Position numbers and translations under genes: made by a program | Notes under the pieces: generated by a model | Databases searched by the model: none | What the model was told of the DNA's origin: nothing | Seen by the model: only the letters and a program-made list of their open reading frames with translations | Origin: Salinivirgaceae bacterium | GTDB lineage: Bacteria; Bacteroidota; Bacteroidia; Bacteroidales; SZUA-534 | DNA: 64,000 nucleotides | Direction of reading: 5' to 3' | Assembly: GCA_024405635.1 (NCBI GenBank) | Contig: JAKSOL010000002.1 | Span: forward strand, 96,001 to 160,000 | Shown: positions 1 to 64,000 of the stretch, piece after piece | Position numbering within the stretch: position 1 is the first letter of the stretch | Layout: every line of letters starts with the position of its first letter

Positions 1-1079
1 CCTTTGCCCTCTGAATGGTGTACTGAGTAAATAAGTTTGCCGTCAAATGTTTTGAAAATCATTCCGTGACCTGAATTGTTTGCCAAGAAAGGTTCTGGTT
101 CTTGAATCCAAGGTCCTGCAATTGTGCCCGATTCGGAATAGCAAACGCATTGAATGTAGCGCCCCTTTCCCCAACTTGACCAAAGCATGCCAAGTCGGCC
201 AGTTTCTGTGCGGAACATTTGAGGTCCGTCGGTTACCCAGCCTGGCATTTTAAGTCCAAAAGTAGCTTCGCCATTTACGTTCATCTCAACAACAGCTGGG
301 TTTTCGCTTGCACGAAACATTGTTACTGGTTTTTCTGAAACAGTGTATGACAAGTCGTCCGACAATTCAATATAGTCCATGGTGCCGTCAATAATTTGAG
401 TCCACTCGTGCACAAAAACCATATATTTTTTGCCGTTTTCTTCATACAATGTTCCGTCAATACAATCCCAATTGTGAGGCTCGTAGTCGTATCCTGGTTC
501 TATAGCAAAACTCTCAAACGGACCCTCGGGCGATTTTGAACGTAGCAAATAAGTTTGGTTGTGAGGAACATTGTAACGGCGAGCAACTTGTTCAATCAAA
601 TCGCTATGGTCGCTCCATGTGCCAGCATAGTAGTAGTAATCGCCAATTTTGTGAATTTCGGCTGCTGCAGCAAAACCGGCTCTTTCAAGCCACAATCCTT
701 CAATATTTATTACGTTGTATGGGCCTTCCCACATAACAAGGTCTTTGCTTCGCCATTGGCGGCCGCCTGACGATGTGAGATAGTATGTTTTTGTAGCCTC
801 GTCGGCATAAATGTAAGGGTCGCTCATTGAAAGGTCGTTGAAATGAACTGTGCGAATTTTGTCCATTTCGGCTCTGCGGGCAGCTATTCTAGCTGCTAAT
901 CCTGTGGTGTCGGTTGTGTGTGTGCCGCCAAAGTTGTTTTGTCCTGGGTCGGCTATTGGAGCCTGTTCTCCTGGCTCAACAACTGGGTATGGGTTTGTTT
1001 TGACCTTTGTTGTTTGGTCGCTTGTGCAAGCCGATGCTGCCAATAGCAGAGCGGTTGCTAACGGAAATAGTTTTTTCAT
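1..1079 (-). CDS. Glycoside hydrolase family 43 lipoprotein (3' end runs off window)
   Basis: Manually translated from ATG at 1079: MKKLFPLATALLLAASAC (lipobox), then GH43 beta-propeller motifs MSDPYI, AAEIHKIG-YY, SPEGPF, CIDGTLY, VFVHEW, TDGPQ, GHGMIF. Missing from the ORF track because the stop lies outside the window. Confidence 0.85.
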   Translation of the reverse strand, partial: MKKLFPLATALLLAASACTSDQTTKVKTNPYPVVEPGEQAPIADPGQNNFGGTHTTDTTGLAARIAARRAEMDKIRTVHFNDLSMSDPYIYADEATKTYYLTSSGGRQWRSKDLVMWEGPYNVINIEGLWLERAGFAAAAEIHKIGDYYYYAGTWSDHSDLIEQVARRYNVPHNQTYLLRSKSPEGPFESFAIEPGYDYEPHNWDCIDGTLYEENGKKYMVFVHEWTQIIDGTMDYIELSDDLSYTVSEKPVTMFRASENPAVVEMNVNGEATFGLKMPGWVTDGPQMFRTETGRLGMLWSSWGKGRYIQCVCYSESGTIAGPWIQEPEPFLANNSGHGMIFKTFDGKLIYSVHHSEGK

Positions 1080-1266
1080 TGTAATTTTAATTTGGTTGTA
1101 CTTTAAATAAATATAATAGTGTAGAATTATTCAGGGCTATAACTCTTTGCAAGATAGTACTTTGTCGAAGAAATACAAAACTTGAACGCCCTTGTAAAAT
1201 TGGATATAATGGTCCACTCGCTCTTGTTTTTTTTAGATTATATATTGGAGCATGAACCTACAAAAC

Positions 1267-1299
1267 AAAAAAAGAGCGACGAAAATTCGCCGCTCTTTT
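1267..1299 (-). terminator. Intrinsic terminator after galM
   Basis: Minus strand GAGCGGCGAA-TT-TTCGTCGCTC followed by a T-run. Confidence 0.75.
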
Positions 1300-1321
1300 A
1301 TTTTGTAACCAAAGTGCTTTT

Positions 1322-2428
1322 TTACTTTTTAACGTCGAACTTGTAAATGCAAACGTGGTTGTAAGTTTCGCCAGGACGCAAAACAGTAGAAGGGAAGTTT
1401 GCGTGGTTTGGCGAGTCTGGATAGTGCTGAGTTTCAAGGCACAAAGCCGAACGACGAGCATACAATGCACCGCCTTTTCCTTTTTGAGTTCCGTTAAGGA
1501 AGTTGCCAGCATAGAATTGCATAGCTGGTTCGGTTGTGTAAACAGTCATAGTACGGCCGCTTTTGTCGTCAACAACTAAAGCAGCTTTACGTAGGCCGTC
1601 GGCATCTGTTTCGCCCGATAGTACCCAGTTGTGGTCGTAACCGCCACCAAGTTTAATTTGTTCGTGGTTAGCGTCAATGCCATCGCCAATTACCGAAAGT
1701 TTGCGTAGGTCGAATGGTGTGCCATCAACAGGCATAAGTTCACCAGTAGGAATTAGCGCGCTGTCAACTGGGGTAATGTTGTCGGCAAATATTTGGATTT
1801 TTTCGTCGCAAATTGTTGGATTACCTTCTCCTGAAAGATTGAAGAAAGAGTGGTGAGTTAGATTGCAAACTGTTGGTTTGTTGGTGGTTGCTGAGTAAAT
1901 TAGTTTCAACGATCCGCAATCGCAAAGTGTGTAGGTTAGTTTCATTTTAAGTTCGCCAGGATAGCCCATTTCGCCATCGGCTGAAGTGTATGTAAACTCT
2001 ATGGTTTTGTCGTCAATTTGGTTTGCGTCAAATGCTTTTGCGTAAAAACCTTGGGTGCCGCCATGTAGTGAGTTTGCATTTTCGTTTACTTCAACTTGAT
2101 ACTCTACGCCATCAAGTGTAAATTTTCCTTTGCCGATACGGTTGCCATAGCGGCCAATAGTTGCACCAAAGAAAGGTTCGCCTACGCCTTTTGCGTTGTC
2201 GCATGCAAGGTATTCGTCCAAAGTGCTGTAGCCAAGAACTACGTCGGCAAATTCTCCTTTTGCATCTGGTACATATAGGGTAACCAATTTTGCACCATGG
2301 TTAATCAACTGTGCTACCATACCAGTTTTTTCGTTTTTTAGGGTATAGAGCTTTACTACTTTGCCATCAACAGTGGCTTCTCCAAAGGCTTTAGGACAAA
2401 GACCTAGTTTTTCGTTTAATGCTGTCAT
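1322..2428 (-). CDS. galM: Aldose 1-epimerase (galactose mutarotase)
   Basis: GATIGRYGNRI, NSLHGG, GYPG, NLTHHSFFNL, GYDHNW, CLETQHYPDSPN motifs. Confidence 0.95.
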   Translation of the reverse strand: MTALNEKLGLCPKAFGEATVDGKVVKLYTLKNEKTGMVAQLINHGAKLVTLYVPDAKGEFADVVLGYSTLDEYLACDNAKGVGEPFFGATIGRYGNRIGKGKFTLDGVEYQVEVNENANSLHGGTQGFYAKAFDANQIDDKTIEFTYTSADGEMGYPGELKMKLTYTLCDCGSLKLIYSATTNKPTVCNLTHHSFFNLSGEGNPTICDEKIQIFADNITPVDSALIPTGELMPVDGTPFDLRKLSVIGDGIDANHEQIKLGGGYDHNWVLSGETDADGLRKAALVVDDKSGRTMTVYTTEPAMQFYAGNFLNGTQKGKGGALYARRSALCLETQHYPDSPNHANFPSTVLRPGETYNHVCIYKFDVKK

Positions 2429-2644
2429 TGTAATTGCATTTATTAAGTAATTAATTCAGTTATTTAGGTTTATGTGTTCTGTTTTGTGGTGGGCAGTTGC
2501 GTCGCACAAGTCAAAACGGGCATAACGCAATTGCGCTTTGCCGTTATAAACGGTAGTAAATGTAAATAATATCGCGATATGCGAGCAGAATATTGTTTTT
2601 GTATCAAAAATTTAGCGAATAAGTTTTGTGCTGAAGTAGATAAC

Positions 2645-2679
2645 AAAAAAGCGCTCCAACAAATTTTGTTGGAGCGCTT
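2645..2679 (-). terminator. Intrinsic terminator after pnp
   Basis: GCGCTCCAACAAA/TTTGTTGGAGCGC perfect stem with T-run on the minus strand. Confidence 0.85.
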
Positions 2680-2701
2680 CAACTTATGTGTTTAAGAGTT
2701 A

Positions 2702-4906
2702 TTACTCTTTGTGGCCGTTGTGGTCAGGACGAGGTCCGTTGCTACGTTTAGGCTCAACGTAACCCTCTGGTTTTGGCAACAACACTTTGCGAGAAAGTTT
2801 CAACTTGCCAGCTTTGTCAATGTCGAGCAACTTAACGTCAATCTCGTCACCTTCTTTTAGCACGTCTTCAACTTTTTCAAGGCGGCGCCATTCAATTTCA
2901 GAGATGTGCAACAAACCTTCTTTTCCAGGAAGAATCTCAACAAATGCACCAAAAGTTACAATCGATTTGATTTTTCCGCGATATACTTCGCCAACTTCTG
3001 GAACAGCTACAATGCCTTTAATGCGGGCAATAGCTTTGTCAATTGACTCTTTGTTGTTTGCAACAACCTCAACTTTGCCCATGTTGTCAATTTCTTCAAT
3101 TGAGATAATGGTACCAGTTGTAGCTTGAATTTCTTGAATAATTTTTCCACCGGGGCCTATTACTGCACCAATTGATTCTTTTGGAATGTTCAAGGTAACA
3201 ATGCGAGGTGCGTGTGGTTTAAGGTCAGCACGAGGTTCGGCAATAGTTTCTTGAATTCTGTCAAGAATATACATACGGCCCTCGTGAGCTTGAGCAAGTG
3301 CATTTTCAAGAATCTCGTAGCTCAAACCATCAACTTTGATGTCCATTTGGCAAGCGGTCAAACCATCGCGAGTACCTGTGGTTTTGAAGTCCATGTCGCC
3401 AAGGTGATCCTCGTCGCCAAGAATATCGCTCAAAATTGCGTAGTTGGTTCCTTTGTTCTCTGAAATAAGCCCCATTGCGATACCTGAAACTGGTTTTTTG
3501 ATTTTTACACCAGCGTCCATCAAAGCCAATGTGCCAGCGCAAACTGTTGCCATACTTGACGAACCATTTGACTCAAGAATATCAGATACAACACGAACTA
3601 CGTATGGGTAGTCGTCAGGGACCATGGTTTTTAATGCGCGGCAAGCTAAGTTTCCGTGACCAATCTCGCGGCGGCCAACTCCACGTTGAGCTTTAGCCTC
3701 GCCTGTTGAGAATGGAGGGAAGTTATAGTGTAGCATAAAACGCTCGTTTCCTTTTATCAATGCCTCGTCAATCATTTTTTCGTCTTGTTTTGTACCAAGA
3801 GTAACGGTGCAAAGCGATTGGGTCTCGCCACGAGTAAAGATTGAAGATCCGTGAGGTCCAGGTAGGTAACCAACTTCTGACCAAATAGGACGAATCTCGT
3901 TGGTTTTGCGGCCGTCAAGACGTTTGCCCTCGTCAAGAATTGAACGGCGCATAGCCTCGCGCTCAACATCGTGATAGTAGCGGTCAATTAAAGCGCCTTT
4001 AAGTTCAAGTTCTTCTTCGCTAAACTGAGCTTTAAACTCGTCGCGTATTTGAGAGAACATAGCCTCGCGGTGATGTTTATCGGTGTCGCACGAAGTTGCT
4101 TGTGCATAAGCTTTTGCGTAGCACTCGTCGTGAACGCGTTGACGAAGTTCTTCGTCGTTGTCTTCGTGGCAATATTCGCGTTTAACGGTTTTGCCTGCAG
4201 TCTCCATCAATTCAATTTGAGCTTGGCATTGAACCTTAATAGCCTCGTGTGCTGCTTTTATAGCTTCAAGCATGTCGGCTTCTGATACCTCTTTCATTTC
4301 GCCCTCAACCATCATAATGTTGTCTAAGGTTGCGGCAACCATCAATTCGATGTCGGCTTTTTCAAGTTGCTCAAATGTTGGGTTAATAACCATTTGACCA
4401 TCGATGCGAGCTACTCGAACTTCTGAAATTGGACCTTCAAATGGAATGTCGCTCACAGCCAAAGCTGCTGAAGCTGCCAAACCTGCAATGCTATCTGGCA
4501 TGTCAATTCCGTCGGCCGAGTAAAGTGTTACGTTTACAAAAGTTTCGGCATGATAGTTTGAAGGGAATAGTGGACGCAATGCACGGTCAACCAAGCGTGC
4601 AATAAGAATCTCGTAGTCAGATGCACGACCTTCGCGACGAGTAAATCCGCCTGGGAATCGACCGTTTGATGCGAACTTTTCTTTGTATTCCACGGTCAAC
4701 GGCATAAAGTCGGTGCCAGGAATTGCGTCTTTTGCTGAACAAACGGTGGCAAGTACCATTGTTTGTCCCATGGTTACCATAACGGCGCCATCGGCTTGTT
4801 TTGCCAACTTGCCTGTCTCAATTTTGATTACACGGCCGTCTGGTAGTGTAATCTCTTTGTTGACTACATTGCAACCATGTAGTTTCTTTTCGTTTACATT
4901 ATCCAT
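2702..4906 (-). CDS. pnp: Polyribonucleotide nucleotidyltransferase (PNPase)
   Basis: [19 protein letters not shown]-like, [16 protein letters not shown] (IGPGGK) and S1 domains; start set at ATG 4906. Confidence 0.97.
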
Positions 4907-4980
4907 AAATTTCTGATTTACTGATTGTTGGTTTCCTCTTTTAGCCAACAATCTGATTTATAATTAGAGAAAATAATCGC

Positions 4981-4988
4981 CAAATGTA
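4981..4988 (-). promoter_or_regulatory. Bacteroidota sigma-A -7 box (TACATTTG) for pnp
   Basis: Matches TAnnTTTG about 75 bp upstream of the pnp start. Confidence 0.55.
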
Positions 4989-4997
4989 TATATGCGC

Positions 4998-5024
4998 AAA
5001 TAGCAGCCTAATGAGCTGCTATTT
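4998..5024 (-). terminator. Hairpin between rpsO and pnp (probable rpsO terminator)
   Basis: AAATAGCAGC...GCTGCTATTT inverted repeat. Confidence 0.5.
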
Positions 5025-5067
5025 AAGATTTTATAAACAAAAAAAGGCAACTTAATGCCTCTTTTTG

Positions 5068-5337
5068 CTACTTTCTCAAGTTCAAAGCTTTAATAAGCTC
5101 GCGATACTTTTCAATGTCTTTGCTCTTCAAGTAAGCCAAAGCGTTGCGACGTTTACCTACCAATTGAAGTAGTGAGCGTTGTGTACCAACGTCTTTTTTG
5201 TTGGCTTTCATGTGCTCGGTAAGGTGGTTGATTCTGTAGGTGAACAATGCAATTTGTCCCTCTGTTGAACCAGTGTCTTTTGCGCTTTTGCCATAGGTAG
5301 CAAAAAACTCTTGTTTTTGTTCTGCTGTTAAATACAT
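5068..5337 (-). CDS. rpsO: 30S ribosomal protein S15
   Basis: DTGSTEGQIALFT, LVGKRR, 89 aa, canonical rpsO-pnp synteny. Confidence 0.98.
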   Translation of the reverse strand: MYLTAEQKQEFFATYGKSAKDTGSTEGQIALFTYRINHLTEHMKANKKDVGTQRSLLQLVGKRRNALAYLKSKDIEKYRELIKALNLRK

Positions 5338-5384
5338 TACTTATTAGTATTAAATGTGTTAATATCTGCTTTTTTTACAAGCGA

Positions 5385-5392
5385 CAAAAGTA
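5385..5392 (-). promoter_or_regulatory. -7 box (TACTTTTG) for rpsO
   Basis: TAnnTTTG consensus about 50 bp upstream of the start. Confidence 0.6.
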
Positions 5393-5472
5393 TATATTTT
5401 TTTGTTACTGCAAACAATTTTCGCCTTTGCCTTTTGTTCTTTTTGGTTGCGTTTTTAAAATCTGCATCGATG

Positions 5473-6804
5473 CTACATTTCGCCTATCAATACGTCGGCT
5501 GATTGGTTGCGATAAATCGCTATTTTTTCAGTGTATTTATTGCGTATAATATTTAGATTGTCAATGGGTAGTTCAATGTTCTCGCCGTGATTGTCAATTA
5601 TTTCCTCAACGTATTTTAGTGTGTATTTGCTTGTGTCGGTTGATGGACAGTATCCTATTTCTTGTCGGCTTTCGTCAATCAACACTTCGTTAATTAGTTT
5701 GCATTGAGTTAGTTGCTGAATTAAGCTTAGTAGCAGTCGCTGGGGAATGTGGAGCATGCTTGACATTTGCTTGCAAGTTTGTGGTTGCTCGCCATTTTTG
5801 AATTGTTTAATTATGTGATTCAGCACAACAATTAGCATCACCTTGCGGCTTACAAGGCTCATGTTTTCGGTTTCGTGCTCATATTCATACATTTCAATGT
5901 TTTGGCTGGCAAACGATAGTTCGGCGCCAAATAACAATATTAGCCAACTTAATTGTAGCCACATTAACAATAGTGGAATGGCGGCAAAACTGCCGTAAAT
6001 GGCGTTGTAGCGTGCGGCTCCAACTTGAAGTGTTATGTATGCCCATTCTGTTACCATAAAGGCTGTGCCTGCTATTATTCCTGCAATTAAACCTGGTAAA
6101 AACGATACTTTGGTGTTTGGTATGGCAATGTATATAAAGGTAAACAATACCCACATTATTACCATTGGCGATAGTTTAATAAGGTTTTGTAGTACAGGAC
6201 TGGCTACTTTGGCAAGCGAGTAGTTGTTTATCATGTCGTTTACTGCCGAACTGAAATAAACGTTTAGTGCGCTTGAGGCTAACAACAATATTGGTACAAT
6301 AATAAGAATGGCCAAATAGTCGGTTACTTTGCGTACAAGGGTGCGCTGCGTTTTTATTTGCCAAATGTCGTTTATTTGTTCTTCAATGTTCATTAGCATT
6401 TTTACAACTGCCCAAAATATAACACCAACACCAATAATGGCGGCAATGCCGTTGTGCATGTTGTCGAGCAGGTTGTGCGACACGTCAATAAGAACGTTCA
6501 TTATGTCTTGTTGCTCCTTAAAGTTTTCGGTAATGGCATTTTGTAATACTTGTTCAAGGCCTAGTGCTTGTGCTATAAAAAATACCAAAGCTAACATTGG
6601 AACCAACGCAAAAACTGTTAGGTAGGTTAGTGCCGATGCTTTGGTTTGTACGTTGTTCTCAGTAAATCCTCTAACAGTTAGCATTACCACTCGCAGGTAA
6701 TGAAACATTTTTTTGAATTTTGGAGATAGTGTGTCGAGATTGATGCTCCAAAGGTCGTGAAATAAAAATTTATGAGCCTGATTGATTAGCGATTTAATAT
6801 CCAT
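5473..6804 (-). CDS. YihY/virulence factor BrkB family inner-membrane protein with C-terminal wHTH-like extension
   Basis: ASALTYLTVFALVP, IYGSFAAIPLLLMWLQLSW-LLFGAE, about 6 TM segments; start set at ATG 6804 (MDIKS). Confidence 0.9.
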   Translation of the reverse strand: MDIKSLINQAHKFLFHDLWSINLDTLSPKFKKMFHYLRVVMLTVRGFTENNVQTKASALTYLTVFALVPMLALVFFIAQALGLEQVLQNAITENFKEQQDIMNVLIDVSHNLLDNMHNGIAAIIGVGVIFWAVVKMLMNIEEQINDIWQIKTQRTLVRKVTDYLAILIIVPILLLASSALNVYFSSAVNDMINNYSLAKVASPVLQNLIKLSPMVIMWVLFTFIYIAIPNTKVSFLPGLIAGIIAGTAFMVTEWAYITLQVGAARYNAIYGSFAAIPLLLMWLQLSWLILLFGAELSFASQNIEMYEYEHETENMSLVSRKVMLIVVLNHIIKQFKNGEQPQTCKQMSSMLHIPQRLLLSLIQQLTQCKLINEVLIDESRQEIGYCPSTDTSKYTLKYVEEIIDNHGENIELPIDNLNIIRNKYTEKIAIYRNQSADVLIGEM

Positions 6805-6989
6805 TGTGGTTTGTGCTTGTTGTTTTACATGGCGGCAAAAGTAGTTTTTATTCAATGTTGATGCCGTAATAATTGGCAAGAGTGCATAAACACTCCGTAA
6901 ATGCATTACCACTTGCGTGAGGTTAACATTATTATATATGTGTAACTAACACTTAAAATCTCTGCGTATTTTTGTAAAAAAATAAAACA

Positions 6990-7490
6990 ATGGAAAAGCC
7001 TTTGCAACTATCGGTAATTGTGGCTATTGATGCCAATAACGGAATTGGAAAAGATAATCAATTGTTGGCCAGCATTTCGGCCGACCTAAAACGCTTTAAA
7101 GCAATAACAAGTGGGCATACTGTTATAATGGGTCGCAATACATGGGAGTCGCTGCCTAAACGCCCGTTGCCAAATCGCCGAAATGTGGTTATAACTAGTC
7201 GAGAACTTGATGACGAAGGTGCTGAAGTTGTAGGCTCAGTGGAGGCTGCGCTTAATGTGACAGCAGCCGATGGCGAGGTGTTTGTTATGGGTGGCGCGTC
7301 GGTTTACAACCAAATGATGCCGTATGCCGATAAGTTGTACTTAACACTAATACACCGCGAGTTTGAAGCCGATGCTTTTTTCCCACAAATTGATTATTCG
7401 CAATGGCGCGAGGTAGAGCGAATTGATGTGGCAGATGATGAAAAAGTTGATTTTTCATACTCATTTGTAACGCTTGAAAGGGTAGAGTGA
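6990..7490 (+). CDS. folA: Dihydrofolate reductase
   Basis: IVAID-NNGIG, DLKRFK, VIMGRNTWES, PLPNRRNVVIT, VMGGASVY, DAFFP. Confidence 0.96.
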   Translation: MEKPLQLSVIVAIDANNGIGKDNQLLASISADLKRFKAITSGHTVIMGRNTWESLPKRPLPNRRNVVITSRELDDEGAEVVGSVEAALNVTAADGEVFVMGGASVYNQMMPYADKLYLTLIHREFEADAFFPQIDYSQWREVERIDVADDEKVDFSYSFVTLERVE

Positions 7491-7650
7491 GTTGCGAAAT
7501 TTATGAGTTGCCGTTGGTAATTTATCTCTAAAAACGGAGCTTTTTTGCCTAAAAATTATCGCTTGTAATGGATGGCTGAAAGACTTGATGCTTGTGCTAA
7601 ATATCTGAATATGAGCTAAAAATTACTTGAATTATGAGGTTGTGAAATCT

Positions 7651-7695
7651 AATACAAATTTGTGTAACACAAACTTGTGTAACACAAACTTGTGT
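7651..7695. repeat. Three tandem 15-bp near-palindromic repeats (AA[C/T]ACAAA[C/T]TTGTGT)
   Basis: AATACAAATTTGTGT / AACACAAACTTGTGT / AACACAAACTTGTGT at 7651, 7666 and 7681. Confidence 0.95.
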
Positions 7696-7741
7696 AATTG
7701 GGGAATATGTCATATTCTTGCAGTGTAAATAAACATCTATC

Positions 7742-8878
7742 ATGCATTTAACAAGTAAGACAAGGCCATTTATGTATGGTGTGGCGATTGATGAAAATCA
7801 TTTCATAGGTCGCCAAAAAGAGCAGTCGCGCTTGGCTGCTAACATGCGTGCTGGCATAAGTACTATTTTGATAGCGCCAAGAAGATATGGAAAGACATCG
7901 TTGGTTAACCGGGTTGCAAACGAAGTGTCAACTGACGAACTAATAGTAGTAAAGTTAGATGTCTTTGCATGCCGTGACGAATATGAATTCTACAACATGT
8001 TTGCCGAGGCGGTGCTTCATCAAACCTCGTCAAAATTTGAAGAGTGGCGCGAGAATGCAAGGTCGTTTATGGAGAGGTTGATGCCTAAAATATCATTTGC
8101 AACCGATGCTTTACAAGAGTATTCTGTAAGTCTGGGCATAACACCCAAGACACACAAACCCGAAGAGATTCTTGACTTGCCACAAATGATAGCAGAGAAA
8201 AAGAATTGTCGCATCGTGGTGTGTATCGACGAGTTTCAGCAAATAGGCGAAATGCCAGATTCCGTAAACATTCAAAAACGACTTAGGTCGGTGTGGCAAA
8301 ATCAATCGTTGGTTTCATATTGCCTTTATGGTAGCAAAAAACATCTGATGACCACTTTGTTTCAAAGTCGTAGTCATCCTTTCTATAAATTTGGCGATAC
8401 AATGTATCTTGATAGAATTGGTGAGGAAGATTGGTTGCCATATTTGAAAAGCCGCTATGAAGAACGTGGTTTGCAACTGCCTGATGATATGGCGCAAATT
8501 ATTTGTCAAAAAGTGCAACTGCACCCATCGTATGTTCAGCAATTGGCTTGGATGACGATGCTAAATACCAACGATATTGTAACAATGGATACTATTGGTT
8601 GCGCATTGAGTGATTTACTCAACGACAACGATGCGCTTTACTCTCAACAAACTGAGAGTTTGACTAAGTATCAAGTCAATTTCCTACGAGCATTGCTAGC
8701 AGGAGTTGAAGGCGGTTATGGAACAACCAAAACGCGCGACGAGTATGATTTGGGTACAGCATCAAATATTGCGCGAATTAAAACAGCCCTTACCGAGAAA
8801 GAATTAATTGAATCGGATGGTAAACGTTGCTTTATAGCTGATCCTGTGTTGCAATTGTGGCTAAAGAAACGACTTTAG
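7742..8878 (+). CDS. STAND/archaeal-type (ATPase_2/AAA_16-like) ATP-binding protein with C-terminal winged-helix
   Basis: PF-YG...FIGR N-terminus, Walker A APRRYGKT, Walker B VVCIDE, sensor YGSKKH, HPSYVQ, C-terminal helix-turn-helix-like region ending ADPVLQLW. Confidence 0.85.
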   Translation: MHLTSKTRPFMYGVAIDENHFIGRQKEQSRLAANMRAGISTILIAPRRYGKTSLVNRVANEVSTDELIVVKLDVFACRDEYEFYNMFAEAVLHQTSSKFEEWRENARSFMERLMPKISFATDALQEYSVSLGITPKTHKPEEILDLPQMIAEKKNCRIVVCIDEFQQIGEMPDSVNIQKRLRSVWQNQSLVSYCLYGSKKHLMTTLFQSRSHPFYKFGDTMYLDRIGEEDWLPYLKSRYEERGLQLPDDMAQIICQKVQLHPSYVQQLAWMTMLNTNDIVTMDTIGCALSDLLNDNDALYSQQTESLTKYQVNFLRALLAGVEGGYGTTKTRDEYDLGTASNIARIKTALTEKELIESDGKRCFIADPVLQLWLKKRL

Positions 8879-9160
8879 GTTTGGAAAAGGTTGAGTGTTA
8901 TTGTATAAAAGCTATCAAAGTGTACTCAATTTTCAAGGAGGAGCAAAAAATACCACAAAGACTCTACAAATACCAGTGGGACCACATTCACAACCCCGAA
9001 GCAGTGCTATTTTACTTGGCGAATAGTTATGTAAAATTTTCATTGCAATAGATCCATTTTTCCCGTTCTTAAAATGTGGAAAACCTATCTTGGTAGCCCC
9101 GCTTTCTTTTCTTACATTCGCGCAACTATTTCGAAACCATAATTTTTAAAACACATCTGA

Positions 9161-12100
9161 ATGGTTACCTTCTTTAAAACACCTGAAAATAAGGTTATTG
9201 CAGTCAAGACAAACGATGCAATCTCGGCTGCCGACATTGAGAAGCTGAACTGGCTTTTCGGGAAATCAGAATGCTTAGGACAAAATGCACCAAGCGGATC
9301 TTATGTAGGTCCTCGCAAGGAGATGATTACCCCTTGGAGTACCAACGCTGTTGAAATTACCCAAAACATGGGCATCAGTGGCATTATCCGCATTGAGGAG
9401 TTTGAGGCCCAAAGCGCTGACAAAAAGCACTTCGACCCTATGTTGAAGTCGTTCTACAATAGCCTTGATCAAAACATATTCACCGTTGACATTAAGCCTC
9501 AGCCTATTGTTCATATCGACGACATTGCCGCTTACAACAAAAAGGAAGGTTTGGCTCTAAAGGAAGAGGAAATTAACTACTTGGAAAGCCTTGCCAAGAA
9601 ACTTGGTCGTCCTCTTACCGATAGCGAGGTATTTGGCTTTTCGCAAGTGAACTCAGAGCACTGCCGCCACAAAATTTTCAACGGTCAATTCATTATTGAT
9701 GGCGAAGAAAAACCTGATACACTATTTAAGCTTATCAAAAAAACTACCACATCAAATCCAAACAATGTGGTATCGGCATACAAAGACAACTGCGCATTTA
9801 TGCAAGGTCATGAGCTTGAGCAATTTGCTCCAGCTAATCAAGAACAATCAGATTTCTTTGAGGTTACTGACTACGAGTCGGTTTACTCACTAAAGGCCGA
9901 AACCCACAACTTCCCAACCACAGTTGAGCCTTTCAACGGTGCAGCTACTGGTTCAGGTGGCGAAATTCGCGACCGTATGGGTGGAGGAAAAGGTAGTATG
10001 CCAATTGCAGGAACCGCTGTTTATATGGCATCGTATCCACGCTTAGATGGCGGCCGCTCGTGGGAAAAAGCAACCGAGCCTCGTCCTTGGTTGTATCAAA
10101 CTCCAGAGCAAATTCTTATTAAGGCATCAAACGGTGCTAGCGACTTTGGTAACAAGTTTGGTCAACCACTTATTTGTGGTAGCTTGCTTACAATGGAGCA
10201 CTTTGAGAATTACAAGAAATTTGGTTTCGATAAAGTGATTATGATGGCGGGTGGCGTTGGCTATGCAAAAAAGAAGGATTGCATCAAGGCCGACCCAGAA
10301 CCAGGCGACAAGGTTGTAATTCTTGGTGGCGACAACTACCGCATCGGTATGGGTGGTGGCGCTGTATCGTCGGTGGCTACTGGCGAGTACAACAACTCAA
10401 TTGAGCTTAACGCTGTTCAACGTTCAAACCCTGAAATGCAACGCCGCGTGTACAATGCCATTCGTGCATTGAGCGAACAAACCGATAACCCAATCATCTC
10501 AATTCACGACCACGGCGCAGGCGGTCACCTTAACTGCTTGTCGGAGTTGGTTGAAGCAACTGGTGGTGTTATCGATATTCGCAAGTTGCCTATTGGTGAC
10601 CCAACACTATCGGCTAAAGAGATTGTGGGCAACGAGAGCCAAGAACGTATGGGTCTTGTGCTTAAAGATCAAGACATTGAACATTTGAAAAAAATTGCCG
10701 ACCGCGAGCGTGCTCCAATGTACGTAGTGGGCGAGGCTACTGGTGATATGCAATTCCGCTTTGTTGACAAACAAGCATCGGAAAACCCAATCGACCTTCA
10801 GCTTGCCGACATGTTTGGTAATCCTCCTCGTACCATAATGAAAGACAGTACTGTAGCTGAAAACTATAGCGAACTAAAATATGATTCAGCAAAAGTGGCT
10901 GAATATCTTGAACAAGTGCTTCAACTTGAATCGGTTGCCTGCAAAGACTGGTTAACCAACAAAGTTGACCGCTCGGTAACTGGTAAGGTTGCTACCCAAC
11001 AATGCGCTGGCTACCTACACTTGCCACTTAACGACTGCGGTGTAGTTGCACTTGACTATCAAGGTAAATATGGTGTAGCAACATCAGTTGGCCACGCACC
11101 AGTTTGCGCTATGATTGATCCAGCTAAAGGCTCGCGCATAGCAGTGGCCGAATCGTTGACCAACATTGTTTGGGCTCCAATTCAAGATAAACTAAAAGGC
11201 GTATCGTTGAGCGCCAACTGGATGTGGCCCTGCTTTAATCCTGGCGAAGATGCTCGTTTGTACAAGGCTGTTGAGGCATTGAGCCAATTCTGCATCAAGT
11301 TGGGCATCAACGTTCCAACTGGTAAGGATTCATTGTCAATGACTCAGAAATATCCTAACGGCGACAAAGTGCTATCACCAGGAACTGTAATAGTATCGGC
11401 AGCTGGCGAGGTTACAAATATTCGTAAAACAGTATCGCCTGTTTTGCATAACGTTAAGTCGCAGTTGCTTTACATCGACATGTCGAAAGATGCCCTTAAA
11501 CTAGGAGGCTCGGCATTTGCACAAGTAATAAATGGTGTTGGTACCGATTGCCCAGATATTACAGATGTTGACTACTTTGCAAAGGCATTCAATACCGTTC
11601 AGTCGCTTATTGAAGAAGGTCTAGTGATTGCAGGTCACGACGTTTCGGCTGGTGGTTTGGTTACAACATTGCTTGAAATGGCGTTCTCGAACGACGAGGT
11701 GGGCATCAACGCAAACCTTGAATCGTTTGGCGAAAAAGATGCTGCAAAACTTTTGTTTGCCGAAAATCCAGCACTTGTACTTCAAGTTGCCGACGATAGT
11801 AAAGTCGCATCAATGCTTTCGGCCTCAGACATCGAGTTCAAAACCATTGGTACACTAGGCACTAAAGGACAACTTAACATTGCTACCGGTAGCAACAACT
11901 ACTCATTTGATATTAAGAAGTTGCGCGATGTTTGGTTCAAAACTTCGTATTTGCTCGATTGCAACCAAACACAAAACGGTTTGGCTCTTGAACGTTTCAA
12001 TAACTACAAGAACCACACTCACAAGTTTAACTTCAACAACTTCGATGGTTCAGCAAAATCGCTTGGCATCGACCTTAAACGTCGCACAAAAAGTGGCGTA

Positions 12101-12850
12101 AAGGCTGCTATTATTCGCGAAAAAGGTAACCAATGCGACCGCGAAGTTGCTTACATGCTTTACACCGCAGGATTCGATGTTAAAGACGTGCACATGACCG
12201 ACCTTGTAAGTGGCCGCGAGAATCTTGAAGACGTGAACATGATTGTGTTTGTTGGTGGATTCTCAAACTCCGATGTCCTTGGCTCAGCAAAAGGATGGGC
12301 AGGCGCATTCTTGTTTAGCGAAAAGGCAAAGAAAGCACTTGACAACTTCTACGCTCGTCCCGACACTTTGAGTATGGGTATCTGCAACGGCTGTCAGGTT
12401 ATGGTTGAACTTGGTCTTATCAACATGAATCACGACGAAAAACCTCGCATGTTGCACAACAACTCGCACAAATTTGAGTCAGGCTTTGTTGATGTTGTGA
12501 TTGAGAAAAACAACAGCGTATTCTTTAAGAATATGGAAGGTATGCGACTTGGTGTTTGGGTTGCTCACGGTGAGGGTAAATTCAGTTTCCCTTACGGCGA
12601 GGACAAATACAATATCCCAGTTAAGTACGCTTACGGCACCTACCCAGCCAATCCTAACGGCTCAGCATTCAATGCTGCAGGCATCTGCTCCGACAATGGA
12701 CGTCACTTGGCAATGATGCCACACCCTGAGCGCGCATTGTTCCCATGGCAATGGCCACACTACATTGATGGTCGCGAAATGGAAGATCTTTCACCTTGGG
12801 CGTTGGCAATGCGTAACGCATTTGAGTGGGTTAAGGCAAATAAAAAATAG
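9161..12850 (+). CDS. purL: Phosphoribosylformylglycinamidine synthase (large fused form)
   Basis: NSEHCRHKIFN, KAETHNFPT, IHDHGAGG, GKDSLSM, glutaminase GICNGCQ and MMPHPER. Confidence 0.97.
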   Translation: MVTFFKTPENKVIAVKTNDAISAADIEKLNWLFGKSECLGQNAPSGSYVGPRKEMITPWSTNAVEITQNMGISGIIRIEEFEAQSADKKHFDPMLKSFYNSLDQNIFTVDIKPQPIVHIDDIAAYNKKEGLALKEEEINYLESLAKKLGRPLTDSEVFGFSQVNSEHCRHKIFNGQFIIDGEEKPDTLFKLIKKTTTSNPNNVVSAYKDNCAFMQGHELEQFAPANQEQSDFFEVTDYESVYSLKAETHNFPTTVEPFNGAATGSGGEIRDRMGGGKGSMPIAGTAVYMASYPRLDGGRSWEKATEPRPWLYQTPEQILIKASNGASDFGNKFGQPLICGSLLTMEHFENYKKFGFDKVIMMAGGVGYAKKKDCIKADPEPGDKVVILGGDNYRIGMGGGAVSSVATGEYNNSIELNAVQRSNPEMQRRVYNAIRALSEQTDNPIISIHDHGAGGHLNCLSELVEATGGVIDIRKLPIGDPTLSAKEIVGNESQERMGLVLKDQDIEHLKKIADRERAPMYVVGEATGDMQFRFVDKQASENPIDLQLADMFGNPPRTIMKDSTVAENYSELKYDSAKVAEYLEQVLQLESVACKDWLTNKVDRSVTGKVATQQCAGYLHLPLNDCGVVALDYQGKYGVATSVGHAPVCAMIDPAKGSRIAVAESLTNIVWAPIQDKLKGVSLSANWMWPCFNPGEDARLYKAVEALSQFCIKLGINVPTGKDSLSMTQKYPNGDKVLSPGTVIVSAAGEVTNIRKTVSPVLHNVKSQLLYIDMSKDALKLGGSAFAQVINGVGTDCPDITDVDYFAKAFNTVQSLIEEGLVIAGHDVSAGGLVTTLLEMAFSNDEVGINANLESFGEKDAAKLLFAENPALVLQVADDSKVASMLSASDIEFKTIGTLGTKGQLNIATGSNNYSFDIKKLRDVWFKTSYLLDCNQTQNGLALERFNNYKNHTHKFNFNNFDGSAKSLGIDLKRRTKSGVKAAIIREKGNQCDREVAYMLYTAGFDVKDVHMTDLVSGRENLEDVNMIVFVGGFSNSDVLGSAKGWAGAFLFSEKAKKALDNFYARPDTLSMGICNGCQVMVELGLINMNHDEKPRMLHNNSHKFESGFVDVVIEKNNSVFFKNMEGMRLGVWVAHGEGKFSFPYGEDKYNIPVKYAYGTYPANPNGSAFNAAGICSDNGRHLAMMPHPERALFPWQWPHYIDGREMEDLSPWALAMRNAFEWVKANKK

Positions 12851-12861
12851 ATTATAAATTG

Positions 12862-12895
12862 AAAAAAGGTCGGAGCGAAAGTTTCGACCTTTTTT
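12862..12895 (+). terminator. Intrinsic terminator after purL
   Basis: GGTCGGAGC-GAAA-GTTTCGACC plus T6. Confidence 0.85.
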
Positions 12896-12967
12896 GTTTG
12901 TGCTTGATGAAGGTTCAGTAGAATTGATTTTGTTGTAACTTGCGGACCGCAAAAACAAGAACAAGAA

Positions 12968-14845
12968 ATGTGGATTTTTAGCAAAAAATATACTCCTCGA
13001 TGGATAGTATTACTCATCGATATATCTATTTCAATAGTATCTATAATGCTGGCATACTTGCTGCGTTTTGATTTTGAAATACCTAAAGTTGAAGTTGTAA
13101 AGAGCCTTAATGAGATAGTTATGCTTGTGGTAGGCTTGCGTACACTATCGTTTCTTGTGGCGCGTACATTTTCAGGCATAGTTCGTTACACAGGATTGCA
13201 AGACGTTCAACGCATTGTGATTACATTGTTTAGTGGCACCATGTGTTTTGTTGCTATCAATTTAGTGCGTTTGTGGGGTTTTGGTAAGGCATTCTTTATT
13301 CCAATGTCGATTGTGGTGATGGAGTTTATGTTTACCCTCATTTTTATGCTCGGATTGCGTTGGGTTGTAAAAATGTTTTTGGTTGACTTGCTAGTAGGGC
13401 GAGGAAAAATGAAGAATGTTGTGATTTATGGCACAAACGATGCAGCACTTTCGGCCAAACATGCAATTGAGAGCGATCGCAGTGAACATTATCGTGTTGT
13501 TGCTTTTGTTGATAACATCAGCAAAAAGTCAGATAAACAGATAAACAACGTGCCAATATATCCCATTAGCCAAATAGAAAAGGTAATAGGCGACGAGGAA
13601 ATTGATTATGTGCTTTTGGCTCAATCATTTACTTCAACCGAAGAAAAACAACGAATAATTGACTATTGCTTAAGCAAAGGTGTAACCATACAAAATGTGC
13701 CTAAAGTTGACAAATGGATTAACGGTGAGTTGAGCTCAAAACAAATACGACGCATAAAAATTGAGGATTTGCTTGAGCGCGATCCTATTCAACTCGATTA
13801 TGATCGTATCCAAGCACAAGTGAAGGGTAAAGTGGTTATGGTTACAGGTGCAGCAGGGTCGATAGGCAGCGAAATGGTGCGCCAACTTATAAAGTTTGAA
13901 CCTCAAAAGATTGTGTTGTTCGATCAGGCAGAAACACCAATGTATGAAATTGAAACCGAAATTGCCGATGCCAATCTTCATAGCAATATCAAGATTGTTA
14001 TGGGCGACATAACCGACCAGGTTAGAGTTGAAAAAACAATATCGGAACATTTGCCAGAAATAATCTATCACGCGGCAGCATATAAACACGTTCCAATGAT
14101 GGAAAACAATCCTATTGAGGCAGTGCGCAACAATGTGTTTGGAACAAAACTGCTGGCCGATATGGCTATTAAATATGGAGTTAAACGATTTGTGATGGTT
14201 TCAACCGATAAGGCAGTGAATCCAACAAACGTAATGGGATGCTCAAAACGCATCTGTGAAATATACACCCAATCGTTAAATGCTACGTCTGAAACAAAAT
14301 TCATTACCACACGATTTGGTAATGTTTTGGGCTCAAACGGCTCGGTAATACCACGTTTCAAAAAACAAATTGAAGATGGAGGTCCTATAACTGTTACCCA
14401 TCCAAATATTACCCGTTTCTTTATGACTATACCAGAGGCTTGTCAGTTGGTATTGGAAGCTGGTGCATCGGCTCGAGGTGGGGAAATATTTATTTTTGAT
14501 ATGGGCAAGTCGGTTAAAATTGCCGATTTGGCCGCCAAAATGGTAAAACTATCGGGACTGCAATTGGGTAAGGATATTCAAATTGTGTACACAGGATTAC
14601 GTCCTGGAGAAAAACTATATGAGGAACTATTAGCCGACAAAGAGAACACAATACCAACACCGCATCCGCAAATTATGGTTGCCAAAGTGCGCGAATACGA
14701 CCATAAGGTGGCAGAAGAACAAATTGAAAAATTCCGTGAACCTATAGCAGCACAGGATCATTTTCAAGTTGTGGCGCAAATGAAGGCAATGGTGCCAGAA
14801 TTCCAAAGCAAGAACTCAATATACGAGGCACTAGACCGAAAGTGA
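12968..14845 (+). CDS. Membrane-bound nucleoside-diphosphate sugar 4,6-dehydratase (CapD/WbpM/PglF family)
   Basis: Four N-terminal TMs, IEDLLER, TGAAGSIG, HAAAYKHVP, STDKAVNPTNVMG, RFGNVLGS, GLRPGEKLYEEL. Confidence 0.93.
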   Translation: MWIFSKKYTPRWIVLLIDISISIVSIMLAYLLRFDFEIPKVEVVKSLNEIVMLVVGLRTLSFLVARTFSGIVRYTGLQDVQRIVITLFSGTMCFVAINLVRLWGFGKAFFIPMSIVVMEFMFTLIFMLGLRWVVKMFLVDLLVGRGKMKNVVIYGTNDAALSAKHAIESDRSEHYRVVAFVDNISKKSDKQINNVPIYPISQIEKVIGDEEIDYVLLAQSFTSTEEKQRIIDYCLSKGVTIQNVPKVDKWINGELSSKQIRRIKIEDLLERDPIQLDYDRIQAQVKGKVVMVTGAAGSIGSEMVRQLIKFEPQKIVLFDQAETPMYEIETEIADANLHSNIKIVMGDITDQVRVEKTISEHLPEIIYHAAAYKHVPMMENNPIEAVRNNVFGTKLLADMAIKYGVKRFVMVSTDKAVNPTNVMGCSKRICEIYTQSLNATSETKFITTRFGNVLGSNGSVIPRFKKQIEDGGPITVTHPNITRFFMTIPEACQLVLEAGASARGGEIFIFDMGKSVKIADLAAKMVKLSGLQLGKDIQIVYTGLRPGEKLYEELLADKENTIPTPHPQIMVAKVREYDHKVAEEQIEKFREPIAAQDHFQVVAQMKAMVPEFQSKNSIYEALDRK

Positions 14846-14866
14846 TAATTTAAAATGATTTATTGG

Positions 14867-14902
14867 AAACCGCGAGTCGATAAATGGCTTGCAGTTTTTT
14901 TT
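14867..14902 (+). terminator. Probable intrinsic terminator after the CapD-like gene
   Basis: GCGAGTC...GGCTTGC imperfect stem plus T8. Confidence 0.55.
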
Positions 14903-15201
14903 ATCATTAAAACCGCCATTTTAGAAGAGTGACAAAAGAAATTATATTTTCATGATAATGTTCGAGATGCGGAAAAATATGTATGAATATTATTTTTGGC
15001 CTTATAGTGAGTCGTCTCTGGGTATATAAAGCTATATAGGTCGTATATAGAGCATCTTTGTTGCTTTCAATTTTTTTGTGGTAAGTGAAACAGAAGAGAA
15101 AAGAAGTTCTATAATCAAACTTGAAAAGTCATTTGATTTTGCAGTATAAGATTCGGGAAACTTCTCGGGTATAAAATATTTGCAAGCGTTGCTTTTTTGT
15201 T

Positions 15202-15209
15202 TAACTTTG
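15202..15209 (+). promoter_or_regulatory. -7 box (TAACTTTG) of the rimP-nusA-infB operon
   Basis: TAnnTTTG consensus upstream of the leader hairpin. Confidence 0.6.
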
Positions 15210-15231
15210 CCGCCAGTCGGGAAGAAATTTG

Positions 15232-15256
15232 CAGGGGACAATAAGTCCCCTGTTTT
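15232..15256 (+). promoter_or_regulatory. rimP-leader attenuator hairpin
   Basis: CAGGGGAC-AATAA-GTCCCCTG-TTTT just upstream of rimP; matches the GGG..CCC weak terminator known from rimP-nusA-infB leaders. Confidence 0.75.
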
Positions 15257-15272
15257 ATTACAAACAAGTGCC

Positions 15273-15737
15273 ATGATAGATAAATCACAAATAGAACAAC
15301 TAGTATCGCAAAGAATTGCAGACACCGATTTGTTTTTGGTTGAAGTAAAAGTTGATACCCAAAACAACATAGTTGTTAGTCTTGACTCTCCACAGGGAGT
15401 TGATGTTGAAACTTGCGTGTTTATAACAAAATTTATTGAAGAAAACGTTGATCGCGAGGTTGAAGACTATTCGCTTGAAGTAACATCGCCAGGCATAGGA
15501 CAACCACTAAAAGTGTTGCAACAATACACTAAAGTGATTGATAAAACAGTTGAGGTTCTGTTTTTAGATGGCAAAAAAATAGGAGGAATACTCAAAGATG
15601 CCAATGAACAAGGAATCTTGCTGGAGTTTGTAGCAAAAGAAAAACCGGAAGGCGCAAAACGACCTAAACTAGTTACTAAAACCGAGCCGTTTGCATTCTC
15701 AGAAATAAAATCAGTAATTGAAACCATTATATTTTAG
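15273..15737 (+). CDS. rimP: Ribosome maturation factor RimP
   Basis: DYSLEVTSPGIGQPL motif, upstream of nusA; start set at ATG 15273. Confidence 0.93.
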   Translation: MIDKSQIEQLVSQRIADTDLFLVEVKVDTQNNIVVSLDSPQGVDVETCVFITKFIEENVDREVEDYSLEVTSPGIGQPLKVLQQYTKVIDKTVEVLFLDGKKIGGILKDANEQGILLEFVAKEKPEGAKRPKLVTKTEPFAFSEIKSVIETIIF

Positions 15738-15744
15738 TGTCAAA

Positions 15745-16992
15745 ATGGAAAAACTAAATCTTATCGAGTCGTTCTCTGAACTGAAAGAAGAAAAAAACAT
15801 CGACCGTCCTACAATGATGAAAGTTATTGAGGAGGTTTTCAGAAGTACATTGGTAAAAACCTATGGAACCGACGAGAACTACGACATTATTATTAACGAC
15901 CATCGTTGCGATTTCGAAATATGGCGTCGCCGTCAAGTTGTAAAAGATGGCGAGGTTGTTGATTCAAACCTTCAAATCTCGTTGAGCGATGCAAAGAAAA
16001 TTGAAGACGACTACGAGGTGGGCGAGGAAGTGACAGAAGCTGTGCCTTTTACCGAATTTAGCCGCCGCGATATCTTGTCGTTAGGTCAAAATTTGCGTAA
16101 CCGCATTCTTGAACTTGAAAAGGACCACGTGTATGCTAAATATAAAGACCGCGTAGGTACAATAGTTTCGGCTGAGGTTTATCAAACATTTAAGCGCGAA
16201 GTGCTTCTTCGCGACGACGAAGGTAAAGACCTTGTATTGCCAAAGGCTGATCAAATTCCTGGCGACTTTTTCAAAAAAGGCGATAATGTTCGTGCAGTAG
16301 TTGATCGAGTTGATATGAATAACTCAACACCAACAATTTATCTATCGCGTACTAGCCCAAAATTCCTTGAATGCTTGTTTGAACAAGAAATTCCAGAAAT
16401 AAAAGACGGCTTGATAACAATTAAAAATATTAAGCGTATTCCTGGCGAACGTGCAAAAGTTGCAGTTGAAACTTACGACGACCGTGTTGATCCAGTAGGC
16501 GCTTGCGTTGGTATGAAAGGTGCTCGCATCCACGGAATTGTTCGCGAACTTCGTAACGAAAACATCGACGTTATTAACTATACAAACAACGCCGAAGTGT
16601 TTATTACTCGCGCATTGAGCCCAGCAAGAGTTTCAAAAATTGATCTTGATAAAGAAAATAAACATGCAAATGTTACACTTCAAGCCGATCAAGTGTCGCT
16701 TGCTATTGGTAAAGGTGGTAACAATATTCGTTTGGCAAGTATGCTAACTGGCTATGAAATTGATGTTTATCGCGATAATGGCAACGACAATTCAGAGATG
16801 AACGACGTTGATCTTGAAGAATTTGCAGACGAAATCGATGGATGGGTTATTGATGCTATTAAGGCAATTGGTTGCGATACCGCACTAAGCGTGCTCGAAA
16901 TTCCAATTCCTGACCTTGTTCGCCGTACCGACCTTGAAGAAGAAACAATCAAAGAGGTTGTTAAAATTCTTAAAGAGGAACTTGAGGACTAA
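15745..16992 (+). CDS. nusA: Transcription termination factor NusA
   Basis: LSRTSP, RIPGERAKVAV, DPVGACVG, AIGKGGNNIRLA; start set at ATG 15745. Confidence 0.97.
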   Translation: MEKLNLIESFSELKEEKNIDRPTMMKVIEEVFRSTLVKTYGTDENYDIIINDHRCDFEIWRRRQVVKDGEVVDSNLQISLSDAKKIEDDYEVGEEVTEAVPFTEFSRRDILSLGQNLRNRILELEKDHVYAKYKDRVGTIVSAEVYQTFKREVLLRDDEGKDLVLPKADQIPGDFFKKGDNVRAVVDRVDMNNSTPTIYLSRTSPKFLECLFEQEIPEIKDGLITIKNIKRIPGERAKVAVETYDDRVDPVGACVGMKGARIHGIVRELRNENIDVINYTNNAEVFITRALSPARVSKIDLDKENKHANVTLQADQVSLAIGKGGNNIRLASMLTGYEIDVYRDNGNDNSEMNDVDLEEFADEIDGWVIDAIKAIGCDTALSVLEIPIPDLVRRTDLEEETIKEVVKILKEELED

Positions 16993-17016
16993 TACTAACT
17001 AAAACTTTTTCAGCAA

Positions 17017-19893
17017 ATGTCAGAAACCAATAATTCAATACGTCTAAACAAAGCTGCTACTCAACTTGGTGTAGGAATCAATACTCTTATTGATTTTCTT
17101 ACCAAGAAAAAGCTTGTTGCAGACGCAAATCCAAACATAAAGATAGACGACGAGACTTATAATATTTTACAGAAAGAGTTCAGCTCTGACCAAAAAGTGA
17201 GAGAACAATCAACAAAAGTCGATTTGTCGCACACCAAAAAAGAGTCGATTTCTGCTGAAAAAGAGATTGAAGAGCCTGCTCCTATACCTGAAACTAAACA
17301 AGAAACAAGAGTAGAGGCAAAACCTACTGTTGAGAAAACAAAGGTTGAGCAATTGAAAGGTCCAAAAGTGCTTGGTTCAATCGATTTGAATAAAGGTAAA
17401 AAGAAACCTCAGCCAAAGCCAGAACCAAAGGTTGAGGACAAGAAACCTATGGTTGTCAAACCAACGCCTAAACCTGTGGTTACTAAATCAGCGCCAGTTG
17501 AAAATTCGCCAAAAGTTGAACCAAAACCAATTGAACATCTTGAAACTAAGGTTGAGCAACTTGAGGGTGTTAAAGTACTTGGTACAATTGATTTGAACCA
17601 AATAAACACCAAAACTCGTCCCGATAAAAAAACTAATAAAGAAAAACTTGAGGAGCGCCAAAATCGTGAGGCTCAACGTCAAGCAAATAAAGTGCAAAAA
17701 CAAAAACCAGTTGCTAAAGAACAAATTGAGCAACCTGATTTTATTGAAACACAAAAAGTTCGCCTTCAAGGGCCTAATGTAGTAGGTCGCATCGATTTGC
17801 CTCAAGATCGTAAGGGCACTCCTAGTCCCGACGATACCAAGAAGAAAAAACGTAAACGCATATCAAAAGATAGAATAAACATTAATGCTCCAATTCAACA
17901 AGATGGAGGTGAGCGTGAAGGTGGAAAGCGTCAAGGTAAAAAATCTTCATATAATAAAGGTGGAAACAACTTTACACGTAAGGAGATTAATGAAGAGGAT
18001 GTATCAAAACAAATTAAAGATACTCTTGCACGTTTAACTGCACCAAAAGGCAAGAATAAAGGCGCAGTTCACCGTCGCGAAAAACGTGAAGACGTTAAGC
18101 AACGAGCTCAAGAGGAGCAAGAACGTCAGGATGCAGAAAAAATGATTCTGAAAGTAACCGAGTTCGTGTCTGTTAACGAATTGGCAACTATGATGAAAGT
18201 TGCGGTTACCGAGGTTATTTCAACATGCATGAACCTTGGCTTGTTTGTGGCAATTAACCAACGTCTTGATGCAGAAACAATGGCGCTTGTTGCCGACGAG
18301 TTTGGCTACAAAATGGAGTTTGTAAGTGCCGATGTGCTTGAAGCAATTGCTGAAGAAGCCGATTCGGAAGAAGATTTGCAACCTCGTTCGCCAATTGTTA
18401 CTGTAATGGGTCACGTTGACCACGGTAAAACATCGTTGCTCGACTATATTCGTAAAGCAAATGTTATTGCAGGCGAGGCTGGCGGTATTACACAGCATAT
18501 TGGTGCATATAGCGTTAAATTGCCTGACGGACAAAAAATTACATTCCTTGATACTCCGGGGCACGAGGCTTTCTCGGCTATGCGTGCTCGTGGTGCTCAA
18601 ATTACCGATATTGTGATTGTTGTGGTGGCTGCCGACGACGACATTATGCCACAAACAAAAGAGGCAATTAGTCACGCTCAAGCTGCAGGTGTTCCAATTG
18701 TGTTTGCTATCAATAAAATAGATAAACCAGGAGCTAATCCTGAAAAAATTAAAGAGGGTTTGGCTAATATGAACCTTTTGGTTGAAGATTGGGGCGGTAA
18801 ATATCAATCGCAAGACATCTCGGCTAAAAAAGGTATCAATGTTGAGGAGTTGCTTGAAAAAGTGCTTCTTGAGGCCGAAATGCTTAACCTTCGTGCCAAT
18901 CCAAACAAAAAAGCTATTGGTACTGTTATTGAGTCAACTTTGGATAAAGGACGTGGATACCTTACTACAGTTCTTGTGCAAAATGGTACACTTAAAGTTG
19001 GTGATGCAATTTTGGCAGGAAACTACACAGGACGCGTAAAGGCTATGTTTAACGAACGTAGTGGCAAAATAAACACCGCAGGACCAGCAACTCCTGTTCA
19101 AATTCTTGGTCTTGACGGCGCTCCACAGGCTGGCGATAAGTTTAATGTGATGGATAGTGAGAAAGAGGCTCGCAACGTGGCTAACCGTCGTTTGCAATTG
19201 CAACGCGAGCAAAGTTTGCGTACTCAAACCCACATGACTCTTGCCGAAATTGGTCGTCGCAAGGCTATGGGAAGTTTCCACGAATTGAACATTATGGTTA
19301 AAGCCGACGTTGATGGTTCTTCAGAGGCTCTTTCTGATTCGTTGATAAAACTTTCAACTCCAGAGGTTCAGGTTAACGTTATCTATAAGGCAGTTGGTCA
19401 GATTTCAGAAAGTGATGTAAACTTGGCTTCGGCTTCAGATGCGATTATTGTTGGCTTTAATGTTCGTCCATCGGCCGATGCTCGCAAAGCTGCTGAAAAA
19501 GAGGGCGTTGACATTCATATGTACTCGGTAATTTACGATGCTATTGACGAGGTGAAATCTGCAATGGAAGGTATGTTGTCGCCTGAGGTTAAAGAGGAGA
19601 TTACCGGTTCGGTTGAGGTTCGCGATACTTTCAAAATTTCGGGAGTTGGAACAATTGCTGGTGGTTTTGTTACCGATGGTAAAATTAAACGCACATCAAA
19701 AGTTCGTGTTATTCGTAACGGAGTGGTTGTTTATACTGGAGCGCTTGGTTCGCTTAAACGATACAAAGACGATGCAAAAGATGTTACTGCAGGTCTTGAG
19801 TGCGGATTCAGTATTGAGCGTTACAACGATATTCAAGTTGGCGACGTTGTTGAGGCATTTGATGAGTTTGAGGTTAAACGTAAACTTGAATAA
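17017..19893 (+). CDS. infB: Translation initiation factor IF-2
   Basis: GHVDHGKT, DTPGHEAF, NKID, SLKRYKDD. Confidence 0.98.
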   Translation: MSETNNSIRLNKAATQLGVGINTLIDFLTKKKLVADANPNIKIDDETYNILQKEFSSDQKVREQSTKVDLSHTKKESISAEKEIEEPAPIPETKQETRVEAKPTVEKTKVEQLKGPKVLGSIDLNKGKKKPQPKPEPKVEDKKPMVVKPTPKPVVTKSAPVENSPKVEPKPIEHLETKVEQLEGVKVLGTIDLNQINTKTRPDKKTNKEKLEERQNREAQRQANKVQKQKPVAKEQIEQPDFIETQKVRLQGPNVVGRIDLPQDRKGTPSPDDTKKKKRKRISKDRININAPIQQDGGEREGGKRQGKKSSYNKGGNNFTRKEINEEDVSKQIKDTLARLTAPKGKNKGAVHRREKREDVKQRAQEEQERQDAEKMILKVTEFVSVNELATMMKVAVTEVISTCMNLGLFVAINQRLDAETMALVADEFGYKMEFVSADVLEAIAEEADSEEDLQPRSPIVTVMGHVDHGKTSLLDYIRKANVIAGEAGGITQHIGAYSVKLPDGQKITFLDTPGHEAFSAMRARGAQITDIVIVVVAADDDIMPQTKEAISHAQAAGVPIVFAINKIDKPGANPEKIKEGLANMNLLVEDWGGKYQSQDISAKKGINVEELLEKVLLEAEMLNLRANPNKKAIGTVIESTLDKGRGYLTTVLVQNGTLKVGDAILAGNYTGRVKAMFNERSGKINTAGPATPVQILGLDGAPQAGDKFNVMDSEKEARNVANRRLQLQREQSLRTQTHMTLAEIGRRKAMGSFHELNIMVKADVDGSSEALSDSLIKLSTPEVQVNVIYKAVGQISESDVNLASASDAIIVGFNVRPSADARKAAEKEGVDIHMYSVIYDAIDEVKSAMEGMLSPEVKEEITGSVEVRDTFKISGVGTIAGGFVTDGKIKRTSKVRVIRNGVVVYTGALGSLKRYKDDAKDVTAGLECGFSIERYNDIQVGDVVEAFDEFEVKRKLE

Positions 19894-19907
19894 TATTTTA
19901 ATTCAGC

Positions 19908-19941
19908 AAAAAAGGGGCTGTCCACTTGGACAGCCTTTTTT
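19908..19941 (+). terminator. Intrinsic terminator after infB
   Basis: GGCTGTCC-ACTT-GGACAGCC plus T6. Confidence 0.85.
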
Positions 19942-19959
19942 GTAAATAATTGATAAACA

Positions 19960-20955
19960 ATGAAAAAACTATTTGCTTATATATTTCTTTTGTTTGCTTT
20001 GGTATCATGCAACACTTCGCGCTTTGCATATTTTGCAAGCGATGGCTTTATTCAAGGCACTACATATCATATTGTATATGAGTATAATGCTGATTTGAGC
20101 TCCGAAATAAATTACCAGCTTCATAAATTTGACACATCGCTAAGCGCGTATATTCCCCAATCAACAATAAGTAAGGTGAACAATAACCAAATTGTAACAT
20201 CTACTGATACTTTGTTTTTACGTTGCTTATGCCGTTCTCTTGAAATTTCAGAATTGACCAAAGGCGCATTTGATATAACAGTTAGCCCAATTGTAAATGT
20301 GTGGGGATTTGGCTTTAGCAAACGGCAGGCAGTATCGCAACAAATGATTGATAGCCTTAAACAGTTTATTGGCTACAAAAAAATACGCATAAGTGGCGAT
20401 AGCGTGATTAAAGATATACCGCAACTGCAACTTAATGCTAATGCTATTGCGCAAGGATTGTCGTGCGATTACATAGCCGAATTATTCCAACGGAAGGGCA
20501 TTGATAATTATATGGTAGAGATTGGCGGCGAAGTAATAGCACGTGGAGTTAACTCGCGTGGCATGCCATGGCGCATTGGCATCGATAAACCAATTGATGA
20601 TAGCACAGCATCGCACCGAGAGTTGCAAGAAATTGTGGCGCTTAATGGTCGAAGCCTTTGTACTTCAGGTAATTATCGAAAGTTTTATGTTGAAGATGGC
20701 GTAAAATATTCGCACACAATTAATCCCAAGACAGGCTATCCAGCAAAAAATAAACTGTTGAGTGCATCAATAATGGGAACCGATTGTATGTCGGCCGATG
20801 CAATTGCAACATCGTGTATGGTGTTGGGCGAGGAGGCTGCGGTTGAGTTGTGCGATTCGTTGCCTGAAATAGAATACTATTTTATTTATACTGATGATGA
20901 TGGCGAACTACAGACAAAAATGTCGGCCGGGTTTGCTGATGCACTAATCAAATAA
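19960..20955 (+). CDS. apbE: FAD:protein FMN transferase (ApbE lipoprotein)
   Basis: Lipobox LVSC, QGTTYHI, GAFDITV, NAIAQG, EIGGE, TSGNYR, SHTINPKTG, ADAIAT. Confidence 0.92.
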   Translation: MKKLFAYIFLLFALVSCNTSRFAYFASDGFIQGTTYHIVYEYNADLSSEINYQLHKFDTSLSAYIPQSTISKVNNNQIVTSTDTLFLRCLCRSLEISELTKGAFDITVSPIVNVWGFGFSKRQAVSQQMIDSLKQFIGYKKIRISGDSVIKDIPQLQLNANAIAQGLSCDYIAELFQRKGIDNYMVEIGGEVIARGVNSRGMPWRIGIDKPIDDSTASHRELQEIVALNGRSLCTSGNYRKFYVEDGVKYSHTINPKTGYPAKNKLLSASIMGTDCMSADAIATSCMVLGEEAAVELCDSLPEIEYYFIYTDDDGELQTKMSAGFADALIK

Positions 20956-21018
20956 CGAGAGAGCAAGTTAATTGACTTATGTTGTTGCTTTTTCACATAA
21001 GCCCCAATTAAACAGGTG

Positions 21019-21597
21019 CTATTCTTGCTTTCCTTTTTCTTTTAGGTAGCAACTACGGCAAAGAGGTTCGTAAAGGTCGGTTTCGCCCAAAAGAACAAGT
21101 CGGTCAGTGTTGGTTAACCGGTGCGAGTATTGAGCAAGGTTGCCGCATTTAACGCAAATGGCATGCACTTTGGTAACTTCTTCGGCTACGGCCATTAGTT
21201 TGGGCATTGGGCCAAAAGGCTCGCCTTTGTAATCCATGTCCAAGCCGGCAACAATAACACGAATGCCTCTGTCAGCTAGTTGGTTGCATACTTCGTAAAG
21301 CGACTCGTCAAGAAATTGAGCTTCGTCTATTCCAACTACATCAACATCGGTGGCAAGTAGTAAAATATTGCGCGGACTATCAATCGGAGTAGATCTGATT
21401 GAATTATCGTCGTGCGACACAACATCAACCTCTGAATAGCGCACATCAATTGCAGGTTTGAAAATTTCAACCTTTTGTTTTGCAAATTGGGCACGTTTTA
21501 ATCGGCGGATTAGTTCCTCAGTTTTACCCGAAAACATCGACCCGCAAATTACCTCAATACAACCGCGGCGCTCAAGCCTATTACCTTCTGAAAACAT
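21019..21597 (-). CDS. tdk: Thymidine kinase
   Basis: [21 protein letters not shown], CxxC...LCRSC zinc site; start set at ATG 21597. Confidence 0.96.
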
Positions 21598-21672
21598 ATA
21601 AACTAAAAAAAGCAAGCGTTGTGCGTTTTGCCTACATTGATTACTTTTGGCAAAATAAACATAAAGCCGACA

Positions 21673-22530
21673 ATGCAAGCGCAAAATCTTATTAAAATAA
21701 TAAAGGCTGAAGCTACCGTGCTAACTGCCTTAATTGATAATCTTCCAGATGACGGACAAATTCAGCAATTTGAAGTGGATATGCTGATTGGTAAAATACA
21801 GTCGTTGAACAACATAGCATCGCATTTGCAAGCTGCCTCAGAGCCGCAACCAGTGCAAGTTAAAACACCTGTTGTTGAACCCGTTAAACAATTGGAACCA
21901 GAAGTAAAAGTTGCTGAACCAAAGCAAGTTGAGCAAAACATTGTTGTAGAACCAGTGGCTGAAAAAGTTGTGGAGGAAGAAAAACCTACTGTTGCTACAA
22001 TAATTGAAGACAATATAGACGAGGTTGAAGTTTCTACTTCCGAATTTGATTTAGTTGATGTTGAGACTGAACAAGTTGTTGAAAAAGAGGAAGCGCCAAC
22101 GTTGCAACCGCAGCCAGTTGAAAAAACGGCAGCAGTAATTGAATCTACAAATGTTGCAAATACTGTCGATTCGGCAGTTAAGACCGAGACAAAACCAACA
22201 TCGACATTGGCAGATGCATATTTGAAAAATGCACGCTCGGTTAACGATGTTTTGGCAGGAATAGAAAAACGCCGCAGTTTAGCTTCTCAGTTTTCGCGTC
22301 GTCCAATAACTAATTTACGTCAAAGTATAGCAATAAACGACCGCATTCGTTTTATAAACCAATTGTTTGGTCGCGACAACATACTGTATCAGCAAACACT
22401 TGATAATATTGAAAAATCGGCCAATATTGACGACGCTCTAAAGATGCTTTTTAGTCAATTTAATTGGAACCAAGAAGAAGAAACTGTTGCCGATTTTCTT
22501 GAATTGGTTTATCTCCGTTTTTCAAAATAA
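21673..22530 (+). CDS. Hypothetical protein with a low-complexity E/V/P linker and a helical C-terminal domain
   Basis: Long ORF ending 6 bp before rsmI; C-terminal [18 protein letters not shown] resembles a Bacteroidota-conserved family. Confidence 0.75.
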
Positions 22531-22536
22531 TCGTAT

Positions 22537-23211
22537 ATGGGAAAACTCTATTTGGTGCCTACACCAATTGGTAACCTTGAGGACATAACGCTAAGAGCCC
22601 TACGGTTGCTTAAAGAGGCCGATTTTATTATGGCCGAAGATACCCGCACAACAAGTTTTTTGCTGTCGCATTACGAAATAAAGAACCATCTAATACCTTT
22701 TCATAAATTTAACGAGCATCAGCACGTTGAAGGCTATGTTCAACGAATAAAAGAGAGCGAAACTGCCGTTTTAGTTAGTGACGCAGGTACTCCAGGTATT
22801 TCAGATCCCGGTTATTTGCTAGTGCGCCATTGCCTTGATAACGATGTAGAGGTAGAATGTTTGCCTGGTGCAACTGCAGTTATTCCTGCTGTGGTAAATA
22901 GTGGTTTTGCAAACGATCGCTTTTGCTTTGAAGGCTTTTTGCCACAAAAGAAAGGTCGTCAAAAAAGACTAGATAACGTAAAAGACGAAACAAGAACAAT
23001 GGTGTTTTATGAATCACCATTTCGTTTGGTAAAGACTCTTGAACAATTTGCTGAGACCTTTGGCGCCGAAAGGCTTGTGTGCGTTAGCCGTGAATTGACA
23101 AAAATGCACGAGGAAAATTTTAGAGGAACAATGACCGACGCCATTGAGCACTTTAAATCAAAAACAGTAAAGGGCGAAATAGTGATTGTGGTTAATGGTG
23201 CCGATGATTGA
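22537..23211 (+). CDS. rsmI: 16S rRNA (cytidine1402-2'-O)-methyltransferase
   Basis: LYLVPTPIGNLEDIT, AEDTR, VSDAGTPGISDPG, YESPFR, RELTK. Confidence 0.96.
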   Translation: MGKLYLVPTPIGNLEDITLRALRLLKEADFIMAEDTRTTSFLLSHYEIKNHLIPFHKFNEHQHVEGYVQRIKESETAVLVSDAGTPGISDPGYLLVRHCLDNDVEVECLPGATAVIPAVVNSGFANDRFCFEGFLPQKKGRQKRLDNVKDETRTMVFYESPFRLVKTLEQFAETFGAERLVCVSRELTKMHEENFRGTMTDAIEHFKSKTVKGEIVIVVNGADD

Positions 23212-23297
23212 TATTAAGTATCAGATATTTGCATTTATTTTTTGAAAAATATCAAAAAAAATAAGATTTTTGCGAATTGTAACAAAAACGTATTCTA

Positions 23298-24032
23298 ATG
23301 AATAAATTCATTTCGATTATCTGCACATTGTGCTTTGCTATGTTGTTGTCGTTCAGTGTATCAGCACAAACAATAAAGGGAAATGGAAAACTAAAAACCG
23401 ATGTTAAGGTTTTATCTGGTTTTAATAAAGTTGTTGCGCAAGGCAACTTTGAATTATACCTTTCTCAAGAAGAAGGTGAATGCGTAAAAATTGAGGCAGA
23501 CGAAAATCTTATTGACCTTTTTCAAACATCGGTAGTAAACGGATCGTTGTTTATTATCCTTTCAGCCGACATTAAAAAAACTTCTAAAATAACAGTAACA
23601 GTTGCTTTTCGCGATTTAGACGAGGTTACATTACTTAACCAAGTGTCGCTAAAAACAAGCAAGGTTTTAAATTTTGACGACCTAATTCTTACATGCGCCG
23701 ATCAGTCGCGTGCAGACATTGAGGTTATGGCTTCAAATTTTGTAACAAACTTTGTAGATGGTAGTTACGCTGCCATTAAAGGTTATTCTGAAAAACTTAC
23801 TGTTAATGCAGGTGACGAGTCGGAAATACTTTTGTTTGATCTTCAAACTGATGAATGTATAGTTAATGCGTCAGGATATTCGGAGGTGTCAGTTAACGCC
23901 AAAAAAACTATTCAACCTCGTGTTAGTGGACATTCAAGTCTCTATTACATGGGCGATGCAAAGGTTAAGAATCGCCAATTTTCAAGCTCTGGTTTTATTG
24001 TGAAACGTAAGGTTGGAGCTTCCAAAAAGTAG
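23298..24032 (+). CDS. Secreted DUF2807/head-GIN domain protein
   Basis: Signal peptide, IKGNG, EADENLI, beta-solenoid repeats (VNASGYSEVSV, SGHSSLYYMG). Confidence 0.75.
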   Translation: MNKFISIICTLCFAMLLSFSVSAQTIKGNGKLKTDVKVLSGFNKVVAQGNFELYLSQEEGECVKIEADENLIDLFQTSVVNGSLFIILSADIKKTSKITVTVAFRDLDEVTLLNQVSLKTSKVLNFDDLILTCADQSRADIEVMASNFVTNFVDGSYAAIKGYSEKLTVNAGDESEILLFDLQTDECIVNASGYSEVSVNAKKTIQPRVSGHSSLYYMGDAKVKNRQFSSSGFIVKRKVGASKK

Positions 24033-24053
24033 TTGCAATAGTTTCGATGATAT

Positions 24054-24086
24054 AAAAAAGGGCTGTCCTTTTGGACGGCCCTTTTT
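24054..24086. terminator. Bidirectional terminator between convergent genes
   Basis: A6-GGGCTGTCC-TTTT-GGACGGCCC-T5. Confidence 0.85.
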
Positions 24087-24108
24087 GTTATTGGTTAAGT
24101 ATATTGTG

Positions 24109-25278
24109 CTATTCGCCAAACTGGTCGCGTTTGCTACCTTCGTAGATGCTGAATTTACGGAAAGTACATTCAAGAGGCCCATTGAATAGTTTTATTTTTC
24201 TTTCGGGGTGAAGTCCCATATATTTCATGCACTCGGGATTGCTTCCAATAATCCAAGCAACACTGCCTAAGTAGTCAATTTTTAGTTTGTCGCTCATCTT
24301 GCGGTAAAAAATCTCCATGTCGCCAGGTTGAAGACGTTCTCCGTAAGGAGGATTAGTTACTACAGTAAGAGCCGATTTTGGTCGAGTGTCGAAAAAGTTG
24401 CAAACATGAACATCGACATGCTTTGATAAAAAGGCAGCACGAATGTTGTCTTTTGCAATGCGAACTGCTACTGGCGAAATGTCGCTGCCATAAATTTTGT
24501 ATTTGAATTCGGGAACATCAATATCCTCTTCGGTAATTTGCTCAAAAAGATCAGCGTCAAAGTCGTTCCATTTTTCAAAAGCAAATTGCGAGCGGTATGA
24601 GCCTGGTGCAATTCCGTAAGCCATCATTGCCGCCTCAATTAATATGGTACCCGATCCACACATAGGGTCCATTAGGTCCGATTGGCAATTCCATCCAGAA
24701 AGCATTAACATTCCAGCTGCAAGTACTTCGTTTATTGGCGCTTTGCCTCCGCTTTGTCGGTATCCGCGTTTAAAAAGAGGGTCGCCCGAACTGTTGAGCA
24801 ACACAGTTACGTGCTTTTCCGAAACGTGAACATCAATAGCTAAAGTTGGATTCATGGTGTCAACGTTGGGGCGTTTGTTTGTGCGACGGCGAAATTGGTC
24901 AACAATAGCATCTTTAGTTTTTAATGCTACATATTTTGAGTGGGTAAAAATCTTTGAATATGTTACTGCCGAAACCGATAGTGTGTCGTCAACTTTCATG
25001 TAGTTGGCCCAATTTATGGTTCCAATTCCTTTATAAAGTTCATCTTCGTTTGAAGCGTCAAACTCGGCAATAGGTTTCAAAATGCACAAGGCAGTGCGCA
25101 ATCGGTAGTTGGCACGGTACATCATAGCATTGTCGCCACTAAACGAAACGGCTCGGTTTAGTTTTTTTACATTCTTTGCACCAAGTTCGTTTAGCTCTTT
25201 TGCCAGCACGTCTTCTAATCCGGCAAATGTTTTGGCAATAAGTTGCAGACTATTGCCTGCGTTGTTTTGTTTTTTCAT
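24109..25278 (-). CDS. THUMP-domain SAM-dependent rRNA methyltransferase (RlmL/RlmK-like)
   Basis: SSGDPLFKRGYR, APINEVLAA, DPMCGSGTILIEA, NPPYGER. Confidence 0.9.
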   Translation of the reverse strand: MKKQNNAGNSLQLIAKTFAGLEDVLAKELNELGAKNVKKLNRAVSFSGDNAMMYRANYRLRTALCILKPIAEFDASNEDELYKGIGTINWANYMKVDDTLSVSAVTYSKIFTHSKYVALKTKDAIVDQFRRRTNKRPNVDTMNPTLAIDVHVSEKHVTVLLNSSGDPLFKRGYRQSGGKAPINEVLAAGMLMLSGWNCQSDLMDPMCGSGTILIEAAMMAYGIAPGSYRSQFAFEKWNDFDADLFEQITEEDIDVPEFKYKIYGSDISPVAVRIAKDNIRAAFLSKHVDVHVCNFFDTRPKSALTVVTNPPYGERLQPGDMEIFYRKMSDKLKIDYLGSVAWIIGSNPECMKYMGLHPERKIKLFNGPLECTFRKFSIYEGSKRDQFGE

Positions 25279-25459
25279 TATGAATTAATTTTTCGGGGAC
25301 AAAAATAACTAAAATGCCCAACAATAAAGGCTTTGGCACATTGCTTGTTGGGTGGATTTTAAGGCTATTTGAGTATTTTAGCCAACTCAATCAAAAACGC
25401 GATAAGTTATTTGTTTTTGTTTTTAGATTGTTAGATAACGAAATGTAAATCAATAAGAT

Positions 25460-26509
25460 ATGCAAAACGAAAAGAAAACCATTACTCCTCTTTCAGAGTT
25501 GGGCGAATTTGGCCTGATAAAACGATTGACTAAACCATTTGAGTGCAAAAACTCGTCAACAATTAAAGGAGTGGGCGATGATTGCGCAATTATTACTAGC
25601 GAAGGAAAACAACTTGTGGTAACAACCGATCTTTTGGTTGAAGGAATTCACTTTGATTTGGTTTACACCCCGTTGGCGCATTTGGGATACAAATCGGTAG
25701 CAGTTAACTTGTCTGATGTGTGTGCAATGGGAGCAATCCCAACACAAATAACAGTGTCGATAGCAGCATCGGCTAAATTTTCGGTAGAGTCGTTAGAACA
25801 ACTTTATGATGGCATTCGTCGTGCATGTAGCCGATACGATGTTGATCTTGTTGGCGGCGATACAACTAGTTCAATGACGGGGTTGGTTATTTGTATAACT
25901 GCAATTGGTCAAATTCCTGAAGGCAAGGCATCAATGCGAAGTGGAGCTAAAGTTGGCGATTTGATTTGCGTGTCGGGCGACCTTGGTGGCGCATACGCTG
26001 GTTTTCAAGTCTTGCAGCGCGAAAAAGAAGTGTTTATGGTAAACCCAAATTCGCAACCCGATTTGAAAAAATACGATTATGTGGTTGACCGTCAATTGAA
26101 ACCAGAACCTCGACTTGATGTGGTTCGCAAACTTATGGAATTGGGCATCCAACCACACTCTATGATTGATGTGAGCGATGGCTTGTCGTCAGAAATCTTA
26201 CATATTTGCGACCAATCAAACTGTGGAGCAAAAATATTTGAGAGCAAAATTCCAATTGATGCGCAAACCGAAATGGTGGCCGAGGAACTTAATTTGGATG
26301 CTACTATTTTTGCAATGAACGGAGGCGAGGATTATGAATTACTATTTACTATTGATGCCGCCGACCAATCGAAAATTGCACAGATGTTAGATTATGTTAC
26401 TATTATTGGTTACATAACCGAGGCTAGCGAGGGTTGCAAACTTATGGGCAAGGCTAGCGGCTGCATTGACATAGTAGCTCAAGGTTGGAATGCTTACAAA
26501 GCCGACTAA
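25460..26509 (+). CDS. thiL: Thiamine-monophosphate kinase
   Basis: GEFGLI, GDDCA, EGIHF, NLSDVCAMG, GGDT, DVSDGL, GGEDYEL. Confidence 0.96.
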   Translation: MQNEKKTITPLSELGEFGLIKRLTKPFECKNSSTIKGVGDDCAIITSEGKQLVVTTDLLVEGIHFDLVYTPLAHLGYKSVAVNLSDVCAMGAIPTQITVSIAASAKFSVESLEQLYDGIRRACSRYDVDLVGGDTTSSMTGLVICITAIGQIPEGKASMRSGAKVGDLICVSGDLGGAYAGFQVLQREKEVFMVNPNSQPDLKKYDYVVDRQLKPEPRLDVVRKLMELGIQPHSMIDVSDGLSSEILHICDQSNCGAKIFESKIPIDAQTEMVAEELNLDATIFAMNGGEDYELLFTIDAADQSKIAQMLDYVTIIGYITEASEGCKLMGKASGCIDIVAQGWNAYKAD

Positions 26510-26566
26510 TACGCTACACCTCCTACAATAAATTATATCTTTGCCAAAAATCATAAACCGTATATA

Positions 26567-27562
26567 ATGTTCGAATTAGGACGTATAGGCATTATTGGTG
26601 GCGGAAGTTGGGCCACTGCAATTGCCAAAATAGTGGAAGAAACTCCACAACCGCTTAACTGGTATATGCATGACCAAAATACCATAGAGCACATGAAAAA
26701 AATGGGCAATAACCCCATGTATTTGAGTTCTGTGGAATTTGATACTAAAAACCTTAACCTTACAAGCGACGTTAACGAGGTGGTGGCAAATAGTGATACA
26801 ATTTTGTTTGTTATTCCATCGGCTTATCTAAAAAGCGCACTGCAAGATTTAAAAGTGCCATTGGCAAACAAAACAGTAGTGTCGGCCATTAAAGGTATTG
26901 TACCCGACGAAAATCTGCTTGTAGGCGACTACCTGCATAAGTTTCATAAAGTGCCATATAACAACATAGGCATCATTACAGGCCCTTGCCATGCTGAAGA
27001 GATAGCTCTAGAGCGTTTGTCGTATATAACTGTTGCTTTTACTGAGGAAGAAAAAGCCGTTGCAGTTTCAAATATGTTGAAAAACAGATATGTGCGCACC
27101 ATTATCTCCGACGATATTTTGGGAACTGAATATGCTGCAGTATTGAAAAATATTTATGCACTTGCTGCTGGTGTTTGTTTAGGATTGGGCTACGGCGACA
27201 ACTTTATGGCGGTGCTAATTTCAAATGCTATTCGCGAAATGAAGCGCTTTACCGATAATGTTTATCCAATAAACCGCGATATTAAAGATAGTGCATATTT
27301 GGGCGATTTGCTTGTAACAGCATACTCACAATTCAGTCGAAATCGCTATTTCGGTACAATGATTGGTAAAGGTTATTCGGTTCAACACATAAAAGAAGAG
27401 ATGAATATGGTGGCCGAAGGCTATTTCGCATCAAAATGCATCTACGAGATAAATAAAAAACACAACGTTGATATGCCTATCGCTGAGTGCATTTACCATA
27501 TTTTGTACGAGGAAAAATCACCGCGATCAATGATTAAGGCATTGACAGAAAAACTATCGTAA
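26567..27562 (+). CDS. gpsA: NAD(P)H-dependent glycerol-3-phosphate dehydrogenase
   Basis: GGGSWATA, AIKG, GPCHAEE, LKNIYA, GDLLVT, SRNR, AEG. Confidence 0.95.
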   Translation: MFELGRIGIIGGGSWATAIAKIVEETPQPLNWYMHDQNTIEHMKKMGNNPMYLSSVEFDTKNLNLTSDVNEVVANSDTILFVIPSAYLKSALQDLKVPLANKTVVSAIKGIVPDENLLVGDYLHKFHKVPYNNIGIITGPCHAEEIALERLSYITVAFTEEEKAVAVSNMLKNRYVRTIISDDILGTEYAAVLKNIYALAAGVCLGLGYGDNFMAVLISNAIREMKRFTDNVYPINRDIKDSAYLGDLLVTAYSQFSRNRYFGTMIGKGYSVQHIKEEMNMVAEGYFASKCIYEINKKHNVDMPIAECIYHILYEEKSPRSMIKALTEKLS

Positions 27563-27591
27563 CAACTAACAATACTTAAGAATACTGCATT

Positions 27592-29238
27592 ATGCTACCA
27601 AATGTAAATCCAATGCATACCAATGCATGGAAAGAGTTGCAGAAATATTTTGCTGAGTTTAATGGAACTCACATGAAAGACCTTTTTGCTAAAGATGCTG
27701 CCCGTGCTGAAAAATACTCGTTGCAATTGGGCGATATTTTTGTCGATTACTCAAAAAACATTGTTGACGAAAAGGTGATGAGCCTTTTGTTTCAACTTGC
27801 TGAAGAGTGTGGACTGAAGGATGCTATTAAGGCGGAATTTACAGGCGAAAAAATCAATAAAACCGAAAATCGTTCTGTGTTGCACATAGCATTGCGCAAT
27901 CGCGACAGCAAACCAATTATGAGCGATGGCCAAGATGTAATGCCAGGAGTAAACCGTGTGTTAGCTCAAATGAAGGAGTTCTCAAATAAAATTATTTCTG
28001 GCGAGTGGAAAGGCTATACTGGCAAACCAATTACCGATGTTGTTAATGTTGGAATTGGTGGTTCCGATTTGGGTCCACTTATGGTGTGCGAGGCATTGAA
28101 ACCATATAAAACTCGCATAAACAACCACTTTGTGTCAAACATTGACGGCACTCACATGGCCGAAACTTTGAAAAAAGTTAATCCAGAAACCACACTATTC
28201 ATCATTGCTTCAAAAACATTTACCACACTTGAAACAATGACCAACGCAAACACTGCTAAACAATGGTTTCTTGAATCTGCAAAAGATGAAAAAGCGGTTG
28301 CAAAACATTTTGTAGCTCTTTCAACAAACGCCAAAGCTGTTGCCGATTTTGGTATCGATACCAAAAATATGTTTGAGTTTTGGGACTGGGTTGGTGGACG
28401 CTATTCGTTGTGGAGCGCAATAGGCCTTTCAATTTGCTGCTCAATAGGTTTTGATAATTACGAGCAATTGTTGACCGGTGCGTACGAAATGGACAAACAC
28501 TTTGCCGAGTCTGATTTCAACAAAAACATTCCAGTTATTTTGGCATTGATAGGTGTTTGGTACAATAATTTTTATGGAGCCGAAACCGAGGCTATTTTGC
28601 CTTACGACCAATATATGCACCGTTTTTCTGCATATTTCCAACAAGGTAATATGGAGAGCAATGGAAAATGTGTTGACCGCAATGGCAATAAGATTGATTA
28701 CCAAACAGGACCAATTATTTGGGGAGAGCCAGGAACCAACGGTCAGCATGCGTTTTATCAACTAATACACCAAGGTACCAAAATGATTCCTTGCGACTTT
28801 TTGGCACCAGCAATCTCTCAAAATCCAATTGGCGACCACCATGCAAAACTTTTGGCAAACTTTTTTGCTCAACCAGAAGCGTTGATGATGGGAAAAACTG
28901 AGGAGCAAGTAATTGCTGAATTCAAAAAAGAAGGCAAAACCGAAGACCAATACAAAGATCTTGTGGCTTATAAAGTGTTTAAAGGAAATATTCCCACAAA
29001 CTCAATTCTGTTTAAAAAATTGACACCCAAAGTGCTAGGATCGTTGATTGCAATGTATGAGCATAAGATATTTACACAAGGTATCATTTGGAATATTTTC
29101 AGTTTTGATCAATGGGGAGTTCAACTAGGTAAGCAACTTGCTAACGTTATTTTGCCAGAATTACAGAACGATGCAGAAGTAACATCGCACGATAGTTCAA
29201 CAAATGGCTTGATTAACAAGTACAAGGAAATGCGATAG
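27592..29238 (+). CDS. pgi: Glucose-6-phosphate isomerase
   Basis: [42 protein letters not shown]. Confidence 0.98.
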
Positions 29239-29258
29239 AGATTATTTACAATCAAAAT

Positions 29259-29292
29259 AAGAGCGCGTCAGTATTTACTGATGCGCTTTTTT
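29259..29292 (+). terminator. Terminator after pgi
   Basis: AGCGCGTCAGTA-TT-TACTGATGCGCT plus T-run. Confidence 0.75.
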
Positions 29293-29344
29293 ATTGTTCA
29301 GAAGGTTAGTAAAGGTTACTGCATTAATACGCATTAGGCAAATA

Positions 29345-29376
29345 AAAAAGCCCCGACGCAAGAGCATCGAGGCTTT
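29345..29376 (-). terminator. Terminator after nqrF
   Basis: Minus strand GCCTCGATGC...GCGTCGGGGC plus T6. Confidence 0.7.
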
Positions 29377-29396
29377 TATTTCGCAAGATATGATGA

Positions 29397-30668
29397 TTAT
29401 CCACCGAAGTTATCAAACATAATATCTTTTGGTTCAACACCAAGGCTATCAAGCAAATCAAGCACTGTTTTGGCCATCATCGGAGGACCGCACAAGTAGT
29501 ACTCAATGTCCTCAGGTGATTCATGTTGTTTCAAGTAAGTGTCGCCAAGAACTTGTGCAATGAAACCTGCGGTGTATTTAACTCCCAAGTTGTCGGCTTT
29601 TGGATCAGGACGGTCCAAAGCTAAGTGGAAATGGAAGTTTGGATACTCTTTCTCCAACTCAAGGAAGTCTTCCATAAAGAATACTTCGTCAATAGCACGA
29701 GCACCATAGAAGTAGTGCATTTCGCGGTCGCGAGTATGAAGAGTTTTAAGCATGTGCATAATTTGAGCACGCAAAGGAGCCATACCGGCACCACCACCAA
29801 CCCAAATCATCTCTTTCTTCGAATCGAAACGTGGGTGGAAATCTCCGTAAGGTCCGCTCATGATAACCTTGTCGCCAGGTTTTAATGAGAAGATGTAGGT
29901 AGATGCAATACCACATGGCACGTCTTGGAATCCAGGACCTTGCTCTTTTGGTTTGAAAGGAGGTGTTGCAATACGTACAGTCAAGGTGATGATATCACCC
30001 TCGTCTGGGTAGTTGGCCATAGAGTATGCACGTATTGTAGCATCGGTGTTCTTTTGTTTAAGATTGAACAAACCGAATTTTTCCCATACAGGCACATAAA
30101 GGTCGCCAATTAGGCTGCGATCAAAGTCCGCATAGTTAAGGTCATACTCTGGAATTTTGATTTGAGCGTACGAACCTGGAACAAAGTCCATGTGTTCGCC
30201 AGCAGGCAATTTAACCTTAAACTCTTTGATAAACGAAGCAACGTTTTTGTTAGAGATAACTTCGCACTCCCATTCTTTAACGCCAAGAACTGACTCTGGA
30301 ACCTTAATGTCAAGGTCGCCTTTAACCTTAACTTGGCAACCCAAGCGCCAGTGGTCTTGTTGTTGTTTACGGGTGAAGTGTCCTTTTTCTGAATCAAGAA
30401 TTTCGCCTCCGCCTTTAATAACTTGGCATTTGCATTGACCGCAAGAACCTTTACCACCGCAAGCCGAAGGAAGGAACAAACCTTCGTTGGCAAGAGTGCT
30501 AAGTAGGCTAGAGCCTTGGTCGGCCTCTACAACTTTGTCGCCATTGATAGTAATTTTAACCTTGCCTGAAGGGGTAAGGTAGCGTTTTGCAATCAACAGG
30601 ATTGCTACAAGCAAGAGAATAATAACGAGGAAAACCCCGATGCTTGCTAATATTAAATTGATATCCAT
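29397..30668 (-). CDS. nqrF: Na+-translocating NADH:quinone reductase subunit F
   Basis: 2Fe-2S motif CGGKGSCGQC..RLGCQ, RAYSMAN, GGGAGMAP, CGPP, DNFG. Confidence 0.97.
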   Translation of the reverse strand: MDINLILASIGVFLVIILLLVAILLIAKRYLTPSGKVKITINGDKVVEADQGSSLLSTLANEGLFLPSACGGKGSCGQCKCQVIKGGGEILDSEKGHFTRKQQQDHWRLGCQVKVKGDLDIKVPESVLGVKEWECEVISNKNVASFIKEFKVKLPAGEHMDFVPGSYAQIKIPEYDLNYADFDRSLIGDLYVPVWEKFGLFNLKQKNTDATIRAYSMANYPDEGDIITLTVRIATPPFKPKEQGPGFQDVPCGIASTYIFSLKPGDKVIMSGPYGDFHPRFDSKKEMIWVGGGAGMAPLRAQIMHMLKTLHTRDREMHYFYGARAIDEVFFMEDFLELEKEYPNFHFHLALDRPDPKADNLGVKYTAGFIAQVLGDTYLKQHESPEDIEYYLCGPPMMAKTVLDLLDSLGVEPKDIMFDNFGG

Positions 30669-30689
30669 TGTTGTTATGCTTTTTTACAA

Positions 30690-31316
30690 TTATAGTTTAA
30701 GACCCGAAAAACACATAAATGACATTGCCATTAAACCTACGACAATGAAAGTGATGCCGAGTCCGCGTAGTGCAGCTGGGACGTGCGAGTATGCCATTTT
30801 TTCACGAATAGCAGCCAACGCAACAATAGCCATCAACCAACCAATGCCCGAGCCAAGTGCATAACCAATAGCATCAACAACACCGCCAATATATTTGGGG
30901 TCGGTAGCGTCAAGGCCAATGCGTTGTTGCATAAACAACGATGCACCCATAATTGCGCAGTTTACAGCAATAAGTGGAAGGAAAATACCAAGCGATGCGT
31001 ACAACGATGGTGCGAAACGCTCAACAACCATTTCAACCAATTGCACAATACCTGCAATTACGGCAATGAATAGAATGAATCCCAAGAAACTAAGGTCAAC
31101 TCCTTTAATTAAGCAGTCAGGACCTAGAACTTTGGTTTGCAAAAGGTAGTTTACAGGAAGTGTAACCACCAACACAAATATTACAGCCAAACCCAAGCCT
31201 AATGCAGTCTTAACAGTTTTTGATACTGCCAAGTACGAGCACATGCCTAGGAAGAAGGCGAATATCATATTGTCCACAAAAATAGAGCGGACAAATAGGT
31301 TCAAAAAATTATCCAT
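30690..31316 (-). CDS. nqrE: Na+-NQR subunit E
   Basis: [20 protein letters not shown], operon position. Confidence 0.95.
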
Positions 31317-31339
31317 ATTAGTATCTCTGTTTTAAGTGG

Positions 31340-31975
31340 TTACTTTTCTTGCAATTCTTTGCGATGAGCACGTTGCCACCAAATGATGCAACCCAAGATG
31401 ATAAGAGCCATAGGAGCCAATACCATCAAACCGTTGTTTTGATAGCCTGCTTTCTCAATGCATTCGTAGTTAAGAATGTTGATGCCGAACAAAGTTCCAG
31501 CGCCAAATAACTCGCGGAAGAATGCTACAATAATCAAAATTTTTGCATAACCCAAGCCGTTGCCCAAACCATCAAGGAACGATGCCCAAGGTCCGTTTTG
31601 CATTGCAAAAGCCTCCAAACGGCCCATCAAAATACAGTTGGTAATAATAAGACCAATGTAAACTGAAAGTTGCACGCTGATGTCGTATGCAAAAGCTTTC
31701 AAAATCTCGCTAACCAAAGTTACCAATGTTGCAACTACAACCAACTGTACCACAATACGAATGCGGCTTGGAATGGTGTTGCGCAACAACGAAATAATAA
31801 CGTTGGCAAAAGCAACAATAATTGTTACAGAAAGACCCATTACAATTGCAGGTTTCAACTCTGCTGTTACTGCCAAAGCTGAGCAGATACCTAGAACCTG
31901 TACAGTTACAGGGTTGTTCAAACCAAGAGGATTTACGAATGCCTCTTTATTTTTCTTTGAAAATAATTCGCTCAT
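31340..31975 (-). CDS. nqrD: Na+-NQR subunit D
   Basis: NNPVTVQVLGICSALAVT, LIITNCILMGR. Confidence 0.95.
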   Translation of the reverse strand: MSELFSKKNKEAFVNPLGLNNPVTVQVLGICSALAVTAELKPAIVMGLSVTIIVAFANVIISLLRNTIPSRIRIVVQLVVVATLVTLVSEILKAFAYDISVQLSVYIGLIITNCILMGRLEAFAMQNGPWASFLDGLGNGLGYAKILIIVAFFRELFGAGTLFGINILNYECIEKAGYQNNGLMVLAPMALIILGCIIWWQRAHRKELQEK

Positions 31976-31988
31976 AGTTTAATCCTCC

Positions 31989-32756
31989 TTATTTGGTTAA
32001 GAATGAGTTGAAGTTACCAAGACATTTTTCAAGCATATCATTTACACCATTTGATGTAAGTGTACCACCTGAAATGGCGTCAACTTGGTCTTTGTCGTTA
32101 ACAGCAGTTCCTGCTTTTACAACAGCGATTGATGTTAGTGCACTATCGCGAAGAATGTTCTTTCCTACAAATTGGTTACGGAACTCGTCGGTGGTGATTT
32201 TTGCACCCAAACCTGGAGTTTCGCTGTCGTGAGTGAAGAATACTCCGTAAACAGTGCTTTTGTTTTCGTCAACTGAAATGTAGCCACCAATTGCGCCCCA
32301 TAGACCATTACCTACAAGAGGAATAATGTATTTAACACCTTGTGGAAGTTCGCATTTGTAAACCACATTGTATTTTTCGGAACCAATAACATTGAAATCG
32401 GCAACAGCGCCTTTTTCATTGCCCTCGGTGTCAAGCACTGCTTTAACATATTTGTTAAAGTCGGCATTGGCATCGGTAGAGTTAATGTTAACTGCCGAAA
32501 GAATTTGCTTTTTGGTAGCAAGTTTAACGTTGTCGTCTTGTTTTGCTTTAAGTGCCGACGAAACGGCAGCTAACAAGAATGCAACTATAACTACCATTAC
32601 GGCTGCATAAATAAGGGTGTAGCCGTTGCTGTTCGTTGATATTTTCTTTTTCTCTTCAACGAATTCTGAAGCTGGAGCTTTGCAAGTAGGGCACTCAGCT
32701 GGTGCGCTACTACCTTCGTGGATATAACCACAAACTTTGCATTTAAATTTTGCCAT
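31989..32756 (-). CDS. nqrC: Na+-NQR subunit C with N-terminal rubredoxin-like domain
   Basis: N-terminal CKVC...CPTC, then TM helix, GNGLWG, HDSETPGLG, FMN site DAISGGTLTS; start set at ATG 32756. Confidence 0.93.
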   Translation of the reverse strand: MAKFKCKVCGYIHEGSSAPAECPTCKAPASEFVEEKKKISTNSNGYTLIYAAVMVVIVAFLLAAVSSALKAKQDDNVKLATKKQILSAVNINSTDANADFNKYVKAVLDTEGNEKGAVADFNVIGSEKYNVVYKCELPQGVKYIIPLVGNGLWGAIGGYISVDENKSTVYGVFFTHDSETPGLGAKITTDEFRNQFVGKNILRDSALTSIAVVKAGTAVNDKDQVDAISGGTLTSNGVNDMLEKCLGNFNSFLTK

Positions 32757-32766
32757 TGTTCGTTGA

Positions 32767-33906
32767 TTATTTAGTTGTTTTAACACGATTCAAGCGTTTC
32801 GATATGTTGCGCGAAACAACGCAGTGGTCAATCAATGGAGCAAATGTGTTCATCAAAAGAATTGCAAGCATCATGCCCTCTGGGTAACCAGGGTTCATAA
32901 CTCGAATGATGATTGCCATTGCGCCAATTAAGAAACCGTAGATGTATTTGCCAGTCTCGGTACGTGATGATGTTACAGGGTCGGTTGCCATAAATACAGC
33001 TCCGAATGCAAAACCACCAATGATAAGATGCTCATACCATGTTAGGCACGACATTCCACTAGCATTGAAAACAAAGCCCATTAAGGCTCCACCTACAAAT
33101 ACCGATACCATTGTTTTCCAACTTGCAACACCAGTCCACAATAGGATTACTGCGCCAATTAAGATTGCAACTACACTAGTTTCACCTATTGAACCAGGAA
33201 TAAATCCAAGGAATGCATTCATGTCGTTTGCTGGGTTGTATGTTCCAGCTGCTGCTAATGCAAGAGGAGTTGCTCCTGAAAAACCGTCGGCCATTTGTTC
33301 AGCACCATACCAAACTTGGTCGCCCGAAATTTTGGTAGGATATGCAAAGAAGATGAATGCGCGAGCAACAAGGGCTGGGTTCCAAAGGTTCATACCAGTG
33401 CCACCAAATACTTCTTTAACAAATATTACTGAAAATGCGGTTGCAATTGCTACCATCCACAATGGAATGTCGGCTGGCATAACTAAAGGAATAATCATAC
33501 CTGATACAAGGTAACCTTCGTTAACCTCGTGACCATTGATTTGTGCAGAGATAAACTCGATAGCCAAACCAACTACGTATGATACAACAACAATAGGTAG
33601 AACTTTGATAAGTCCGTAGCAAACAATTTCGCCAAAAGTTGCGGCGTTGTTGCCAATGGCAAGGAAATGTTGGTAACCAGTATTCCATATGCCAAAGAAT
33701 AGTGCAGGCACAAGGGCAATGATAACTGCGGTCATTGTACGTTTCAAGTCCACAGCATCGCGTACGTGCACACCGCCTTGGTTTACAGTGTTAGGTGTAA
33801 ACAAGAATGTTTCGAACGCTCCAAAGGTTGAGCGGAACTTAGCAAACTTGCCACCCTCGCTGAATTGCGGTTTTATGCGGTCAATGTAATTTCTAAGTGC
33901 TTTCAT
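32767..33906 (-). CDS. nqrB: Na+-NQR subunit B
   Basis: KEVFGGTG, FMN site SGATPL, GSIGETS, MATDPV, YPEG. Confidence 0.96.
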   Translation of the reverse strand: MKALRNYIDRIKPQFSEGGKFAKFRSTFGAFETFLFTPNTVNQGGVHVRDAVDLKRTMTAVIIALVPALFFGIWNTGYQHFLAIGNNAATFGEIVCYGLIKVLPIVVVSYVVGLAIEFISAQINGHEVNEGYLVSGMIIPLVMPADIPLWMVAIATAFSVIFVKEVFGGTGMNLWNPALVARAFIFFAYPTKISGDQVWYGAEQMADGFSGATPLALAAAGTYNPANDMNAFLGFIPGSIGETSVVAILIGAVILLWTGVASWKTMVSVFVGGALMGFVFNASGMSCLTWYEHLIIGGFAFGAVFMATDPVTSSRTETGKYIYGFLIGAMAIIIRVMNPGYPEGMMLAILLMNTFAPLIDHCVVSRNISKRLNRVKTTK

Positions 33907-33923
33907 TTTATACTAATAAATTA

Positions 33924-35279
33924 TTATCCCACTTCGGTGTACATAAGGTTCAAACCATTGCGAAGAATTTTTTGCACTTGAATTTTTGAAGTACAAGCAA
34001 ATTCACACAATGCCAAATCTTCTTCAATTACCTCATAAATACCCAATTGCTCCATTTTGTCAATGTCTTGTGCCATGATGGCTTTTACCAAGAATTCTGG
34101 ATAAATGTCCATTGGCAAAACGCTGTCGTATTGGTTACTTACTACAATGGCGCGAGGCTCACCGTGAGTATTGGTGTTCATCTCATATTCTTTTTTTGGC
34201 ATTAGCCATGAGAAGAAAGTGCGGCCTGCACTGAATTTGTTAAATCCAGGAGCTGCCCATCCCATAAACTCGTAATCGTTGCCTTCTGGGATAACTGTTA
34301 TTTGGTTGCTAAAGAAACCAAGGTATCCGTTTGCATCAATTTGTGTGCCTGTTAGTACGTTGCCGCTGATGATGCGGTTGTTGTCGCCTTCAACGTTGCC
34401 GGCCAAAATGCTAGCTACGTTTGCGCCAAGTACTGTGCGGTAATATTTAGGTGCCTTAACTTGGCTACCAGTAAGAGCAATTACTTTGGTAGCATCAAAC
34501 ACTCCTTTGCTAAATAGCCGTCCTATTATCAGCAAATCTTGAGGGTTGATTGTCCAAACTATTTCACCTTTGTTAATTGGATCGATGTGGTTGATTTGAA
34601 CGCCCACATTACCTGCAGGGTGTGGCCCTTCAAATTCGTGAATTTCAGCACCTTTTACTGAAGAGTAAATTTTGCTCATTGGGTATGCTCCGTTGTATGA
34701 CAAGTGAACTTGTCCATTGGTGAGCACTTTCAAAACATCGATACCCATTTGGAAATCAGATTCTTGACCAGAAAGGATGAAGTCGTAATCAGGTGCTAGC
34801 GGAGCGCTATCAAATCCCGATACGAAAATAGCCTTTGGTGTTTGCGATGGGTTGGCAATGATGTCGTATGGACGTTGTTTAATTAGCGGCCATGCTCCAG
34901 CATTTAGTAAGGTTTCAACAACCTTTTCGCGGCCCATTTTGGCTGGGTTTGCTACTTCAAATTTTACTGATTCATTTTGTCCATCTGGCTCAATAACAAA
35001 TGCCAAGATGCGACGACGATCACCTCTAACAATCTGTTTTAGAGTGCCACTTACTGGCGAGGTGAATTTTACTTCGGGGTGGTTCTTGTCAAAGAACACG
35101 GCATCGCCTGCTTTAACTTTGTCTCCTTCAGCTATTGCTGGTTTTGGAGTTAACATGTTAAAGTCAGTTGGTTTTAGAGCAATGCTTTTTACTGCAGATG
35201 TGCTTTGCTCAAAAACTTTTTCAGCCTTACCCTTCAGAGGGATATTCAATCCCTTGCGGAGTTTTACTTTTTGCGACAT
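33924..35279 (-). CDS. nqrA: Na+-NQR subunit A
   Basis: KGLNIPL, SPVSG, GPHPAGNVG, EEDLALC; start set at ATG 35279. Confidence 0.96.
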   Translation of the reverse strand: MSQKVKLRKGLNIPLKGKAEKVFEQSTSAVKSIALKPTDFNMLTPKPAIAEGDKVKAGDAVFFDKNHPEVKFTSPVSGTLKQIVRGDRRRILAFVIEPDGQNESVKFEVANPAKMGREKVVETLLNAGAWPLIKQRPYDIIANPSQTPKAIFVSGFDSAPLAPDYDFILSGQESDFQMGIDVLKVLTNGQVHLSYNGAYPMSKIYSSVKGAEIHEFEGPHPAGNVGVQINHIDPINKGEIVWTINPQDLLIIGRLFSKGVFDATKVIALTGSQVKAPKYYRTVLGANVASILAGNVEGDNNRIISGNVLTGTQIDANGYLGFFSNQITVIPEGNDYEFMGWAAPGFNKFSAGRTFFSWLMPKKEYEMNTNTHGEPRAIVVSNQYDSVLPMDIYPEFLVKAIMAQDIDKMEQLGIYEVIEEDLALCEFACTSKIQVQKILRNGLNLMYTEVG

Positions 35280-35312
35280 AATACTGCTATTAGTTTTAAA
35301 AAAACGGCGGTG

Positions 35313-35320
35313 CAAATGTA
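35313..35320 (-). promoter_or_regulatory. -7 box (TACATTTG) for the nqr operon
   Basis: TAnnTTTG about 35 bp upstream of nqrA. Confidence 0.6.
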
Positions 35321-35413
35321 TGAAAATCAACGGCCTTTTCAATGAACAATGGAATGCTATTGTCAAAAAAGAATAAACATGCTGATAATAAACTGTTTGC
35401 CGATTTTTTTTTG

Positions 35414-35467
35414 AAAAAAGAAGCCCAGTTTGATAGTGTGTTGCACTGCCAAACTGGGCTCTTTTTT
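35414..35467 (-). terminator. Terminator after eda
   Basis: AGCCCAGTTTG...CAAACTGGGCT long stem with flanking A/T runs. Confidence 0.75.
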
Positions 35468-35480
35468 ACATGTTGTTTGT

Positions 35481-36149
35481 TTACTTCAACTCTTTAACAA
35501 TGTTAAGGCTTTCGCGAACTTTGTTTTCAATAAATTTCCAATCGCCCTTTTCAATAACATCTTTTGGTGTTAGTTGAGAACCTAGTCCTACACAGCAAAC
35601 TCCTGCTTTGAACCACGATTCTAGACTCTCGCGTTCAGGTGCAACGCCTCCGCTTGGCATAATGTTGGTCCATGGGCATGGGGCTTTTACTGCTTTAACA
35701 AATGATGGGCCTCCAACTTCTTTGCCTGGGAATATTTTCACAATCTCGCAGCCTAGTTCTTCTGCAAGGTTAATTTCGCTTAATGTTCCGCAGCCGGGCA
35801 ACCATGCTATTTTGCGGCGGTTGCACACTTTTGCCATGTCGGGGTTGAGGCTTGGCGATACAATAAAATTTGCACCAAGTTGAATGTAAAGTGCTGCTGT
35901 GGCTGGATCTACTACCGAGCCAACGCCCATTGCCATTTCAGGGCAGTTTGTTGCGCACCATTTGTTTACTTCGGCAAATACTTCGTGAGCAAAATCACCG
36001 CGGTTGGTGAATTCAAAAACGCGTGCGCCGCCATCGTAGCAGGCTTTTACTACGTTTTTTACAAGTTCAACGTCTTTGTTATAGTAAAGAGGCACAATAC
36101 CTGTGCTCACCATTGTGTTTAGTACATCTAATCTTTTGAAACGTGCCAT
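35481..36149 (-). CDS. eda: KDPG/KHG aldolase
   Basis: EFTNR, GVGSV, FIVSP, VKIFP, MPSGGV. Confidence 0.92.
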   Translation of the reverse strand: MARFKRLDVLNTMVSTGIVPLYYNKDVELVKNVVKACYDGGARVFEFTNRGDFAHEVFAEVNKWCATNCPEMAMGVGSVVDPATAALYIQLGANFIVSPSLNPDMAKVCNRRKIAWLPGCGTLSEINLAEELGCEIVKIFPGKEVGGPSFVKAVKAPCPWTNIMPSGGVAPERESLESWFKAGVCCVGLGSQLTPKDVIEKGDWKFIENKVRESLNIVKELK

Positions 36150-36172
36150 AATAGTATGTTTGTTATTTGTAA

Positions 36173-37207
36173 TTATCTTGAAACTCGTCCGCTAGCATCG
36201 CCGTTCATAAGTTTTTCAACTTCGGCAACCGAAACGCGGTTGTAGTCGCCATAAATAGTGTGTTTTAGGCACGATGCGGCTACAGCAAAGTTTAGTGCTT
36301 TTTGGTCGTCGCCTGTGTAGGTTTGTAAACCGTAGATTAGTCCGCCCATAAACGAGTCGCCGCCACCAACGCGGTCAACAATGTGTGTTATTTGGTATTC
36401 TGGTGATTTGAATAGTGTTTTGCCGTCGTAAAGAACTCCTGCCCAGTTGTTGTGGTTTGCATTGATGCTGCTGCGTAGGGTAGTGATGACTTTTTTGCAG
36501 CGTGGGAATTTTGCCATAATTTGTTGTGAAACTGAAAGGTAAGCGTCGGCTGTTACTTTGCCGCCTTCAACATTCACACCTTCAGGTTTAATGCCAAGTG
36601 CTTTTTCGGCATCTTCTTCGTTTCCAAGAATAACATCGCAACCGGCTACTAGTTCAGGCATTACTTCCATTGCGCTTTTACCATACTTCCATAGGTTTTT
36701 GCGGTAGTTTAGGTCGCACGAAACGGTTATGCCACGTTGGTTGGCTGCTTTAATTGCTTCAAGGCAAACTCGTGCTGCACCTGCTGAAATGGCTGGAGTT
36801 ATGCCTGTCCAATGAAACCAACCGGCGCCTTCAAATACTTTGTCCCAGTCTATCATTCCGCTTTCAATTTCGGCGATTGACGATCCTGCACGGTCGTATA
36901 TTACTTTGCTGGCTCGGCTAACTGCGCCAGTTTCAAGGTAGTAAATACCAATGCGGTTGCCGCCGTAAACAATGTCGTTTACATCAACTCCAAAGCCGCG
37001 CAATTCGCGTACGCACGAGTCGGCAATATCGTTTTTGGGCAATCGAGTTACAAAACTTACTGGAATGCCATAGTTTGCTAGCGAAACGGCTACGTTGGCC
37101 TCGCCTCCACCAAATGTGGCGCTCAACATGTTTGATTGTCCAAAACGTTCGTAGCCTGGAGTGGCAAGACGAAGCATCACTTCGCCAAATGTTACTGTCT
37201 TTTTCAT
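36173..37207 (-). CDS. kdgK: 2-dehydro-3-deoxygluconokinase (PfkB family)
   Basis: FGEVMLRL, GGGEANVA, DLNYR, DRVGGGDSF; adjacent to eda. Confidence 0.92.
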   Translation of the reverse strand: MKKTVTFGEVMLRLATPGYERFGQSNMLSATFGGGEANVAVSLANYGIPVSFVTRLPKNDIADSCVRELRGFGVDVNDIVYGGNRIGIYYLETGAVSRASKVIYDRAGSSIAEIESGMIDWDKVFEGAGWFHWTGITPAISAGAARVCLEAIKAANQRGITVSCDLNYRKNLWKYGKSAMEVMPELVAGCDVILGNEEDAEKALGIKPEGVNVEGGKVTADAYLSVSQQIMAKFPRCKKVITTLRSSINANHNNWAGVLYDGKTLFKSPEYQITHIVDRVGGGDSFMGGLIYGLQTYTGDDQKALNFAVAASCLKHTIYGDYNRVSVAEVEKLMNGDASGRVSR

Positions 37208-37237
37208 TTTTTGAGTATTATTTAATGTTAGTTGTTG

Positions 37238-39166
37238 TCATTTAGTTATGCTGAAAGGGAACGCTGGTAGTCCTTCTTTGCTATAAAGGTTTATTTTGCC
37301 TGGGTTGTCGGCCCAAGCATAGCGAACACTTACTGGTTTTTTAACTTTTTTGCTGCTTACAATTACTTTGTTGCCAATAAGTTGCGCATCGGCCCAATAG
37401 TATTTACCATCGGCACCTGCAATTGCAAAAGCTGTAGGCGCTTTGCCGTCGGTTGTTGTAAGCCCGCTGCCGCAGTTGGTAAACTCAATGGTGGCTTTGT
37501 TGCCTTTTACCGTGAGTTTGGTTGCTGTTGGGGCGTCGGCTATTACTTTGTTGTCGCCGTAGGCTTTCGATTTTGCTTGCAGATAAACGCGATGTGCAAG
37601 GTCTTTTTTGTTGAGTGGGTGAATGTCGTTCCACTCGCCAAGGTCAATGGCACACACAAGCGATGTGTTTTCGCTTTGGTTGGCGGCATCGGCTTGTGCC
37701 TGACGCATACGAGCCCAAGTTCCGTTGCTTGGCTCGGCAACTTCTTCCATAAAGTTTGGTAGTTGAATAACAATGAAAGGTAAATTGCTGTTGTTTAAAT
37801 CTTTACGCCAACTGCTAATGAGCGTTTTTAAAAGAGGGGTGTACTCTTTGTCGTGTCCTGCATTTGATTCGCCTTGATACCAAATGGCGCCAGTGTAGTT
37901 AAATCCCAAAGCTGGAGCCAACATGCCGTTGTAAAGTCCAGCTGGTTTCCATCGAAGGAAAGCCGATGCTGGTGCGCGTCGAATGGTGCTAGCACGGCGG
38001 AATTTCCATTCTCCACTCAAGTCAATGGTGTCGTTCTCAAGTTGCAGAATATAGTCTTTGTCGGTTACAAATTCACCATTTGCACCGTTTTCAACTGCAC
38101 GTACAGCAATGTAGTTTTCACCTTCGTGCATTAGTCCATCTGGAATATCGTAGCGGCGAGGAGGGTATTGGTATCCTGTTGAACCAACTTTTTCACCGTT
38201 TATGTATATCTCGTCGGCATCAACAATTACTCCCATTATTATTTTTTGTACCGATGCTGCTTGTTCTGCCGTAAGAATAATGCGTTTAGCAAACCATAAT
38301 GCGCCTGCCGATTGCACTGTGTCAAAACAACACCAAGTGCCTGGAATAATTGCGTTTTCCCAACTTTCGATATCGGTTTCGGGGCTTTCCCAATGATTTT
38401 TGTATCCCAAGTCGAGGTTTGTTAGTTTAGTGTACCATGCATCCGACTTCTCTTTGTCTCTTTTGTTTATTTGGGCAGTTAGCGAGTCGTTTTGCATACG
38501 TTTAAGTTCGTTGTATGCAGTTGGATAAGCTTTTAGTTCTTCTTCTGAAATCCAAGCCTCAATAGGTGAGCCTCCTAAACTTACGTTCATTATGCCTATT
38601 GGAATGTTGAGGTCGCGGCTCAATTCGTCGGCAAAAAAGTAGGTAAGTGCACCAAATTGGCCAACGGTTTGTGGATTAACGGTTAGCCATTTTCCTCCGT
38701 CAAGGTCCTCTTGTGGAGCGTGAAAGTTATATCGGTCGGGTACTTTTGTGTAGCGAACGTTTTGATTATTTGCGTTTTCAATCACTCCAGGGAATATCCA
38801 TTCAACGCGGCGAATTGGTAATTCCATGTTTGATTGGCCAGAGCAAAGCCAAACATCGCCAATAAGCACATTGTTAATTACAACGGTGTCTGATGCACTA
38901 ATTGTTATGTTGTATGGCCCGCCTGCTGGTTGCGATGGAATTTTTACACTCCATTTGCCATTTTCGGCAGCAATGGCTGTGTAGTTTGCATTTTTAAAGT
39001 TTACGTTAACTTTTTCTCCAACTGAAGCCCAACCCCAAATGTTTATTTCGGCATTGCGTTGAAAAACCATATTGTCGCTAATTAGTTTTGGCATTTTTAT
39101 TTGCGCATCAATTTGGGTGGCAAACAATGTTGCTACAGCTAATAGCAATTGTCTAGTTAGTTTCAT
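37238..39166 (-). CDS. Secreted sialate O-acetylesterase (SASA)-family carbohydrate esterase with inserted beta-sandwich
   Basis: Signal peptide, SDNMVFQR, CSGQSNM, WYQGESN, DIHPLNK, VRYAW. Confidence 0.88.
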   Translation of the reverse strand: MKLTRQLLLAVATLFATQIDAQIKMPKLISDNMVFQRNAEINIWGWASVGEKVNVNFKNANYTAIAAENGKWSVKIPSQPAGGPYNITISASDTVVINNVLIGDVWLCSGQSNMELPIRRVEWIFPGVIENANNQNVRYTKVPDRYNFHAPQEDLDGGKWLTVNPQTVGQFGALTYFFADELSRDLNIPIGIMNVSLGGSPIEAWISEEELKAYPTAYNELKRMQNDSLTAQINKRDKEKSDAWYTKLTNLDLGYKNHWESPETDIESWENAIIPGTWCCFDTVQSAGALWFAKRIILTAEQAASVQKIIMGVIVDADEIYINGEKVGSTGYQYPPRRYDIPDGLMHEGENYIAVRAVENGANGEFVTDKDYILQLENDTIDLSGEWKFRRASTIRRAPASAFLRWKPAGLYNGMLAPALGFNYTGAIWYQGESNAGHDKEYTPLLKTLISSWRKDLNNSNLPFIVIQLPNFMEEVAEPSNGTWARMRQAQADAANQSENTSLVCAIDLGEWNDIHPLNKKDLAHRVYLQAKSKAYGDNKVIADAPTATKLTVKGNKATIEFTNCGSGLTTTDGKAPTAFAIAGADGKYYWADAQLIGNKVIVSSKKVKKPVSVRYAWADNPGKINLYSKEGLPAFPFSITK

Positions 39167-39184
39167 GTTCAAAAGGGTTTATGT

Positions 39185-40585
39185 TTAAAAGTTGAAATAT
39201 TGTTTCGCGTTTTTGTAGCAAATGTTTTCTACAATTCCGCCAACAAGATTAAGGTCGTTTGGCAATTCACCGTTTTCAATGTCGCGACCAAATAAGTTGC
39301 ATAAAATGCGGCGGAAATAGTCGTGACGAGGGTACGATAAAAAGCTGCGCGAGTCGGTAAGCATACCAACAAAACGGCTGAGCAAACCATGGTTCGAAAG
39401 GCAATTCAATTGTTTTTCGATGCCGTCTTTTTGGTCAAGAAACCACCATGCAGAGCCCCATTGCATTTTGCCTGCTATGGTTCCGTCTTGGAAGTTGCCA
39501 ATCATTGTTGCAAAAACTTCGTTGTCGGCTGGGTTTATGTTGTATAAAATGGTTTTTGCTAGTTGGTTTGAACTATCAAGTCGGTCAAGAAATTTTGACA
39601 TTGATTGTGCTTGACTGAAATCGCCCATGCTATCAAATCCAGTATCAGGACCTAAAGTGCTTAGCAAACGAGTGTTGTTGTTGCGTACCGGTCCAGCATG
39701 GAATTGTTGAATCCAACCTTTTGCATGCACTTGCAATGCAAATCGGTAAAGTGCTGCCGATTGAAATTTAAGCACTTCTTGTCGCGACAATTGATTGCCT
39801 TTGCGAACTTTTTGAAAAATATTTTCAATCTCAGCATCGGTGTAATCTTCGGCATATAGAAAATCCAAACCGAAGTCGGCTAAGCGACAACCGCAGTTGT
39901 GAAAGTAGTCAATACGGTTATCTAGCGCATCAAACAACGTGTTGAAACTATTTATGTCAACATTTGCAGCTTCGGCAAGTTTGTCAATGTAAGTGTTGTA
40001 ACTAACAGCATCAGCAACGGCCGAAGCTTTGTCGGGGCGCCAAGTTGGTAGTATTTTGGTTGGACAAGCTGATTGGGCAATTTGTTTGTGATATTGCAAG
40101 TTATCAATAGGATCGTCGGTTGTGCACGCCGATTCTACGTTCATCATTCTCATCATGTCCCAAACTCGCATTTTTCCACTTTGCAACATCTCTTCGGTTT
40201 GCATGTAAATGCGTTCGGCCGATTCGGCATTTAACAACTCGTCAATGCCAAAGTACATTTTAAGTTCCAAGTGGGTCCAATGGTACAATGGGTTGCGTAG
40301 TGTGTTTGGCACAGTTTCGGCCCAAGCCATAAATTTTTCAAAATCAGATGCATTGCCAGTAATGTATTTTTCGTTTATACCATTTGCACGCAATGCACGC
40401 CATTTGTAATGGTCGCCCGAAAGCCATACTTGGGCAAGGTTGTCAAATTGCTTGTTTTCAGCAATTTGTTGTGGGATAAGGTGCGAGTGGTAGTCAATAA
40501 TTGGCTGTGGTTTCGCAAAGTCGTTATATAGTTTTTGTGCAGTTTGTGTTTGCAACAAAAAATTATCGGTTATAAAAGTTTTCAT
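39185..40585 (-). CDS. uxaC: Uronate isomerase
   Basis: IIDYHSH, DHYKWR, NPLYHWTHLEL, WWFLDQ, GMLTDSRSFLSYPRH. Confidence 0.97.
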   Translation of the reverse strand: MKTFITDNFLLQTQTAQKLYNDFAKPQPIIDYHSHLIPQQIAENKQFDNLAQVWLSGDHYKWRALRANGINEKYITGNASDFEKFMAWAETVPNTLRNPLYHWTHLELKMYFGIDELLNAESAERIYMQTEEMLQSGKMRVWDMMRMMNVESACTTDDPIDNLQYHKQIAQSACPTKILPTWRPDKASAVADAVSYNTYIDKLAEAANVDINSFNTLFDALDNRIDYFHNCGCRLADFGLDFLYAEDYTDAEIENIFQKVRKGNQLSRQEVLKFQSAALYRFALQVHAKGWIQQFHAGPVRNNNTRLLSTLGPDTGFDSMGDFSQAQSMSKFLDRLDSSNQLAKTILYNINPADNEVFATMIGNFQDGTIAGKMQWGSAWWFLDQKDGIEKQLNCLSNHGLLSRFVGMLTDSRSFLSYPRHDYFRRILCNLFGRDIENGELPNDLNLVGGIVENICYKNAKQYFNF

Positions 40586-40596
40586 TGTATAAGTGT

Positions 40597-42045
40597 TTAA
40601 TCTTCAATCTTTTTGTATTGTGGAACAAGCGATTTCATTATAGACCAAGCAATAAGATAAGCTAGTCCGCAGATGCAGAATACTACGAAATAGGCTGCAG
40701 GTTTTCCTTCAAACCCCATAAACTGAATGGCTGCGCCTTGTTTTTCGGCATAATCGAAAAACATACCAGAGCCACGGTTTATAATGAATGAACTAATGCC
40801 CCCTGCCATTGTGCCAATTCCAACAATGGTTGCAACTGCCGATTTTGGAAACATGTCGCCAATGGTGCTATACAAGTTTGCGCTCCATGCTTGGTGTCCT
40901 GCGCCTACCAAACCTATTACAATTGCAGGAAACCATGCTGAAAATCCGCCCAAAGGTTGAGCAAGTAGTCCAACTAGTGGAATAAATGCAATTATTAGCA
41001 TGGCGCGCATACGGCCCGAGTATGTTTCCATGCCTTTTTGCTCAACAAAGTAGTTGGGGAGTTTGCACAGAAAAATTGAAAGTACAGTAACAATCAAATA
41101 CAAAGTCATGATAAGCAACATGCCAGTTCCCGACGATGCTTTGTATCCGTAAACATCTTGGAAATATCCAGGTGCCCAAAATAGCATAAACCACCATACT
41201 CCATCGGTAAAGAACTTGCCAACGCAAAAACTCCATGTTTGACGATAGGTGAAACATTTAAGAAACGATATTGGTTTTTCTGGTTTTGTTTCTGTGTTTG
41301 AACTTGCGATTTCTGCTGCATCGTCTTGACGAATGTAGTCAAGCTCAGCTTGATTAACGTGCTTTGAATTTTCGGGTTTGTCGTACATTTTTACAAAAAA
41401 TCCCATCCAAAAGAAACCCAATGCACCAATTATTATGAACGAGGCTTCCCATCCAAAAGCTTTGGCCAAAGGTGGAATCATTAGCGGTGCAACCAATGCG
41501 CCAACAGATGCTCCAGCGTTGAATAGTGAGGTAGCAAAGGCTCGGTCTTTTTTGGGAAAATATTCGGCAGTTACTTTAATGGCAGCCGGAAAGTTTCCGC
41601 TTTCGCCTAATCCCAATAGTGCTCGGCATCCTAAAAATAACCACACTCCTGTTGATGCAATTGCCAAGGCTGCCGCCGAACCGTTTTCAACACTGCGCAT
41701 AGCTTCAAGCGATTCGTATCCATGAATATTTTGAGTTATCACGCCACATAATGCGTGCAAGCAAGCAGCTACACTCCATAATCCTATGGCCCATAAATAA
41801 CCTTTACGTGTTCCTATCCAGTCAACAAATTTGCCCACAAACAACGTGCAAATGGCATAAAATAGCGAAAAGTAAGCTGTTACCATACCATAATCGTCGT
41901 CGGTCCAATGAAAATCGGGGTATATAAATTCTTTTGCTGTTAAACTTAAAACTTGACGGTCAAGATAATTGATGGTTGTTGCAAAAAACAGTAGGGAACA
42001 TATAACCCAACGGTATTTGCTCATTGTTTGGTTTAGTTTATTCAT
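40597..42045 (-). CDS. MFS hexuronate transporter (ExuT-like)
   Basis: RWVICSLLFFATTINYLDRQ, ESGNFPA, 12-TM pattern, upstream of uxaC. Confidence 0.9.
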   Translation of the reverse strand: MNKLNQTMSKYRWVICSLLFFATTINYLDRQVLSLTAKEFIYPDFHWTDDDYGMVTAYFSLFYAICTLFVGKFVDWIGTRKGYLWAIGLWSVAACLHALCGVITQNIHGYESLEAMRSVENGSAAALAIASTGVWLFLGCRALLGLGESGNFPAAIKVTAEYFPKKDRAFATSLFNAGASVGALVAPLMIPPLAKAFGWEASFIIIGALGFFWMGFFVKMYDKPENSKHVNQAELDYIRQDDAAEIASSNTETKPEKPISFLKCFTYRQTWSFCVGKFFTDGVWWFMLFWAPGYFQDVYGYKASSGTGMLLIMTLYLIVTVLSIFLCKLPNYFVEQKGMETYSGRMRAMLIIAFIPLVGLLAQPLGGFSAWFPAIVIGLVGAGHQAWSANLYSTIGDMFPKSAVATIVGIGTMAGGISSFIINRGSGMFFDYAEKQGAAIQFMGFEGKPAAYFVVFCICGLAYLIAWSIMKSLVPQYKKIED

Positions 42046-42069
42046 ATAAATATGGTTTTATAAATGGTT

Positions 42070-43131
42070 CTATTTGTTTGTCCAATTTGCGTGACTGTAA
42101 TAATCTACGTTCTCTTTTATAATTATATCAATGGGACTGTAGTTATCAATCTGTTTTATCTCTTTTTGCCCAAGTAAATAGTTGAATAATAGCATTATGG
42201 CTTTATACGATTGCTCGTCGGGGCGTTGGTTAAGTAAATACGAAATGTTACCTTTTTTCAAATGGTCAATATTTTCGTCAATCAAGTCGTAGCCAATAAC
42301 GCAAATGTTTTTTAATCCTTGTGCCGATGCAAAGTCAGCAAACCTAAAGGCTCGTGTGTTGGGTATAAAAATGCCGTTGAATTGTTGCTGCTTAAGAGCT
42401 TGCCCCAACGATGCGTTTGGCTCTTGCGGGTCGCTCAAGTCAATTTCAAGTTCGGTAATGCGATAGTCGTTCCCAATTGAATTGCGGAATCCAGCAACGC
42501 GTTGTTCAATATGGTTTGAGAAAATCTTATGGTTCGATTGCTTAACAATAAGCACGTTGCGGCTTGTGTGTATGTCTTTTTGCATCAGTCGTGCGGCAAT
42601 TACACCACTTTGAAAAGCGTCTTGTCCAAAGTAACCAATGTTACCCGCATTGTTTATGTTTACATCAATAAACACAAACGGAATTTGTTGAGTGTTAAGA
42701 GTTTGAATAAATTGTAATGCTGCTTGCTTAAAAACAGGACAAAGCAACACTCCATCAAACTCGTTTGCTGGTACGCTTGCTAATACGTTTATAAACGATT
42801 GCTCGCTTGAGGCGTCAAAGTGAAAGATGTTAAAATTGGTGTTGTAGTTCGATAGCTCGGCAATGGCTAAGTTTATTCCGTCCATCGGTTTTTGCCAATA
42901 TGGGTTATTGTCTTGCGAGTCGGGTATTATTACAGCAAAACGCAAACTTTTTTTCATCGACAATGCTTTGGCTTGTAAGTTGGGCGTGTATCCTAACTCG
43001 TTTATAATCTGCATAATGCGGTTATGAGTTTCTGCATTCACTTCTCCGCGGTTATGCAATACACGATCAACCGTTCCTATTGAAACGCCAGCCAAAGTGG
43101 CAATGTCTTTAATGCTTACCCGTTTTTTCAT
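42070..43131 (-). CDS. LacI-family transcriptional regulator of the hexuronate cluster
   Basis: IKDIATLAGVSIGTVDRVLHNR HTH and periplasmic-binding-fold C-terminus; start set at ATG 43131. Confidence 0.92.
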   Translation of the reverse strand: MKKRVSIKDIATLAGVSIGTVDRVLHNRGEVNAETHNRIMQIINELGYTPNLQAKALSMKKSLRFAVIIPDSQDNNPYWQKPMDGINLAIAELSNYNTNFNIFHFDASSEQSFINVLASVPANEFDGVLLCPVFKQAALQFIQTLNTQQIPFVFIDVNINNAGNIGYFGQDAFQSGVIAARLMQKDIHTSRNVLIVKQSNHKIFSNHIEQRVAGFRNSIGNDYRITELEIDLSDPQEPNASLGQALKQQQFNGIFIPNTRAFRFADFASAQGLKNICVIGYDLIDENIDHLKKGNISYLLNQRPDEQSYKAIMLLFNYLLGQKEIKQIDNYSPIDIIIKENVDYYSHANWTNK

Positions 43132-43137
43132 ACTTTT

Positions 43138-43151
43138 CGTTAACGTACACG
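43138..43151. promoter_or_regulatory. Candidate LacI-type operator CGTTAACGTACACG
   Basis: Imperfect 14-bp palindrome with central CG, 6 bp upstream of the regulator start codon. Confidence 0.5.
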
Positions 43152-43280
43152 GAACGCAAATGTAGCATTTTGTGTGAATGGTTGTCGAAAAAAAACAAAT
43201 AACTATAACGTGAAAATGCGTATAACTCAAATGCTAATTTTTGTGCATTTGTTATAGCTATTAAAGAAGTAAAAATCCGA

Positions 43281-43910
43281 TTAAAGGTCCGATAGGTTTA
43301 TTTTTTCAAATTTAAACCCAAGTTTGGTGTAATATTCAAGCACCAATGGTAGTGTATATTGGAGGTTTCGCGATGCTTTTTTTGAGTCGTGGAATACGAT
43401 AATTGAACCATCTTCAATATATCGTTTTACAAGACTGAAGCATTTTTCTGGTGCAATACGTTTATTGTAGTCTTCGGGCATAACGTCCCAAAGTACAATT
43501 TTGTAACCTTGGCTTAAAACGTATTTATATTGTTTAGGTGTTATTCGTCCGTATGGAAATCTAAATAGTTTGCTGTCAATGTATTCGCTAGCCAAAACCA
43601 CATCGTTTGAGTATTCGTCAAAACTCGATTTCCAACCATTTAAGTGGCTATATGTGTGATTGCCAACAGAATGTCCGTTGGCTAAAATTCTAGCATAAAT
43701 TTCAGGGTAATGATCAACATTTCGTCCAAGGCAGAAGAAAGTGGCTTTGGCGTTATATTTTTTTAACAAACAAAGCACCCAATCGGTAATTTCGGGAGTT
43801 GGCCCATCGTCAAAAGTTAGAAAAATGGTGCGTTCTGAAGTTCTTAACTTCCAATTGCATTTATCCATTAATCTACGCACAAATTGTGGCGGTTTGTTAA
43901 TTACACCCAT
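43281..43910 (-). CDS. Polysaccharide deacetylase (CE4/NodB family)
   Basis: LTFDDGP, ATFF, GNHTYSH, FRFPYG, IVFHD; start set at ATG 43910. Confidence 0.92.
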   Translation of the reverse strand: MGVINKPPQFVRRLMDKCNWKLRTSERTIFLTFDDGPTPEITDWVLCLLKKYNAKATFFCLGRNVDHYPEIYARILANGHSVGNHTYSHLNGWKSSFDEYSNDVVLASEYIDSKLFRFPYGRITPKQYKYVLSQGYKIVLWDVMPEDYNKRIAPEKCFSLVKRYIEDGSIIVFHDSKKASRNLQYTLPLVLEYYTKLGFKFEKINLSDL

Positions 43911-43927
43911 TGTTAAATGTTTTATAC

Positions 43928-43964
43928 AAAAAAAGTTGCCAATCGGTTTGACTAGCAACTTTTT
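43928..43964 (-). terminator. Terminator downstream of the tRNA
   Basis: Minus strand GTTGCTAGTC-AAACC-GATTGGCAAC plus T7. Confidence 0.8.
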
Positions 43965-43968
43965 GTAG

Positions 43969-44041
<73 letters not shown>

Positions 44042-44078
44042 ATATATGTCTTTAGAACTTCTATCGCGTTTGCGACTG

Positions 44079-44086
44079 CAAAAATA
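44079..44086 (-). promoter_or_regulatory. -7 box (TATTTTTG) for tRNA-fMet
   Basis: TAnnTTTG followed by CAGTCGC, about 38 bp upstream of the tRNA. Confidence 0.6.
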
Positions 44087-44116
44087 CTCGTTTTTTTTAA
44101 AGCAACAAATAAAAAT

Positions 44117-44587
44117 TTACTGTTTTTGTGCGGTGCTTAATTCGGGGAATTTAATCTTTGATTTTACTACGTACGAGTCTGGGTATAAGCTTCTTATAAC
44201 GTGATAAAATGCATTTGCCTCACTTCGGCTCCTAAAGTCACCTACGCATAATTTAAAATACGGAGCTTTGTATTCGGAGTATATTCGTGCTGGATCAAAG
44301 TCTGGAAAGTTGTTTATAAATTTTTGGTTCACAATGTTCATTTGTGAGCGAGCGTTTTGTCCTGATCCGGAAAATATTTGTACCCTATAACCTGATATGC
44401 CGTCGTGTTGGTTGATGCGAGCGTATGCGTCAAGCATTTGATTAATGCGCCAGTCTTGGTCAATCGTAATTGTACCTTGTTCTTGTTTTTGGCTCTTTAA
44501 ATCGCCAACAAGTTCTTGGCTTTGGGCGTTTGTGTTAAGCGCTGCAAGTGTTAGCGCTACGCTTGCTACTATCAATTTAATGTTCAT
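44117..44587 (-). CDS. SPOR-domain secreted protein
   Basis: Signal peptide, GYRVQIFSG, PYFKLCVGDFRSRSEA; start set at ATG 44587. Confidence 0.85.
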   Translation of the reverse strand: MNIKLIVASVALTLAALNTNAQSQELVGDLKSQKQEQGTITIDQDWRINQMLDAYARINQHDGISGYRVQIFSGSGQNARSQMNIVNQKFINNFPDFDPARIYSEYKAPYFKLCVGDFRSRSEANAFYHVIRSLYPDSYVVKSKIKFPELSTAQKQ

Positions 44588-44644
44588 AGTTAAAAATGAA
44601 ATTGCAGTTGCAAAGATAATAAAATACATCTCTGTGTTTTGAAC

Positions 44645-45541
44645 TTATAAGTTCGATGGTGGAGTTTGTGGCGATGGTTGTCGCAGTTTTGCTGCATTTT
44701 CACCGCATGCACGTCTAACGTATCGCGAAAAAGCTTGAGCCGTTGAAAAATTTAGTTCGGCAGCAATCTCTTTGCACGATAGTCGGCTGTGTCGCAGTAG
44801 GCACATTATTTTTTTTCCAATAGTGTCTTGTATTATATCTGACGCGGTTTTTGATGTGGTTGCTTTGCAAACTTTATTAAGGTGGTTTGGCGATATTTGC
44901 AACTTTTCGGCAAAGTATTGAACATCGCGGTGTTCTCCACTGTCTTGGGTTAACAATTCTTCAAAACTTTTAAATGTGCGTTGCAACGATCCTTGTTGGT
45001 TGTTTATGTCTGATTCAATATCAATTTGGTCAACAAAGCTGATTAGTAGTGACTTTATTAGCGATTCAATAACTTCGTTTGAATAGTGGTGCTCTTTACT
45101 ATTGATGTGAAGTCGCAAAAGTTCAAAGTAATGCTTGCCTATGCTCCAACTTTCGGGTGTTAATTCAAGCAAAGGTTGTTCTTCTAGTTTCATTATTCGA
45201 TTCCATGTTAGCAAGTCGTGTTGCATGCTTTGCGACATTAATATTTCTGAAATCATAATAATCTTCACTGTGCAGTCTGAGCTACATTGTGTGTCAGATA
45301 ATGTGGTGTTAACTGGCACATAAAGAGCGTGTTTGCTTGGAATTATAATAGGATTACCGTTGTATTTAATTTCAATCTGACCACTTAAGCATATAAACAA
45401 CATGGTGCAGTTGGTTTTTGTGAGTCCTATTTTTGGTATTGTAGGAAGCTTGTCGGCAAAAACAATGTCGCTGTTATAAAAGTCGGTATGAACATTGGAA
45501 GGTAGTATGCTCAATATGTTTGTTGGCGAAATTATGTTCAT
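44645..45541 (-). CDS. AraC-family transcriptional regulator
   Basis: C-terminal double HTH: VQYFAEKLQISPNHL...KEIAAELNFS..AFSRYVRR. Confidence 0.88.
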   Translation of the reverse strand: MNIISPTNILSILPSNVHTDFYNSDIVFADKLPTIPKIGLTKTNCTMLFICLSGQIEIKYNGNPIIIPSKHALYVPVNTTLSDTQCSSDCTVKIIMISEILMSQSMQHDLLTWNRIMKLEEQPLLELTPESWSIGKHYFELLRLHINSKEHHYSNEVIESLIKSLLISFVDQIDIESDINNQQGSLQRTFKSFEELLTQDSGEHRDVQYFAEKLQISPNHLNKVCKATTSKTASDIIQDTIGKKIMCLLRHSRLSCKEIAAELNFSTAQAFSRYVRRACGENAAKLRQPSPQTPPSNL

Positions 45542-45754
45542 GGCGATTTGATTTATTTCGTTGTTGTTGGCAAAAATACTAATGATTAGCTTATGGCTAG
45601 CAGTTAATAGTTATCAAAATCAAATCTGTATAGTATAAAAAGGTGAATTTTTGACAATTGACATTTTTTTACGTTATCAACGTAATTTTTTTGGTGTTTA
45701 TTCGCAATAAATTTGCTTTTACTATCTTTAAATTTAGAAAAAAGTTGATTTTGC

Positions 45755-46390
45755 ATGGAGTGTAAGTTGTTTGTTTTTAATCCTTTACAAGAAAATACAT
45801 ACGTGCTTTTCGACCAAACTTGCGAGGCAGTTTTGGTCGATGCTGGTAATGCTACCGAGCAGGAAGATGAACAACTTCGCACTTTTATTAAAAGCAATAA
45901 TTTGACTGTTAAGTCTTTGCTGTGTACTCATTGTCATTTTGACCATATTTTTGGTGCACAAATGATACATGGAACTTATGCGGCGCCAATTGCATTTCAC
46001 GAGGGCGACGAATTGTGGCTCGATCGTTATGTTAGCATGTGCGAAATGTTTGGTTTTTTGAATCGAGGTGAGGCACCACGTGCCGATATTATATTGCATC
46101 ATGGCGACGAAATTAGGTTTGGAAATTCAACTTTGCGCGTGATTCATGTACCTGGCCATTCGCAAGCTTGCGTTGCTTTTTATTGCGAGGCTGATAATGC
46201 ACTGTTTTGTGGCGATATTTTATTTAAAGGCAGTGTGGGAAGAGCCGATATGCCAGGTGGGGACGCTAATCAACTAGTTTCTGAAATAAAAAGTAAGTTG
46301 TTGATTTTGCCCGACCAAACTTTAGTTTACAGTGGTCATGGACCAACAACAACTATAGGCTACGAACGTAAAAACAATCCTTATTTGTAA
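45755..46390 (+). CDS. MBL-fold metallo-hydrolase (glyoxalase II-like)
   Basis: THCHFDH, PGHS, GDILF, GRAD-PGG, GHGP-TT. Confidence 0.92.
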   Translation: MECKLFVFNPLQENTYVLFDQTCEAVLVDAGNATEQEDEQLRTFIKSNNLTVKSLLCTHCHFDHIFGAQMIHGTYAAPIAFHEGDELWLDRYVSMCEMFGFLNRGEAPRADIILHHGDEIRFGNSTLRVIHVPGHSQACVAFYCEADNALFCGDILFKGSVGRADMPGGDANQLVSEIKSKLLILPDQTLVYSGHGPTTTIGYERKNNPYL

Positions 46391-46395
46391 CCAAT

Positions 46396-49300
46396 ATGCA
46401 AAACTCAGATTCAATACAATGCCATACATCGATTGTGCTGAACAATATACTGCACGAATTGCATGCTTGTCATTCTATTGACAAAGCTTTGCAGCATGTT
46501 TGTGGCATGTTGGTTGATGCTTTTAGCCAGCCACAATTGGTAGAGTGTCGCGTTTGGTATGATAAGGTGGCTTATTCAACTCCAAATTTTAATTCGCAAA
46601 GTGCCACACTTACACAAACTTTTAGCATAACCGAAAAATTAAAGGGTGGAGTAGATTTGTTTTATTGCGTTTCTAAAGACCAATCGGCTCCAAAATTTAC
46701 TTTAGATGAATATACGTTTGTAAACGATTTGTGTCAATTGCTTGAAGGGTTTGTTTCAACTTCAGAAGTAAAACGATTTTCGCTGACAAACGAAATTCAA
46801 ACCAAATCGCAAAAGGTTATGGGATTGGTTGACGATATTTTTAAAACCAACCGTAATCTTGACGAGGCGTTGGATCAAATATGTGGCATTTTGCCCACGG
46901 CTATGCGTTATCCCGCATCGGCAGCAGTGCGCATTACTTATGGCGGAAAAGTTCACTCAAACTGCCAGTTTGCCGACACTGTGTGGCATTTGCAACAACC
47001 ATTTGTGGCCGATAAGCAGCAAGGTTTGCTTGATGTTTATTATTTGCAAGAATTTCCGGTGGCCGATAATGGCCCGTTTCTTATTCAAGAACAACAATTG
47101 CTTGAGGGATTGGCTGGAATGTTAACTAGTGCGGCAATTCGCGATAGCTATTCTCGCTTGAAATATCAAAATAACGAGCGCGAAAAAGAATTGATGGCTA
47201 TTAAACGCACCACACAAATAGTTCAGTCGTTGCGTACAAAAGCCGAAACTTTGCAAGATGTTTGTAACATTTTGCCATTGTCGTGGCAGTTTCCTGATTA
47301 TACTGCGGCTCGCATTCAGTTTGAAAATCAAGATTATGCAACCGATAATTTTCGTGTTACTGAATGGGGGCAAAAAACTCAATTTGTTACAGTTGATAAC
47401 AAAAAAGGCGTAGTTGAGGTTTATTATTTAAAACAATTTCCCGAAGCTGATGAAGGTCCTTTTTTGAGTACCGAACGCGATATGTTAGCTTCTATAACGC
47501 AGTTGATTACTGGTTATTTGAATAGCTACAAGAGTACAAAAATTATACAACAAAAAGCGGTTGCATCGTCGCAAAAACACGAAACCGAAAACTTGCGAAA
47601 ATCGCTTTCAAAACAAACAAAGCCGTTGCAACAATATTTCAATCAACAAATGATTGAAAAGTACATGTATCTTGATATGATGAAGTTTAAAATCAAGCAT
47701 GTGCTATTTGTGTCAACGCTTTATGATGCGTTTTTGCTCGAAAACGACGACTCGTTTTTTGAGCGTTTTATGGGCGAGGTTTATCAATATGGATTGTTTG
47801 CCTTGCCGCGTATTACGGGAGTGTCAAGCAAAGAGGATGCCATTGAAATTATGAACGCTACACCAATTGATTTGGTAATTATTATGGTGGGCGTTGACCG
47901 CGAATTGCCAATGGAAATAGGGCAGGATATTAAGGCATTAAATCCTTCGGTGCCTGTTTATTTGTTGGTTAACAAACAAGAAGACGTTAGGTATTTCAAC
48001 GATATAATAACCACAACTCTCAGTTTCGACAAATTGTTTGTGTGGAATGGCGATGCCTCGGTGATTTTTGCAATGGTAAAATCAATAGAGGATGGCGTGA
48101 ATGTTGACAACGATACAAAAGTTGGCTTGGTGCGTGTTATTCTGTTGATTGAGGACTCGCCAAATTACTACTCGCGCTATCTGCAAATTTTGTATTCAAT
48201 TGTATTTGACCAGTTGCAGATTCTATTACCAGAGGTTGAGAAAAACGAGCTTAATAAAATTGCCAAAATACGTTCAAGGCCTAAAATACTACATGCTCGC
48301 AATTACGAGGAAGCTATTGCCGTATTTAATCGATACAAAGATTTCTTGTTGTGCGTTGTGAGCGATGTTGAGTTCGATTGGGGCGGAAGGCTTGATAAAG
48401 AGGCAGGAATAAAGTTTGTGAACTATATGCGCTCGCAAGTGTTTAGCGTGCCTGTTATTTTGCAATCGTCGGAAAATGTTGATATTCCAAATGCCGAAGA
48501 GAATAAGATTTTCTTTATAAACAAGAATTCTGAAACCTTGTTTGAAGACTTACGCAAGTATCTTATTCGTTATCTTGGTTATGGCGATTTTCTTTTCCGT
48601 ACAGGCGATGGCCGAAATATAGGAGTGGCGCGGTCGTTGCGCGAATTTGAAACGCTATTGCGTGAGGTTCCTGATGACTCATTCTATCGTCATGCCATAA
48701 AAAACCAATATTCAATATGGCTTATGGGACGTGGCGAAATTCAACTTGCACGCACCATTAACCAAATGCGCCTTGACGAGTCGAATAATGTGGCTCAAGC
48801 TCGACAGGAAATATTGGATGCTATTCAAACTTACAAGGAAGAGAAAAAGAAAGGTAAGATTTTGAATTACGACGAAACATCGACTATTGACGAGCATAAC
48901 ATTGTGAGTTTTGCCGGAGGTACAATTGGCGGCAAGGCTCGCGGTTTAGCATTTATCGATGTTCTGATTTATAACCTAAACCTTGGCGAAATTGGTAAAC
49001 GCATTAATCTATTAAGCCCAATTACGGTTGTGATTGGTACCGACGAGTTCGATAATTTTATAGCAACAAACCACTTGTTTGAAAAAGTGGTAAACTCAAA
49101 TACACCATACGAAGAAATTCGCAAGTTGTTTTTCAATGGTAAATTGTCCGACACTTTGGTAGCAAAAGTGCGCGAGTTTGCTAATCATATTAATACTCCA
49201 ATTGCAGTACGATCGTCGTCAATATCGGAAGACTCGGTAAACCAACCATTTGCAGGCGTTTTTGATACATACCTGGTGCCTAACCAAAAAGACGACAAAG

Positions 49301-50589
49301 AAAAGGTTGTAAAAAACCTTTGTGATGCAATTAAATTAGTATTTGCGTCGGTTTATTCAGACCAGGCGCGTGGCTATTTTAAAGCCATAAATCGCCAAAT
49401 TGAAGGCGAAAAAATGGCGGTTATTATACAAGAGTTAGTTGGTAGCCAGTTCGGTAACTATTATTATCCGCACATTAGCGGCGTAGCTCAGTCGCATAAT
49501 TTTTACCCAGTTGCCGATATGAAACCCGAAGAGGGTTTTGCTGTTGCAGCAATGGGACTTGGCTCGTATGTGGTCGATGGTTGGAAATCGTATCGTTTCT
49601 CGCCTCGCTATCCAAAAGTGTCAATGTACACAACTAAATCGTTGTTACACAATACACAAACACAATTTTACGCGCTTGACACAACTATGCAAGATGTTGA
49701 CTTTTTGGAGCATGGCGAACTTGCAGCGGTAAAATTGCTTGATACTTACGAGGCGGAAAAACATGGTTCAATGAAACATTTGGCATCGGTTTACGACGCA
49801 AACAACGATTCTATTTATCCCGGGCTTGATAAACCTGGTGCACGCATTATAAACTTTGCCAATATCTTACAATACAATTACATTCCTCTTGCCGAAACTA
49901 TCGACTTGATTCTTAATGCTGTGAAAGAGGCGTTTGGCTCGCCAGTTGAGATTGAGTATGCGGTAAATCTTAATAGAGGATTAAATGGACTACCATCGTT
50001 TTACTTATTGCAGATTAAACCATTGGTTGGCGCCGACCGCTCAAAATTTAATCCAAAACTGCTTGAAAATAAGGACGATATGTTTCTTTATACCAAGTTG
50101 TGTTTGGGTAACGGTGTGATTGATGATATTGAAGATGTGGTTTACATTGACAACGACAAGTTCTCAAAAATGGAAACCGTTGAAATGGCTAAGGAAATAG
50201 ATACCATTAACAATATAATGATTAGCGAAAAACGCAAATACATACTCATTGGTCCAGGTCGATGGGGAACTAGCGACCGTTTTTTGGGAGTTCCAGTCGA
50301 TTGGTCGCAAATTTCAAATGCGCGAGTGATTGTTGAGGAAAGCCTAGATAATTATCCGCTAGATTTTTCGCTCGGTTCACACTTTTTCCATAATGTAACC
50401 TCAATGAATATAGGTTATTTTGCTGTTCAAAGCTATTCTAAACAAAACTTTATTCGTTGGGAAGTGCTTGAAAAACAGGAGCTTGTGCGTCAAACTGCAC
50501 ATTTCCGCCATGTGCGGTTTAAACAGCCTATTAAGGTGATTATGGATGGTACAAATAAAGAGTCAGCAATTTTTTACAAAAATTTTTAG
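46396..50589 (+). CDS. PEP-synthase/PPDK N-terminal (ATP-grasp) domain protein with 3 GAF-like repeats and 2 receiver-like domains
   Basis: IGGKARGL, IAVRSSS-SEDS, FAGVFDT, MAVIIQE, PVEIEYA, LLQIKP; REC-like VILLIEDS...VVSD; terminal SLGSHFFHN; no pyruvate-binding barrel. Confidence 0.85.
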   Translation: MQNSDSIQCHTSIVLNNILHELHACHSIDKALQHVCGMLVDAFSQPQLVECRVWYDKVAYSTPNFNSQSATLTQTFSITEKLKGGVDLFYCVSKDQSAPKFTLDEYTFVNDLCQLLEGFVSTSEVKRFSLTNEIQTKSQKVMGLVDDIFKTNRNLDEALDQICGILPTAMRYPASAAVRITYGGKVHSNCQFADTVWHLQQPFVADKQQGLLDVYYLQEFPVADNGPFLIQEQQLLEGLAGMLTSAAIRDSYSRLKYQNNEREKELMAIKRTTQIVQSLRTKAETLQDVCNILPLSWQFPDYTAARIQFENQDYATDNFRVTEWGQKTQFVTVDNKKGVVEVYYLKQFPEADEGPFLSTERDMLASITQLITGYLNSYKSTKIIQQKAVASSQKHETENLRKSLSKQTKPLQQYFNQQMIEKYMYLDMMKFKIKHVLFVSTLYDAFLLENDDSFFERFMGEVYQYGLFALPRITGVSSKEDAIEIMNATPIDLVIIMVGVDRELPMEIGQDIKALNPSVPVYLLVNKQEDVRYFNDIITTTLSFDKLFVWNGDASVIFAMVKSIEDGVNVDNDTKVGLVRVILLIEDSPNYYSRYLQILYSIVFDQLQILLPEVEKNELNKIAKIRSRPKILHARNYEEAIAVFNRYKDFLLCVVSDVEFDWGGRLDKEAGIKFVNYMRSQVFSVPVILQSSENVDIPNAEENKIFFINKNSETLFEDLRKYLIRYLGYGDFLFRTGDGRNIGVARSLREFETLLREVPDDSFYRHAIKNQYSIWLMGRGEIQLARTINQMRLDESNNVAQARQEILDAIQTYKEEKKKGKILNYDETSTIDEHNIVSFAGGTIGGKARGLAFIDVLIYNLNLGEIGKRINLLSPITVVIGTDEFDNFIATNHLFEKVVNSNTPYEEIRKLFFNGKLSDTLVAKVREFANHINTPIAVRSSSISEDSVNQPFAGVFDTYLVPNQKDDKEKVVKNLCDAIKLVFASVYSDQARGYFKAINRQIEGEKMAVIIQELVGSQFGNYYYPHISGVAQSHNFYPVADMKPEEGFAVAAMGLGSYVVDGWKSYRFSPRYPKVSMYTTKSLLHNTQTQFYALDTTMQDVDFLEHGELAAVKLLDTYEAEKHGSMKHLASVYDANNDSIYPGLDKPGARIINFANILQYNYIPLAETIDLILNAVKEAFGSPVEIEYAVNLNRGLNGLPSFYLLQIKPLVGADRSKFNPKLLENKDDMFLYTKLCLGNGVIDDIEDVVYIDNDKFSKMETVEMAKEIDTINNIMISEKRKYILIGPGRWGTSDRFLGVPVDWSQISNARVIVEESLDNYPLDFSLGSHFFHNVTSMNIGYFAVQSYSKQNFIRWEVLEKQELVRQTAHFRHVRFKQPIKVIMDGTNKESAIFYKNF

Positions 50590-50592
50590 TCT

Positions 50593-51246
50593 ATGATATA
50601 CGTTGGAATATTTGGTTCGCACAAAATGATGATTGATTGTATAAGCGCCTATGTGTCTGCTTTTTCAGAATTAAAAATCGTTACAGCCACATCCAGCAAA
50701 GACACTCTTTTTGATAAGTTGAAACAATATACCGTGCATGTTTTGGTAGTCAACCTATTTGAAATATCAACTTCGGAACAAAATTTTATAGTCGATTTGA
50801 AACTCAAATTTCCAAAGTTGAAAATAGTCTTGCTCACAAATGCAAACCGAAGCGAAGATGTGATTAAGTCAATCAAAGCTGGAGCAAATGGATTCATCAC
50901 TATGGGAGCTGGCGGTGAGGAACTTATTCAAGCAATTTACTCGTTGCGTAGTGGCCACGATTATTACGACAATTCAATTGCGCAGATACTGATGAACCGC
51001 CGAGCTAACGACATTGATAAAGGTATTGACAACGACGAGGAGTCTGCTGATGCTTTAAGCTCTCGTCAGGTTGAGATATTGCGACTATGGGGTAACGGAT
51101 GCAGTAACCAGGAGATTGCAGATAAATTGTTTATTAGTATTCGTACGGTTGAAACTCACAAGAACCACATTATGCAAAAACTGAACTTGAAGAGTACTGT
51201 TGATTTGATAAAGTTTGCTATTAAGAACAACATTATCAAAATTTAG
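50593..51246 (+). CDS. NarL/LuxR-family regulator with degenerate (pseudo) receiver domain
   Basis: LSSRQVEIL..SNQEIADKLFISIRTVETHKNHIMQKL LuxR HTH; REC fold lacking acidic pocket. Confidence 0.9.
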   Translation: MIYVGIFGSHKMMIDCISAYVSAFSELKIVTATSSKDTLFDKLKQYTVHVLVVNLFEISTSEQNFIVDLKLKFPKLKIVLLTNANRSEDVIKSIKAGANGFITMGAGGEELIQAIYSLRSGHDYYDNSIAQILMNRRANDIDKGIDNDEESADALSSRQVEILRLWGNGCSNQEIADKLFISIRTVETHKNHIMQKLNLKSTVDLIKFAIKNNIIKI

Positions 51247-51274
51247 CATTCTTAAAGCATGATGTTAAAAGCAT

Positions 51275-51309
51275 AAAAAAAGCGCCGCTCAATTTTGAGT
51301 GGCGCTTTT
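51275..51309. terminator. Bidirectional terminator between luxR-like gene and L31 gene
   Basis: A-run-GCGCCGCTCAA-TT-TTGAGTGGCGC-T4. Confidence 0.8.
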
Positions 51310-51338
51310 CTATTATGCTTTGTTGAGAAATAGAAATC

Positions 51339-51602
51339 TTACTTTTGTTTTTTCTCCATGTGTTTAGCATAGCGGTTGTTGAATTTGTCAACACGACCTG
51401 CGGTGTCAACCAATTTCATCTTACCAGTGAAGAATGGGTGAGATGAAGCTGAAACCTCTAGTTTAACCAATGGATACTCAACTCCGTCAATTTCTATCGT
51501 ATCTTTTGCGTTGATAGTCGATTTGGTAAGGGTAATTGTACCATTCGACATATCTTTGAATACAACAAGGCGATAATTGCTTGGATGAATGTCTTGTTTC
51601 AT
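51339..51602 (-). CDS. rpmE2: 50S ribosomal protein L31 type B (no Zn motifs)
   Basis: MKQDIHP, VVFKD, SSHPFFTG, GRVDKF. Confidence 0.95.
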   Translation of the reverse strand: MKQDIHPSNYRLVVFKDMSNGTITLTKSTINAKDTIEIDGVEYPLVKLEVSASSHPFFTGKMKLVDTAGRVDKFNNRYAKHMEKKQK

Positions 51603-51759
51603 TTTAATTTGTATTTAATAATTGTCTCTAAAAATAGGTTCGCAAAAGTAGTGTTTACTTTAACAATTACAAACATTTTAGTGTCAATAATTTGCTAATC
51701 TTGTTAAAGCGTTTTGCTTGTTGTGTAAAAATGTAAATAATTGAAATGTAGGTATTTGT

Positions 51760-52293
51760 ATGCAAACTAAAACTGAACTGCGAAAATTGATGGCTGCCGA
51801 AAAACGTAAACTATCGGCAGAACAATGCCACGCGCAAGCCGAAAGTGTTTTTAGTAAGCTTGAGCAGATGGTGCAATTTAAGCAAGCTAAGGTTGTGGCA
51901 ACTTATTGGTCGTTGGCCGATGAGATTGATACTCATAGTTTTGTAGAGCGTTGGTGTAAAAGCAAAATTATTCTTCTGCCTATTGTGGTTGGTAACGATT
52001 TGGTTTTTCGCCAGTTCACAGGAGTGCAAAATATGCAAGTTGGGGCGTTTGGCATTTTAGAGCCCGTTGGTGGCGAATACAAGCAACTTTCTGATGTCGA
52101 TTTGATAGTTGTTCCTGGCGTGGCTTTTGATTCAGCCGGTAATCGCATGGGGCGTGGACGCGGTTTTTACGACCGAACATTGTCGGCAGTAAATTGCTTT
52201 AAGGTTGGTGTGGCTTACAATTGTCAGCATGTCGATTGCGTGCCTACTGAGCCAACCGACATAGCAATGGATGCGGTTTTGTTTGGCGAATAA
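51760..52293 (+). CDS. 5-formyltetrahydrofolate cyclo-ligase
   Basis: KTELR, EIDT, FGILEP, VPGVAFD, RMGRGRGFYDR. Confidence 0.93.
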   Translation: MQTKTELRKLMAAEKRKLSAEQCHAQAESVFSKLEQMVQFKQAKVVATYWSLADEIDTHSFVERWCKSKIILLPIVVGNDLVFRQFTGVQNMQVGAFGILEPVGGEYKQLSDVDLIVVPGVAFDSAGNRMGRGRGFYDRTLSAVNCFKVGVAYNCQHVDCVPTEPTDIAMDAVLFGE

Positions 52294-52349
52294 AAAAGAG
52301 AGATTGCTAATCTTGCATAAAATGAAGAGCAAGGCAATTGGCGGGGTGC

Positions 52350-52871
52350 CTATAGATAAATTTCAAGCAAACCGTCGGGTAATGTAACGTTAACGCTCCT
52401 TTTTCGGCGGTTAATATCATTGATAAAGTCGGGGTGGAAGGGTATTAAAACATTGTTACCGTTGTGATTAATAACCATAGTTGGATTTATGTCCATGTTT
52501 TCAAATCCATCAATGGAGCCAATGTTTCCGTGTTTTGTGTCGATGATGTTAAAACCAACTAGAATTTGCTCAGGTAATTCTTCTTCTTCAAATCCATCGA
52601 GCCAATCGTTGCTAACCAACACAGGGCAGCCAACAAGTTGAAGTGCTTTTTTTTCGTCGTTAACATCGTCGAATTTGATGCGTACGCGACGACCGCTATT
52701 TATTTTTGCCCATTCAACAAAAAAAGGAACCCGTAGTCCTTCTATTTCAAGGAATACGGGTTCGGTAATATCTTCGAGTATTTCGGGACTATCGGTTTCA
52801 ATCATAAGTTCGCCAGCAATGCCGTGAACTTTTACAACTTGACCAATAACCGAGCTGTCGTCAATACTCAT
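52350..52871 (-). CDS. rimM: Ribosome maturation factor RimM
   Basis: IGQVVKVHGIAGEL, LIPF, LPDGLL; directly downstream of rpsP; start set at ATG 52871. Confidence 0.92.
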   Translation of the reverse strand: MSIDDSSVIGQVVKVHGIAGELMIETDSPEILEDITEPVFLEIEGLRVPFFVEWAKINSGRRVRIKFDDVNDEKKALQLVGCPVLVSNDWLDGFEEEELPEQILVGFNIIDTKHGNIGSIDGFENMDINPTMVINHNGNNVLIPFHPDFINDINRRKRSVNVTLPDGLLEIYL

Positions 52872-52881
52872 GGCTGAAAAA

Positions 52882-53430
52882 TTATTCAGCAGCTGGAGTT
52901 TCAGCAGCAGTTTCTTCAGCAGGAGCCTCAGCGGCAGCCTCTTCAGCAGCAGCTTTTGCAGCAGCTTCAGCCTCAGCGCGTTTTTGAGCAATTTCAGCAG
53001 CGCGAGCTTCGTTAATTTTGCGTTCAGCCTCTACTTTTGCTTTTTTAGCGTCTTTTGCGTCAACAATGTTTTTGGTTTTTGCAGCAGCCAATTTGTCGTT
53101 CTTTTCAGAAACCCATTTTTCAAATTTAGCTTTAGCAGCAGCCTCGTCAAAGGCACCTTTTTTAACACCGTCAAGCAAGTGTTTCATAAGAAGAACACCC
53201 TTGGTTGAAAGAACCATACGAGCGGTTTCGGTTGGTTGTGCACCAACTTGTAGCCAATAAAGAGCACGATCGAAGTTAAGTTCAATTGTAGCAGGATTTG
53301 TGTTAGGATTGTACGAACCCAATTTTTCAATGAACTTACCATCTCGTGGCGCCCTGCTATCGGCAACAACAACGTGATAAAAAGCAGCTGCTTTTCTTCC
53401 GTGTCTTGACAATCTGATCTTTACAGACAT
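52882..53430 (-). CDS. rpsP: 30S ribosomal protein S16 with long Ala/Glu tail
   Basis: [31 protein letters not shown]. Confidence 0.97.
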
Positions 53431-53774
53431 AGTTTTATTGTTTTAAATTGTTAAAAATTTTGAGCCGCAAATATAGTGCGTTTTTTTAGTTGAAAAACAT
53501 TGTTCTTGTTTTTATTTCAGCTTTTATAATTTTCAGTTTTAATTGCGCAGTTTTGATGCTGTATGTTGCTGATTGTGATGTTTTTATGTGGCGGTAAAAC
53601 AGAAAGTGTTATGCTCCGGTTTTTTGCGTTTGCTTTTTTATTTCGGCAGTTGTTGGTGTAATAATTTTTGAAAAGAATGTGCGTTTATTTAATTGGTAAT
53701 GTGAGTGGTTGACATGAAAAATGAAATAGTGAACATTGCCAAATATTTTACATTTGCCAAACAACCTTTAAAAT

Positions 53775-55766
53775 ATGAAACGTATAACCTTGTTGCTCTT
53801 TGCAATTGTATGCAGCACGAGAGCTTTTGCTCAGTTTGATATTGGACACTATTTGCGTGAGGGACATCGCGATATTACTAAATCGAACTACACAAGTGCA
53901 ATAAATCGTTTCAATACCATTATTCAAGTTAAGCCCGATATGTTAGAGCCTTACTATTTGCGCGGTTATTGCAAATTTAGGCTCGACGATTACATTGGTG
54001 CAATGCGCGATTTCCAGCGTGTTATTGAACTTAATCCATATTTTGCTGATGGATACCGTTTTAGGGGCATTATTAAAGTGATGCAGCAAGATTTTCATGA
54101 TGCAATGGAAGATTATGCACATGCCTTGGAACTCGACCCGTCAAATGCCGATATTTATGCTAGTCGAGGGTTTACGTATATCTCTATGAAAGAATACGAA
54201 AAGGCCATTGCCGATTTTAATCAAGCGTTAATCCTACGGCACGACATGTCGTCGGCGTACTTTCAGCGTGGTTATGCACGTTTGTGTACCGATGATGTAG
54301 ATGGTGCTATTGACGATTTTACTCGCGGCATAAAATTGAGCCCATATAGCCCCGACGGATACAGCCGTAGAGCTATGGCGCTTGCTATGAAAGAGGATTT
54401 TGAGCGTGCGCTGTCAGATATCGATCATGCAGTTGAAATTGACCCACAAGATGCATCGCTTTATTTTAACCGAGCTATTGTGCGTTACAAATCGAACAAC
54501 CTACAAGGCGCAATGGAAGATTATAACAAGGTGCTTGAACTAAATCCGAAAAATGCGCTTACGTTTTTCAACAGAGCTTTGCTTAATTACGAAATTGGTA
54601 ATGTTGAACAGTCTATTGCCGATTATTCGCAGGTAATTGAGTTAACTCCCAGCAACATTTTGCCATATTTTAACCGCGGATGCATAAAATTTGAGACGAA
54701 CGATTTTTATGGAGCTATTGAAGACTGGAGCCAAGCTATCAATATTTTCCCCGATTTTGCAAAAGCATATCAAGCTCGTAGTTCGGCACGGTTTCAGATA
54801 GGCGATGTGGCAGGTGCAATGAAGGATAAAAAAATAGCTGAACAAAAAATTGAAGAGTACCAAAAACGTCAAGGTGGCGATTCGTTGATGGCAGAATTTG
54901 TTGACACTTCGTACAATTTTCGAAAGGTTATTGAATTTGATAGCGATTTTTATCGAGCTAATGCCGACGATGGCGAGATTCAGAATAAAGAGGTTTCAAT
55001 AAATCTAAAACCAATGGTGGTACTAACCACTAAAAAGCCTGAGAATGACGGAATTGCTATTTATTTGGCAAACTTGGAGGAACTGAATAAAAACCAAAAT
55101 ATTGACCAACAAATTGTGTTTTCGGTTCAACCTTCGGTGTTGAGTGCCGATTCGGTGCGAATGTTGCTGAATAAAACCGAGCAAGCAAAATTGCAAAACG
55201 CGGGCGACCAGTTTCTTTACTTCTATCAAGGTTTGCTCAATAGCATGATGCAGAACTATAATCAATCGATAAAAGCTTATTCAACAGCAATTGATATTGC
55301 TCCCGATTTTTTGTTGGCGTACTTGAATCGTGCCGCAACTCGGTATATGATGATTGAATATATGAGTACGCTTAACGATTTTAAGCCTGTGATAACAATT
55401 GGTAACGACAACGCAGTGCCAGTTAAGCAAGCCGACACTCATCTTGAGGTTGAAAACGACTACTCGGCAGTGATTGAAGATTTGAATAAGGCAATAAATT
55501 TGAATCCACAAATGGGAGTCTCGTATTACAACCGAGGAAATGTGTTCTGTATGTCGCGTCAATTTACTGAGGCTATTGACGACTACACCCGTTCAATTGA
55601 AATAGGCCCTGCGTTGCCACAAGCATATTACAACCGAGGTTTGACGCTTATTTTTCTTGAAGATAAAGAAAAAGGCTGCTACGACATTAGCAAAGCTGGC
55701 GAGCTTGGCATTGACGATGCTTATGTGGTTTTGAAAAAGTATTGCAAGACAGGCCAAAAGAACTAA
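53775..55766 (+). CDS. Secreted tetratricopeptide-repeat protein
   Basis: Signal peptide and many 34-aa Y..RG......Y..A..D...A...P repeats in two blocks. Confidence 0.9.
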   Translation: MKRITLLLFAIVCSTRAFAQFDIGHYLREGHRDITKSNYTSAINRFNTIIQVKPDMLEPYYLRGYCKFRLDDYIGAMRDFQRVIELNPYFADGYRFRGIIKVMQQDFHDAMEDYAHALELDPSNADIYASRGFTYISMKEYEKAIADFNQALILRHDMSSAYFQRGYARLCTDDVDGAIDDFTRGIKLSPYSPDGYSRRAMALAMKEDFERALSDIDHAVEIDPQDASLYFNRAIVRYKSNNLQGAMEDYNKVLELNPKNALTFFNRALLNYEIGNVEQSIADYSQVIELTPSNILPYFNRGCIKFETNDFYGAIEDWSQAINIFPDFAKAYQARSSARFQIGDVAGAMKDKKIAEQKIEEYQKRQGGDSLMAEFVDTSYNFRKVIEFDSDFYRANADDGEIQNKEVSINLKPMVVLTTKKPENDGIAIYLANLEELNKNQNIDQQIVFSVQPSVLSADSVRMLLNKTEQAKLQNAGDQFLYFYQGLLNSMMQNYNQSIKAYSTAIDIAPDFLLAYLNRAATRYMMIEYMSTLNDFKPVITIGNDNAVPVKQADTHLEVENDYSAVIEDLNKAINLNPQMGVSYYNRGNVFCMSRQFTEAIDDYTRSIEIGPALPQAYYNRGLTLIFLEDKEKGCYDISKAGELGIDDAYVVLKKYCKTGQKN

Positions 55767-55901
55767 CATCTATACAGAAGTTTACTTTAGGTTTGTTTCT
55801 AATAACAAAATACCAAGAGTCGATAACATAACAACAAACAAAACTAACTAAGAGCGTTAAGTCTTATTCTTTTATAACAATTACGTAAAACATAAAGGAA
55901 T

Positions 55902-56177
55902 ATGAAAAGATTGATTTTAAGCGTAATGGTTGCAGTGTTGAGCATTAGCGCCATTGGACAAGTACATAATGGCCATGAATATGTTGACCTTGGGTTGCCA
56001 AGTGGCACACTTTGGGCAACTTGTAATGTGGGAGCCATCAATCCCGAAGATTATGGGTCATATTTTGTATGGGGCGAAACATCTCCGAAAGAAGTTTATT
56101 CAAAAGAAACATACGTGGATTGGAGCTACTATCCTCGCTACGGAGGGACCTCTGTTCGCCCTGTGTGCCAACCATAG
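55902..56177 (+). pseudogene. Internally deleted HEYVDLGLPSG-family (CLec/DUF1566-like, DGR-target-type) secreted protein
   Basis: Signal peptide and GHEYVDLGLPSGTLWATCNVGA..YGSYFVWGET join directly to the family C-terminus ..RYGGTSVRPVC; the central part is missing. Confidence 0.65.
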
Positions 56178-56199
56178 ATTGTTGTAAACTAAGCCATAC

Positions 56200-56235
56200 A
56201 AAGGCATTGTCAACAAACGGCAATGTCTTTTTTTT
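56200..56235 (+). terminator. Terminator after the short CLec-like gene
   Basis: AAAGGCATTGTC...GGCAATGTCTTT plus T-run. Confidence 0.7.
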
Positions 56236-56242
56236 GTTTCCC

Positions 56243-56421
56243 GTAGAGACGTCGCACGCGGCGTCTTTTCCCCCAAAAAAACAATGCAATGAGACGTGGC
56301 ATGCCGCGTCTCTACAGGCTTTGGTATGAGAAATTGAGGTTGTGGAGACGTCGCACGCGGCGTTTCCAAGATGCAAAAATGTAATTCCTCAAAACCGAGA
56401 CGTGACATGCCGCGTTTGTAC
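56243..56421. repeat. Cluster of four GTAG-type REP palindromes in alternating orientation (BIME/REPIN-like)
   Basis: GTAGAGACGTCGCACGCGGCGTCT (56243,+), GTAGAGACGCGGCATGCCACGTCTC (56291-56315,-), GTGGAGACGTCGCACGCGGCGTTTCCA (56342,+), GTACAAACGCGGCATGTCACGTCTC (56397-56421,-). Confidence 0.85.
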
Positions 56422-56437
56422 GGGATTGGGCGTGGAC

Positions 56438-56476
56438 AAAAAAAATCCACATTCCAGTTTTAACTGAAATGTGGAT
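56438..56476 (-). terminator. Terminator after the TonB-dependent receptor
   Basis: Minus strand ATCCACATTTCAGTT-AA-AACTGGAATGTGGAT plus T-run. Confidence 0.8.
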
Positions 56477-56512
56477 GGTTAACTATGCAGAAAAACCTAA
56501 AACTAACTTGGT

Positions 56513-59500
56513 TTAGAAGGCGAAGTTTACACCAATTGAGTACAAAGCTTTTTGAGGGTCGGTGTAAGCAAAGTCGCGTTTGCCGTTAGCAAACAAGTTG
56601 TTTGCGGTGCCAAACAATTCGCAGCCTTGCGACAATTTGTAACCAGCTTTAAGGTTCAAAATAAACTTAGCATCAAGGTCAACGGTGCCGCATGAGATTG
56701 ACATTGTGCGAGCGCTCATAAAGTTGCCGAATGCTGAGATGTTTATTTTGTCGGTAGGCTTGTAAATTAAACCAACTACGCCATAGAACGAAGGCGTGTC
56801 TTTGTGTTTGTGGTTGTTTTCAATTTTTTGTTCAGGAGCATTTGCACTGCCAAAGAAATAGTCGCCAGTTGTATGGTCTTTGCAAATTGAGTAGCTGTAA
56901 CTTACATAATAACCAGCAACTTGCGAGGCTTGGTATGTTTTGCCTGTTTCTTTGTCATTATAGCCAGTGCCAAAATAAGTTGCAGATTTAAGTCCTTTAA
57001 TCAATTTGGCTTTATGTTCATCTGTCATTTCGTTGAAATAACTCAATTCGTCAAAGGTTGGTGTGTAAACAAATGCATTTTCAATAAATGATTGCCTTAA
57101 TGCTTCAGGTCTTGCATTGAATTCGTCCATTAAGCCAGTAAGGTTCATTGCCGATTTGGTTGTGGCTGTAAATTGCTCTTTGATGTGTTTGGTTTGGTTA
57201 TACACAAAGTAGTTGTCAATAATGGTTCTTTGCCAGTTTGCATTAACCTTGGCAATAAGTTTCTTTGATATAATCCAGTCAACATTTACACTAACACCCA
57301 TTTGTTTTACCTTGTAGTCAAGTTGTTGGTAGCGCAAGTTCAATTTGCGGTCAAATTGTCCTAATGATGAAACAACTTGAACAGGGTCGCTGTAGTCGAT
57401 GTTGCCAGCCATAACATTGCCAAGAATTGTTATAAGGTTGGTAGAGTCGATTGCTAACATTGATTGTGCAGCAGCAAGGCGACCGTAGTCTTTACTCCAA
57501 GAGTTATAAAATTCGGCATCAATCAAAAGTTGTTGAGTTGGTTTCCAACGGTAACCAAGTTCAATTCCGTGAATGCTAGCCAAATCAGACTCTGGAGTAC
57601 CAAGTAATTGAATAATGTTAGGGTCGCTCATGCCTTCGCGAACCCATTTGAAGTTTGATTTTGTGTTGGCAAACACTGGCGCGCGGTTAGATTTGCCGTA
57701 AACAAAACGAACAAAGTTGTTTGTGTTGATTTGGTAGTTTGCTGCAAATTGCCACGATGGATTCCATTTGTCGGGAGCATCGGTTTTGTCAACATGGCCG
57801 CAACCAATTAAACGTAAACCTCCAATTTTATAGTCGAGGCGCAAACCTGCACCAAATACCGACATTTTAGCGCTCGATGAGTTTAAGAAACCTGAGCTCA
57901 GGTATGTATCATCGTCGTTATCAACATCTTTATAGTGTAAGTATTGGTAGCTTAGGGCTGGGGTAATGTCCAAACCTTTCCATGTGTGTGTGTATTCGGC
58001 TGAAGCATTTAAGTTGTTGTAGGTAACCGAAAAACTGGGGAAACCTACAATAAAGTCTTGTGGACCACCTGTGTAGCTTACTGCAATGTTTGCTCCGTAA
58101 ATGTTACTATTAAGATTTGCGTAGTAGTTATCAAAACGGCGATAGGTAAGAGCCAATGGCCAGTCGCTGATTGCGGTGTTGGCGTCGTATGCATGATGGT
58201 ATCCGCCCGAAAGGTCAAAACGAACATCGTTGTTGGGGTTGTATGACAAATAAGCGTTGAAACCTTCGGCTTCGCGCGAGCGCTCTGGATCTTCAAAAGC
58301 GTCGTCAATGTTTACTTGACCAAACAAGTTTTTGAATTGATAACTGTTGGCTAATGCGCTAAAATCGTTTTTTATTGCAGGTGCGCTATATGCTGCGAAT
58401 GAGTTCAACTCTTCGATGCTTGCATCACCAAGTCCAAATTTGTCAAGAAGTCCCATTTCTTTAAGTTGAGGAAGCATTGCTTGAACGGTTTTGGTAATTT
58501 CTGCATCGGACATGCTAGCGTTTATTTTGTTGGGGAACATAGATGCCAGAGTTTTAATGCCCGAAAGGATGGTGTACATTGTGCTTAATCCGGCATCGTT
58601 ATAAGCGTCGCGCATGTTTTTAATTTCAACTTTGGTAAATGCTCCACCATTTTTTACGCTAATTAAACGGCCTGCGTTAATCATACTTTGAAGCGAGTCG
58701 GCCGAGAAAGGAACATTGTTTGCTGGGTTGTAGTAAGCCGAGCCTTCTGGTTGAATGTAATAGTCGTTGCCAGAATAGTCGTCTTGAGGGTAAAGGTGTA
58801 TTTTGTTAGTAACACGATCGCGGCGTTGCATGTTTACCGACAAACCAACCGATAGTTTGTTGTTAATGGCTTTGCGAACGGCTACTTCGCCGTTCATTGT
58901 GTTGTAGTTGCCCATTTTGAATTGTCCCGAAACAATTTTAGAGTCAACGCTTGGTTTTTCGGTTACAATGTTGATTACGCCAGTAACAGCGCCCATGCCA
59001 TATAAAGCGGAAACGGCACCGCGAACAACCTCAATTTGAGCAATATCTTCAATTGAAACAGGAATCATGTCCATATTGGTAGAACCCATGCCTTGGTTTT
59101 GCAATGGGCGGCCATCAACCATTAAAATAGTGTTTGAGTTTTCGGTGTAAAGGCACCAGTGGTTGTCAGGAATGTTGTTCAAACCACGTAGTTGAACGTC
59201 GTATATACCATTGTATTTTTCAGAAACGATAACGCCAGGCACAAAACGTAGGGCCTCTTCAATGGTGCTTACACCATAAGAGCGCAACTCGTCGCGGGTA
59301 ATAACGGTTGACGAAAGTGGAGAAGTAAAAGCGCTCTCCTCTTTTTTTGATGCTGACGACACATTTTTATTCATAATCATGGCAAAAAGCTCGTCAACAC
59401 TGCTAACTCCAAGTGTTTCGGCTGCGGCCATAAGTTGGTCAAAAGGAAGGTCTGACAACTCCTCGAAACTCATGCTTAATATTTGGTCGCGAGTTAGTTG

Positions 59501-59566
59501 TTGTTCTTGTGCCGATACAGTTGTTGCTAAAGTAAGCGCAAGTATGGCAATTAGTATTTTTTTCAT
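56513..59566 (-). CDS. TonB-dependent receptor (YfiR-associated type) with large insertions
   Basis: Signal peptide, VSSASKKEE, plug motifs (EALRFVPGV, LRG, VDGR, IEVVRG..SALYG..A.TGVINI), C-terminal GVNFAF. Confidence 0.9.
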   Translation of the reverse strand: MKKILIAILALTLATTVSAQEQQLTRDQILSMSFEELSDLPFDQLMAAAETLGVSSVDELFAMIMNKNVSSASKKEESAFTSPLSSTVITRDELRSYGVSTIEEALRFVPGVIVSEKYNGIYDVQLRGLNNIPDNHWCLYTENSNTILMVDGRPLQNQGMGSTNMDMIPVSIEDIAQIEVVRGAVSALYGMGAVTGVINIVTEKPSVDSKIVSGQFKMGNYNTMNGEVAVRKAINNKLSVGLSVNMQRRDRVTNKIHLYPQDDYSGNDYYIQPEGSAYYNPANNVPFSADSLQSMINAGRLISVKNGGAFTKVEIKNMRDAYNDAGLSTMYTILSGIKTLASMFPNKINASMSDAEITKTVQAMLPQLKEMGLLDKFGLGDASIEELNSFAAYSAPAIKNDFSALANSYQFKNLFGQVNIDDAFEDPERSREAEGFNAYLSYNPNNDVRFDLSGGYHHAYDANTAISDWPLALTYRRFDNYYANLNSNIYGANIAVSYTGGPQDFIVGFPSFSVTYNNLNASAEYTHTWKGLDITPALSYQYLHYKDVDNDDDTYLSSGFLNSSSAKMSVFGAGLRLDYKIGGLRLIGCGHVDKTDAPDKWNPSWQFAANYQINTNNFVRFVYGKSNRAPVFANTKSNFKWVREGMSDPNIIQLLGTPESDLASIHGIELGYRWKPTQQLLIDAEFYNSWSKDYGRLAAAQSMLAIDSTNLITILGNVMAGNIDYSDPVQVVSSLGQFDRKLNLRYQQLDYKVKQMGVSVNVDWIISKKLIAKVNANWQRTIIDNYFVYNQTKHIKEQFTATTKSAMNLTGLMDEFNARPEALRQSFIENAFVYTPTFDELSYFNEMTDEHKAKLIKGLKSATYFGTGYNDKETGKTYQASQVAGYYVSYSYSICKDHTTGDYFFGSANAPEQKIENNHKHKDTPSFYGVVGLIYKPTDKINISAFGNFMSARTMSISCGTVDLDAKFILNLKAGYKLSQGCELFGTANNLFANGKRDFAYTDPQKALYSIGVNFAF

Positions 59567-59594
59567 TGTTGATAGTAAGTTGCTTGTTTTTTTG

Positions 59595-60101
59595 TTAATC
59601 TACTGATTTTCCCAGTTGTAGGAGTTGCGATGAAACATCAAGTCCGCATTTTTCAATGTTGGCTTTTGATATTTCGTACTTAAGTTTTTCGCCTTCGGTA
59701 ACAAACGAAATACCAGCACCGTTAGCGCAATGTCCGCCTTTGTCGCTCACAATAAGCACGCGGTTGCCTTTTTGCGAGTTTACTAACTGACCAATTTGAC
59801 CAGCTTTTGAAGCGTCGAGGTAAATAATGTCGCTTTTTGCAACGTCGGCAAGAGTGGCCGCATCTTTAACAATCACGGTGCGGTTGCCAATTTTACGGGT
59901 TTGCGACAGTTTCTTCAACTCGCCTGATAGGGCAGTGTTTGAGATGATTGTGACCACAAGGTCTTTTGAGTTGTCAATTTCGGGCCAACCAATGTTTTTG
60001 GCAAAGTTGTAAATGTAAAGCGCCTGAAACTGAGTTAGGCCTTGAGCATAAACTGTTGATGTCCCCAAAACCATGAATAGGACGAAAAGAATTTTTCGCA
60101 T
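59595..60101 (-). CDS. YfiR/HmsC (DUF4154) family periplasmic protein
   Basis: Signal peptide, ALYIYNFAKNIGWP, GISFV...LKYEIS, GLDVSSQLLQL. Confidence 0.85.
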   Translation of the reverse strand: MRKILFVLFMVLGTSTVYAQGLTQFQALYIYNFAKNIGWPEIDNSKDLVVTIISNTALSGELKKLSQTRKIGNRTVIVKDAATLADVAKSDIIYLDASKAGQIGQLVNSQKGNRVLIVSDKGGHCANGAGISFVTEGEKLKYEISKANIEKCGLDVSSQLLQLGKSVD

Positions 60102-60145
60102 GTTTGTTAGTATTAGTGAATAATAATATTCGATTTTTCGGGATG

Positions 60146-60153
60146 CAAAATTA
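60146..60153 (-). promoter_or_regulatory. -7 box (TAATTTTG) for the yfiR-like/TBDR operon
   Basis: TAnnTTTG about 45 bp upstream of the start, at the edge of an AT-rich intergenic region. Confidence 0.5.
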
Positions 60154-60437
60154 AATTATTTATTTATAGTAATGTCTGCTGGTTTTATTGTGTTTATGCT
60201 GATATTATTCATTTTATTATCATTTTCAATTCATTGAAATATTGTATTTTATCTCATTGGTTGATTGTTAAATGTCTGATATATAAGTATAAAGGCTTAT
60301 TTGTGTTAATCGTTTTAATGTTTTGCCTATTTAAACAGGATAGAAGTGTATTTGTTTAGGTTTTTTGTCAAAATTTATTTGTATAAATATTTATTATTTA
60401 TGAATAAATATGCAATACTTTTGCTGTGAAACAGACA

Positions 60438-60475
60438 AAAAAACGCCTATTCATTTTTATGAATAGGCGTTTTTA
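60438..60475 (-). terminator. Terminator after the SRPBCC gene
   Basis: AAAAACGCCTATTCAT...ATGAATAGGCGTTTTT perfect stem. Confidence 0.85.
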
Positions 60476-60492
60476 TTGTGATGATTTTGTTT

Positions 60493-60891
60493 TTAGATGC
60501 GTTCCAGATTGTCAACTATCGAGTTTACAAATTTTGTAAGAGGCCCTTTTGCTACCGCACCCAAAAGCATGTTAAGTTCAGCGTCGAGTGTAACTTTTAC
60601 GGCCGAGTCGGTTTCTTGAAATTCTTTCATTTGAATCCACATTGTAAATTTTATGGAGCTATCTTCGGTGGCCGCAATTTTTACGGTTTTAAAAGGCTCG
60701 CGGTCAATTACACGCATTCCAAAGTGCCCAGCGTTGTTAATGTCAAACGAGCAAGAGTCTTCGGTTACTTGTAGGTTGCTTATTTTGTCTTGGGGTAACA
60801 TGTTAGTACTTAGTCGGTTAAAGTCCGACAATGCGGCATAAATTGTTTGTGGGGTTCGGCGAACGTGACCAATTCGGCTTTCTATTCTCAT
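60493..60891 (-). CDS. SRPBCC/CoxG-like (START-fold) protein
   Basis: IYAALSDFN, ELNMLLGAVAKGPL..FVN pattern; start set at ATG 60891. Confidence 0.75.
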   Translation of the reverse strand: MRIESRIGHVRRTPQTIYAALSDFNRLSTNMLPQDKISNLQVTEDSCSFDINNAGHFGMRVIDREPFKTVKIAATEDSSIKFTMWIQMKEFQETDSAVKVTLDAELNMLLGAVAKGPLTKFVNSIVDNLERI

Positions 60892-60919
60892 AATTAAAGT
60901 GTTTTGTGGTTGGAGTTTA

Positions 60920-61375
60920 TCAGTAGTCTTTTTGTTTACTATCAATAATAATGGTAACGGGCCCATCGTTAATTAGTTCCACGTCCATCATGGCGCCAAA
61001 GCGGCCGGTACCAACTCTGCATCCGGAGGCTTTGCCTATTTCGGCAATAAATTGTTCGTATAAGGGTATTGCAATTTCGGGTCTAGCTGCGCGAATGTAC
61101 GACGGACGGTTGCCTTTTGCGGTTTGAGCAAACAATGTAAACTGCGATACAACTAAAATTTCGCCCCCTACGGTTGCAACATCAAGGTTCATTACTCCTT
61201 TTTCGTCGTCAAAGATGCGTAGTTTGCTAATTTTTCCCACAAGGTAATTTAGGTCGTCGGTTGTGTCATCTGGAGCAACTCCTAGCAGAATCATCATTCC
61301 GTGGTTTATTGACGAAACTATTTCTCCGTCAATAGTTACGCTTGATTGTTTTACTCGTTGAATTACAGCGCGCAT
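60920..61375 (-). CDS. dtd: D-aminoacyl-tRNA deacylase
   Basis: MRAVIQRV, LRIF, VSQFTL, GNRPSY, FGAMM, NDGPVT. Confidence 0.97.
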   Translation of the reverse strand: MRAVIQRVKQSSVTIDGEIVSSINHGMMILLGVAPDDTTDDLNYLVGKISKLRIFDDEKGVMNLDVATVGGEILVVSQFTLFAQTAKGNRPSYIRAARPEIAIPLYEQFIAEIGKASGCRVGTGRFGAMMDVELINDGPVTIIIDSKQKDY

Positions 61376-61392
61376 ATTTTTTGAGAGGTTAG

Positions 61393-62853
61393 TTATTTGC
61401 TTTGTTCGGCCATTATGGCATCGTATAATTTTTGTGCTACAATGTGTCCGCCTTTGCGGTTAAAGTGAGTGTAGTCTTTTTGTGCAAGTTTGGCGTTAAC
61501 CCATTGAGGCATGCTATTGTGTCCGCCCATGGCTTCAAATAGATTCCAAAATGCGCAACCTTCGGCAAAGGCTGCATTGCGTTGTGCTTCAATAACTTTT
61601 GCAACTTCGGGTTTTGTAACATATCCGTCGGCAGTTTTTTCTGACATGTCCGACGAGCTTACTACAAGAATCTTTGCCTCGGGCATAAGTTGTCTTAAAT
61701 AGTGTAGTTGTCGGCGAAGGCTTTGCTCATAAAAACGGTAGTTTTTTGATTCGTATGCAACTGCGTTTACTCCAAACTCGTAAATAATCAGTCCCACGCT
61801 TAGGTGTTTAACCATTTGTGCCATTTGAGCAAAATTCAGTTTTACAAATTCGGTGCCTATGCTTCCTCTAAACGGTAGATTGTCAACTGCTACACCAGTT
61901 GGCGCATCAAGCGAAATGGCATATATGTTTGGACTATTTGTTGAAGTTAATTCAATGCGGAATTGGTTTGGCGCTTTGTCAAATTTCCACAACAGTTGTT
62001 CGGTTTGGTCAATTGGCTCCAAACTTTCGAACCAAGTAAGCGAATCGTTAACAAAGCCTTTTACGGTAAATGGTTTGGTTGCATAGCCGTAAAATATGCG
62101 GCAACGTGTAAAGTTTTGTACCGATTTGAAAGCCATTGTTGATGGACTAAACTCAATCCATGCCGATTGTTCTTCGCTGCTGTTTTGGTTTGGAGTGAAT
62201 CGGGCAAACCTGCCAAGTATTCCAAATCGGTTTTGCGTGCCTATGGTGTCTTTTTTGTTGTAGATGGAATATACTTGCCAATTTTTTGAAGCTTGGTGGT
62301 CAATTGCCGACGATTTTGCTATTCCCGGAATGGCGGTTATTAAACCTGGTCCGCTTCCGCCATATTTGGTTTGGAAAAGATTGCGCAAGTATCCAGTTAT
62401 GCGGTCGCCTTCAATTTGGCTATCGCCATAATGTAGTATTCTTATTGTTTTGCTGTTGCTCTTTGCAAGTTTTGCAAAAAACTTGGTTAGATGTTCTTTG
62501 TCGGTTGTGGCGTATTCAATAGGTTGAATTTTGCTTGAATTGCTTTTGTGGTTTTGGGCAAGGGGCTGAACAACAGACGGTTCTTCTTTTTTAACTAAAG
62601 TGTCGTGTTTGGCTACGGTATCGGTGTTGGGCGTTTCAGTCAAAGACGGCTCATCGTCGTTCTGAACAATGGCAAGCATTGCCGAGTCGATTATTGAAGA
62701 GGTAGCAATAGTGTCGTGTGAAGGCGTATTTAGTCTGAAATTTAGAACAATGTTGTCGTCAATTTTGATGCCGTTGGGCGGAAAAACTAAAGCTATGGCG
62801 GCCATTGCAAGACCAACCATGGCCATAAACAAAAGTATTCCGCGCGGTTTCAT
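61393..62853 (-). CDS. Membrane-anchored SGNH/GDSL hydrolase (PatB/Ape-like O-acetyl esterase or transferase candidate)
   Basis: N-terminal TM, ILHYGDSQ (block I), FGVN (block III), DYTHF (block V). Confidence 0.75.
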   Translation of the reverse strand: MKPRGILLFMAMVGLAMAAIALVFPPNGIKIDDNIVLNFRLNTPSHDTIATSSIIDSAMLAIVQNDDEPSLTETPNTDTVAKHDTLVKKEEPSVVQPLAQNHKSNSSKIQPIEYATTDKEHLTKFFAKLAKSNSKTIRILHYGDSQIEGDRITGYLRNLFQTKYGGSGPGLITAIPGIAKSSAIDHQASKNWQVYSIYNKKDTIGTQNRFGILGRFARFTPNQNSSEEQSAWIEFSPSTMAFKSVQNFTRCRIFYGYATKPFTVKGFVNDSLTWFESLEPIDQTEQLLWKFDKAPNQFRIELTSTNSPNIYAISLDAPTGVAVDNLPFRGSIGTEFVKLNFAQMAQMVKHLSVGLIIYEFGVNAVAYESKNYRFYEQSLRRQLHYLRQLMPEAKILVVSSSDMSEKTADGYVTKPEVAKVIEAQRNAAFAEGCAFWNLFEAMGGHNSMPQWVNAKLAQKDYTHFNRKGGHIVAQKLYDAIMAEQSK

Positions 62854-62859
62854 TGCAAA

Positions 62860-64000
62860 CTATCGTTTTATTTTCAGTTTTTGGCCAACGTATATTTTAG
62901 ATGCGCTGCTTAGGTTGTTCCAACTCATAATGTCAGCTTCTGAAACTCCGTTGTACATTTTTGCAATTTCCCAAAGTGTGTCGCCACGTTTAACTGTGTA
63001 GGTTTCAAACTCGCCAGTGTTGTTGTTCGAACTTGAACTCTGTTGTTGAGTTGTAGTGGTGCTACTTTTTCCAACCGAAGCTTGTTTTTCGCTGAAATTC
63101 ATTGTGTTAATGTTTTTGTATTTGCTCACTTTGCTTGTGGGCACATAAACTGTGAGTTTTTGTCCAGCGCGAATGGTGTTTCGTAGCAAACCATTCCAAT
63201 ATTTAATGTCGTCAACGCGAACATTATACCAACTTGAAATGTATCCCAAGTTATCGCCAGATTTAACTGTGTAAATCAATTTTGTATAGTTGCCCTTTGG
63301 AGGTAGTCCGGGTTTGCCAGTGGCGGCGGTGCGAACGGGCGTGCGTTCCATAGCCGAAGGGTTAAAGTATAACGAATCTTTGTAGTGCGAAATACTATCT
63401 TGTAAGTCGATGAATCTTAATATTTGGTTTGCAGGTAACCTTAGAGCGTATGGTTTTGTGGCTGCAGGAATAATGTCGTGTCTAAATTGAGGATTAAGGT
63501 TGCGAAGTTGGTCAACCGAAATGTTCATAAAGTGGCTAATTTGCTCAAAATGAATGTTTTGGTTTAGCATAACCGAATCGCAAAGAATAGGCATTGAACT
63601 TTTGTTAGCTTTTAAATTGTGTTCGGCATAATAGTTCATTACGTAAGTTGCTGCAATAAAGGCAGGTACGTAACCTCGTGTTTCGCGTGGCAGATAGTAG
63701 TAAATGTCCCAATAGTTGCGTTTCCCACCGCTGCGGCGAATGGCTTTATTTACGTTTCCAGGACCGCAGTTGTATGCGGCTATCACCAAAATCCAATCGT
63801 GATAAGTTTTGTACATATCGTTTAAGAAATTGGCGGCTGCGTATGTGGCTTTAATTGGGTCGCGGCGTTCATCAATCAAACTGTTTATTTCCAATTTGTA
63901 AAGACGCCCAGTGCCGTACATAAACTGCCACAAGCCAGTTGCTCCAACTTTTGAAACAGCATTAGGGTTAAGTGCCGATTCAATAACTGCAAGGTATTTT
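62860..64000 (-). CDS. mltD: Lytic murein transglycosylase with two LysM domains (5' end off window)
   Basis: Frame continues beyond the ORF-track start: [33 protein letters not shown], LysM YTVKSGD and YTVKRGD. Confidence 0.9.

Follow-up and report, generated by a model that had tools for sequence, protein, structure and literature searches.

In 2026, VadK (Rv1127c) of Mycobacterium tuberculosis was described as a barrel-less histidine kinase derived from PPDK (PMC13400623). According to the portion of that report used here, VadK autophosphorylates on His422 and binds the methylcitrate synthase and dehydratase of the methylcitrate cycle. The same portion presents it as a true PPDK that has been truncated to about 50 kDa and has neither sensor nor receiver domains. 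As far as this account goes, a PPDK-derived histidine autokinase outside the GHKL group has a precedent in VadK and is no longer unprecedented.

A second line of earlier work concerns domain architecture. The combination of receivers (REC) with PPDK domains has been catalogued before, and in the part of that catalogue used here Asp-less receivers are enriched with PPDK effector domains (PMC5847659). In the literature that we searched there is no functional study of the family discussed below, and mentions of its architecture are confined to catalogues; the supplementary tables of PMC5847659 and PMC4395418 may list members.

Here, we describe a locus of a Salinivirgaceae bacterium that encodes such a protein together with a transcriptional regulator. 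Our preferred reading, to which we give a probability of about one half, is that the protein is a signal-integrating regulatory enzyme, a receiver-gated dikinase without a barrel that controls glutamate dehydrogenase, and not a metabolic PEP synthase.

The locus and its two proteins

The window we analysed is a stretch of 64,000 nucleotides, positions 96,001 to 160,000 of the forward strand of contig JAKSOL010000002.1 (assembly GCA_024405635.1). All features given below lie on its + strand. The gene for the sensor/receiver/dikinase protein, P0001 (46396..50589, 1397 aa), is followed by the gene for a LuxR/NarL-type regulator with an Asp-less receiver, P0002 (50593..51246, 217 aa). Only 3 bases separate the two, and the junction reads TAG-TCT-ATG. 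Upstream, the gene for an MBL-fold (GloB-like) hydrolase (45755..46390; Lactamase_B E 1.4e-27) is a probable operon partner of P0001 in this genome, because it stops 5 bp before the P0001 gene. No homologue of the hydrolase turned up in 20 related long-form loci, and the other neighbours in the window (AraC-type, SPOR, deacetylase, L31, MTHFS, RimM and TPR) are not conserved beside relatives of P0001 either. A scan for sigma-70 promoters and terminators was uninformative. There are no HATPase_c matches inside the window and 17 in the whole genome; the one closest to the P0001 gene is about 88 kb away, at C12:54520.

The N-terminus of P0001 is made of three repeats of about 125 aa, each of which is predicted to consist of two helices, four strands and a long helix (pLDDT 83). 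Repeat 1 (46414..46791, residues ~7-132) resembles the GAF domain 4g3k (Z 11.1) and the KdpD GAF domain 4y2f (Z 9.8). Repeat 2 (46774..47166, residues ~127-257) resembles the GAF domain 3cit (Z 12.0, rmsd 2.4, 122 residues aligned) and, in the same kind of fold comparison, the GAF domain of PtsP (3trc, Z 11.7), whereas the values for repeat 3 (47200..47529, residues ~269-378) are Z 9.7 against 6mgh and Z 8.7 against 6uvb. Across the repeats, the best fold scores against single GAF domains range from Z 9.7 to 12.0, with an rmsd of 2.2-2.9 over 90-122 residues. Pfam GAF has no match on P0001 at E values up to 0.1. Since the modelled repeats have only four strands, they are probably reduced, or minimal, GAF-like domains.

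The repeats are followed by two receiver folds, at residues 433-569 and 579-731 (fold search, Z 13-15). We regard it as confirmed that the former is an Asp-less adaptor receiver and the latter a canonical one. In receiver 1 (47692..48102; Z 13.4 against 8imw_B, model 14..152) the ends of strands 1 and 3 read VSTL and IIMVG, without any acidic residue. Receiver 2 (48130..48588; Z 14.9 against 4mld_A) combines the fold with the acidic pair, acceptor Asp, Ser and Lys of two-component receivers, namely I585-E586-D587-S588, D657 (codon 48364-48366), S691/S692 and K710, and the predicted model places E586, D587, D657, S691 and K710 at strand ends. These sites are kept in 65-74 of the 78 receiver-bearing relatives (D657 in 68, S691 in 70, K710 in 73) and are at least 90% conserved in the long-form set. 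PF00072 stays below its cut-off on receiver 2 of P0001 and matches in 32 of 49 relatives; as a PDB sequence query, receiver 2 alone returned nothing meaningful.

A linker domain, possibly DUF5752-like (48589..48861, residues ~732-822), connects the receivers to the dikinase core. Its PF19027 match is weak in P0001 (E 0.005-0.011), and the same profile matches 27 of 49 relatives with a best E value of 4.9e-7. The PPDK_N-type ATP-grasp domain (48925..50040, residues 844-1215) is clear from the sequence (PF01326, E 7.5e-41) and is found in all 49 relatives. Its invariant residues are G845, G846, K847, R939, S940, S941, E945, D946, E1187 and Q1206. Fold scores for it are Z 17-26, with Z 23.9 against the ATP domain of rifampin phosphotransferase (RPH; 5hv6_A).

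What follows the ATP-grasp is more divergent. The tail (50050..50586, residues ~1219-1397) is supported, at the level of the modelled fold, as a swivel-type phospho-His carrier domain. In an AlphaFold model of residues 420-1397 (pLDDT 90.8, pTM 0.84), the tail superposes on the swivel phospho-His domains of PEP synthase, PPDK and RPH. The model aligns with PEP synthase 2ols at Z 26.3 (model 402..977, chain 11..467), with RPH 5hv3 at Z 26.1 (412..976, chain 7..866) and with PPDK 1dik at Z 19.0 (405..978, chain 2..512). Conformers with the His domain docked against the ATP domain align over about 100-115 more residues than other conformers do: 349 residues for the PPDK structure 1dik against 228-235 for 5jvl, 1vbg and 5lu4, and 386 residues for the RPH structure 5hv3 against 286 for 5hv1. 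Invariant in the tail are R1289, E1314, S1325, G1327 and H1329 (codon 50380-50382). H1329, part of the motif S1325-L-G-S-H1329-F-F-H, is present in all 85 relatives compared (30-45% identical to P0001) and sits at the N-terminal position of a helix in the model. A weak profile alignment, this position and the invariance suggest that H1329 is the putative counterpart of the catalytic His of dikinases.

Sequence searches with the tail return little. PF00391 (PEP-utilizers) matches neither P0001 nor any of 49 relatives, and its match in the same genome is the true PPDK only. An hhalign comparison of the tail with 27 PEP-utilizers segments, 24 of them from near-identical PPDKs and with 3 of 30 loci left out that had no motif pattern, was not significant (probability 0.4%, E 0.16). 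With the tail as query, matches in the ESM Atlas scored 0.88, which is under the level that counts. When the family profile was aligned with the genome's own PPDK by hhalign, only the first 47 ATP-grasp columns were aligned (E 0.013), and whole P0001 as a PDB sequence query found only weak ATP-grasp matches (E of at least 0.036). The Pfam scan of P0001 found no PEP-utilizers, PEP-utilizers_C (PF02896), HisKA or HATPase_c domain.

The initial annotation, made from the letters alone, had already proposed most of this layout, and the later evidence agrees with it. The two ORFs, of which the regulator begins 3 bp past the stop of the first, are as it described them, and the window is free of HATPase_c matches, in line with its remark that no HisKA/HATPase kinase lies nearby. 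The model and the fold matches recover its three GAF-like repeats, despite the lack of a Pfam GAF match, and receiver folds and motif positions bear out its REC-like domain followed by a REC with D657. Likewise, Pfam and AlphaFold agree with a PPDK_N ATP-grasp that leads into a tail with SLGSH1329FFH and without a pyruvate barrel.

The regulator P0002 ends in a GerE helix-turn-helix (PF00196; residues 154-209, positions 51052-51219, E 1.3e-20). Its receiver is sub-threshold in Pfam (24.9 bits, cut-off 30.2), and the protein matches VraR (5hev) across residues 2-216 with an E value of 2.6e-19. In the alignment with VraR the acidic pair is replaced by G/S, the acceptor Asp by N54 and the Lys by M104. 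Among 18 orthologues of P0002 the acceptor column holds N in 10, D in 5, E in 2 and V in 1, which means that the Asp is missing in 13. Judged by its sequence, P0002 is therefore supported as a true Asp-less receiver protein of the LuxR/NarL type.

Linkage to the regulator and to glutamate dehydrogenase

The family is very common. Searches for its C-terminal module were positive in 183 of the 201 genomes sampled from the order (negative in 18) and returned 3284 representative clusters from a library clustered at 50% identity (E ≤0.001). A single-protein locus search of genome contigs gave 58 pattern matches, none of which was confirmed.

Of 20 long-form loci, 11 have a regulator gene nearby, and at the other nine there is none in the fetched stretch. 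In the clade of P0001 (SH-aLRT 99) the regulator gene is nearby in 10 of the 11 members. Both the pseudo-receiver that the initial annotation saw in the regulator, with N54 now identified in place of the acceptor Asp, and the pairing of sensor and regulator, for which it had suggested a survey of gene neighbourhoods, have thus held up, the latter within P0001's clade.

The present analysis adds a link that the initial annotation did not contain. The family shows a strong genomic link to glutamate dehydrogenase (gene gdh), an enzyme at the junction of carbon and nitrogen metabolism. Family genes stand beside gdh in most of the loci examined (25 of the 40 fetched); the gene falls inside the fetched stretch at 12 of 20 loci in one set and at 13 of 20 in the second. 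The regulator gene immediately precedes gdh in 7 loci. For 200 other genomes, a hand comparison of coordinate lists places both genes, sensor and gdh, within a few kb of each other in at least 52. Two types of sensor paralogue pair with two different GDH paralogues. In the genome studied here the sensor-regulator pair is intact and gdh is unlinked to the sensor, on contig C7, among unrelated neighbours.

One could also compare the presence and absence of the two genes. We found gdh in 195 of 201 genomes, among them genomes without a detected sensor family. Hence, gdh can occur without the family, and with gdh found nearly everywhere, comparing its distribution with that of the sensor carries no information.

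Possible mechanisms and competing readings

How would a receiver-gated dikinase work? By analogy with the chemistry of PPDK, PEP synthase, RPH and VadK, the ATP-grasp domain would phosphorylate H1329, and the phospho-His form of P0001 would then act on, or bind to, a partner. The architecture of P0001, which resembles that of PleD- and PorX-type response regulators, suggests that an unlinked histidine kinase could phosphorylate D657 and thereby gate the dikinase, and that ligand binding to the GAF repeats could gate it as well. Gene neighbourhoods suggest that the circuit may control glutamate dehydrogenase. In the clade of P0001 the transcriptional arm would be the Asp-less LuxR regulator, whose gene is directly upstream of gdh in relatives. 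That P0001 is a regulatory dikinase that autophosphorylates on His is plausible. If it is true, then this would be a signalling dikinase connected to a transcription factor, to ligand sensors and to two-component receivers; the common misannotation as 'PEP synthase' would be corrected, and in Bacteroidota of the gut and the environment the family would be a candidate regulator of GDH, acting either after translation or on transcription.

The same components would also allow a self-contained phosphorelay that is independent of GHKL kinases, in which phosphate passes from the ATP-grasp to H1329 and on to the protein's own D657, altering binding to the regulator and to GDH. Phospho-His donors supply phosphate to receiver domains. 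H1329 and D657 are both conserved, there is no kinase gene in the window, N-terminal sensors are more typical of kinases than of response regulators, and the model packs the receivers onto the dikinase core (pTM 0.84). An obligatory relay from His to own Asp does not fit the distribution of these residues, however: the His is kept in 85 of 85 relatives, whereas the Asp is missing in 10 of the 78 that bear receivers and 7 of the 85 have no receivers, although some of these short forms could be fragments. Nor does it fit a partner regulator that is Asp-less in 13 of 18 orthologues. Two receivers ahead of an enzyme is also the domain order of PleD-type response regulators, to which the receivers are similar in fold (Foldseek E 1.4e-7), and a cognate kinase could be among the 17 HATPase_c matches that lie outside the window. 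We therefore consider self-relay doubtful, though it is the strongest of the competitors. Somewhat less probable still is that P0001 is a receiver-regulated dikinase for a small molecule, a hydroxyl-bearing metabolite for which the DUF5752-like domain or inserts in the ATP-grasp would provide the binding site. To our knowledge, almost all characterised dikinase relatives without a barrel act on small molecules or glucans. P0001 would then act in the manner of RPH, phenylphosphate synthase and HpeHI; its top structural matches are RPH and HpeI, its partial NCBIfam matches are to the ATP domains of PEP synthase, PigC/RedH and RPH, and by our estimate its core exceeds an ATP-grasp and a swivel domain together by about 120 residues. 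Yet the Pfam scan found no substrate-binding domain of a known kind, and the fusion to sensors and receivers, the DNA-binding partner, the gdh linkage and the matching of two sensor paralogue types to two different GDH paralogues all favour signalling.

Two further readings concern the activity of the core itself. It might be catalytically silent, a scaffold or a module that senses ATP/ADP, with the conserved His in a structural role. The carrier is indeed highly divergent, with S-L-G-S-H-F-F-H in place of the canonical G-G-x-T-S-H-A-A, and the Arg that ends the canonical motif has no counterpart in P0001. But residues of the nucleotide- and metal-binding type are invariant in 85 sequences together with the His, the pattern expected for catalysis, which makes a silent core quite unlikely. 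By far the least probable reading is an ordinary PEP synthase or PPDK with added regulatory domains. It would agree with the database names of relatives ('PEP/pyruvate-binding domain-containing protein', 'phosphoenolpyruvate synthase/pyruvate phosphate dikinase'). P0001, however, stops at residue 1397, straight after the carrier domain, and because it has no PEP/pyruvate TIM-barrel it is not a PEP synthase or PPDK, as the initial annotation had argued. Its NCBIfam PEP synthase scores are at most 65 bits against cut-offs of 598-883, and the genome already has a separate full-length PPDK of 909 aa.

A more speculative reading, which we think improbable as a whole, is a kinase-independent pathway for nitrogen and carbon status in Bacteroidota. 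The GAF-like repeats would sense a metabolite, for example 2-oxoglutarate or glutamine, the dikinase core would load H1329 from ATP, the swivel domain would pass the phosphate to the protein's own receiver Asp or straight to GDH, and the Asp-less LuxR regulator would set gdh transcription by protein contact. If true, a metabolic dikinase would here take the place of a GHKL kinase as the basis of a phosphorelay. Such a pathway could also account for the 'trans-acting gene(s)' that, as Baggio and Morrison reportedly described in 1996, affect GdhA activity in Bacteroides thetaiotaomicron.

Comparison with known systems

Compared by architecture alone, P0001 resembles VadK in having an ATP domain and a putative phospho-His domain without a pyruvate barrel. 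The role we propose is regulatory and not metabolic, as is that of VadK, which is reported to interact with enzymes of central metabolism (PMC13400623). Unlike VadK as described there, the core of P0001 is fused to three GAF-like repeats and two receivers, the family is linked to gdh and a LuxR regulator, and the carrier has diverged so far that the PEP-utilizers HMM does not match it. Should the core prove to be a regulatory dikinase that phosphorylates itself, the family would provide a second example, and a far commoner one than VadK, of a metabolic dikinase that became a signalling kinase. P0001 also has the REC-PPDK architecture that was catalogued before, and its receiver 1 fits the Asp-less trend reported with it (PMC5847659). 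In the part considered here that work is a catalogue of architecture, in which function, the carrier, the GAF-bearing long form, the regulator partner and the gdh linkage do not appear.

Among enzymes, RPH (5hv1, 5hv3, 5fbs) is one of the best structural matches to the ATP-grasp and putative swivel His domain of P0001 (Z 26.1-26.3) and, like P0001, is a dikinase type without a pyruvate barrel. Unlike P0001, RPH carries a domain for rifampin binding and none for signalling; the two are 17-20% identical in the structural alignment, and P0001 reaches 30 bits with the NCBIfam RPH model against a cut-off of 999. With PEP synthase and PPDK (2ols, 1dik) P0001 has in common the ATP-grasp fold, the invariant Lys, Arg, Glu and Gln and a docked-type position of the carrier, but it differs from them in having neither a PEP/pyruvate TIM-barrel nor a PF00391 match.

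Among signalling proteins, P0001 differs from GHKL histidine kinases in that the Pfam scan finds neither HisKA/DHp nor HATPase_c. It resembles PleD-type regulators (REC-REC-enzyme) in placing one phospho-accepting and one Asp-less receiver before an enzymatic output. Unlike in PleD, the Asp-less receiver comes before the true one, a dikinase core takes the place of GGDEF as output, and there are additional GAF-like sensors at the N-terminus. Enzyme I-Ntr (PtsP) differs from P0001 in that it receives its phosphate from PEP, lacks an ATP-grasp and hands the phosphate on to NPr. Its GAF domain is acted on by glutamine and 2-oxoglutarate. As in Enzyme I-Ntr, a GAF-like sensor precedes a putative swivel-His phosphotransfer enzyme in P0001, and the linkage to gdh suggests that the two may also share a nitrogen context.

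Domain architecture and gene neighbourhood

The gene of P0001, a 1397-aa sensor, receiver and dikinase-like protein, lies at 46396..50589 on the plus strand. Three bases separate it (TAG-TCT-ATG) from the gene of P0002, a 217-aa LuxR/NarL-type regulator (50593..51246, plus strand). Both open reading frames agree fully with the initial annotation. A gene for a GloB-like MBL-fold hydrolase (45755-46390) ends 5 bp before the P0001 gene, and the three genes probably form a single operon. The hydrolase gene is probably a local addition, since none was found beside P0001 relatives in the loci compared. The minus strand carries a sugar-acid utilisation cluster (37238-43230; a SASA-type esterase with a GH2 sugar-binding domain, glucuronate isomerase UxaC, an MFS transporter and a LacI-type regulator), which is unrelated to the sensor-regulator pair.

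PPDK_N (residues 844-1215, E 7.5e-41) is the sole Pfam domain of P0001 above cut-off. PEP-utilizers, the PEP/pyruvate barrel, HisKA, HATPase_c and GAF have no Pfam match in the protein, and the missing pyruvate-binding barrel, part of the original description, is thus borne out. NCBIfam models for PEP synthase, PigC/RedH and RPH cover only the ATP-grasp part, far under their cut-offs.

Our model of residues 1-430 (53 aligned sequences, pLDDT 83.1) contains three repeats, in each of which a helix pair and four strands are followed by a long connecting helix. Foldseek ranks phytochromes with tandem GAF/PHY arrays, together with paired GAF domains of PDEs, at the top (E 7e-6 to 1e-3). In an independent structure search across 48,161 chains, repeat 2 matches the single GAF domain 3cit (Z 12.0, rmsd 2.4, 122 residues) and the PtsP GAF domain 3trc (Z 11.7), repeat 1 matches 4g3k (Z 11.1) and repeat 3 matches 6mgh (Z 9.7). 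Because single repeats match single GAF domains by structure (Z 9.7-12.0), the proposed threefold GAF-like repeat is correct at the level of the fold, but no sequence model detects any of the three. The repeats are predicted to be reduced GAF-like domains.

The model of residues 420-1397 (85 sequences, pLDDT 90.8, pTM 0.84) runs through two receiver folds (residues 433-569 and 579-731, both Z 13-15 to many receivers), a small DUF5752-like domain, the ATP-grasp domain and the tail. The DUF5752 match is weak in P0001 itself; 27 of 49 relatives match, the best at E 4.9e-7. The second receiver, which had been described with D657 among its motifs, is canonical: among 78 receiver-bearing sequences E586 is kept in 74, D587 in 65, D657 in 68, S691 in 70 and K710 in 73, and the sites are at least 90% conserved among 52 long-form relatives, those with the N-terminal GAF-like part. 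The first receiver is Asp-less, since strands 1 and 3 both end without an acidic residue. The linker between the two (48070-48117, residues 559-574) holds a near-invariant E565-D566 (78/78 and 77/78 receiver-bearing relatives) inside a conserved consensus motif, ED..N...D.

A predicted carrier domain behind the ATP-grasp

The tail (residues ~1219-1397) escapes sequence models. In its own genome PF00391 finds the true 909-aa PPDK only, it matches none of 49 P0001 family members, and comparing the tail profile by hhalign with 27 PEP-utilizers segments yields no significant match (probability 0.4%, E 0.16). In a structure search, the part of the model that starts with the ATP-grasp and runs nearly to the C-terminus aligns with the ATP-grasp plus phospho-His domain of three families: PEP synthase 2ols (Z 26.3, 362 residues, model 402..977 against chain 11..467), RPH 5hv3 (Z 26.1, 386 residues, 412..976 against 7..866) and PPDK 1dik (Z 19.0, 349 residues, 405..978 against 2..512). 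Differing crystal conformers of the same families serve as an internal control. The PPDK structures 5jvl, 1vbg and 5lu4, whose His domain is swung away, align over the ATP-grasp only (228-235 residues, with the alignment stopping near model residue 795), and RPH 5hv1 and 5fbs align over 269-286 residues. Since swung-away conformers lose the tail, the extra 100-115 aligned residues are predicted to be a swivel-type carrier domain, docked on the nucleotide domain in the model.

H1329 is placed at the start of a helix (model residues 909-917), as is the catalytic His of PPDK, and the weak, non-significant hhalign alignment sets G-S-H1329 on the T-S-H of the canonical motif. From both we infer that H1329 is the equivalent of the catalytic His. 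In 85 sequences with 30-45% identity to P0001, G845, G846, K847, R939, S940, S941, E945, D946, E1187 and Q1206 are invariant in the ATP-grasp, and R1289, E1314, S1325, G1327 and H1329 in the tail.

The C-terminal module is very common in the order: it was found in 183 of 201 genomes, in this one as a single copy. Library searches return at least 7998 proteins and, at a threshold of E 0.001, 3284 representative clusters. At one locus (L087:8407-14870, genome G116) a ~1150-aa and a ~1000-aa paralogue are read as a single 2154-aa frame uninterrupted by any stop. Three library representatives of 1523-1654 aa (P0133, P0185 and P0213) match the module twice and may be similar fusions.

Linkage to the regulator and to glutamate dehydrogenase

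P0002 matches VraR and further NarL-family regulators along its whole length (E 2.6e-19). Compared with VraR it has G/S at the acidic pair, N54 at the acceptor Asp and M104 at the Lys, all replaced, as expected of the pseudo-receiver that had been proposed. Across 18 orthologues the acceptor residue is N in 10, D in 5, E in 2 and V in 1, and the Lys position varies too; these receivers are a lineage released from phosphorylation constraints.

A first set of 29 related loci, each with 1.5 kb of flank, has the regulator behind the sensor gene in five cases, all with sensors of 1434-1558 aa. Among 20 loci of 1261-1573-aa forms it sits immediately downstream in the same orientation in seven and within ~2 kb on the opposite strand in four, and is absent from the fetched stretch in nine. 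A maximum-likelihood tree, built by a quick search from 52 C-terminal modules (one duplicate row dropped), puts P0001 in a clade of 11 members (SH-aLRT 99). The linkage, on which the initial annotation had made its proposal depend, is conserved in this clade: 10 of the 11 have the regulator nearby (nine by script label, plus L036, whose match a stricter cut-off lost). The eleventh, which is the nearest relative of P0001, carries its 53%-identical regulator on a different contig. In this relative (G140, 61% identity over the C-terminal module) sensor, regulator and glutamate dehydrogenase gene (gdh) are split over contigs C8, C50 and C4. In P0001's own genome gdh lies on contig C7 among unrelated neighbours, not linked to P0001. 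The branch of P0001 and G140 seems to be dispersing the gene cluster.

Elsewhere the fetched stretch includes gdh at 12 of 20 long-form loci and at 13 of the 20 with ~1150-aa and ~1000-aa forms (25/40 pooled); for a ~3.5-Mb genome carrying gdh once or twice, a rough estimate of the chance rate is ~1% per 18-kb stretch. The regulator stands directly upstream of gdh in L033, L034, L036, L040, L043, L044 and L046. Two sensor lineages are paired with two GDH lineages: long and ~1150-aa forms with enzymes 75-82% identical to the genome's own, ~1000-aa forms with enzymes 60-66% identical to it. At loci L083-L096, L041 and L047 the paired lineages often share one cluster, in the order gdhA, long sensor, short sensor, gdhB. 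Coordinate lists compared by hand put sensor and gdh within a few kb in at least 52 of 200 other genomes. The sensor is an accessory controller of gdh at most, because gdh is nearly universal (195/201 genomes) and also occurs where no sensor was detected.

Possible function

We favour, with a probability of about one half, a receiver- and ligand-gated regulatory dikinase in a GDH control circuit; domains, invariant residues and gene linkages are observed, autophosphorylation, gating and target are inferred. ATP would load H1329, receiver and ligand would gate this activity, and the loaded carrier domain would act on or bind a partner in the circuit, with the Asp-less LuxR protein as transcriptional arm in P0001's clade.

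The initial annotation proposed, as one of two options, a self-relay from H1329 to D657 of the protein's own receiver. This is chemically natural, because receivers accept phosphate from phospho-His, but the His persists in relatives without the Asp or without receivers, and we consider the idea unlikely. A regulated dikinase of small molecules seems a little less likely still. That the core is catalytically silent is improbable; the invariant pattern is what one would expect if both the ATP-grasp and the carrier His were functional. A true PEP synthase, already doubted at the outset, is excluded by the absent barrel, barring a very slim chance, and the genome has a separate true PPDK.

Our literature search found no functional study of the P0001 family. 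The REC-PPDK architecture itself is already listed in a census (PMC5847659). A survey describes Asp-less receivers as enriched with PPDK effector domains (PMC4395418). VadK is a barrel-less PPDK relative that autophosphorylates on His422 and binds methylcitrate-cycle enzymes (PMC13400623); P0001 likewise has no barrel.
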